Virus record (IMG/VR): IMGVR_UViG_2695420613_000010
Length of the DNA stretch: 5,608 nt
Source: a virus
Lineage: Duplodnaviria > Heunggongvirae > Uroviricota > Caudoviricetes
Reading direction: 5' to 3' (one strand)
Position 1 is the first letter of the stretch; each line of letters starts with the position of its first letter. A program made the position numbers and the translations under genes. Of the stretch, positions 1 to 5,608 are shown in pieces. Under the pieces are notes generated by a model. The model made no database searches. It had not been told where the DNA came from and worked only from the letters and a program-made list of their open reading frames with translations.

Positions 1-107
1 CGCTTAAAAACTCATTCTAAAACTCAAAAGAAAAGCGCCGATTTAGTATCAAATAAGTTGCGTATCGGCGTTTTTCAGCGGTATCAAATGAAATGCAAAT
101 CGGTATC

Positions 108-132
108 AAAAAAATCGCCGCGCTATACGCGG
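108..132 (-). terminator. Putative intrinsic terminator downstream of the small ORF that follows rusA
   Basis: On the minus strand, CCGCG (132-128), loop TATAG, CGCGG (122-118), then CGA and a T7 run (114-108). The TAG stop of the 123-278 ORF sits in the loop. Terminators are expected in a nin region ahead of the late regulator. Stem is only 5 bp. Confidence 0.4.
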
Positions 133-278
133 TACCGGATTTTTTTTCGCCTGTAACGCCCTGTATCGAACATGGCATTCTCCTGCCAGGCTTCAAGCTG
201 ACCTTTTGTTGCCCCACTCAAATCGGCGGTAGCGATAATGAGCAGCTCACGCACAAACTGTAAATAGTGGTTATTCAT
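123..278 (-). CDS. Hypothetical 51-aa protein, translationally coupled to rusA (ATGA overlap)
   Basis: ATG at 278-276 overlaps the rusA TGA stop (277-275). Hand translation: MNNHYLQFVRELLIIATADLSGATKGQLEAWQENAMFDTGRYRRKKIRYRV, ending at TAG 125-123. Not in the supplied ORF track (below its length cutoff). Position matches the small gene found after rusA in DLP12-like prophages (ylcG position), but sequence similarity was not verified. Confidence 0.35.
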   Translation of the reverse strand: MNNHYLQFVRELLIIATADLSGATKGQLEAWQENAMFDTGRYRRKKIRYRV

Positions 279-634
279 GCGCACTCCAGTTCTGTGATTT
301 TTATCCCCAGCCGCTCACCAGGAACGAGCTGACCGCGCACAATATTGATTTCATCAAACTGCTCATCGTCCATTAGCAACCCCGCATGCGTCAGCGCATC
401 CAGCGGCGCTTTCAGAATATTGTCCAGGTCACGGCGGCGCTTATCCGGTGGCTCGGCAATAATCTTTATCGCCAGCCTTCCGGACAGGCTTAATTTCAGC
501 CGCTGCTGGCGAACAATAAGCGCCACAGCCCGGCGATAACGCTCACCGGCTTTTGATACAAAATATGTGCTGCCACGACGTCGCCAGTAGGTGTTCACCG
601 TCGGCGGGTAAGGTAAAACCAAATCTATGAGCAT
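275..634 (-). CDS. rusA: Crossover junction endodeoxyribonuclease RusA (Holliday junction resolvase)
   Basis: 119-aa ORF with the RusA-family signature: N-terminal LPYPPTVNTYW and the acidic motif DKRRRDLDN. ATG at 634 is preceded by GAGGTG at 5-7 nt. Size and position are typical for lambdoid nin-region rusA. Confidence 0.9.
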   Translation of the reverse strand: MLIDLVLPYPPTVNTYWRRRGSTYFVSKAGERYRRAVALIVRQQRLKLSLSGRLAIKIIAEPPDKRRRDLDNILKAPLDALTHAGLLMDDEQFDEINIVRGQLVPGERLGIKITELECA

Positions 635-646
635 CAGTCACCTCTT

Positions 647-1696
647 TTACCCGAGCACGCCAGTCGCAAAGGCGTGATCAAGAAAACGAAAAATTAACTC
701 AATCTGAGAGCCGTACTTTTTCTCAAACTCCAGCGGGTCTGCATGAAGTTCGTTGTGGTGCTCCCGGCACAACGGTAGCGTGAAAATATCGTGGGCCTTT
801 GTCCCCATTCCCCCCTGACCATGACCAATCAGGTGATGCGGATCGTCAGCAGGCTTACCACAACACGCACACGGCTGTGTCTTTACCCAGCGCGTGTATT
901 TCTCATTAACCCAGCGGCAACGTTTAGGCCGCCTCATGAACGATTCAGGAGACTCCGGATCAACGGCGATACTGACAACCGTTTTTTTCTGTGGTGGATT
1001 TTGTTGCTGGTGGACGTGAAGTGGCAGCGCAATATTTTTTGTGCGCTGCTTCAGTATGCTGATGGCTGTCTGTTCTCCCGGTACGATGTCACTCTCACGG
1101 TATACGGAGCGGATTTTTTCCGCTGGTAATCCCAGCGAACGACGCGCTACTGCCTCAGGTAGTGCATCCACCACCTGATTGCAGGCCGCCCACCAGGATA
1201 ATTCAGCCAGCGATAATTCACGCTCCTGTGTGCCATTCATTGCGTGACGAATGACGTCAATCATCCATGCTGACAGGTTTTGGTGAGCAAGTTGCTCAAG
1301 TGATTCGGAGGTCTGGTCACGCAACTGGTTGTCGCAGTGCCAGCACAACACCATTGCGCCGGTACCATAACGGTGAATGACGGTTTCACTGTGGTGATAA
1401 TCGCCGTGTGGCCACTGGCAGGATTTAACATGGCGCAGTAACCAGTCAGACAGTGCGCCAGCGCCACCAGCAGCACGAATCACTCGTTCGTCGCTGAAAA
1501 ATGGCAGTAATGATTTATCCTCCGCCAGCGGCTGGCGAACGGCAGGAACGACCCCGGACGGCAGATTACGCATGCTTTTCGGTTCCGGCTCCACCAGTAC
1601 CCGGGTATTGTGGAATACCGGCATGGATTCACGGCCCGGCTTAACGATCACCAGCCCGAGTTCCGGTACCAGAACAGGTCGAAGTAATACCCGCAC
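647..1696 (-). CDS. ydfU: DUF968-family prophage protein (YdfU-like) with a C-terminal HNH-like Cys/His motif
   Basis: 349-aa ORF starting at GTG 1696, preceded by GGAGGT inside the 3' end of the upstream gene. C-terminal CACCGK...DPHHLIGHG...LCREHHNELH resembles an HNH zinc-finger nuclease motif. Sits between rem-like and rusA, as ydfU does relative to rem/hokD in K-12 Qin (from memory). Start codon uncertain; M25 is an alternative. Confidence 0.75.
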   Translation of the reverse strand: MRVLLRPVLVPELGLVIVKPGRESMPVFHNTRVLVEPEPKSMRNLPSGVVPAVRQPLAEDKSLLPFFSDERVIRAAGGAGALSDWLLRHVKSCQWPHGDYHHSETVIHRYGTGAMVLCWHCDNQLRDQTSESLEQLAHQNLSAWMIDVIRHAMNGTQERELSLAELSWWAACNQVVDALPEAVARRSLGLPAEKIRSVYRESDIVPGEQTAISILKQRTKNIALPLHVHQQQNPPQKKTVVSIAVDPESPESFMRRPKRCRWVNEKYTRWVKTQPCACCGKPADDPHHLIGHGQGGMGTKAHDIFTLPLCREHHNELHADPLEFEKKYGSQIELIFRFLDHAFATGVLG

Positions 1697-1697
1697 G

Positions 1698-1976
1698 TTA
1701 CCTCCAGATGCGTTGCTGGAATGTGCGGGACGGACGCGGTGGGCGTTCGGAGTAAGGAAGCCTGACGGAGATTATCCAGTGACGATAATCGAGACTGAGG
1801 GCTTTCTTAACCTCGTATCCGCGCCTGCGGTAACACTGAATCAGCCATTCAGCCTGTTCTTCGGTGCAGGGGTCGTGCTGATACCAGTCAGATTTGAATG
1901 CATGAGAACGCCGCCCGTGCCTGCTGGCAGGGGCGGCAGAGTTATCCGAATTGTAAAATTTGGTATCGTGCGCCAT
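1698..1976 (-). CDS. rem: Rem-like small prophage protein (hypothetical); start placed at internal Met downstream of the hok terminator
   Basis: The track ORF 1698-2105 (135 aa) would run through the intrinsic terminator at 2047-2075, so the start is more plausibly ATG 1976 (MAHDTKFYNSDN..., 92 aa). Lies directly downstream of hok as rem does in K-12 Qin; identity is by synteny and memory, not alignment. Stop TAA 1700-1698 abuts the GTG start of the next gene. Confidence 0.55.
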   Translation of the reverse strand: MAHDTKFYNSDNSAAPASRHGRRSHAFKSDWYQHDPCTEEQAEWLIQCYRRRGYEVKKALSLDYRHWIISVRLPYSERPPRPSRTFQQRIWR

Positions 1977-2046
1977 CTGTTTTCTCTGCTGGCGCAGCAG
2001 GTGCCAGTTGTTCAGGCTGACGGATGGATTGTAAACCAGAACGACC

Positions 2047-2075
2047 AGAAAAAACAAAACCCGCCGAAGCGGGTT
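2047..2075 (-). terminator. Rho-independent terminator at the 3' end of the hok transcript
   Basis: Minus strand reads AACCCGC-TTCG-GCGGGTT followed by TTGTTTTTTCT: a 7-bp GC-rich stem with a UUCG tetraloop and a U-rich tail, about 70 nt after the hok stop. Confidence 0.7.
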
Positions 2076-2143
2076 AAGTGCGGGTGCGTTGAGGATGCCT
2101 GACACATCAGCGGTGGCGAGGGATTTCTCCCCCGCCTGGTCTC

Positions 2144-2299
2144 TTACTCCTCAGGTTCGTAAGCTGTGAAGACAGCGACCTCCGTCTGGCCGGTTCGGAT
2201 TCGTACCTCGCAGAGGTCTTTCCTCGTTACCAGTGCCGTCACTATGACGGTTAAACAGATGACGATCAGGGCGATTAACATCGCCTTTTGCTGCTTCAT
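2144..2299 (-). CDS. hokD: Hok-family type I toxin (host-killing membrane peptide), HokD/RelF-like
   Basis: 51-aa product MKQQKAMLIALIVICLTVIVTALVTRKDLCEVRIRTGQTEVAVFTAYEPEE, which from memory matches HokD/RelF. Single N-terminal TM helix plus conserved C-terminal Cys, typical of Hok/Gef. AAGGAG lies 7 nt upstream of ATG 2299. The track ORF 2144-2356 is an in-frame upstream extension. Confidence 0.9.
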   Translation of the reverse strand: MKQQKAMLIALIVICLTVIVTALVTRKDLCEVRIRTGQTEVAVFTAYEPEE

Positions 2300-2542
2300 A
2301 ACCTGCTTCTCCTTGCCTTTCGGCGCGTAAGAGGCTAACCTACGTTTGTGAAGCATAGATTGGGCCTCAGATTAATGTTAAGCGTCTTGCAGGACGCGTA
2401 ATGTTAACTGGGGCTTTTCTCTGTCTGCCTTACGGTGGCATGCCCGAGGCAGACAGCCTCAAGCACCCGCAGCAATTCTACTTAACTCTCGCTTTACAGC
2501 AAACCGTTTTGCCCGATATGGGAATTCCCATACGGAATGAAT
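2300..2542 (-). promoter_or_regulatory. hok leader / regulatory region with direct repeats and palindromes
   Basis: Contains 9-bp direct repeats TAATGTTAA (2373-2381 and 2399-2407) flanking the inverted repeat GCGTC-TTGCAG-GACGC (2382-2397), a perfect 10-bp inverted repeat CTGTCTGCCT/AGGCAGACAG (2421-2430 / 2447-2456), and a perfect 16-bp palindrome TATGGGAATTCCCATA (2517-2532). No mok-like overlapping ORF and no clear Sok promoter/terminator could be identified by eye. Confidence 0.4.
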
Positions 2543-2647
2543 TCAGTTCCCCAGGCGCTCCATCAAAAACACAACCAGGCAGTAAACACCCACAACAGCA
2601 ATAACAGCCAGAGCGCCTTCCATTACCAGTGAAATATCATCCGACAT
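2543..2647 (-). CDS. Hypothetical 34-aa single-TM small membrane protein
   Basis: ATG at 2647 preceded by AAGGGAGGG at about 4 nt. Translation MSDDISLVMEGALAVIAVVGVYCLVVFLMERLGN ends at TGA 2545-2543 and has a hydrophobic core consistent with one TM helix. Below the ORF-track cutoff. Confidence 0.45.
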   Translation of the reverse strand: MSDDISLVMEGALAVIAVVGVYCLVVFLMERLGN

Positions 2648-2682
2648 ATTCCCTCCCTTGGTGTGAATCCCGGCGAACGTTT

Positions 2683-2760
2683 TTACCCCCACCGACAAAT
2701 AACATATACTAGAAAAGCAATAGCTATAGCAACGCCTGCAAATGCATCTGGCCGGCTCAT
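2683..2760 (-). CDS. Hypothetical 25-aa hydrophobic peptide, translationally coupled to the 187-aa ORF (ATGA overlap)
   Basis: ATG 2760-2758 overlaps the TGA stop (2759-2757) of the 187-aa ORF; GGGGGAG lies 5-6 nt upstream. Translation MSRPDAFAGVAIAIAFLVYVICRWG ends at TAA 2685-2683. Very short, so this is a weak call. Confidence 0.3.
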   Translation of the reverse strand: MSRPDAFAGVAIAIAFLVYVICRWG

Positions 2761-3320
2761 TGGTTCTCCCCCTGTGTCGCTTCTACTGCGATCTGACTGG
2801 CGTATTCGTTAATGGTAACGATAAGTTCTTGCTCGGCCTCATCCAGACAACTACCGATACCTCGCCTGTCCACTTCAGAAGCATCGAAATCTGCACGAAG
2901 CCTGGCGACCTTCAGGATTGCGGACAACACCTCATCAGGGATTGCCGGAGAGTTGGTTGACGTTTCCGAGATTATCCGAAAATTATTGGTTGACGAACCC
3001 TTATTTTCCCGAAAGTTTCCAGCCTGAAGCATGGCGGCGCGGTGACACCAGATAATCCAGCCAAGCGCCATATCCCATGCCATGTATTCTCTATCGCCAT
3101 TTTTTGCTCTGCGGCGATCTACAGATTCCCCGAAACGCTTCTCCATAAATAATTCATAGGCTGCCCGTTCATCCGATACTGATGCCAGTGATGCCAGTGC
3201 AATTTTTAATGCGGTAAGCATGTTGTTTTGATCTTCATCGAGTCCGAACGGTATTTCATCCCGTGATGACTCAATTCCGGTAATCGTGTTCTGTAGCCAT
3301 TCTTTGGTTAATTCAGTCAT
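2757..3320 (-). CDS. Hypothetical 187-aa protein of unknown function (cargo/moron candidate)
   Basis: Long ORF MTELTKEWLQNTITGIESS...ATQGENQ with ATG at 3320; no motif recognised. It follows a 126-bp AT-rich intergenic region and a GC-rich hairpin just before the start codon, and looks less GC-rich than the flanking conserved genes. Contains a tandem 9-bp repeat TGATGCCAG x2 (3180-3197) encoding ALASLAS. Weak Shine-Dalgarno. Confidence 0.7.
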   Translation of the reverse strand: MTELTKEWLQNTITGIESSRDEIPFGLDEDQNNMLTALKIALASLASVSDERAAYELFMEKRFGESVDRRRAKNGDREYMAWDMALGWIIWCHRAAMLQAGNFRENKGSSTNNFRIISETSTNSPAIPDEVLSAILKVARLRADFDASEVDRRGIGSCLDEAEQELIVTINEYASQIAVEATQGENQ

Positions 3321-3446
3321 TTTTCACTACCGCCCTTTCGGGCGGTCTCCTGATGTTCTGAGGGTGCAGGAATCCCTCCGGTTAAGGATTTAATAAAAAT
3401 CATTTCTGATTTAAATTTTCAGTGTTTAGTTGTTGGTTTATAGCCT
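3321..3446 (-). promoter_or_regulatory. AT-rich intergenic region with candidate promoter and a 5' stem-loop over the RBS of the 187-aa ORF
   Basis: Minus strand contains AT-rich ACTAAACACTGAAAATTTAAATCAGAAATGATTTTTATTAAAT with several imperfect -35/-10-like hexamers. A 7-bp GC stem with GAAA loop (3329-3346, ACCGCCC-GAAA-GGGCGGT on the mRNA) ends 9 nt before the ATG. A second short inverted repeat GAGGG...CCCTC lies at about 3360-3378. No T-tract follows the hairpin, so it is not a canonical terminator. Confidence 0.3.
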
Positions 3447-3758
3447 TTATGCTTCGGCCTTATTTCTCAGCCATACACAAACAGGACCATCTTCGGTGTC
3501 ATGTATCGAACCGATAAACCATCCCTCACCTTCTGGTCGCTCAGGTTCCCATGCTGAAATATCAGGGCCATCTGCGTCCAGATTAAAATCATCTTCATCC
3601 ATACTACGGATAGCCCACTGAAGATTATTTTTCTCCATCCAGGCGTTAAACTCTTCCGTTGAAATATATTCCCGACCATCACAGAATTTTTCATATTCAG
3701 GATGCGTCCAGCAGCCATATTCATTACGTTCCACTGGCATTTCTTTAATTACGCTCAT
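3447..3758 (-). CDS. Hypothetical 103-aa strongly acidic prophage protein
   Basis: ATG 3758 overlaps the TGA stop of the upstream 62-aa gene (ATGA); AAGGGGGG lies upstream. By manual count the product MSVIKEMPVERNEYGCW... has about 25 D/E against about 9 K/R. Confidence 0.75.
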   Translation of the reverse strand: MSVIKEMPVERNEYGCWTHPEYEKFCDGREYISTEEFNAWMEKNNLQWAIRSMDEDDFNLDADGPDISAWEPERPEGEGWFIGSIHDTEDGPVCVWLRNKAEA

Positions 3759-3943
3759 TTACCCCCCTTATTTAATTTTCTACGACACTTTTTACAATCA
3801 TCTGGACTTTCGAATGTATCCGGCTCACGCTCATTGCCAAAATACATCCACCCACCGCAAATACTTGTTATTTCACCTTCAGCAAAATAATGATGTTTTT
3901 TCGCCATAAGTGGCCTTGCCCAGCCCGGATTCGTTTTACTCAC
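3755..3943 (-). CDS. Hypothetical 62-aa basic protein
   Basis: GTG start at 3943 overlaps the TGA stop of the 118-aa gene (GTGA) and is preceded by AAAGGAGG at 6 nt. Product MSKTNPGWARPLMAKKHHYF...CKKCRRKLNKGGK is lysine/arginine-rich at the C-terminus with 3 Cys. Confidence 0.65.
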   Translation of the reverse strand: MSKTNPGWARPLMAKKHHYFAEGEITSICGGWMYFGNEREPDTFESPDDCKKCRRKLNKGGK

Positions 3944-4296
3944 TTGTTGCCTCCTTTGCGAAGCTCTGCGACTAACTCGTCACATATGTGCGTCAAAGAG
4001 CAAAGTTTGATTGCTGGATGTTCGCGCACCATCTCCACACCCTGCGCCCGCAATTCTGCCAGAAAAGCGTAGGGGTCAGTTTTTTCACTGTGGTACATGG
4101 CATCATAGATAATCATTGCAGCGACACCTGCCTGTCCTGCATCTGTGACGGATATATGCTCAAGGGCTACGGCCATTGCGTGTTTCAACCTCTCATTTTC
4201 CACCTCAAGCACCACACGATTAGCCTCCAGCTCTTCTATGCGTTTTTTTGCTGCTCCCAGCTCAACACGCAGCTCCTGATAGTTAATCTCGCTCAT
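3940..4296 (-). CDS. Hypothetical 118-aa prophage protein with N-terminal coiled-coil-like segment
   Basis: ATG 4296 overlaps the TGA stop of the 74-aa gene (ATGA); GGGAGGAAGGAGA lies immediately upstream. The N-terminal ELRVELGAAKKRIEELEANRVVLEVENERLK is heptad-like. Confidence 0.75.
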   Translation of the reverse strand: MSEINYQELRVELGAAKKRIEELEANRVVLEVENERLKHAMAVALEHISVTDAGQAGVAAMIIYDAMYHSEKTDPYAFLAELRAQGVEMVREHPAIKLCSLTHICDELVAELRKGGNK

Positions 4297-4517
4297 TCTC
4301 CTTCCTCCCGCACTGCTGTTTTATATGCCCGAAGCACATGCGATGTTTTTCCTGACACAGTGCTTCTCAGAAAGAAAATTCCACTGGTGTTTATTACCAG
4401 ATACGGGTCAGCAAGACGCAGCATATCCAGTATGTGATTATGTTTTCTTGTTTCCAGCACCGTACTTGAAATAAGCATATGTGACACGGGGCCGAAATCA
4501 TGATATCTGATTTTCAT
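4293..4517 (-). CDS. Hypothetical 74-aa prophage protein
   Basis: ATG at 4517 with a moderate SD (GGGTGATGAT); lies 21 nt downstream of the preceding gene and is coupled to the next gene by an ATGA overlap. Confidence 0.6.
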   Translation of the reverse strand: MKIRYHDFGPVSHMLISSTVLETRKHNHILDMLRLADPYLVINTSGIFFLRSTVSGKTSHVLRAYKTAVREEGE

Positions 4518-4538
4518 ATCATCACCCTGCTGTAAAAA

Positions 4539-5237
4539 TTACCCGTTATCTCCTGTCGTTATTTTCTGTATGACATCACGATGCTTATTAATTTCCCGCA
4601 GCGCGGCGCATAAGCGCTCCCACTTCTGAACCTGACCTTTTGCCCGGCGCAGCTCGCGGTTAGCCACATGCAGCGATGGTAAAATCAGACCATCCGGATG
4701 CTTTCTGATGAACGACGACTGTGACTGCACTGTGACCGCCACACTTTCAGTTTTAATTTCTTCCTGTGTTTCCGCTTCCCGGACTGGTAACGCAACACCT
4801 GCCGGCTGAGGAAAGGCTTTACCATCGGTTTCCGTTACCGATGCAGCTTTCGGCTCTGCCGGTAAATTATCGCCCGGTATGCAGTAACGATATTTACCGT
4901 CCTGATTTACGCGAATCAGACGACCTTTGCTGACAGCCATCGCCAGTGATGAATTCGCCCGGCGGGAGGTAATCCCGAACATTAACGCCAGTTCGTCAGC
5001 CGACTGAGGACCATGCTGTTCAATCGCGTTAATCAGCATCTCTGCAGTGGTTTTTGGGGCCGCTTCAGTTGCCTCACTCGTCAGCCACCACATCGACCCC
5101 TTGTTATCAGCTTCGCCACGACGCTTCAGCTTCCAGAGTTCGGTAACAGCATCGTCACGGCTGATTTCAAGACGGGCTGCAATCTCGTGCGACGAGGCTT
5201 TTTTCAGTGCTTTCAGTGCGTCAAAAACGGTTTCCAT
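4539..5237 (-). CDS. Conserved prophage protein with winged-helix-like N-terminus (tentatively DUF1627-like); start revised to internal ATG
   Basis: Track ORF 4539-5303 begins at an upstream alternative start, but ATG 5237 ([13 protein letters not shown]...) is preceded by GGGAGGAAAATTTA, a strong SD, giving 232 aa. The N-terminal 60 aa look like an HTH/winged-helix domain. The DUF1627 label is from memory and unverified. Confidence 0.75.
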
Positions 5238-5271
5238 TAAATTTTCCTCCCGGTAAAAATTACTTCTCAAC

Positions 5272-5608
5272 TCAGACAAAACCGGCCGCCTTCCGGCGCT
5301 CATATTCCTGTTTCAGCAATTCAATTGGCGTTGGCCCTGGCGGGCGTTTGGGTGCTGCCAGTTGTCGCCGGACTGGCGGAACACTGAGGCCATTACCAAC
5401 ATGCTTTGCCCATTTCGTCAGCTGCCTTTCCACAAGCCGTTTTAACTCCCCTTCGGTCATCTGGCGCTCAATCCCCTTTGAACGCATCTCGAGGCAAATG
5501 TGGTACAGCACCGGCTGTGGCCACGGGTATTTATCACTCCCGTCGTACCGCCAGGATTCATTCCTCCAGCGACGGTACTCCTCCATCACGGCATCCACCG
5601 TCAGGCCA
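5272..5608 (-). CDS. Hypothetical phage protein, 3' portion (5' end lies beyond the window)
   Basis: The open frame continues to the window edge with no upstream in-frame stop; the track start at 5598 is a GTG. The C-terminus is Pro/Arg-rich (...[32 protein letters not shown]). Product not recognised. Confidence 0.55.

Follow-up and report, generated by a model that had tools for sequence, protein, structure and literature searches.

A lambdoid Q gene interrupted by the right end of a Mu-like prophage of Sp18 type, with predicted transposase-binding sites

A truncated Q gene next to rusA

The window analysed here, 5,608 bp long, is the entire contig JXVN01000078.1 of draft assembly GCA_000948615.1, and its main features are listed in Table 1. 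The minus-strand genes are a lambda-P-like fragment, a hok/gef toxin gene, a gene for a DUF968 protein and then rusA, whose product is annotated as a RusA family protein in the genomes matching the locus. The Hok/Gef ORF lies upstream of the DUF968 gene (647-1696) and rusA. At its other end (5272-5608), the contig stops inside the lambda-P-like replication gene, which is also a repeated prophage gene.

Table 1. Coordinates of the features discussed in the text (window positions)
Feature	Position	Strand	Remark
Right end (attR side) of Sp18-type Mu-like prophage	1-127	+	non-coding tail, from mom stop to right terminus
Stem-loop	30-76	+	13-bp arms 30-42 and 64-76; 21-nt loop; flanked by A-run and T-run
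Predicted site R3	46-53	-	core at +75 to +82; oriented like R1 and R2; in the loop of the 30-76 hairpin
GTATCGGCG	62-70	+	part of the right arm (64-76) of the 30-76 hairpin; not a conserved site
Predicted site R2	81-88	-	core at +40 to +47; 22 bp from R1
Predicted site R1	103-110	-	core TTTGATAC at +18 to +25; full site probably ~22 bp
Conserved terminal 12 nt, 5'-TATAGCGCGGCG inward	116-127	-	presumed cleavage/strand-transfer end is base 127
Junction hairpin CCGCG-CTATA-CGCGG	118-132		left arm and loop from phage end (118-127), right arm from Q (128-132)
Truncated Q antiterminator	123-278	-	PF06323 and PV15-279 Q match; 51-aa ORF
CGCG, candidate copy of target-site duplication	128-131		from 4-bp duplications at 6 of 7 complete insertions
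rusA (Holliday junction resolvase)	275-634	-	PF05866; stop overlaps Q start
70-aa ORF with Hok/Gef toxin domain (PF01848)	2144-2356	-	as in Qin-type defective prophages

The initial annotation took the stretch to the left of rusA for a non-coding region downstream of that gene, in a lambdoid nin-Q intergenic layout with Q expected further left. Sequence comparison led to a different reading. When window 1-300 was searched against 5,426 complete E. coli genomes, 128-300 was the only matching part, being 100% identical to intact rusA-Q loci with the match ending at 128, and the matched stretch is annotated as the end of rusA and the start of 'bacteriophage antitermination protein Q'. The intact Q gene of O157:H7 PV15-279 (690 nt, 229 aa) begins in an overlap with the rusA stop and has tRNA genes downstream; the window tracks this gene exactly down to base 128 and then diverges. 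Q is therefore not further left: it begins at 278, directly off rusA in an ATGA overlap, reads leftward and is cut at 127/128. In intact relatives, Q coding sequence occupies the place of 1-127, so the supposed intergenic region consists of the first 50 Q residues (129-278) and of a different mobile element (1-127).

The 50 residues encoded by codons 1-50 of the Q remnant all equal the start of the 229-aa PV15-279 protein, after which a junction-spanning Val codon and a TAG contributed by the phage end close the frame. The ORF matches PF06323 (Phage_antiter_Q) with an E value of 9.5e-13, at profile positions 2-46 of 220 only; as judged by this profile, to which a full-length match failed, it is a gene fragment and not a functional member of the family. 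With 179 of 229 codons lost, we infer that the remnant is non-functional. The T8 run at 140-147 corresponds to Q codons 44-47 (R-K-K-I) and is also found in uninterrupted Q genes.

The junction 127/128 was found in none of the 5,426 complete E. coli genomes searched, an exact search gave no match to it in species-representative genomes, and no complete E. coli genome covered at least 80% of window 1-300. Three further ORFs, 17-217 (minus strand), 58-156 (plus strand) and 93-263 (plus strand), were rejected as genes, each of them spanning the junction. The first of these had been regarded initially as a probable artefact of the repeats; it is indeed an artefact, but its cause is that it spans a boundary of transposon and target present in no other genome searched. 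A perfect 9-nt inverted repeat, AAAAAAATC / GATTTTTTT (108-116 / 138-146), also flanks the junction, and is a coincidence of the insertion, pairing a stretch of the phage end with one of Q coding sequence.

Identity of the element left of the junction

A search of complete E. coli genomes with 1-127 found it at 285 places in 233 genomes, within varied genes, and in 210 complete E. coli records it is 100% identical. Among the loci hit by the element are dcuC, flgL, icmH, terB-like, DUF1367 and alcohol dehydrogenase genes as well as intergenic DNA. The presence of 1-127 at many non-lambdoid loci indicates that this region is not native lambdoid DNA.

A complete copy of the element, 38,756 bp in length, was found in O157:H7 FRIK2455, and window 1-127 is its terminus (record L006, 1038-1164). 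From the window-side end, this copy carries mom and com, then a gin-like recombinase gene, tail and head genes, Mor and Gam; its far end carries the genes of a MuB-like AAA+ protein and a 696-aa transposase, a ner-like gene and a gene at the repressor position. In window orientation, mom of this copy is on the plus strand and its stop codon precedes the equivalent of window base 1 by 2 nt, so that 1-127 forms the non-coding stretch from mom to the right terminus. At its left end, the FRIK2455 copy matches the annotated 'prophage Sp18, Mu-like phage' of Sakai with 100% identity. A 'tRNA-OTHER' is annotated within the FRIK2455 Sp18-type prophage (record 22043-22123), between virion and head morphogenesis genes.

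The Sp18-type transposase (WP_000289290.1) contains Mu-transpos_C and HTH_Tnp_Mu_1 domains, and the part of it that surrounds the second Asp and the Glu of the D-D-E motif can be aligned with retroviral integrase cores. The MuB-like protein of the element has Phage-MuB_C and AAA+ domains. By its domain content and the position of its gene beside the MuB-like one, the Sp18-type transposase is a member of the MuA family.

Among phage records, 27-127 is 93% identical to the 'region of the inserted Bacteriophage Mu-like phage' of two Stx-converting phages, and in both of them the match stops exactly at the annotated boundary, ...GCGCTATA. Two comparisons place the terminus, one with uninterrupted Q and one with seven further insertions whose flanks differ. 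Sp18 has been described as an apparently intact Mu-like phage (PMC2669165), and Sp18-like phages occupy sites that are specific to the strain (PMC7430833), with Stx phages and other mobile elements among their targets (PMC10132054). Sequence comparison establishes what 1-127 is, where the junction lies (127/128) and that Q is truncated, and the insertion in Q is a new insertion site of a known element, Sp18.

The Sp18-type element begins with 5'-TGTAACC at the left and ends with ...GCGCTATA-3' at the right, that is, with TA, in all eight insertions examined. Of seven complete insertions, six are flanked by 4-bp duplications (GATA, TGGA, TGCT, ATTA, CATC and AGAG) and one by a 5-bp duplication (CGTCT). 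A uniform 5-bp duplication was considered and rejected, since the flanks do not allow a one-base shift of either terminus, whereas 4 bp fits six of the seven. The CGCG next to the junction in the window is, by comparison with these insertions, probably one copy of the target duplication. The other junction, in window orientation, would read ...GTCACTTCATCGCG followed directly by TGTAACCAGGTGAATC..., with CGCG duplicated.

The element contributes exactly 127 bp to the contig, the same number as the highest default k-mer size in a common assembler. That the contig carries exactly 127 bases of a repeated element points to a break at the repeat boundary, and it probably broke where unique and repeated DNA meet, as in a k = 127 assembly graph.

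A lambdoid prophage without its own Q would presumably have a silent late operon unless another prophage provides a compatible Q, and its lysis and morphogenesis genes would not be switched on unaided. The disabling of a lambdoid prophage by a Mu-like phage has already been reported for Stx phages (PMC10132054). The locus also holds a lesson for annotation, in that an apparent regulatory intergenic region turned out to be the boundary of a mobile element.

Repeats and hairpins in the prophage end

The repeats noticed initially are real and non-random. The three copies of GTATCAAA (R3, R2 and R1 in Table 1), the related GTATCGGCG, the arms GCGCCGAT (35-42) and ATCGGCG (64-70), the CCGCG-CTATA-CGCGG hairpin sequence and the T8 run all occur where the initial annotation had placed them. 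The 8-mer GTATCAAA is found four times in the 5,608 bases, where 0.20 would be expected by chance; three of these copies are inside 1-135, and at least four copies were reached in none of 200 dinucleotide-preserving shuffles of the window. In a repeat search each copy could be extended to some 16 nt (GTATCAAA-N6-GC), the copies being spaced 35 and 22 apart.

From the terminus inward, on the minus strand, the end has the order TATAGCGCGGCGATTTT-TTTGATAC-CGATTTGCATTTCA-TTTGATAC-...-TTTGATAC, with TTTGATAC at +18, +40 and +75. At the left end of the complete element, the same core is present at +18, +113 and +165, inverted relative to the right end, so that the outermost copy is equidistant from both termini. 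The complete 38.7-kb element contains eight copies of TTTGATAC, compared to about 0.9 expected from composition. Six of these eight are in terminal positions, at most 172 bp from the termini and all facing inward (P ~1e-11 under uniform placement). The region is A/T-rich with homopolymer runs, from which such repeats might arise by chance as a product of low-complexity DNA; given the shuffles, the terminal clustering and the retention of the motif in phages of three genera, we regard the probability of this as negligible.

The motif was followed into related phages. Compared with the Sp18-type protein, the transposase is 79% identical in Yersinia phage YpM_5, 56% in both Tongde and Klebsiella phage Kp4866-3, and 47% in Pseudomonas phage VW-6B. 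In YpM_5, Tongde and Kp4866-3, the motif is again clustered at both ends, and the Yersinia and Klebsiella relatives have (T/A)TTGATAC at +18, +40 and +74/75 of the right end with diverged spacers. Four relatives keep the motif at +18, whereas the relative with 47% transposase identity has another core there. The right end of VW-6B (record L021, 80-206) shares the terminal 12 nt, T(G/A)TAGCGCGGCGA, beginning with the canonical TG, and has sites at the same positions, +18, +40 and +73, but with the core TT(C/T)TGGAC (TTCTGGAC) where the Sp18 type has TTTGATAC. The occurrence of another core at the same positions suggests that the site sequence changes with the protein. Only the right end of VW-6B was used, the start of the record being too near the repressor gene for the left end to be interpreted. 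The record ends of Haemophilus phage SuMu showed no recognisable terminal repeats and were excluded from the comparison.

In an ungapped alignment of six right ends, the 22-bp spacing of R1 and R2 is kept in all six, and R3 lies at +73 to +75 in all six while the flanking spacers have diverged. Within the terminal 12 nt, T1 and A4-G9 are invariant across the six phages. The copy-like GTATCGGCG was tried as a fourth site and rejected, as it is kept in no relative: the variant in LC727881 has GATAA instead of GATAC at this position, and nothing like GTATCGGCG was found at +58 to +66 in the Yersinia, Klebsiella and Pseudomonas relatives.

YpM_5 and Tongde are classified as Muvirus. Their left ends (YpM_5, record L009, 4733-4960; Tongde, record L011, ~36980-37180) have a Mu-like L1-L2 spacer, CCGGGAGGA...GGGAT.TGATGGGAT (cf. 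Mu 30-70), while their site cores and transposase are of Sp18 type. This combination makes the ends of the two phages look mosaic. Related ends with equal spacing and different cores form a series for studying changes of DNA specificity in the MuA family.

Since the position is kept at both termini and the motif is kept with a similar protein and replaced with a distant one, we infer that the three repeats are binding sites for a MuA-family transposase. We thus consider it highly likely that 1-127 is an Sp18-type right end and that its repeats correspond to the predicted transposase sites R1-R3. The initial annotation had proposed sites for a regulatory protein; protein binding remains part of the explanation, with the phage's own transposase as the predicted ligand in place of a lambdoid regulator. 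By analogy with Mu, monomers of the DDE transposase would occupy R1-R3 and the three matching left-end sites, and the bound protein would pair both ends in a transpososome. This complex would introduce nicks at the termini (in the window after ...GCGCTATA-3', base 127), and the nicked ends would be joined to staggered positions of the target DNA.

The transposase is assigned to the repeats from position, symmetry and conservation, and some other protein might bind them instead, for example the phage repressor, one involved in packaging or a nucleoid protein of the host; the packaging site of Mu also lies near one of its ends. However, symmetric inward-facing sites with the same +18 at both termini suit a transposase and not a one-ended packaging site, the core shifts as the transposase diverges, and the site positions coincide with the cores of the Mu transposase sites. 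We therefore consider binding by another factor quite unlikely. The transposase-site reading yields a testable map of the six end sites of an Sp18-type phage. In a non-exhaustive literature search, we found no earlier sequence-based map of these sites; queries with the motif strings returned only unrelated papers containing primers, and a 2026 small-RNA paper mentioning Sp18 contained nothing bearing on the right end.

The initial annotation had also suggested folding the RNA of both strands, and the two hairpins fared differently. The 30-76 stem-loop is strong on the plus strand (-21.6 kcal/mol, z = -5.06), its arms being 92% complementary over 13 nt in an inverted-repeat search. It has the end of mom just upstream and a T5 run downstream. 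In the variant with 93% identity, the hairpin persists (-22.8 kcal/mol, z = -5.13) although some of its stem bases differ. Its 21-nt loop is outside the usual terminator pattern, and a terminator pattern scan made no call here. The Yersinia and Klebsiella relatives are without this hairpin, and in YpM_5 R3 immediately follows the mom stop codon. A search of window 1-700 against Rfam gave no match up to E = 1. From its fold and place, the stem-loop could be the transcription terminator of mom, a proposal that we judge to have about an even chance of being right. Of the terminator cluster proposed initially, this one may thus be real, though it would serve mom on the plus strand and not a lambdoid operon on the minus strand.

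A direct role of the repeats in RNA, as 3' untranslated elements of mom acting in termination or stability and not as DNA sites, would fit the location directly 3' of mom and the strong stem-loop, which is kept in a diverged copy and has R3 in its loop. Against this, the left end has the motif three times, inverted, with no mom there; in the Yersinia and Klebsiella relatives the hairpin is missing although the three motifs remain at their spacing; the mom stop of YpM_5 abuts R3; and R1 and R2 are downstream of the putative terminator. A role in RNA is accordingly very improbable.

The 118-132 hairpin with the T8 run had been taken for terminator-like. Its fold is no better than that of shuffled sequences (z of -1.66 for the plus and -0.66 for the minus strand), its arms come from the phage end and from Q, and other insertions of the element have unrelated flanks beside the terminus. 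This hairpin is accidental, created by the insertion.

The original view of a nin-Q control region, with terminators or lambdoid regulator sites acting on minus-strand transcription, draws on a pattern scan that flags CCGCGTATAGCGCGG then CGATTTTTTT on the minus strand as terminator-like, and on the minus-strand fold of 25-85, which is somewhat better than shuffles (z -3.3). Yet only half of the flagged terminator belongs to the phage end, the rest being target DNA, and its fold is not significant. The start of Q at 278 leaves no intergenic region, the many non-lambdoid loci of 1-127 also stand against a lambdoid role, and the replacement of 1-127 by Q coding sequence in intact relatives already refutes it. 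We thus hold this view to be extremely unlikely, and retain the reading of 1-127 as a prophage end with predicted transposase sites.

Comparison with known phage ends

The element is the same as Sp18 of Sakai, both 1-127 and the left-end probe being 100% identical to that type. The two differ in location, the Sakai insertion being in sorM (PMC7430833) and the present one in a lambdoid Q gene. The Mu-like phages of clonal complex 119 E. coli (LC727881 and LC727895; PMC10132054) likewise place an Sp18-like phage inside a lambdoid prophage, and share the terminus ...GCGCTATA, the three GTATCAAA copies and the 30-76 hairpin. They differ from the window in being 93% identical over 27-127 and unrelated over 1-26, and in occupying other target positions within lambdoid phages. 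In these phages (records L001 and L002, 2800-2936), the gene closest to the right end does not resemble mom, and its product ends in ...AIGNSMPVPVMKWIGRRIQEALNEV, a tail which we take to resemble that of a cytosine-C5 DNA methyltransferase. A last gene other than mom would explain the mismatch over window 1-26.

The lambda nin terminators tR2-tR4 resemble the features studied here in lying near rusA and the nin genes and in being stem-loops with T-runs. In contrast to them, the stem-loops of the window are outside lambdoid DNA, one having been made by the insertion and the other belonging, on the opposite strand, to a Mu-like element.

The closest parallel in organisation is Mu, in which each end has three MuA sites with a different spacing at each end, and L1, R1 and R2 form the core while R3 is dispensable (PMC3145075). 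The CGAAA cores of Mu lie at +22 and +44 of the right end, with an inverted one at +57, and at +22, +127 and +167 of the left end; GATAC lies here at +21 and +43 of the right end and at +21, +116 and +168 of the left end. The element thus resembles Mu in having three sites per end at nearly equal core distances, with R1 and R2 22 bp apart, L1 set off from L2 and L3, and the two ends mutually inverted. A non-coding tail directly follows mom in both, 115 bp long in Mu and about 129 bp here, and both encode MuA-like and MuB-like proteins and insert at many different loci.

The differences from Mu are equally specific. The Sp18-type core is TTTGATAC, whereas that of Mu is (G/A)CGAAA, and no CGAAA-type core of the MuA consensus was found in the window end. 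R3 is direct at +75 here but inverted at about +57 in Mu, and MuA and the Sp18-type transposase share only 22% identity. The ends of Mu have TG...CA termini, whereas the Sp18-type right terminus is TA-3' in place of the canonical CA-3'. The target duplication of Mu is 5 bp, and that flanking six of seven Sp18-type insertions is 4 bp. On these comparisons, the region is the same kind of end as that of Mu, but it is not an end of Mu or D108.

Given the TA-3' terminus and the mostly 4-bp duplication, the analogy with Mu may fail in detail. It is possible, although we put it at somewhat less than an even chance, that the Sp18 clade of E. coli, Yersinia and Klebsiella has its own variant of Mu end recognition, in which the sites would be laid out as in Mu but with a TTTGATAC core read by the diverged transposase (22% identity to MuA), a TA-3' terminus and a mostly 4-bp duplication, of which a non-exhaustive literature search returned no description. 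If this is true, the clade would offer a natural variant of the Mu transpososome, in which the geometry of cleavage and target joining is unlike that of the textbook case.

Follow-up and report, generated by a model that had tools for sequence, protein, structure and literature searches.

The locus examined here raises the question of whether the genes that accompany a hok toxin gene in a lambdoid prophage form one cargo cassette, occupying the position held by relBE in K-12 Qin, or a set of separately exchanged parts. We addressed this question in a 5,608-nucleotide stretch of DNA (the window), which is part of an E. coli O157:H7 lambdoid prophage, matches O157:H7 chromosomes at 100% identity, and is located between the replication gene P and the antiterminator gene Q (the P-to-Q or nin region), with all genes of the interval on the minus strand. 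The features listed in an initial annotation of this DNA, namely a 187-aa ORF, two micro-ORFs, hok, a terminator, and the flanking genes, were all found in the sequence (Table 1). Two descriptions required correction. The flank that had been called rem-like is a 92-aa gene that is not rem, as phage PPompW has this gene plus a separate rem. The region described as AT-rich and promoter-like is indeed AT-rich, if modestly so (GC 0.37-0.41, 3340-3519), but a scan found no sigma-70-like site on the gene strand. Overall, the interval is probably a chain of small, independently shuffled modules, an ordinary lambdoid mosaic, rather than a single cargo cassette. The modules chained in this early rightward region would be hok/mok/sok, the 187-aa gene, micro-ORF A, and micro-ORF B.

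Table 1. Positions in the window of the features discussed in the text.
Feature	Position	Strand	Description
RusA gene	275-634	-	Flanking gene
DUF968 gene	647-1696	-	Flanking gene
92-aa gene	1698-1976	-	Distinct from rem
hok/mok/sok, complete type I toxin-antitoxin	2050-2510	- (sok +)	Colinear with hokW-sokW of 933W/Sp5
hok mRNA, ~419 nt	2050-2468	-	Rfam RF01794, 114.9 bits (gathering score 59) at 2294-2468
Intrinsic terminator of hok mRNA	2058-2075	-	AACCCGC-TTCG-GCGGGTT, then T-run
fbi element CCUCAACGCACCC	~2085-2097	-	3' part of hok mRNA
hok toxin gene, 51 aa	2144-2299	-	Pfam PF01848 (HOK_GEF), E=3e-23; NCBIfam Hok family; RefSeq HokD WP_000813254.1
mok, 70 aa	2144-2356	-	Overlaps hok, same stop codon; phrog_251, MokW-like, E=7.7e-33
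Sok antisense RNA gene (putative)	2348-2418	+	Homology to annotated sokW of 933W
tac element GGGUGCUUGAGG	2457-2468	-	5' end of hok mRNA
hok promoter	2469-2510	-	-35 TTTGCT (2498-2503), 17-nt spacer, -10 TAGAAT (2475-2480), +1 G at 2468; read from sequence
Perfect 16-bp palindrome TATGGGAATTCCCATA	2517-2532		Between micro-ORF B and hok -35 box; read from sequence
Micro-ORF B, 34-aa single-pass membrane peptide MSDDISLVMEGALAVIAVVGVYCLVVFLMERLGN	2543-2647	-	Own SD GGAGG (2652-2656), 4 nt upstream; RefSeq hypothetical protein WP_001278460.1
Micro-ORF A, 25-aa single-pass membrane peptide MSRPDAFAGVAIAIAFLVYVICRWG	2683-2760	-	Translationally coupled (ATGA) to 187-aa gene
187-aa protein, all-helical mosaic	2757-3320	-	RefSeq WP_000137954.1
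Conserved leader cassette	3321-3420	-	AT-rich stretch, GAGGG...CCCTC hairpin, AGGAGA (3346-3351), CCGCCC-GAAA-GGGCGG hairpin (3330-3345), then ATG
Tightly packed small-gene operon	above 3447	-	Flank on other side

The well-understood hok/mok/sok module carries all the sequence hallmarks of a hok/sok type I toxin-antitoxin, and its activity would be expected from that of characterized relatives. The HokD-like toxin proposed initially was confirmed by its Pfam match (81.6 bits, cut-off 22) and its RefSeq name, and the protein has a 17-aa hydropathy maximum of 3.22. The minimum-free-energy fold of 2050-2468 pairs tac with fbi, a long-range interaction between the 5' and 3' parts of the mRNA. We placed sok by a gap-free alignment (offset +183) with sokW of 933W, which occupies 2165-2235 of locus L219. 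The hok promoter is conserved with that of 933W hokW, and homology to most other hok loci stops at ~2510. The intrinsic terminator that the initial annotation had placed at the end of the interval was the sole one returned by a terminator scan. Weak Rfam matches to isrK (27 bits, gathering score 50) and rsmX at 2054-2140 were set aside, as the hok 3' end and the terminator hairpin provide the simplest explanation for them.

By the mechanism expected for such a locus, a stable hok mRNA would be held untranslatable through pairing of its tac and fbi ends, and a short-lived antisense Sok RNA would block translation of mok and hence of hok. Once sok transcription stopped, Hok would be made and, judging from its relatives, would depolarize the inner membrane. 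Possible triggers are loss of the element, host shut-off, or RecA-dependent induction, the latter as in hokW-sokW, and the outcome could be addiction, abortive infection, or an aid to lysis. Toxicity of Hok and its neutralization by Sok RNA have been demonstrated for hokW-sokW (PMC8621323).

Comparison with two known loci places this module in context. It is colinear with hokW-mokW-sokW of 933W (Sakai Sp5; Takada et al., 2021, PMC8621323) from the -35 box via tac, the sok target, mok, and hok to fbi, with ~92% DNA identity over 2072-2510, and in 933W, too, micro-ORF A lies directly upstream of the hokW locus. The two differ in that the 933W locus is in the early-left (ea) region near attR whereas that of the window is in the nin region, in the Hok C-terminus (...FTAYEPEE in the window and ...FVDYESEK in 933W), in their terminators, and in micro-ORF B, which the window has and 933W lacks. 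The second relative is hokD (relF) of the relBEF operon. The order given for K-12 Qin in the initial annotation is the one we found in the Qin-like phage PhiR42_1 (Q-ydfU-rem-hok-relE-relB), a phage almost identical to the window in hok coding sequence, fbi, and terminator and with the same downstream genes (rem/DUF968/Q side). Upstream, however, homology to the Qin type begins only ~15 nt before the hok ATG, because relBE removed the promoter, tac, the mok start, and sok, whereas in the window the regulatory leader is complete and relBE is absent; searches of the window with Pfam and NCBIfam returned no RelE or RelB family match. As relBE truncated the hokD leader in Qin, relBE is the intruder. 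Thus, the earlier proposal that relBE has been replaced here has the direction reversed: the window holds the intact arrangement, and relBE is a later arrival in the Qin type. The window thereby provides a view of an intact hokD locus, with full leader and sok, of which the K-12 Qin hokD is a form truncated by relBE.

The ORF that had been described as unrecognised is unnamed, but it is not rare. It has 4326 homologues, mostly longer and annotated as DUF551 proteins, which fall into 1049 clusters at 50% identity and match module by module, as do its PHROG matches; identity to DUF551-annotated proteins ranges from 57 to 99% over 53-100% of the 187-aa query. The protein had no match in Pfam, NCBIfam, or PADLOC, sequence and profile searches of the PDB returned nothing, and a literature search by protein accession found no mention of it. 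It consists of three modules (approximately residues 1-47, 48-100, and 121-181) of the class that includes Ea22 of lambda and Stx phages and DUF551 proteins such as YfdS of CPS-53 (PMC10834534, PMC4776307), whose architecture runs from a short module at the N-terminus through helical ones in the middle to a C-terminal domain that can be exchanged. The 187-aa protein shares with this class its location in early operons of lambdoid prophages, its extreme mosaicism, and modules at the identities given above. Unlike that class, it ends directly after the third helical module: the DUF551 domain (PF04448), present in 22 of 32 aligned relatives, is absent, with none after residue 181, and the Ead_Ea22 signature (PF13935) gave no match at E<=0.1. 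Relatives with an identical third module carry one of at least three alternative C-terminal domains. An AF2 model built from a 32-sequence alignment was helical and of low confidence (pLDDT 52, pTM 0.37).

We infer that the 187-aa protein is an accessory early protein, a helical oligomerizing scaffold without an effector domain, which probably has reduced function and is not a toxin. Its gene would be a mosaic member of the Ea22/DUF551 class that lost the C-terminal domain, probably when two CAGGAGG microhomologies recombined, and its tail, TQGENQ*, marks a junction with the SD of micro-ORF A. The same short tail, again without a C-terminal domain, stands behind other N-terminal modules (P0092, L106) and has therefore been spread by recombination. 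Ea22, the studied member of the class, influences the lysis-lysogeny decision (PMC10834534). We consider it unlikely, if conceivable, that the ORF is instead a non-functional DUF551-type remnant, kept since its 3' end bears the ribosome-binding site and coupling signal of A. The loss of a domain that nearly all relatives possess, the tail that forms a recombination junction onto the SD of A, the poorly predicted structure, and constraint on its modules that is weaker than that on A (dN/dS 0.34 for module 2 and 0.46 for module 3, compared to 0.18) would fit such a remnant, but these ratios are still below 1, the reading frame is intact in 344 genomes, and the short tail has travelled to other N-terminal modules. 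The intact frame and the recurrent tail would be expected of a short form that is functional, but equally of a remnant that is tolerated.

The leader cassette that precedes the 187-aa gene is common to 81 of ~220 fetched loci, where it precedes at least five unrelated N-termini, and occurs at 4107 places in 2604 of 5426 E. coli genomes. It had no Rfam match, a scan returned no promoter on its strand, and a covariation analysis found no support for a structured RNA, the sequences being too conserved. We also rejected the Pas sRNAs as an identity for the cassette or its neighborhood, as both PasA and PasC are found on the far side of Q, close to TerB and the lysis genes.

The proposal of two SD-bearing hydrophobic micro-ORFs held up well. 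Judged by their patterns of substitution, A and B are real genes under purifying selection: in both, variation is concentrated at third codon positions and the other frames have stops; dN/dS is 0.18 for family A and 0.17-0.33 for family B; and GRAVY scores of 1.24 (A) and 1.40 (B) accompany 17-residue hydropathy maxima of 2.66 and 2.95, respectively. The ATG of A overlaps the stop codon of the 187-aa gene as ATGA, with GGAG 5 nt upstream. Family A has the consensus M.WPEAF...ICRWG and varies in length by an in-frame 6-nt indel. It overlaps the preceding stop codon as ATGA in 112 of 118 copies and follows genes with at least three unrelated C-terminal ends, and hok is the next gene in just 56 of 102 cases. 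Peptide A would be a 25-aa membrane peptide co-translated with any preceding gene, whose last codons would form its ribosome-binding site. The family occurs in 93 phage records and has nevertheless been overlooked in the annotation of reference phages, being unannotated in 933W and BP-4795. No Rfam family matched in the region of A and B that might point to an antitoxin RNA; an opposite-strand promoter-like site lies at 2682-2710, in a region where the number of such sites is not above chance (4 found, 2.6 expected).

Micro-ORF B is tied to hok far more closely than is A. Homologues were collected by tblastn and degenerate DNA patterns, and among the 114 copies found with a B-only pattern, 108 (95%) have a hok leader ~50-100 nt downstream, whatever lies upstream. 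A diverged 29-aa form adjoins hok in phages Evi and Tritos. The palindrome between B and the hok -35 box is conserved in loci L002 and L004-L007; PPompW retains it along with just the last 12 nt of B. A paralogue of B with three amino-acid differences, XECs145/ECs_5710, was detected by Ribo-seq in Sakai (Hücker et al., 2017, PMC5597208). It belongs to another prophage (Sp6), and its published ORF was drawn 20 codons longer at the 5' end, but the surrounding arrangement (DUF551-type gene, A, B, mok/hok, DUF968, RusA, Q) is that of the window. This paralogue is translated in uninduced cells, with an RCV of 4.35 and coverage of 0.99 in LB (PMC5597208, S2 Table). B would be an inner-membrane peptide of 34 aa, translated from a strong ribosome-binding site of its own, positioned just upstream of the hok promoter and expressed in lysogens. 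The most likely role of A and B would, in our view, be modulation of a membrane process. As two tiny, conserved membrane-protein families under purifying selection, with translation shown for one, they constitute a modest side result of this analysis.

The close association of B with hok, and the occurrence of two more families of small membrane proteins (A and C) in that position, might reflect something beyond proximity. B, and perhaps also A and C, might be functional accessories of prophage hok/sok, small proteins of the inner membrane that would tune or potentiate the action of Hok on the membrane or protect against it, so that these loci would be three-gene systems. We regard this as improbable. 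In its favor, B retains a hok leader within 50-100 nt in nearly all copies and stays beside hok despite the wholly different upstream cargo of Evi and Tritos, three unrelated families of small membrane proteins (A, B, and C) occur immediately 5' of hok promoters, and B is under purifying selection and translated in uninduced lysogens, where hok/sok is also active. Yet B is present in only ~30-40% of 116 hok loci, and hok persists without it, as shown by recombination scars (PPompW and LMDHLSD remnants) that leave only the last codons of B next to an intact hok. Conversely, 124 Shigella plasmid records have an intact B with hok gone, and one phage lineage has retained B and lost hok. A spacing of 50-90 nt suffices to account for the linkage, and the characterized hok/sok systems, that of R1 and hokW-sokW (PMC8621323), are not known to need such a protein. 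The fuller version is a similarly long shot: B as a third protein-coding part of a hok/sok subclass, a 29-34-aa inner-membrane peptide that modulates Hok in lysogens, and A as a widespread membrane 'trailer' co-translated with Ea22/DUF551-type genes, even in 933W.

These distributions bear directly on the suggestion that a single undescribed cassette, with a toxin, abortive-infection, or anti-defence function, extends over 2300-3446. A comparison of the locus across related phages, which the initial annotation had recommended, supported a variable cargo slot next to hok but found no single unit spanning these positions. The 187-aa gene occurs together with A and B in only 344 of 5426 genomes and the A+B block in 732, and BLAST breakpoints cluster at ~2050, 2510, 2780, 3040, and 3320-3420. 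Across the 5426 E. coli genomes, hok was counted at 11,785 places and A+B at 2,050. The single cassette is not supported, because its parts differ in distribution and partners; in addition, neither the 187-aa protein nor A, B, or any of the small proteins in the flanks had a significant match in a PADLOC-DB search, and the Ea22/DUF551 mosaic class, of which the 187-aa protein is a member, is abundant. It is very improbable that the 187-aa protein and the two membrane peptides together constitute a novel operon for toxicity, abortive infection, or anti-defence that took the place of relBE in a cargo slot. In favor of that reading, the slot does bear toxin-antitoxin or defence genes in relatives (relBE, PDC-S15, RmrTA, and a PD-Lambda-2_C-like gene), coupling between the genes is tight (ATGA overlap, strong SDs), membrane peptides of this size could plausibly act as effectors, and the arrangement is fixed in 344 O157:H7-type genomes. 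Against it, the three genes differ in distribution and partners, PADLOC, Pfam, and NCBIfam gave no defence match, Ea22, the studied member of the class to which the shortened 187-aa protein belongs, affects the lysis-lysogeny decision (PMC10834534), and relBE, as a later arrival in the Qin type, was no ancestral occupant.

As a candidate new defence or toxin system the interval therefore carries little weight, being lambdoid mosaicism around a well-understood hok/sok. The slot itself is as variable as first proposed, with addiction and defence genes in related phages: it contains relBE in Qin-like PhiR42_1 and Paa/AdfO in PPompW; Tritos has PDC-S15 upstream of hok and RmrT/RmrA downstream of it; Rac-SA53 has a PD-Lambda-2_C-like gene, and Evi an acetyltransferase with an HTH regulator. 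Sites on either side of prophage hok loci can serve as a landmark in the search for cargo and defence genes, and in PADLOC-DB the hok neighbors in Tritos and Rac-SA53 match defence models.

The interval 2100-3446, which comprises hok, two micro-ORFs for membrane peptides (A and B), and a gene for a 187-aa protein (WP_000137954.1), is ordinary prophage mosaicism. Local BLAST over ~220 fetched loci revealed sharp breakpoints at ~2050, 2510, 2780, 3040, and 3320-3420. The exact arrangement was present in 344 of 5426 genomes, each at ≥99% identity, versus 732 genomes with the A+B block (median 3 copies), and the A-B-hok block was attached to differing downstream backbones (DUF968-RusA-Q or DUF1367-DUF1364-DUF1133); the interval thus does not form a cassette whose flanks are fixed. 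A match to some portion of the query, usually hok, occurred in 4757 genomes. The initial annotation had proposed a variable cargo position holding an undescribed module of the toxin, abortive-infection, or anti-defence type. The position was borne out, as relBE, Paa/AdfO, PDC-S15, RmrT/RmrA, a PD-Lambda-2_C-like gene, and an acetyltransferase with a regulator occupy it in other phages, and the slot is a true cargo hotspot; its content here we judge to be mosaic rather than a new module, with unannotated small membrane proteins as a modest side result. Recognised defence candidates occur on both sides of hok in other phages: the Tritos locus (1377-2711 and 3835-5591) has PDC-S15 (E=1e-98) together with RmrT/RmrA (E=5e-102), and the Rac-SA53 locus (1775-2872) has the PD-Lambda-2_C-like gene (E=1e-41).

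E. coli O157:H7 chromosomes matched the interval at 100% identity. In strain PV15-279 the interval belongs to a lambdoid prophage adjoining tRNA-Ser and mtfA, where it separates the replication genes (DnaT-like/P) from the RusA-Q genes and so occupies the 'nin' region of the early rightward operon. All window genes are on the minus strand, and the interval is flanked by RusA and DUF968 on one side and by a compact operon of small genes on the other. Every feature listed in the initial annotation was found in the sequence (see table), with some caveats. The flanking 92-aa gene at 1698-1976, read as rem-like, is not rem, because phage PPompW carries that gene and a separate rem. The region above 3320, described as AT-rich and promoter-like, is only modestly AT-rich (GC 0.37-0.41), and a promoter scan of this intergenic region found no sigma-70-like site on the gene strand.

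Features of the interval, in window coordinates
Feature	Position	Strand	Remarks
Intrinsic terminator	2058-2075		sole one in the region
hok	2144-2299	minus	Pfam HOK_GEF, E=3e-23
mok frame	2144-2356	minus	overlaps hok
Putative Sok RNA	~2348-2418	plus	placed by alignment with 933W
Micro-ORF B, 34 aa	2543-2647	minus	preceded by GGAGG Shine-Dalgarno
Micro-ORF A, 25 aa	2683-2760	minus	ATG overlaps preceding stop as ATGA
187-aa ORF	2757-3320	minus	
Leader cassette, ~95 nt	3321-3420	minus	conserved, intergenic, unannotated

By its sequence anatomy, the hok portion of the interval is a hok/mok/sok locus that is both complete and ordinary. The two promoter boxes of hok (-35 and -10) and its +1 G at 2468 can be read directly, and from the -35 box to fbi, the 3' element of hok mRNA, the alignment with hokW/mokW/sokW of phage 933W is free of gaps, which allowed the putative Sok RNA to be placed. 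In the minimum-energy fold of the 419-nt hok mRNA, the 5' tac element pairs with fbi. [quoted passage not shown]

The Qin-like phage PhiR42_1 differs from the window in this region. Its homology starts only ~15 nt before the hok ATG, and the end of relE stands in place of the promoter, tac, mok start, and sok, all four of which the window keeps. It follows that relBE invaded this site and cut hokD short, and the direction of change is opposite to that first proposed, in which relBE had been replaced in the window; the window represents the intact state.

The 187-aa protein had no match in Pfam, NCBIfam, PADLOC, or PDB. We found 4326 homologues and, in a further comparison, 1049 clusters at 50% identity, with matches that go by module (residues 1-47, about 48-100, and about 121-181), and these modules recur in varying order and context in proteins of 69-463 aa. 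Most relatives carry a DUF551-domain annotation (22 of 32 aligned), and those with module 3 each run on into a C-terminal domain, which is one of at least three alternatives (DUF551, a '...LKRNGLISVEDVLR' domain, or another). Where these relatives enter the C-terminal domain, the window gene reaches a stop six codons on (TQGENQ*). At the gene end, the DNA switches from homology with the beginning of one relative's linker (CAGGAGGAGAA) to homology with the CAGGAGGTG..CAATGA terminus of DUF551 genes, a junction that makes the whole C-terminal domain look as if it was removed by deletion between microhomologies. On this sequence evidence, the gene is mosaic and devoid of a C-terminal domain. Constraint was moderate (dN/dS 0.34 for module 2 and 0.46 for module 3), and the AlphaFold model was all-helical with a disordered linker, at low confidence (pLDDT 52). 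Ea22, reported to be pro-lysogenic, and its Stx-phage variants consist of an N-terminal segment, a coiled-coil part, and a 'portable' C-terminal domain that can be exchanged for others, DUF551 among them (PMC10834534; PMC4776307), and the same terms fit the class of the 187-aa protein. Together with micro-ORF A, this protein would be an accessory product of the early transcript.

Micro-ORFs A and B are both real genes, each from a family of its own. Family A peptides are 24-27 aa (consensus M.WPEAF...ICRWG), with length differences that reflect an in-frame 6-nt indel, a dN/dS of 0.18, and stops in the other frames; they occur in 93 phage records. In a pattern search for A only, 112 of the 118 copies had a start codon that overlapped the preceding stop as ATGA. 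The preceding genes encode at least three unrelated end domains, their last codons (…GGAGGTG..CAATGA) form the ribosome-binding site of A, and hok lies downstream in only 56 of 102 cases. Unannotated 27-aa copies (MTWPEAF...ICRW[GR]) were present in the Stx phages 933W (NC_000924.1, 58832-58909, between ST933Wp77 and sokW) and BP-4795 (locus L220, 2040-2120), directly behind an Ea22/DUF551-type gene with the ATGA overlap.

Family B peptides are 29-34 aa (consensus ...ALA.IA....YCL...LM(D/E)RL..; dN/dS 0.17-0.33). In a pattern search for B only, the hok leader followed within 50-100 nt in 108 of 114 copies, and the six others are one lineage. Phages Evi and Tritos have a ~50% identical 29-aa form immediately before hok, next to cargo wholly unlike that of the window. 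Among 116 hok loci, only ~30-40% have B, and in several just its last codons are left. An intact B precedes icsP in 124 Shigella plasmid records, where hok is absent and the hok promoter and leader beside B are a decayed ~60-nt stump. The most novel interpretation, in which B acts as a functional partner to Hok, we consider improbable. An intact B ORF (MLVLKGTLAIAAVMTIYCLIVVLMERFSD), with an ATG start and GGAGG Shine-Dalgarno, occupies 2497-2590 of the locus from S. flexneri plasmid NZ_CP026794.1. A B paralogue, XECs145 (now ECs_5710) of Sakai prophage Sp6, is reported to be translated in uninduced cultures (LB ribosome-coverage value 4.35, coverage 0.99; PMC5597208); these reads may cross-map between paralogues. 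Lysogens probably produce B as a small protein of the inner membrane. In comparison locus L004 (around 3000-3260), the ~170-bp B cassette is bordered on both sides by an 11-bp direct repeat (GGGTAAAAACG), and 933W joins A straight to the hok promoter at this repeat, which suggests that an A-to-hok arrangement either gained B by insertion or lost it by deletion. Between B and the hok -35 box, at 2517-2532, the window has a perfect palindrome (TATGGGAATTCCCATA). One further family of small membrane proteins, C (59 aa, a pair of hydrophobic segments, strong Shine-Dalgarno, MKNALQFLFVAFWLF...AVMCIEYWR), is encoded immediately upstream of hok promoters in loci L131 (4647-4869) and L003 (near 8450) and in ~25 IMG/VR loci.

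The leader cassette runs from an AT-rich stretch through a GAGGG..CCCTC hairpin, AGGAGR, and a CCGCCC-GAAA-GGGCGG hairpin to the ATG. It was found at 4107 places in 2604 of 5426 E. coli genomes, ahead of at least five unrelated genes, including MTELTKE..., MRKFKIIIET.../'DUF7167', MKHYLEK..., and MVTLFRK.... Because a hairpin intervenes between the Shine-Dalgarno sequence and start codon, the cassette could act as a ribosome-binding site in two separated parts, or as a boundary at which modules are exchanged. Farther upstream, a minus-strand 118-aa ORF (3940-4296, MSEINYQELR start) had a weak, below-cut-off Pfam match to Ead_Ea22 (E=0.004) and looks like another Ea22-type mosaic gene of the nin region. 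The minus-strand 62-aa ORF at 3755-3943, of which the RefSeq version is only 50 aa, contains the Cys pairs ..SICGG.. and ..CKKC.. and may bind zinc.

Follow-up and report, generated by a model that had tools for sequence, protein, structure and literature searches.

A perfect 16-bp palindrome, TATGGGAATTCCCATA, occurs at positions 2517–2532 of a 5,608 nt sequence from the virus IMGVR_UViG_2695420613_000010, the whole of which is termed the window here. The dyad is found between the stop codon of a 34 aa open reading frame and the hok toxin gene, where a first-pass annotation had correctly placed it. That annotation also considered the dyad unlikely by chance and proposed that it acts in repression or processing of hok expression, either as an operator bound by a dimeric protein or as a hairpin in the transcript. 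The question raised by this locus is what the palindrome represents and whether it is part of hok control.

A lambdoid prophage of E. coli O157:H7, e.g. in strain PV15-279, matches the window at 100% identity, and the window represents the nin region of that prophage. All genes of the window are on the minus strand. Their order is replication protein P (just outside of the window), the DUF1627 protein, several small open reading frames, a 187 aa open reading frame, a 25 aa open reading frame, the 34 aa open reading frame, the dyad, mok/hok, a 92 aa open reading frame, the DUF968 protein, RusA, and then Q (outside of the window). The nin region would be expected to be read through from the early rightward operon. 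The features around the dyad are:

2058–2075, minus strand: terminator-like hairpin with a T-run, 3′ end of the hok transcript (terminator scan)
2144–2299, minus strand: hok toxin coding region, 51 aa, annotated hokD in RefSeq (open reading frame map and annotation)
2144–2356, minus strand: mok, 70 aa, overlapping hok (open reading frame map)
2294–2468, minus strand: hok mRNA 5′ leader with tac, the Sok target and the mok translation-initiation region (Rfam RF01794)
2475–2503, minus strand: predicted hok promoter with −35-like and −10 sequences, placed from the sequence and its position relative to the start of the Rfam model
2505–2677, no strand: module of approximately 173 nt (34 aa open reading frame and dyad), an insertion relative to Stx2-phage-type hok loci
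2514–2545, plus strand: putative KilA-N gene remnant of approximately 32 nt, matching the Z1002 KilA-N gene
2538–2545, no strand: second small palindrome, TGAATTCA, read from the sequence and containing a second EcoRI site
2543–2647, minus strand: 34 aa hydrophobic open reading frame, MSDDISLVMEGALAVIAVVGVYCLVVFLMERLGN, with a GGGAGGG Shine-Dalgarno sequence (RefSeq hypothetical protein WP_001278460.1)
2683–2760, minus strand: 25 aa hydrophobic open reading frame ending in ..ICRWG*, a homologue of which abuts the hok cassette in loci that have no dyad

The 34 aa open reading frame yields no family in Pfam. The locus adjacent to the dyad is a complete member of hok/sok, with a Hok coding region, an overlapping mok and the RF01794 leader. 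The RF01794 match is full length (positions 2468–2294, 114.9 bits, E-value = 1.8e-26, gathering score 59) and places the start of the conserved leader at GGGUGCUUGAGGC. This start presumably matches the 5′ end of the R1 hok mRNA. Because the RF01794 match begins at 2468, the dyad is outside of the hok mRNA, which excludes it as a hairpin or processing site within this transcript. Relative to an hok mRNA start at approximately 2468, the dyad spans −49 to −64, with its centre at approximately −56. It is upstream of the −35-like hexamer (TTTGCT/TTGCTG, positions 2497–2503; the −10 sequence of the predicted promoter is TAGAAT, positions 2475–2480) and does not overlap the predicted hok promoter. 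The dyad does not have the placement of an operator relative to its promoter, and the same promoter is found joined to many other upstream sequences. Control of hok by Sok is post-transcriptional, by way of tac/fbi folding and the Sok antisense RNA, and no upstream operator is described (PMC9841398). A recent survey of Hok mentions neither KilA nor palindromes, and the hok literature examined is likewise silent on the dyad.

A promoter-anchored scan of viral contigs shows 44 distinct contexts upstream of hok. In this promoter-anchored sample the dyad is present in 52 of 116 hok loci and absent from 64. With the dyad outside of the transcript, without overlap with the promoter and missing from these 64 homologous loci, the proposed control of hok by repression or processing is not supported. 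A lack of conservation in homologous loci was among the outcomes that the annotation itself had named as counting against its proposal. The contexts consist of the following classes:

Class A: the 34 aa open reading frame, the dyad, and hok
Class B: a small open reading frame ending in ..ICRW(G/R)*, joined directly at TAAAAACGGTTTGC
Class C: paa, approximately 120 nt, the dyad, and hok
Class D: a homologue of the 34 aa open reading frame without the dyad (L007, L133)
Class E: an ORF6N gene, the dyad, and then a different spacer
Class F: several unrelated sequences joined at a common AAAACGG

For most phage hok loci (Stx2 phages, 933W-type), homology to the window extends no further than position 2510, and for others no further than 2491. 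The PPompW-type prophages are the only ones with homology to 2557, and a minority continue further. Many unrelated upstream sequences join the hok cassette at ...AAAACGGTTTGC (approximately 2510), a few bases short of the dyad, and the boundary of the hok/sok cassette is near 2510. In Stx2-phage-type hok loci the ..ICRW(G/R)* small open reading frame is joined straight to the hok promoter and the module is absent; in the window, AAAACG direct repeats at 2678–2683 and 2505–2510 bound the 173 nt module. Since the dyad is absent from most loci and is part of a 173 nt insertion relative to class B, it is outside of the transcribed and conserved hok cassette, does not travel with it and is dispensable to it.

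TATGGGAATTCCCATA is unique in the window, even at up to 3 mismatches. The other copy inspected in this O157 genome is at a paa-(22-bp dyad)-hokD junction of a different prophage, and is paralogous. Since this copy is again at an hok junction, the copies do not form a regulon, for which a search for further copies had been suggested.

By composition alone the 16-bp dyad is only mildly unusual. No other perfect palindrome of 16 bp or more is present in the window, the runners-up being 10 bp, and 8.1% of 2000 dinucleotide-preserving shuffles of the window hold some perfect palindrome of at least 16 bp. With a composition that is unremarkable in this respect, the case against chance rests on sequence comparison. 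Hundreds of E. coli genomes and many viral contigs share this dyad at the corresponding junction, and this recurrence indicates that the dyad is inherited, not accidental. Thus the earlier statement that the dyad is unlikely by chance is borne out by its recurrence across genomes, but not by composition.

A perfect 22-bp form, CGATATGGGAATTCCCATATCG, is present in 47 of 59 palindrome-bearing hok loci, and a dyad of the window type, with 1 nt deleted, in 11 of 59. The window reads CCG-TATGGGAATTCCCATATCGG, which is the 22-mer minus one A (CCG-TATGGG...), where sister loci have the exact 22-mer; the perfect dyad is cut from 22 to 16 bp by this loss. Other signs of decay among the hok-linked dyads are a mutation at the centre in L157 and a 22 nt deletion ending at the dyad edge in L097. 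A rough estimate from approximately 6–8 haplotypes, with one variant (L157), shows nothing significant in the way of extra purifying selection on the dyad in hok context.

As RNA, the window dyad folds into a 10-bp bulged hairpin with a delta G = −12.8 kcal/mol (z = −2.5), and the 22-bp form has a delta G = −14.5 kcal/mol (z = −4.5). The sequences downstream of the stem are UCGGGCAAAACGG on the minus strand and CGGAAUGAAUUC on the plus strand; neither strand displays a U-tract at the dyad, and a terminator scan and a promoter search made no call there. An intrinsic (Rho-independent) terminator was rejected, as there is no U-run and the scan is silent at the dyad though it called the hok terminator at 2075–2058.

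The origin of the dyad is suggested by its occurrence elsewhere. At least 120 IMG/VR contigs contain the exact 16-mer, and the majority of the copies examined are in a context other than hok. Most of these non-hok copies are in long open reading frames encoding ..LS.(D/V/N)MGIPI(S/T)(E/D)L....GG...QGTWVHP.., which Pfam identifies as KilA-N (PF04383). The annotation beneath the match in E. coli genomes and cyanobacterial plasmids is 'KilA-N domain-containing protein' as well. In the Pfam-confirmed KilA-N genes the exact 16-mer/22-mer is read as GAT ATG GGA ATT CCC ATA TCG (..D-M-G-I-P-I-S..). A REP/MITE-like mobile palindromic element, which would be expected in many dispersed chromosomal copies with target-site duplications, was also considered. 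Sampled E. coli copies are either at prophage hok junctions, mostly with no annotated feature beneath, or inside KilA-N genes; AAAACG direct repeats flank the 173 nt module of the dyad, and in other phyla exact 22-mers are found in unrelated contexts. The 63 stretches with an exact 22-mer in species-representative genomes (596 Gb) compare with approximately 0.03 expected by chance, by our own estimate. The hosts are Nostocales, Rhizobiales, Dehalococcoidia, Betaproteobacteria and Clostridia-type Bacillota, as well as Brachyspira, Spirochaetia, Rhodothermales, Bacteroidota and Enterobacterales. A chance palindrome without a history, which the proportion of shuffled windows would allow, is already refuted by these comparative data, i.e. 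an identical 16–22-mer at the same junction in hundreds of genomes and the 22-mer in KilA-N genes across phyla in an excess of this size.

The parent element is defined here, and not as a curated family, by a GGRATYCC-type core and complementary arms, CGATATGGGAATTCCCATATCG being the enterobacterial type. Its usual seat is a KilA-N (PF04383) open reading frame, with the ..L(S/E).. helix codons on one side and ..GG..QGTW.. on the other. When the window and 12 KilA-N loci were scanned against Rfam by E-value, the only matches were sok and weak unrelated ones, with no family for the element. The resemblance of GGGAATTCCC to an NF-kappaB site was dismissed as fortuitous.

A codon-degenerate scan for D-M-G-I-P-I-S-(D/E) found 24 distinct KilA-N contexts, all of which use GAT ATG GG(A/G) AT(T/C) CCC ATA TC(G/C); the conserved codons on either side, for Leu, Ser, Glu and Gln, show free variation in the same contexts. 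In Saprospiraceae and other Bacteroidota, KilA-N genes show the same palindrome at the same domain position but in another reading frame, where ..LLE(E/K) R-Y-G-N-S-H-I-A.. is encoded by CGA TAT GGG AAT TCC CAT ATC GCT. When KilA-N genes were picked by the downstream QGTWVHP motif only, differing palindromes were found at that position that are symmetric through paired, protein-altering changes:

Peptide DIGIPIS: palindrome CGATATCGGAATTCCGATATCG
Peptide DAGIPAS: palindrome CCGATGCGGGAATTCCCGCATCGG
Peptide EAGIPAS: palindrome CCGAAGCGGGAATTCCCGCTTCGG
Peptide ETGIPVS: palindrome TACCGAAACCGGAATTCCGGTTTCGGTA (28 bp)
Peptide EVGIPTS: palindrome CCGAGGTCGGAATTCCGACCTCGG
Peptide DTGIPVS: palindrome CGATACCGGAATTCCGGTATCG
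Peptide ETRIRVS: palindrome CCGAAACGCGTATACGCGTTTCGG

The reverse-complement codon pairs around G-I-P are M/I..I, T..V, V..T and A..A. Unlike peptides (SSSLKIKDEEL, AVVHIRTTEL, SALQIHRADL) are associated with 9–12-bp inverted repeats with short loops at the same position.

Covariation was counted in 40 KilA-N genes in one register. A standard pair is formed by 89% of the cells vs. 74.5% after shuffling (0/500 shuffles reach it), changes on both sides are seen in 9 of 10 pairs vs. 5.0 in shuffles and in 53 cells vs. 17 (0/500), and the covariation score is 0.371 vs. 0.135 shuffled and 0.04–0.07 for slid structures; as the KilA-N sequences are related, these counts from shuffles should not be taken as probabilities. 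In every one of the 40 genes, the codon before Gly has a third base complementary to the synonymous third position of the Pro codon (G-C in 25, C-G in 15). The G-I-P codons (GGN ATH CCN) come close to a palindrome by themselves, and this accounts for part of the core, though for neither the arms nor the wobble pairs. With no selection of register, the longest perfect inverted repeat of a 580 nt region falls in the 45 nt slot of the palindrome in 54 of 71 distinct genes, compared with a chance expectation that we estimate at approximately 8% of genes, or approximately 6 of 71. The slot is also the most stable 36 nt fold in 51 of the 71 genes (mean delta G = −14.9 kcal/mol, z = −2.9). These KilA-N samples represent one subfamily (QGTW[VL]H motif) and the best 80 matches of each scan. 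For an RNA sense-strand signature, G.U mismatches would outnumber those of A.C; the counts are 11 G.U vs. 24 A.C, which shows no such signature and is uninformative.

The comparisons indicate that the parent palindrome is maintained as a nucleic acid feature, and not for the peptide, across bacteria and viruses. From resemblance, the G-I-P segment may be read as the turn of a helix-turn-helix. Since the palindrome class is maintained at the nucleic acid level, a dimeric binding protein or a hairpin stays a reasonable physical reading of the dyad; this part of the first-pass annotation is supported, but the link to hok is not.

The window copy shows the relation to KilA-N genes more directly. 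E. coli Z1002 encodes the KilA-N protein WP_000200358.1, and in this strain the same nin-region slot carries an intact KilA-N gene on the strand opposite to hok, with its 5′ end facing hok; the order is DUF1627, a hypothetical gene, KilA-N reading leftward, and hok reading rightward. A blastn comparison of the window with this locus gives a 33 nt match of 90.9% identity at window positions 2545–2514, collinear with the hok match and on the same strand. The plus strand at 2514–2545 reads ..P-D-M-G-I-P-I.., in a direction away from hok. Beyond the dyad, 11 of 13 bases agree with the Z1002 KilA-N gene (TGAATT-A-TCCG). This flank similarity past the palindrome is short (approximately 13–22 nt) and was chosen from several KilA-N variants in both orientations, and its significance of approximately 1e-3 to 1e-4 is our estimate and not a computed value. 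The small palindrome TGAATTCA corresponds to GAATTAATTC (..S-E-L-I-Q..), which is found 3′ of the main palindrome in the codon tables of KilA-N genes. It overlaps the stop codon of the 34 aa open reading frame, the final codons of which fall within the putative KilA-N remnant.

A local KilA-N HMM found no match in L001 (the central part of the window and flanking prophage DNA), and the plus strand frame through the dyad is a 67 aa open reading frame without KilA-N features. With no KilA-N open reading frame around it, the window copy is an orphan, and from the intact KilA-N gene at this position in related prophages and the 91% match, it appears to be an orphaned gene remnant. A divergent hok leader is found 566 nt upstream in 14 of 80 enterobacterial KilA-N loci. 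Intermediates are also seen. In L028, L078, L092 and L202 (class E), 44 nt of KilA-N sequence (86–89%) is present beside hok, and the 5′ part of the KilA-N gene is replaced exactly at the palindrome edge. Breakpoints at palindrome edges are represented by the class E junction, the 22 nt deletion of L097 and the 1 nt deletion of the window.

The dyad is probably a passive, orphaned remnant of the KilA-N palindrome, slightly decayed, that is situated at a mosaic junction. The ancestral layout would have consisted of an intact KilA-N gene in the nin slot, transcribed divergently from hok. Mosaic recombination would then have removed the KilA-N gene and left approximately 32 nt (2514–2545) between the module of the 34 aa open reading frame and the hok/sok cassette, and a one-base deletion would have shortened the ancestral 22-bp perfect palindrome to 16 bp. 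At most, the window copy would form a hairpin of approximately −13 kcal/mol in read-through RNA of the early operon, or be a passive site for a factor of the parent element. The window dyad probably has no dedicated role in hok control.

Other copies are orphans as well. Approximately 25 of the 63 exact 22-mers are outside of a KilA-N open reading frame; clear KilA-N remnants among these are L338, L345 and L358/L034, and the others have no KilA-N flank. Several of the orphan 22-mers are in clusters of differently armed palindromes with a common GGAATTCC core. L311 displays five hairpins with this core in approximately 180 nt (2527–2705), in different frames and upstream of an 806 aa open reading frame. 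In Tolypothrix L347 a 38-bp palindrome is followed directly by CGGGAATTCCCG, and L336 is similar. Many virulent E. coli Dhillonviruses carry an exact 22–23-mer in intergenic DNA, and in the Dhillonvirus Teewinot it is present in five tandem 53-bp repeats just after the helicase-primase gene. A local HMM search of Teewinot in any frame and a Pfam search of 10 of its proteins showed no KilA-N. These searches give no KilA-N protein as a candidate binder of the Teewinot array; the helicase-primase gene is preceded by that of gp48, a small HTH protein. An association of orphan palindromes with nearby KilA-N genes is unsupported, with a KilA-N open reading frame in the same locus for only 3 of the 140 non-intragenic copies. 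The core is kept where there is no coding constraint, which argues for recognition by a trans-acting factor. The orphan copies, perfect in many unrelated non-coding contexts, may be functional sites rather than junk.

A wider reading, to which we give tentative though serious weight, is that the dyad is a copy of an undescribed, widespread element with a GG(A/T)AT(T/A)CC-type core, fixed in the KilA-N genes of bacteria, phages and giant-virus MAGs. This element would be the cognate site of a dimeric factor, most simply the KilA-N protein itself. With the site carried inside of its own KilA-N gene, gene and site would always move together, and orphan copies such as that of the window and arrays such as those of the Dhillonviruses would be further targets of the dimeric factor. 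It is unlikely that the orphan dyad is still a working cis element, i.e. a putative site for a dimeric nucleic-acid-binding protein, most simply a KilA-N protein of this or a co-resident prophage. Such a site could, as a roadblock or insulator, shield the hok promoter from early-operon read-through, or it could simply titrate the protein. The parent palindrome is kept at the nucleotide level across phyla, the GGAATTCC core is kept in non-coding arrays (L311, L347, L336, Teewinot), which argues for sequence-specific recognition, and most of the hok-linked copies are still perfect 22-bp dyads. However, no binding protein is known, a KilA-N gene is absent from the window and from 4 kb on either side of the match, and Teewinot gives no KilA-N match in the searches described above. 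In addition, the window copy is one base short, other hok-linked copies are mutated or truncated, and most hok loci with the same promoter are without the dyad.

A role as an RNA hairpin on the message of the upstream 34 aa open reading frame, either as a 3′ stabiliser or in weak factor-dependent termination or pausing that limits read-through into hok, is less probable again. The dyad starts 10 nt past the stop codon of the 34 aa open reading frame in the window and 18 nt past the ORF6N stop codon in class E, and in three junction classes it is found 10–20 nt after the stop codon of whichever gene is upstream, a spacing that would suit a 3′ hairpin, as would the stable fold (−12.8 to −14.5 kcal/mol). 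But both strands are without the U-tract, the terminator scan is silent, the dyad is approximately 124 nt beyond the upstream paa in PPompW-type prophages, and in class D (L007, L133) a homologue of the 34 aa open reading frame adjoins hok with no dyad. The dyad is very improbable as an operator for a dimeric HTH repressor of the hok promoter, for which a candidate is the DUF1627 protein encoded at 4539–5237. It has perfect symmetry and a suitable length, and a possible DNA-binding protein is encoded nearby, as the DUF1627 family member displays weak HTH-like matches, all sub-threshold. Against this, the centre at approximately −56 gives no overlap with the promoter, there is no second copy in the window, and known hok control is post-transcriptional; furthermore, prophages that encode DUF1627 differ upstream of hok, with an intact KilA-N gene in L201 and an ORF6N gene in L202.

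With the dyad taken as a probable KilA-N remnant, the result for hok biology is deflationary: neither an operator nor a processing site for hok should be ascribed to the dyad, which marks a point of recombination and the loss of a gene. For annotators, exact 16–22-mers common to unrelated phages reflect this element and not recent exchange. The finding on the window dyad is modest, but the parent element that it exposed looks new. It is a striking case of constraint at the nucleotide level that dictates the residues around a conserved G-I-P. Among DNA-binding domains, KilA-N is one of the commonest in phages, prophages and large DNA viruses; to our knowledge its targets and regulation have not been described. 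A palindrome kept at one place in KilA-N genes, as suggested by the compensatory changes, the two reading frames and the reuse in non-coding arrays, would offer a definite candidate, open to experiment, for a site of KilA-N recognition or regulation. A literature search gave no paper with the motif, a KilA-N binding site or a link between KilA-N and a palindrome, and the parent element is apparently new to the literature.

Several known systems can be compared with the dyad and its parent element. The hr sequences of baculoviruses consist of tandem imperfect palindromes with an EcoRI site at the core, are bound by dimeric IE1, and serve as enhancers and origins. By analogy only, the five 53-bp repeats of Teewinot resemble these in being arrays of GAATTC-centred palindromes near viral replication genes; however, the hosts are different, as are the proteins, and only one copy is present in the window. 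An intragenic autoregulatory site is a second case. Clerget and Boccard reportedly found in 1996 that HK022 Roi, a product of the nin region, binds within its own gene, which is similar to the parent element in that the coding region of a nin-region DNA-binding protein gene is under constraint at the nucleotide level. Unlike coding-embedded cis elements, the parent element is a full palindrome through its centre, is found outside of genes as well, and has no Rfam family. HK022 Roi itself was rejected as an example of the element: the protein, of 241 aa, displays none of the sequence features of KilA-N, and ATGGGAATTCCCAT has no match in the nin region of HK022 at 3 or fewer mismatches.

Correction of quasipalindromes by intrastrand template switching, a mutational mechanism known in E. 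coli from the work of Ripley and of Lovett and co-workers, would keep the arms complementary without selection, and could explain both the compensatory-looking changes and the perfect orphans. Arm-to-arm correction of this kind is a neutral alternative to recognition by a trans-acting factor. However, it leaves unexplained the fixed position in KilA-N genes across phyla and the GGAATTCC core shared by differently armed non-coding copies.

With respect to hok/sok (parB of plasmid R1) and its homologues hokD/relF and hokW, the neighbouring locus is a complete member, but the dyad is outside of the cassette, upstream of the boundary at approximately 2510, and missing from most members. A further likeness is to remnants at the mosaic junctions of lambdoid phages, a mosaicism that was reportedly described by Juhala and co-workers in 2000 and by Clark and co-workers in 2001. 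As in those, a short piece of a neighbouring gene is left and alternative modules are joined at a short common sequence, here AAAACG(G/T)T. Unlike those, the piece that survives here is precisely the palindromic part of the gene, with several independent breakpoints at its edges.

A palindrome of 12–28 bp is found at a single fixed position in KilA-N (PF04383) genes of bacterial phyla, phages and giant-virus MAGs. Example positions in the compared loci are:

L201, 4001–4024
L298, ~1562–1583
L441–L520, ~545–575

The palindrome is retained whether the frame reads DMGIPIS or RYGNSHIA, and comparison of the genes indicates that it is kept up through compensatory changes that alter amino acids, together with covariation at synonymous sites. 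An Rfam scan gave no family for the KilA-N palindrome and a literature search found no paper on it. Some open reading frames also display two GGGAATTCCC-core sites, 20–30 nt apart:

L107, 13856–13909, CGATATGGGAATTCCCATATCG followed by ACGGGAATTCCCGT
L286, 621–661, KilA-N gene with a second TGGGAATTCCCA

The dyad upstream of hok is a one-base-deleted form of the 22-bp palindrome (22-mer) carried by most related loci. Two EcoRI sites, 17 nt apart, are present here:

2522–2527, first EcoRI site
2539–2544, second EcoRI site

The second site is situated within a small palindrome, TGAATTCA, whose counterpart in KilA-N genes is GAATTAATTC (codons ..E-L-I..), 3′ of the main palindrome. The dyad and a 34 aa open reading frame together make up a 173-nt segment (window 2505–2677) that is absent in loci of the Stx2-phage type. 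AAAACG direct repeats at 2505–2510 and 2678–2683 bound the segment, and from these repeats the 173-nt difference could have arisen by insertion, or by deletion between short repeats. Two small hydrophobic open reading frames are found just upstream of hok:

2543–2647, minus strand, 34 aa
2683–2760, minus strand, 25 aa

Each shows one predicted membrane-spanning segment and has homologues in other prophages, and the 34 aa open reading frame carries a strong Shine-Dalgarno sequence, GGGAGGG. Neither has a family in Pfam.

In E. coli FORC_041 (L202, 1932–2523) and three further hok loci (L028, L078, L092), a gene with an ORF6N domain lies on the hok strand and stops 18 nt short of the dyad. The FORC_041 prophage also carries a RelE/ParE-HTH toxin-antitoxin pair just 3′ of hok. 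In the window, isrK is matched by the Rfam scan at 2054–2135 (minus strand), below threshold at 27.2 bits vs a gathering score of 50; the match spans the hok 3′ end and the terminator hairpin (2058–2075) and is probably driven by the hok terminator. The DUF968 protein (647–1696, minus strand) adjoins RusA; its residues 271–320 show a sub-threshold HNHc_6 nuclease-like match.

Palindromes with differing arms and a common GGAATTCC core are clustered in apparently non-coding DNA of three loci:

L311 (Alcaligenaceae MAG), 2527–2705, five in ~180 nt
L347, 4447–4491
L336, 7885–7929

Downstream of the L311 cluster is an 806 aa open reading frame in which Zn-ribbon-like and PD-(D/E)xK-like motifs were seen by eye.

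Orphan copies of the 22-mer, outside a KilA-N open reading frame, occur at L034 ~7069 and L358 ~7604 (lambdoid phage or prophage, Siccibacter). Their flanks comprise ~15 nt of KilA-N-like sequence and another inverted repeat (GACGGTAATCG ... CGATTTACCGTC), and they lie between cro-like and cII-like genes, the place of nutR/tR1 in lambda. The exact 22–23-mer is also present in intergenic DNA of many Dhillonviruses. In one of these, Escherichia phage Teewinot (OK499993.1), five 53-bp tandem repeats at 37650–37900 directly follow the 3′ end of the helicase-primase gene; each holds TTGGGAATTCCCATATCG, and one of the five has the perfect 22-mer. Beyond them, GCGGGACA repeats make up another array at ~38010–38110. 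This layout resembles iterons, or else an array serving as an origin or in regulation.

Follow-up and report, generated by a model that had tools for sequence, protein, structure and literature searches.

A mosaic accessory gene of an E. coli O157:H7 prophage lies behind a portable leader cassette with a putative hairpin-bridged ribosome-binding site

The window analysed here is a stretch of 5,608 nucleotides which, judging from gene context and annotation, comes from an E. coli O157:H7 prophage of the Rac/lambdoid type and is its nin region. Its genes are arranged in the order P, DUF1627, small genes, a 187-aa ORF, two tiny membrane-peptide ORFs, hok/sok, DUF968, rusA and Q. We favour the reading, with a probability of roughly 0.55, that the 187-aa ORF is an accessory mosaic gene preceded by a portable intergenic cassette that carries a hairpin-bridged ribosome-binding site (RBS). 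[quoted passage not shown]

Results

The 187-aa ORF appears in a mechanically generated ORF list at 2757-3320 on the minus strand, as the earlier note had it, and the RefSeq annotation of the same interval is identical (WP_000137954.1, hypothetical protein). Its frame is unbroken on more than 1,000 contigs, and we regard it as a genuine, ordinary accessory gene. The ORF, its modules and its neighbours are as follows.

2683..2760 (minus strand): 25-aa hydrophobic ORF with ATGA overlap with the stop of the 187-aa ORF; its SD GGGGGAG (2766-2772) falls within the 3' tail of that ORF
2757..3320 (minus strand): 187-aa ORF with ATG start, encoding an acidic (pI 4.6), predicted all-helical mosaic accessory protein
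2757..2948 (minus strand): module C (residues 125-181) with the tail ..TQGENQ and stop codon; PHROG 14306, DNA alignment
2949..3020 (minus strand): low-complexity linker GNFRENKGSSTNNFR..TSTNS (residues 101-124), pLDDT about 30
3021..3179 (minus strand): module B (residues 48-100) with a near-invariant W..RAAMLQ motif at its end; PHROG 660, alignment
3180..3320 (minus strand): module A (residues 1-47); PHROG 3323/5117, tblastn at 56-62% identity, alignment
3447..3758 (minus strand): upstream 103-aa gene (PHROG 1372, hypothetical), one of at least nine different genes found 5' of the cassette

The gene encodes a soluble, acidic, helical protein composed of four independently recombining modules (A, B, linker and C), which are drawn from the pool behind the DUF551-, EaA- and Ea22-named proteins of lambdoid and P22-like phages. 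Matches to PHROG families follow the modules, with PHROG 14306 covering residues 93-181 (E 1.3e-34) and PHROG 660 residues 48-98 (E 1.2e-17), and PHROG 60 matches over residues 1-187 (E 2.4e-07); all three families are phage proteins of unknown function. Module A is also N-terminal in DUF550/EaA proteins of P22-like phages and in N15 gp45, and module B is found independently in many architectures. The 4,326 homologs, mostly named DUF551 domain-containing, fall into 1,049 clusters at 50% identity in which modules B and C occupy varied positions, and the domains that co-occur in 50 sampled relatives are DUF551 (15), Ead_Ea22 (4), dATP-dGTP_PPHyd (1) and Lar (1). Some phage records name relatives of the protein "Ea22" or "EaA".

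The 187-aa protein shares 72-97% identity with carriers of the DUF551 domain (Pfam PF04448) over residues 1-134 or 1-181, and homology also covers the tail and the DNA 3' of it, the DNA of the ..TQGENQ-stop tail aligning with that of the ..PQEVRQ-stop tail of DUF551 proteins. However, PF04448 itself is absent from the protein: hmmscan returned no family at E<=0.1, and in the alignment the protein stops short of the DUF551 block. Two close relatives show how such forms are assembled, one (L018) with modules A and B as in the 187-aa ORF joined to DUF551, the other (L077) with another N-terminus and the same module C and tail. Since the ending made of module C and QG..Q-stop is joined to different N-terminal halves (in P0092 and L077), the form without DUF551 persists and recombines as one unit. 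The linker GNFRENKGSSTNNFR..TSTNS is an inter-module joint held in common and likely a recombination site. Shuffling of segments of ~100 bp by Rad52-like phage recombinases is a described mechanism for such mosaicism (PMC3945230). The dN/dS of the 187-aa ORF is about 1 against close relatives, where counts are small, and 0.3-0.8 when the relatives are more distant, which indicates weak constraint on the protein.

No function emerged from database searches, in agreement with the earlier note, in which no motif could be recognised by eye. Pfam, NCBIfam and PADLOC gave zero matches, and a profile search of all PDB sequences gave none at E<=10. Two AlphaFold runs (with 18 and 62 sequences) reached a pLDDT of only 50 and 53 and show helices and a disordered linker; Foldseek of this low-confidence model against BFVD and PDB yielded nothing at E<=0.001, and the sole probable matches were short sequence relatives, i.e., an Erwinia phage protein and N15 gp45. 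Lambda Ea22 compared with alignment A1 by hhalign gave a probability of 0.3% (E 0.18), Pfam PF13935 is absent, BLASTP found no alignment between the 187-aa protein and the Ead_Ea22-like product of the neighbouring gene at 3940-4296, and a literature search on EaA function found nothing relevant. No homology to a nin protein of established function came to light either, the relatives all being of unknown function. The suggestion of a toxic or conditionally expressed effector finds no support in these results, as the protein is an acidic helical EaA/DUF551-type mosaic (pI 4.6, GRAVY -0.43) in which no toxin or defence signature and no membrane or catalytic motif was found. Most likely, it acts by protein-protein contacts as a dispensable modulator and not as an enzyme or toxin.

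At its 3' end, the gene overlaps the 25-aa ORF in an ATGA stop/start junction, and this arrangement, previously described as translational coupling, is present and conserved. We considered and rejected the idea that the 187-aa protein and the 25-aa peptide form a specific functional pair: relatives of the former are ATGA-coupled to unrelated downstream genes (for a 191-aa protein, a ~94-aa protein and others), and the peptide moves together with the hok-proximal module instead.

The gap 5' of the 187-aa ORF (3321-3446, 126 nt) includes the GC minimum of the window (0.33 at 3351-3450) and is indeed its only sizeable AT-rich gap, the others being short or part of the hok/sok leader. It is formed by an intergenic cassette of ~105 nt with the following elements.

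3321..3328 (minus strand): A-rich spacer AGUGAAAA from hairpin to AUG, 8 nt here and 5-8 nt across cassette variants
3329..3346 (minus strand): GC hairpin ACCGCCC-GAAA-GGGCGGU between SD and AUG (7 bp, GNRA loop, dG -14.1 kcal/mol alone)
3347..3351 (minus strand): SD AGGAG (AGGAGG in most variants), inside the block UCAGGAG
3360..3378 (minus strand): weak second hairpin GAGGG-9 nt-CCCUC, conserved without compensatory changes
3382..3390 (minus strand): anti-SD-like element AAUCCUUAA, invariant and part of the RNAalifold consensus
3406..3422 (minus strand): AT-rich imperfect palindrome CTGAAAATTTAAATCAG at the 5' edge of the cassette

The cassette is portable. It was matched in about half of complete E. 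coli genomes (2,613 of 5,426), where DUF7167 genes often follow it, and is found 3' of at least nine different upstream sequences and 5' of at least five different N-termini; the genes behind it include DUF7167 and DUF4014. In it, a stop-rich AT palindrome is followed by an anti-SD-like UCCUU, the weak hairpin, the SD AGGAG(G), the GNRA hairpin, a spacer of 5-8 nt and the AUG. The commoner variant of the palindrome, CTGAATAATTAAATTCAG, provides stop codons in all three frames and overlaps the end of the upstream gene, while three contigs (L082, L083 and L088) have kept just CAGGAGG, the hairpin and the start codon. Copies are also present on the pL side, in the ea region, of mEp460_4F5 and Stx phages. 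Most homologs of the 187-aa ORF lack the hairpin and are packed closely against the gene before them. The cassette is typically present once per prophage, an occurrence that fits a positional signal for transcription no less than an RBS.

Outside Escherichia/Shigella, the exact combination of SD and hairpin was absent from 185,579 species representatives except for one probably contaminated MAG contig, and a distant blastn search of the cassette against phage records produced matches in E. coli phages alone, apart from one record labelled Actinobacillus. All variants are thus recent E. coli/Shigella phage sequences, so that their conservation could partly reflect recent common ancestry and a role as recombination joint. 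Because the cassette is common to several genes, it also says nothing specific on toxicity of the 187-aa ORF. Rfam 15 at E<=1 found nothing in 3321-3446, its only matches being sok (2294-2468) and weak hits to isrK and rsmX (2054-2140).

The GC hairpin is present in both the minimum free energy and centroid folds, with a pair probability of 1.0 for six pairs and 0.72-0.96, depending on context, for the closing A-U pair. Of the earlier description, the 7-bp GC stem and the GNRA loop hold, while the distance to the ATG is 8 nt and not 9. Of dinucleotide shuffles of the window, 15% contain a perfect stem that is 7 bp or longer and has six or more GC pairs, and it is not from the stem alone but from its conservation, amid unrelated genes in about 2,600 genomes of E. 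coli, that we consider this one non-random. In the alignment, 96% of the hairpin cells are paired, with 13 U-G wobbles, 0 compensatory pairs and 7 broken ones, and most of the changes turn C into U on the 5' arm and so preserve a U-G wobble in the sense RNA. Compensatory (double) changes are absent from both hairpins of the cassette, and neither covariation measure rose above its shuffle control.

The strongest and only invariant SD-like motif lies outside this stem, directly 5' of it. The block UCAGGAG is identical in 26 aligned distinct variants (a further contig, L024, has GGAU), and the duplex of AGGAG(G) with the anti-SD is predicted at -7.4 to -10.3 kcal/mol compared to -6.6 for the GGGCGGU arm, so the stem probably stands between the functional SD and the AUG and not over the SD, as the earlier description had it; a weaker GGCGGU does occur inside the 3' arm and may be the one used by the ribosome. 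Linearly, 26 nt separate GGAG from the AUG (25 nt in GGAGG variants), and since the hairpin lies in between, folding cuts the spacing from 25-26 nt to about 6-10 nt (8-10 nt here, 6-9 nt in variants).

The same SD is predicted to pair elsewhere. In the RNAalifold consensus, the UCCU at 3385-3388 pairs with the AGGA of the SD, and partition function calculations put the probability that the SD is unpaired at about 0.05-0.12 with the full leader vs 0.7-0.98 without its upstream part. With the SD mostly paired to UCCU in these predictions, the full leader would therefore be repressive overall.

Transcription signals were not apparent in the gap. No sigma-70 promoter (-35/-10 with 16-18 nt spacing) was found in 3321-3446 or in the equivalent stretches of L086 and L019, which leaves the previously suggested own, regulated promoter without sequence support. 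Likewise, there were no terminator-like sites in three cassette variants; neither hairpin is followed by a U-tract, and the GC stem continues into AGUGAAAAAUG. The palindrome, looked for as a repeated operator, exists in a single copy in 19 kb of prophage including the immunity region.

Discussion

We propose that the 187-aa ORF would be read from the early-right polycistronic transcript (pR) on induction. In this RNA, the GC hairpin would fold between SD and AUG to create a split RBS and, by analogy with phage T4, would be needed for initiation and not block it, while the upstream UCCU:AGGA pairing may damp initiation. The cassette probably sets the translation level of the genes behind it. 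Of the earlier idea of tightly controlled expression, what survives is that the leader is structured and conserved and could restrain translation; its own promoter and a toxin control specific to this gene do not. A more ambitious version of our reading, which we offer as a speculation and consider rather unlikely, sees the cassette as an undescribed cis-regulatory RNA module in which a GNRA-bridged split SD is clamped by UCCUU and switched by a phage or host factor or by co-transcriptional folding, gating the accessory gene and the coupled membrane-peptide ORFs upstream of hok.

The geometry of the leader can also be read the other way round, with the hairpin hiding a weak SD, GGCGGU, 8 nt from the AUG and keeping the gene silent until the stem opens, as would befit tight control of a toxic or conditional effector. 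The predicted anti-SD pairing of GGGCGGU, its ideal linear spacing and its confinement in a stem of -14 kcal/mol would suit this reading, and net repression is possible in any case with AGGAG(G) predicted to be masked by UCCU. We nevertheless find it unlikely, given that even the minimal junction variants retain the stronger, invariant AGGAG(G) 5' of the stem, that most homologs lack the hairpin altogether and that the protein is acidic, soluble and helical without PADLOC, toxin or Pfam match. Neither is the leader tailored to a toxin, because it also precedes unrelated small genes (DUF7167, DUF4014). To an equally small degree, we expect the cassette to be transcriptional or RNA-processing punctuation, i.e., a Rho-dependent terminator or pause or an RNase cleavage or stability element with an incidental RBS. 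The lambda nin region has the terminators tR2-tR4 between the replication genes and Q, and the cassette occupies the same position as the sole long untranslated stretch of a close-packed operon, typically once per prophage. Over 78 nt of the gap, the C/G ratio is 2.1, which ranks third in the window (median 0.81), and this G-poor stretch is followed by a stable hairpin. However, the stretch is AT-rich and not C-rich (15 C in 78 nt), the ratio is 1.2 in the commoner cassette type, and no U-tract or terminator-like site was found in three variants. Moreover, the cassette recurs in the pL-side ea region, and the short junction variants have retained the SD, hairpin and start codon alone.

Two further explanations appear less probable. 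An independent, possibly regulated promoter in the gap, with the palindrome as operator and a separate transcript for the ORF and the downstream peptides, would agree with the AT-richness of the segment and with the conserved imperfect palindrome that marks its 5' edge, but it is improbable in view of the lack of a sigma-70-like site in the window variant and two others and of a palindrome that is unrepeated in 19 kb and doubles as a three-frame stop in the common variant. The least probable reading is that the ORF is a decaying, functionless remnant, a DUF551-type gene minus its C-terminal domain, with leader and coupling as relics of phage mosaicism. The domain after which the family is named is absent, dN/dS is about 1.3-1.6 against the closest relatives, and pseudogenes lie nearby in prophages of the same class; yet more than 1,000 contigs have an intact frame, the module-C ending is found with different N-terminal halves, and dN/dS falls to 0.3-0.5 at greater divergence.

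On our preferred reading of an accessory mosaic gene behind a portable cassette, the protein joins a large pool of shuffled lambdoid early accessory proteins and is not a hidden toxin or defence effector, and its leader is a well-defined portable translation-initiation cassette of many O157 and other E. coli prophages. If this is true, temperate phages would move ready-made structured ribosome-binding sites besides genes and protein modules, and the hairpin and anti-SD element would be a handle on the dosing of nin/ea accessory genes during prophage induction in EHEC.

The closest known proteins are those of the DUF551/EaA type, i.e., PF04448 carriers such as YfdS of E. coli CPS-53 and the proteins P0005-P0120. 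They have modules A, B, linker and C in common with the 187-aa protein at 50-99% identity, along with tail DNA of the form ..Q(E/G)..Q-stop, an ATGA-coupled downstream ORF and a niche in the nin or pL-side ea region, but the 187-aa protein lacks the DUF551 domain. No member of this family has a demonstrated biochemical function; for YfdS, only phenotypes are described, in that the mutant is sensitive to H2O2 and YfdS plays a part in the multicopy suppression of hda-185 (PMC4776307). The lambda Ea22/PF13935 family, of which variant V2 of Ea22 has DUF551 (PMC10834534), resembles the 187-aa protein in design, with a short N-terminal part, long helices, a flexible joint, swappable C-terminal modules and a location in early non-essential regions. 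However, there is no detectable homology between the two, and the pro-lysogenic role of Ea22 is not transferable.

The likeness of the cassette to the lambda terminators tR2-tR4 is one of position only, as it lacks a hairpin-plus-U-tract. It is nearer to the split RBS, a geometry that, to our knowledge, has so far been documented experimentally only for genes 25 and 38 of phage T4. As in the cassette, the SD of these genes is linearly too distant from the AUG, a stable hairpin lies wholly between the two, and the hairpin is conserved in related phages; the likeness is one of geometry. In T4 genes 38 and 25, the hairpin shortens the spacing from 22 and 27 nt to 5 and 11 nt, respectively (PMC3014915). 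Unlike the T4 sites, the cassette belongs to temperate phages of E. coli, is mobile, serves several unrelated genes and has an added anti-SD-like element that is predicted to mask the SD.

A nin-region gene behind a conserved leader

The window is 100% identical to a prophage of E. coli O157:H7, and the 1.2 kb surrounding the 187-aa ORF are complete in 344 of 5,426 complete genomes. It corresponds to the nin region of a Rac/lambdoid prophage. All genes are encoded on the minus strand: replication protein P and DUF1627 come first, then four small hypothetical genes, the 187-aa ORF, a hypothetical gene of 34 aa, hokD, another hypothetical gene, DUF968, RusA, and antiterminator Q. One ORF in this region (62 aa, 3755-3943, minus strand; 50 aa in the RefSeq version) belongs to PHROG 2358 of unknown function, and its C..C...C..C pattern (CGGW..DDCKKCRRK) suggests a small zinc ribbon. 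The elements that matter for the 187-aa ORF and its leader are the following:

2757-3320, minus strand: 187-aa ORF, in the ORF listing and with identical RefSeq coordinates (WP_000137954.1, 'hypothetical protein')
3321-3446: intergenic gap of 126 nt with the lowest GC content of the window (0.33)
3329-3346, minus strand: hairpin ACCGCCC-GAAA-GGGCGGU, in both MFE and centroid folds
3382-3390, minus strand: AAUCCUUAA, resembling the 16S 3' end

These readings bear out the ORF and the AT-rich gap described in the earlier note. Exactly this protein is encoded on more than 1,000 contigs, without a name on any of them.

The gap contains a portable leader of ca. 105 nt (hereafter, the cassette) that is probably a split ribosome-binding site and without a match in Rfam, and we consider it more interesting than the protein encoded behind it. 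Of 5,426 E. coli genomes, 2,613 contain its 3' 73 nt (3322-3394), usually ahead of a 60-aa DUF7167 gene, while the majority of homologs of the 187-aa ORF have no hairpin and start 2-4 nt past the stop of the preceding gene. Over 211 loci, the order of elements is fixed: CTGAATAATTAAATTCAG or CTGAAAATTTAAATCAG, an AT-rich stretch, AAUCCUUAACC, GGAGGGAUUYCUGCACCCUC, AGAACAUCAGGAG(G/A), CCGCCCGAAAGGGCGG, UARUGAAA(AA), and AUG. The upstream neighbor of the cassette can be any of at least 9 unrelated coding sequences, and at least 5 different proteins are encoded behind it, i.e., MTELTKEW.. (the 187-aa ORF), MAELTKWLQ.., M(T/A)ELTKEQLIEE.. (of many lengths), DUF7167 (MRKFKIII..), and DUF4014 (MKHYLEK..). 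It is usually present once per prophage, in nin regions as well as, for mEp460_4F5 and Stx phages, in the ea region on the pL side. In its common form, CTGAATAATTAAATTCAG, the 5' palindrome interrupts all three frames with stop codons, and the upstream gene ends within it (e.g., L019 ~2240-2260 or L086 2500-2520 among the compared loci). At a recombination joint, it may serve as a universal stop. The palindrome has no further copy elsewhere in the prophage. In phage Rac-SA53 (L003 ~2207-2972, 3001-3175), an IS1 element sits directly downstream of the cassette hairpin in place of the gene normally served. Outside Escherichia and Shigella, the exact SD-hairpin was seen only on one short contig of a 'Collinsella sp.' MAG (L215, JAIHTM010000290.1, 3,030 bp), where this unaltered copy of the E. 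coli phage element most likely reflects contamination or mis-binning.

How the leader may act

The earlier note had proposed that the hairpin sequesters a weak SD. The hairpin itself is stable (-14.1 kcal/mol, formation probability ~1), though it ends 8 rather than 9 nt ahead of the ATG. An equally good hairpin arises in 15% of shuffles, which makes it statistically unremarkable on its own, and we count it as real because it is conserved elsewhere. Directly 5' of the stem and outside of it lies the invariant block UCAGGAG, whose AGGAG (AGGAGG in most variants) pairs more strongly with the 16S 3' end (-7.4 or -10.3 kcal/mol) than the GGGCGGU arm does (-6.6), which argues against sequestration. 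Three loci that lost everything upstream by recombination (L082, L083, and L088) kept exactly CAGGAGG, the hairpin, the spacer, and the start codon, and the spacer between stem and start measures 5-8 nt in all variants irrespective of the downstream gene. The linear distance of 25-26 nt between SD and AUG is non-functional, while formation of the stem brings it to an optimal 6-10 nt. The hairpin would thus enable initiation by shortening this spacing. Stem variation is chiefly C-to-U in the 5' arm with U-G pairs retained in the sense-strand RNA (13 cells of the alignment); pairing is broken in 7 cells, and compensatory pairs are absent. Since neither RNAalifold nor pair counts show covariation above that of controls, the structure is based on thermodynamics, conservation, and geometry.

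The upstream AAUCCUUAA is as invariant as UCAGGAG, and folding predicts that its UCCU pairs with the AGGA of the SD. In fold computations, the SD is unpaired with a probability of ~0.05-0.12 in the full leader and of 0.7-0.98 without the upstream part. This clamp would damp initiation and is a possible second regulatory layer; from the folded spacing and the predicted masking of the SD, the leader may both enable and damp initiation. The leader is structured and conserved but, being shared by several genes, not gene-specific.

The independent promoter that had also been suggested is not supported, with no sigma-70-type site and no intrinsic terminator scoring in the gap of the window or of two other cassette variants. 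The cassette may act as a Rho-dependent terminator or pause, given an untranslated stretch with a C/G ratio of 2.1 over 78 nt ahead of a stable hairpin. However, this sequence is AT-rich rather than C-rich, and the ratio is only 1.2 in the commoner cassette variant.

A mosaic accessory protein

The 187-aa protein has no match in Pfam, NCBIfam, or PADLOC, and PHROG matches cover it segment by segment (14306, residues 93-181; 660, residues 48-98; 3323 and 5117, residues 1-47), all of unknown function. A search of 5.8 billion proteins yielded 4,326 relatives, mostly titled 'DUF551 domain-containing protein', and aligning them delimits four segments:

Residues 1-47: N-terminal module A
Residues 48-100: module B, ending in W..RAAMLQ
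Residues 101-124: low-complexity linker
Residues 125-181: module C, present in a subset of relatives

Past the shared modules, the relatives run on into a C-terminal DUF551 domain, which is missing from the 187-aa protein. HMMER applied exhaustively to 1.84 billion cluster representatives matched 1,049 clusters (proteins of 69-463 aa), with modules B and C at all possible positions. Among 50 sampled relatives, the only accompanying Pfam domains were DUF551 (15), Ead_Ea22 (4), dATP/dGTP pyrophosphohydrolase (1), and Lar (1), and matches in phage records include 'EaA', 'Ea22', and 'DUF550' proteins of Stx, P22-like, N15, and Klebsiella phages. Sequence comparison of close relatives illustrates this shuffling: L018 fuses the same A and B modules directly to DUF551, L077 joins another N-terminal half to the same module C and ..QG..Q* ending, and L081 reads A'-X-C-DUF551. 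Because the DNA of the last codons (..TQGENQ*) aligns to the ..PQEVRQ* tail of DUF551 genes, the protein is a DUF551-less recombinant from the DUF551/EaA-type pool. Rad52-like phage recombinases, which swap segments of ~100 bp, are a documented route to such mosaics (PMC3945230).

The protein is acidic (pI 4.6, GRAVY -0.43), and two AlphaFold runs gave all-helical models with a disordered linker at low confidence (pLDDT 50 and 53). The remote-homology check proposed earlier, comprising a PDB-sequence profile search and Foldseek against PDB and BFVD, returned no significant match. Together with Pfam, NCBIfam, and PADLOC, these searches gave no signs of a toxin, enzyme, or DNA-binder, which speaks against the toxic effector initially envisaged. 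With dN/dS of 0.3-0.8 against diverged relatives and ~1.3-1.6, on small counts, against the closest ones, selection is weak.

Small membrane peptides and the hok/sok locus

As previously described, the 3' end of the 187-aa ORF overlaps a 25-aa hydrophobic ORF (MSRPDAFAGVAIAIAFLVYVICRWG) by TGA and ATG. This ORF is open in 13 of 13 distinct variants, including one with an in-frame 6-nt indel. Its SD (GGGGGAG or GGAGG) is part of the upstream gene's tail, and that gene may end ..GENQ*, ..GAHQ*, or ..QEVRQ* without loss of the ATGA overlap. It is likely but not proven to be coding because its hydrophobic stretch carries non-conservative changes in some variants (A to D, L to P) and its dN/dS is roughly 0.7 (substitutions counted by hand in the DNA alignment of the 3' tail and downstream region). 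Further downstream lie:

2543-2647, minus strand: 34-aa hydrophobic ORF (MSDDISLVMEGALAVIAVVGVYCLVVFLMERLGN, WP_001278460.1) with a strong SD (AAGGGAGGGAAUAUG)
2523-2545: near-perfect 23-nt palindrome CCGATATGGGAATTCCCATACGG
2294-2468, minus strand: sok (Rfam model, 114.9 bits)
2144-2299, minus strand: HokD coding sequence (Pfam HOK_GEF, 3e-23)
2058-2075: hok terminator hairpin AACCCGC-UUCG-GCGGGUU

The 34-aa ORF is likewise open in 13 of 13 variants, most changes being conservative or synonymous. It is better conserved than the 25-aa ORF, and together with Hok the two form a consecutive trio of small membrane peptides. The palindrome, which has no U-tract and is perfect in two relatives (L088 and L090), shares sequence with the stop of the 34-aa ORF and lies shortly before the hok promoter region. 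By sequence, sok, hokD, and the terminator hairpin constitute a complete hok/sok-type locus; a weak isrK-like Rfam match over the 3' end of the hok transcript and its terminator (2054-2135, minus strand; 27 bits, where the gathering score is 50; E 0.007) is probably mere recognition of the terminator. Since other members of the protein family are ATGA-coupled to quite different downstream genes, the overlap is ordinary phage gene packing. The 25-aa peptide was rejected as a partner of the 187-aa protein and assigned to the hok-proximal module.

Another DUF551-family gene, at L081 (~3900-3995; 302 aa, tail ..PEPPEQDGE*), runs into an unrelated 29-aa hydrophobic ORF that overlaps it (MMPPVKVVIITLVMIVIARIMSGEVWWIW), the second such gene coupled to the ORF of a tiny membrane peptide. 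On the opposite strand within the 25-aa ORF, a promoter-like site (TTTACC-17-TATACT, 2682-2710, plus strand) points back over its start codon and SD, a layout known from type I toxin/antisense pairs. Both hexamers are kept in the four aligned variants, yet they overlap coding and stop sequence, and the site may be due to chance because the scan found 5 such sites against 2.6 +/- 1.7 expected.

Comparison with known systems

Overall, the observation behind the earlier note is confirmed and its interpretation partly supported. Based on its sequence relationships, the 187-aa ORF adds one more member to the known class of shuffled EaA/DUF551-type accessory proteins. Ea22-type proteins follow the same modular logic, with one Ea22 variant carrying DUF551, and a protein-protein contact mode has been proposed for Ea22 (PMC10834534); YfdS phenotypes also suggest a contact-based role (PMC4776307). 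A relationship of the 187-aa protein to lambda Ea22 itself is undetectable (hhalign probability 0.3%). By analogy, the best available reading is that the protein would be a dispensable, fast-evolving accessory factor acting via protein-protein contacts. For the leader, the closest parallels are T4 genes 38 and 25, where hairpin formation was experimentally shown to shorten the SD-AUG spacing from 22 to 5 nt and from 27 to 11 nt, respectively, and destabilizing the hairpin reduced translation (reviewed in PMC3014915). The cassette, as known from sequence and folding, shares with these genes the layout of an SD, an intervening hairpin, and the AUG.

Follow-up and report, generated by a model that had tools for sequence, protein, structure and literature searches.

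The 103-residue acidic protein encoded in this 5,608-nucleotide stretch of tailed-phage DNA (hereafter the window) is, judging from profile matches, a stand-alone copy of the PHROG 1372 domain, a module of about 100 residues that temperate phages, phage-plasmids and conjugative plasmids of Proteobacteria carry as accessory cargo in their variable regions. The gene itself is annotated already; the family to which it belongs is unnamed, unstudied and without a Pfam entry. Its members are acidic throughout, and purifying selection on the gene is strong (dN/dS about 0.08). Tentatively, the protein is read here as one that binds stoichiometrically to a conserved host enzyme acting on nucleic acids, as its decoy or inhibitor.

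The gene is real. It is identical to an annotated O157:H7 CDS (100% match; RefSeq WP_000111243.1, hypothetical protein), as is the whole window to an O157:H7 chromosome, and it is preceded by a Shine-Dalgarno-like run (Table 1). Its start codon and the stop of the gene before it overlap in an ATGA, the median dN/dS against 32 diverged copies is 0.08, and AlphaFold2 predicts its structure with confidence.

Table 1. Features of the window. Positions count from its first letter; residue numbers refer to the acidic protein.
Feature	Position	Strand	Basis and remarks
Acidic-protein CDS	3447..3758	-	ORF list; 103 aa, ATG start
N-terminal motif R-D/N-x-x-G-x-W-x-H-P (VERNEYGCWTHP, residues 9-20)	3699..3734	-	Alignments A1 and A3
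WTHPEYEK, residues 17-24	3687..3710	-	Resembles Strep-tag II (WSHPQFEK)
Acidic surface loop between strands, residues 53-79	3522..3602	-	Predicted in the AlphaFold2 model; indels and low identity in alignment columns 74-92
Beta-hairpin, residues 80-99	3462..3521	-	AlphaFold2 predicted strands 80-88 and 91-99; columns nearly invariant
Shine-Dalgarno-like AAGGGGGG (G-rich run)	3762..3769	-	Just 5' of the acidic-protein ATG; read from the sequence
Upstream small Cys/His-containing gene	3755..3943	-	phrog_2358; stop overlaps the acidic-protein start
118-aa gene, two genes upstream	3940..4296	-	Sub-threshold Ead_Ea22 match
Downstream neighbour, 187 aa	2757..3320	-	Acidic (net -12, pI 4.6); no Pfam match
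Spacer 3' of the acidic-protein gene	3321..3446	-	126 nt; -31.6 kcal/mol, z = -3.3 against shuffles (more stable)
Hairpin in the spacer	3329..3346	-	7-bp G+C stem, ACCGCCC-GAAA-GGGCGGT, no U-run; ends 8 nt 5' of the next gene's ATG
hok/sok-type toxin locus, complete	2144..2468	-	Hok/Gef family ORF (Pfam E = 3e-23; RefSeq hokD, 51 aa), overlapped by a mok-like 70-aa frame
sok	2294..2468		Rfam match, 114.9 bits
Terminator-like hairpin	2058..2075	-	Strong hairpin with a T-run, AACCCGC-TTCG-GCGGGTT TTGTTTTTT
Longest ORF, 135 aa	1698..2105	-	Terminator-like hairpin in its 5' part; RefSeq start gives 92 aa

The composition of the protein is extreme. Counted over its 103 residues, aspartate and glutamate amount to 25 (24.3%) and lysine and arginine to 9 (8.7%), so that the estimates of the original prediction (about a quarter acidic, few basic residues) are both borne out. 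The net charge is -16 and the pI 4.21, which together with the length places the protein within the size and charge range of DNA mimics; six of the residues are tryptophans. The acidic residues had also been described as clustered in the C-terminal half. That half does hold more of them (15 acidic and 3 basic residues, against 10 and 6), and residues 54-80 (DEDDFNLDADGPDISAWEPERPEGEGW) alone combine 11 acidic residues with a single basic one, but the N-terminal half is acidic too. As a background, 142 recurrent neighbouring gene clusters encoding 60-250 residues were taken from 125 related loci. Only one of them reaches the acidic fraction of the protein and none its pI, and because this places it at about the top 1% of its genomic surroundings, the acidity goes beyond chance. 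It is moreover a trait of the family: 36 homologues carry net charges from -9 to -25 with a median pI of 4.22, and across 340 domain copies the net charge has a median of -15, with 95% of them at or below -8.

The match to PHROG 1372 (E = 3.7e-55, 187.5 bits) extends over residues 1-102 of the protein and positions 55-158 of the 194 in the profile, and the protein lacks the N-terminal extension of about 55 residues that the first part of the profile covers. All 73 longer relatives tested also match this PHROG, to which phrog_20322 and phrog_6157 are related; all three are unannotated. A profile search of 1.84 billion representative proteins finds 960 relatives at E <= 1e-3, of which 321 at E <= 1e-10. 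In all databases searched these are named only “hypothetical” or “prophage protein”, and none of the sources searched holds a characterised member. Scans of the protein against Pfam, NCBIfam and PADLOC return no family match (Pfam and PADLOC at E <= 0.1), searches of the literature by PHROG identifier, accession, sequence motif and keywords return nothing on the family, and the supplements of two anti-CRISPR or anti-defence discovery papers contain no match to it. Homology to a protein of known but unrelated function, which the original prediction had named as the finding that would tell against it, was thus looked for, and none appeared.

Conservation is concentrated in glycine, proline, aromatic and histidine positions. 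In the close alignment (A1) the conserved residues are G15, H19, F37, W70, P75, G77, W80, F81, G83, I85, H86 and W96, and in the distant alignment (A3) only G15, H19, W70 and P75 are still invariant; G15 and H19, both in the N-terminal motif, are so even in distant subfamilies. Among the acidic positions, conservation reaches at least 80% at about nine. The acidic loop varies in sequence and length in its first part (approximately residues 53-66), and its end bears the conserved W70-x-P-x-x-P75-x-G-x-G. The hairpin that follows holds the most conserved motif of the family, W-F-I-G-S-I-H-D-T-E-D-G-P-V-C-V-W-L-R (as a family consensus, W-F-I-G-S-I-H-D-T-E-D-G-P-V-C-x-W-L-R), with D-T-E-D-G at the turn. 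Since dN/dS is as low as 0.08, the tryptophan, glycine and proline positions are nearly invariant and one histidine is fully so, the protein is expected to fold precisely and to interact through a single conserved site.

The AlphaFold2 model, built on an alignment of 36 sequences, has a mean pLDDT of 86.8 and a pTM of 0.78, and predicts with confidence a compact alpha/beta fold with the acidic loop on its outside. Residues 51-70 adopt no regular secondary structure in this model and have block-mean pLDDT values of 74-77. A fold search against solved structures in the PDB finds no match, Ocr, ArdA, Gam, anti-CRISPRs and the C-terminal domain of Ea22 included, and phmmer and profile searches of PDB sequences give nothing relevant. 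The phmmer hits that did arise reflect a chance resemblance of WTHPEYEK to the Strep-tag II affinity tag of recombinant proteins and were rejected; the same resemblance could cause cross-reaction with Strep-Tactin in pull-downs. Three further motif assignments were considered and discarded. The H-D-T-E and T-H-P segments recall a 2H-phosphoesterase, but distant members do not conserve H86, and the first motif departs from H-x-T/S; an EF-hand-like DxDxDG calcium loop at D-T-E-D-G does not fit, on inspection, in its spacing; and MDEDDF, as a mimic of the C-terminal tail of SSB, is internal to the protein and unconserved.

All genes of the window lie on the minus strand. In the matching genome, a cI-like gene, Cro and YdaT are followed by replication genes, DUF1627 and a group of four small genes that includes the acidic-protein gene, and 3' of this group come the gene of the 187-residue acidic protein, hokD with sok, DUF968/HNH, RusA and Q. 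The locus belongs to a lambdoid O157:H7 prophage and forms its nin-type region, with the replication genes on one side and antiterminator Q on the other; such a region belongs, by analogy with lambda, to delayed-early transcription. The description of the protein as an early phage product holds roughly in this sense, although it is not the first to be expressed, as ocr of T7 is. The prophage is integrated beside a tRNA-Ser gene and mtfA, and contains pseudogenes elsewhere (terminase, integrase); in the approximately 24 kb of prophage around the window a RecE-like exonuclease is annotated and Gam is not. No promoter-like or terminator-like site of note was found flanking the acidic-protein gene, which is best read as one cistron of a long rightward operon. 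The stop/start overlap (ATGA) suggests that it is co-translated with the phrog_2358 gene in this operon. The latter encodes 62 residues as its longest ORF and 50 in RefSeq, where the start lies 12 codons later, and only in the closest lambdoid copies does it usually occupy the upstream position. The 118-residue product encoded one gene further upstream resembles Ead_Ea22 below threshold (E = 0.0041, 18.1 bits, cut-off 27).

Several other elements of the operon were recorded alongside. The 187-residue downstream neighbour falls into a large single-linkage cluster that includes proteins called ead/Ea22-like by RefSeq. The spacer that precedes its gene is more stable than its shuffled versions, and the hairpin within it could serve in translational control or RNA stability, or could be a remnant. 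Further downstream, the complete hok/sok-type locus is followed by the terminator-like hairpin, which marks the end of the hok transcript. As this hairpin lies inside the 5' part of the 135-codon ORF, it supports the shorter start, of 92 residues, that RefSeq assigns there.

The family is seen only on mobile elements. At a nucleotide identity of at least 80%, the gene occurs in 793 of 5,426 complete E. coli genomes (~15%), with a median of two copies per positive genome and often several prophages in each. The lambdoid carriers include mEp460, mEp213, an Stx2k phage and Rac-SA53, and other phages with a copy are the P1-like D6, phi1026b and the N15-like Yersinia phage PY54, present as a linear record; further phage hosts are Erwinia, Klebsiella, Burkholderia, Vibrio, Pseudomonas and Acinetobacter. 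In D6 the copy adjoins homologues of ppp and pdcB and precedes a metallophosphoesterase gene, with an overlap of 4 nt, and an HNH gene. Small and very acidic products are also encoded by the immediately flanking genes in other phages (L002, 3780-4004; L046, 5360-5623; clusters 19, 35 and 59), among them a 74-residue type represented by D6 orf95 (pI 4.23, net charge -0.16 per residue), DUF7167 proteins and a family of 64 residues. The locus resembles a small accessory cluster of genes for acidic proteins.

A survey of one genome per species, comprising 40 copies, reveals two recurrent settings. In 16 of the 40 genomes the copy lies inside an F-type transfer (T4SS) operon, in the order traW, unannotated genes, the homologue, traU, trbC, traN and traF, and in 14 it lies within five genes of an integrase or excisionase gene (int/xis). 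The accessory module between traW and traU recurs in Pantoea, Enterobacter, Citrobacter and Erwinia (L099-L121; for example L113, 5001-9617, and L115, 3589-4608), where it consists of one or two copies of an unannotated protein of 190-340 residues and small unannotated proteins, followed by the acidic domain; none of the proteins of the module matches Pfam or PHROG. Among 72,556 plasmid records, 1,964 (~2.7%) carry a homologue, of which 1,699 are predicted to be conjugative and 1,451 come from Klebsiella. These plasmid homologues are more distant than the E. coli copies defined by at least 80% nucleotide identity. The KPC-2 IncFII/IncFIB plasmid NZ_CP027158.1, of the pKpQIL type, encodes a homologue of 102 residues and net charge -8 in the order traX, finO, PIN, hypothetical, DUF2726, the homologue, a PLD-family gene and repA. 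In pKpQIL-type plasmids the start of the homologue overlaps the stop of DUF2726, an arrangement that derives from a single clonal lineage of plasmids, counted repeatedly. DUF2726 is a member of the PD-(D/E)XK superfamily (PMC3424549). The block between finO and repA (L126, 11999-14961) is conserved in Klebsiella IncFII/IncFIB plasmids, with three nuclease-like genes surrounding the acidic protein, and most of the sampled Klebsiella plasmid records with a homologue also have the DUF2726 neighbour.

The domain is not always encoded alone. Among the best 150 of the 960 representatives, about half carry the domain at one end of a longer protein. A protein of 305 residues (P0133) has two tandem copies (residues 12-122 and 166-276), which hints that the domain may work as a dimer. 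Fusion partners that pass the Pfam cut-offs are Lar-like restriction alleviation domains (P0140 and P0181; at least two protein clusters), a Tad2-like, anti-Thoeris domain (P0171), Rv2179c-like exoribonuclease domains (P0191 and P0194), DHHA1 (P0184) and KTSC (P0236 and P0325). Lar and Tad2-like domains occur only as partners elsewhere, and the protein of the window matches neither profile (PF14354 and PF11195, respectively). Most partners lack annotation or are coiled-coil proteins, and are not known anti-defence domains; several are homologous to separate neighbour genes elsewhere, including a cluster with D6 members that RefSeq annotates as Ead/Ea22-like.

The reading tentatively preferred here is that of a stoichiometric decoy or inhibitor. 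That the protein binds another protein is inferred, as are the kind of partner and the benefit to the mobile element. In the proposed mechanism, the rigid core would present a conserved patch of aromatic residues and histidine (W17, H19, W70, W80 and W96), to which the acidic tip of the hairpin (H-D-T-E-D-G) would add binding surface, flanked by the floppy acidic loop. The partner of this surface would be a host protein that is conserved, positively charged and engaged in handling nucleic acids; nucleases, proteins of restriction or other defence systems, and enzymes of repair or recombination are examples. Binding would shield the DNA of the mobile element during replication or transfer. Such a mechanism would include DNA mimicry without requiring it. 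The leaning towards counter-defence or host inhibition is based on the acidity, which is both extreme and conserved across the family, on the occurrence of the gene as mosaic cargo of phages, phage-plasmids and conjugative plasmids, and on the natural fusions to Lar-like and Tad2-like domains; the genomic contexts fit an accessory and possibly counter-defence role, and the protein shows no enzyme-like signature. Also counted in favour of the decoy are the strong constraint, the compact and confident model, the nuclease-like neighbours in pKpQIL-type plasmids and the fusions to Rv2179c-like exoribonuclease, DHHA1 and KTSC domains. Set against this are the lack of any link by homology to an inhibitor and of any solved-fold match, and the prevalence of unannotated and coiled-coil fusion partners. 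The strong conservation also counts against it, whereas counter-defence proteins often evolve fast, and the invariant histidine with the surrounding tryptophans could equally form a pocket for a small molecule. Finally, on plasmids the copies are located in the tra operon or beyond its end, outside the leading region, which is the usual site of establishment and anti-restriction genes on plasmids.

Other explanations differ in what the acidic surface, the conserved residues and the neighbours are taken to mean. A classical DNA mimic in the sense of Ocr and ArdA, in which rigidly arrayed carboxylates would resemble the phosphate backbone of DNA and obstruct Type I restriction-modification or BREX-type enzymes, is a subset of the decoy reading. 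The small size, the charge and pI, the acidity conserved in the family, the carriage by phages and conjugative plasmids, as for ArdA, and the fusions to Lar-like domains in at least two protein clusters all agree with it. Yet the densest acidic stretch is largely a loop, variable in length and with block-mean pLDDT values of 74-77, instead of a rigid charge array, the invariant residues are glycine, histidine, tryptophan and proline and not carboxylates, purifying selection is strong, the plasmid copies lie inside or at the far end of tra operons and not in leading regions, and no sequence or fold similarity links the protein to any solved DNA mimic or anti-CRISPR, all of which makes this strict form improbable. 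Only slightly less doubtful is a small-molecule binder (sponge) or small enzyme, in which His19 and a ring of conserved tryptophan and phenylalanine residues would form a pocket for a nucleotide-like ligand, following the logic of Tad2 and Acb2, which sequester immune signals. H19 is indeed the only invariant polar residue and sits among the aromatics W17, W70, W80 and W96, a fixed ligand would fit the strong purifying selection, and the fusion partners include a Tad2-like sponge and two domains that process nucleotides, DHHA1 and Rv2179c-like exoribonuclease. However, a net charge of about -15 is unfavourable for anionic nucleotides, neither fold nor profile resembles a known sponge or phosphoesterase, and the loss of H86, from the apparent H-x-T, in distant members means that the protein is not a 2H phosphoesterase.

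The neighbourhood of the gene suggests two further roles. Unlikely, though deserving more weight than the mimic or the sponge, is a module of the Ea22 type that would act on phage development or host physiology, as an interchangeable globular head, alone or on a coiled-coil stalk. By binding a host protein, this head would tilt the choice between lysis and lysogeny or the growth of the host, with no evasion of defence. Lambda Ea22 is a coiled-coil tetramer whose variable C-terminal domain is thought to bind a host protein (PMC10834534). Ead/Ea22-like coiled-coil genes flank the acidic-protein gene and most lambdoid copies, many long members carry the domain on a partner that is a neighbour gene elsewhere (the Ead/Ea22-like cluster of D6 included), and some copies adjoin xis and int. 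Against such a role, the fold matches neither the solved C-terminal domain of Ea22 nor another PDB entry, the Pfam profile Ead_Ea22 (PF13935) gives no match to the protein itself, and the domain abounds on conjugative plasmids and in T4SS operons, where there is no choice between lysis and lysogeny to make. The nuclease-like neighbours could instead indicate a cognate immunity or inhibitor partner, like barstar or Im proteins, of a nuclease encoded next to it. The pKpQIL-type copy, overlapping the stop of a PD-(D/E)XK gene (DUF2726) and followed by a PLD-family gene, would suit such a pair, as would the D6 copy before metallophosphoesterase and HNH genes and, in the window, the DUF968/HNH gene approximately 1.75 kb downstream. 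A dedicated antidote would co-vary with one partner, however, and the neighbouring nuclease differs between contexts and is missing from T4SS operons and most lambdoid copies; a dedicated nuclease-antidote pair is down-weighted for this reason. The pKpQIL arrangement is moreover a single clonal lineage counted repeatedly, and the antidote reading is quite improbable, more so than the strict DNA mimic. A chance ORF or a decaying prophage remnant devoid of function, at which the terminase and integrase pseudogenes of the prophage might hint, has a vanishingly small probability given the dN/dS, the 960 family representatives, the confident fold prediction and the presence of the gene in viable phages and successful epidemic plasmids; this reading is effectively refuted by the conservation data.

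If the decoy reading is correct and the family disarms a host nuclease or defence protein, it would constitute a new and very widespread counter-defence module, with a bearing on the establishment of Stx-type prophages and epidemic resistance plasmids. More speculatively still, the protein may be the founding member of a new fold family of mobile-element inhibitors, shared by temperate phages, phage-plasmids and ~2.7% of sequenced plasmids, KPC plasmids of the pKpQIL type among them, that neutralises a conserved host nuclease or immune protein, in which case the strict conservation would reflect a target that the host cannot easily change. An inhibitor would enlarge the small set of acidic decoy proteins by a new structural scaffold, the strategy itself being known. 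Should the protein modulate phage development or host physiology instead, it would open a way into the accessory regions of lambdoid phages, which are poorly understood. In both cases the family merits a name and an entry in Pfam.

Among known systems, the variable C-terminal domains of Ea22-like proteins share the genomic neighbourhood of the acidic protein and overlap with it in partner families, and the C-terminal domain of Ea22 is likewise a small alpha/beta module with a putative host partner (PMC10834534). They differ in the predicted fold, for which the PDB holds no match, and in that the acidic domain is common on plasmids. With Ocr (T7 gp0.3), the prototype of phage DNA mimics, which blocks Type I restriction-modification and BREX, the protein shares a size of approximately 100-117 residues, a very acidic character, its phage origin and the fact of being, in principle, dispensable for growth. 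Sequence (Pfam, PDB sequences) and fold are dissimilar, however, and the model predicts an alpha/beta protein with much of its charge in a variable loop rather than an Ocr-like helical one. Ocr is all-helical with about a quarter or more of aspartate and glutamate, displays its charges on rigid helices and is encoded by the first gene expressed; by contrast, the acidic-protein gene sits mid-operon in the nin region with no promoter of its own. ArdA (Tn916 Orf18 and plasmid ArdA), an anti-restriction DNA mimic of conjugative elements, shares with the present family its acidity and its wide spread among mobile elements, conjugative plasmids included, but there is neither homology nor a fold match between them. 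The genes of ArdA are located in leading regions and expressed early in the recipient, whereas members of this family are found in the traW-traU or the finO-repA interval. No similarity was detected between the protein and either lambda Gam or T7 gp5.9, two acidic DNA mimics that inhibit RecBCD. By analogy, their role would fit its contexts, since DNA ends become exposed when phages replicate by rolling circle as well as in conjugative transfer.
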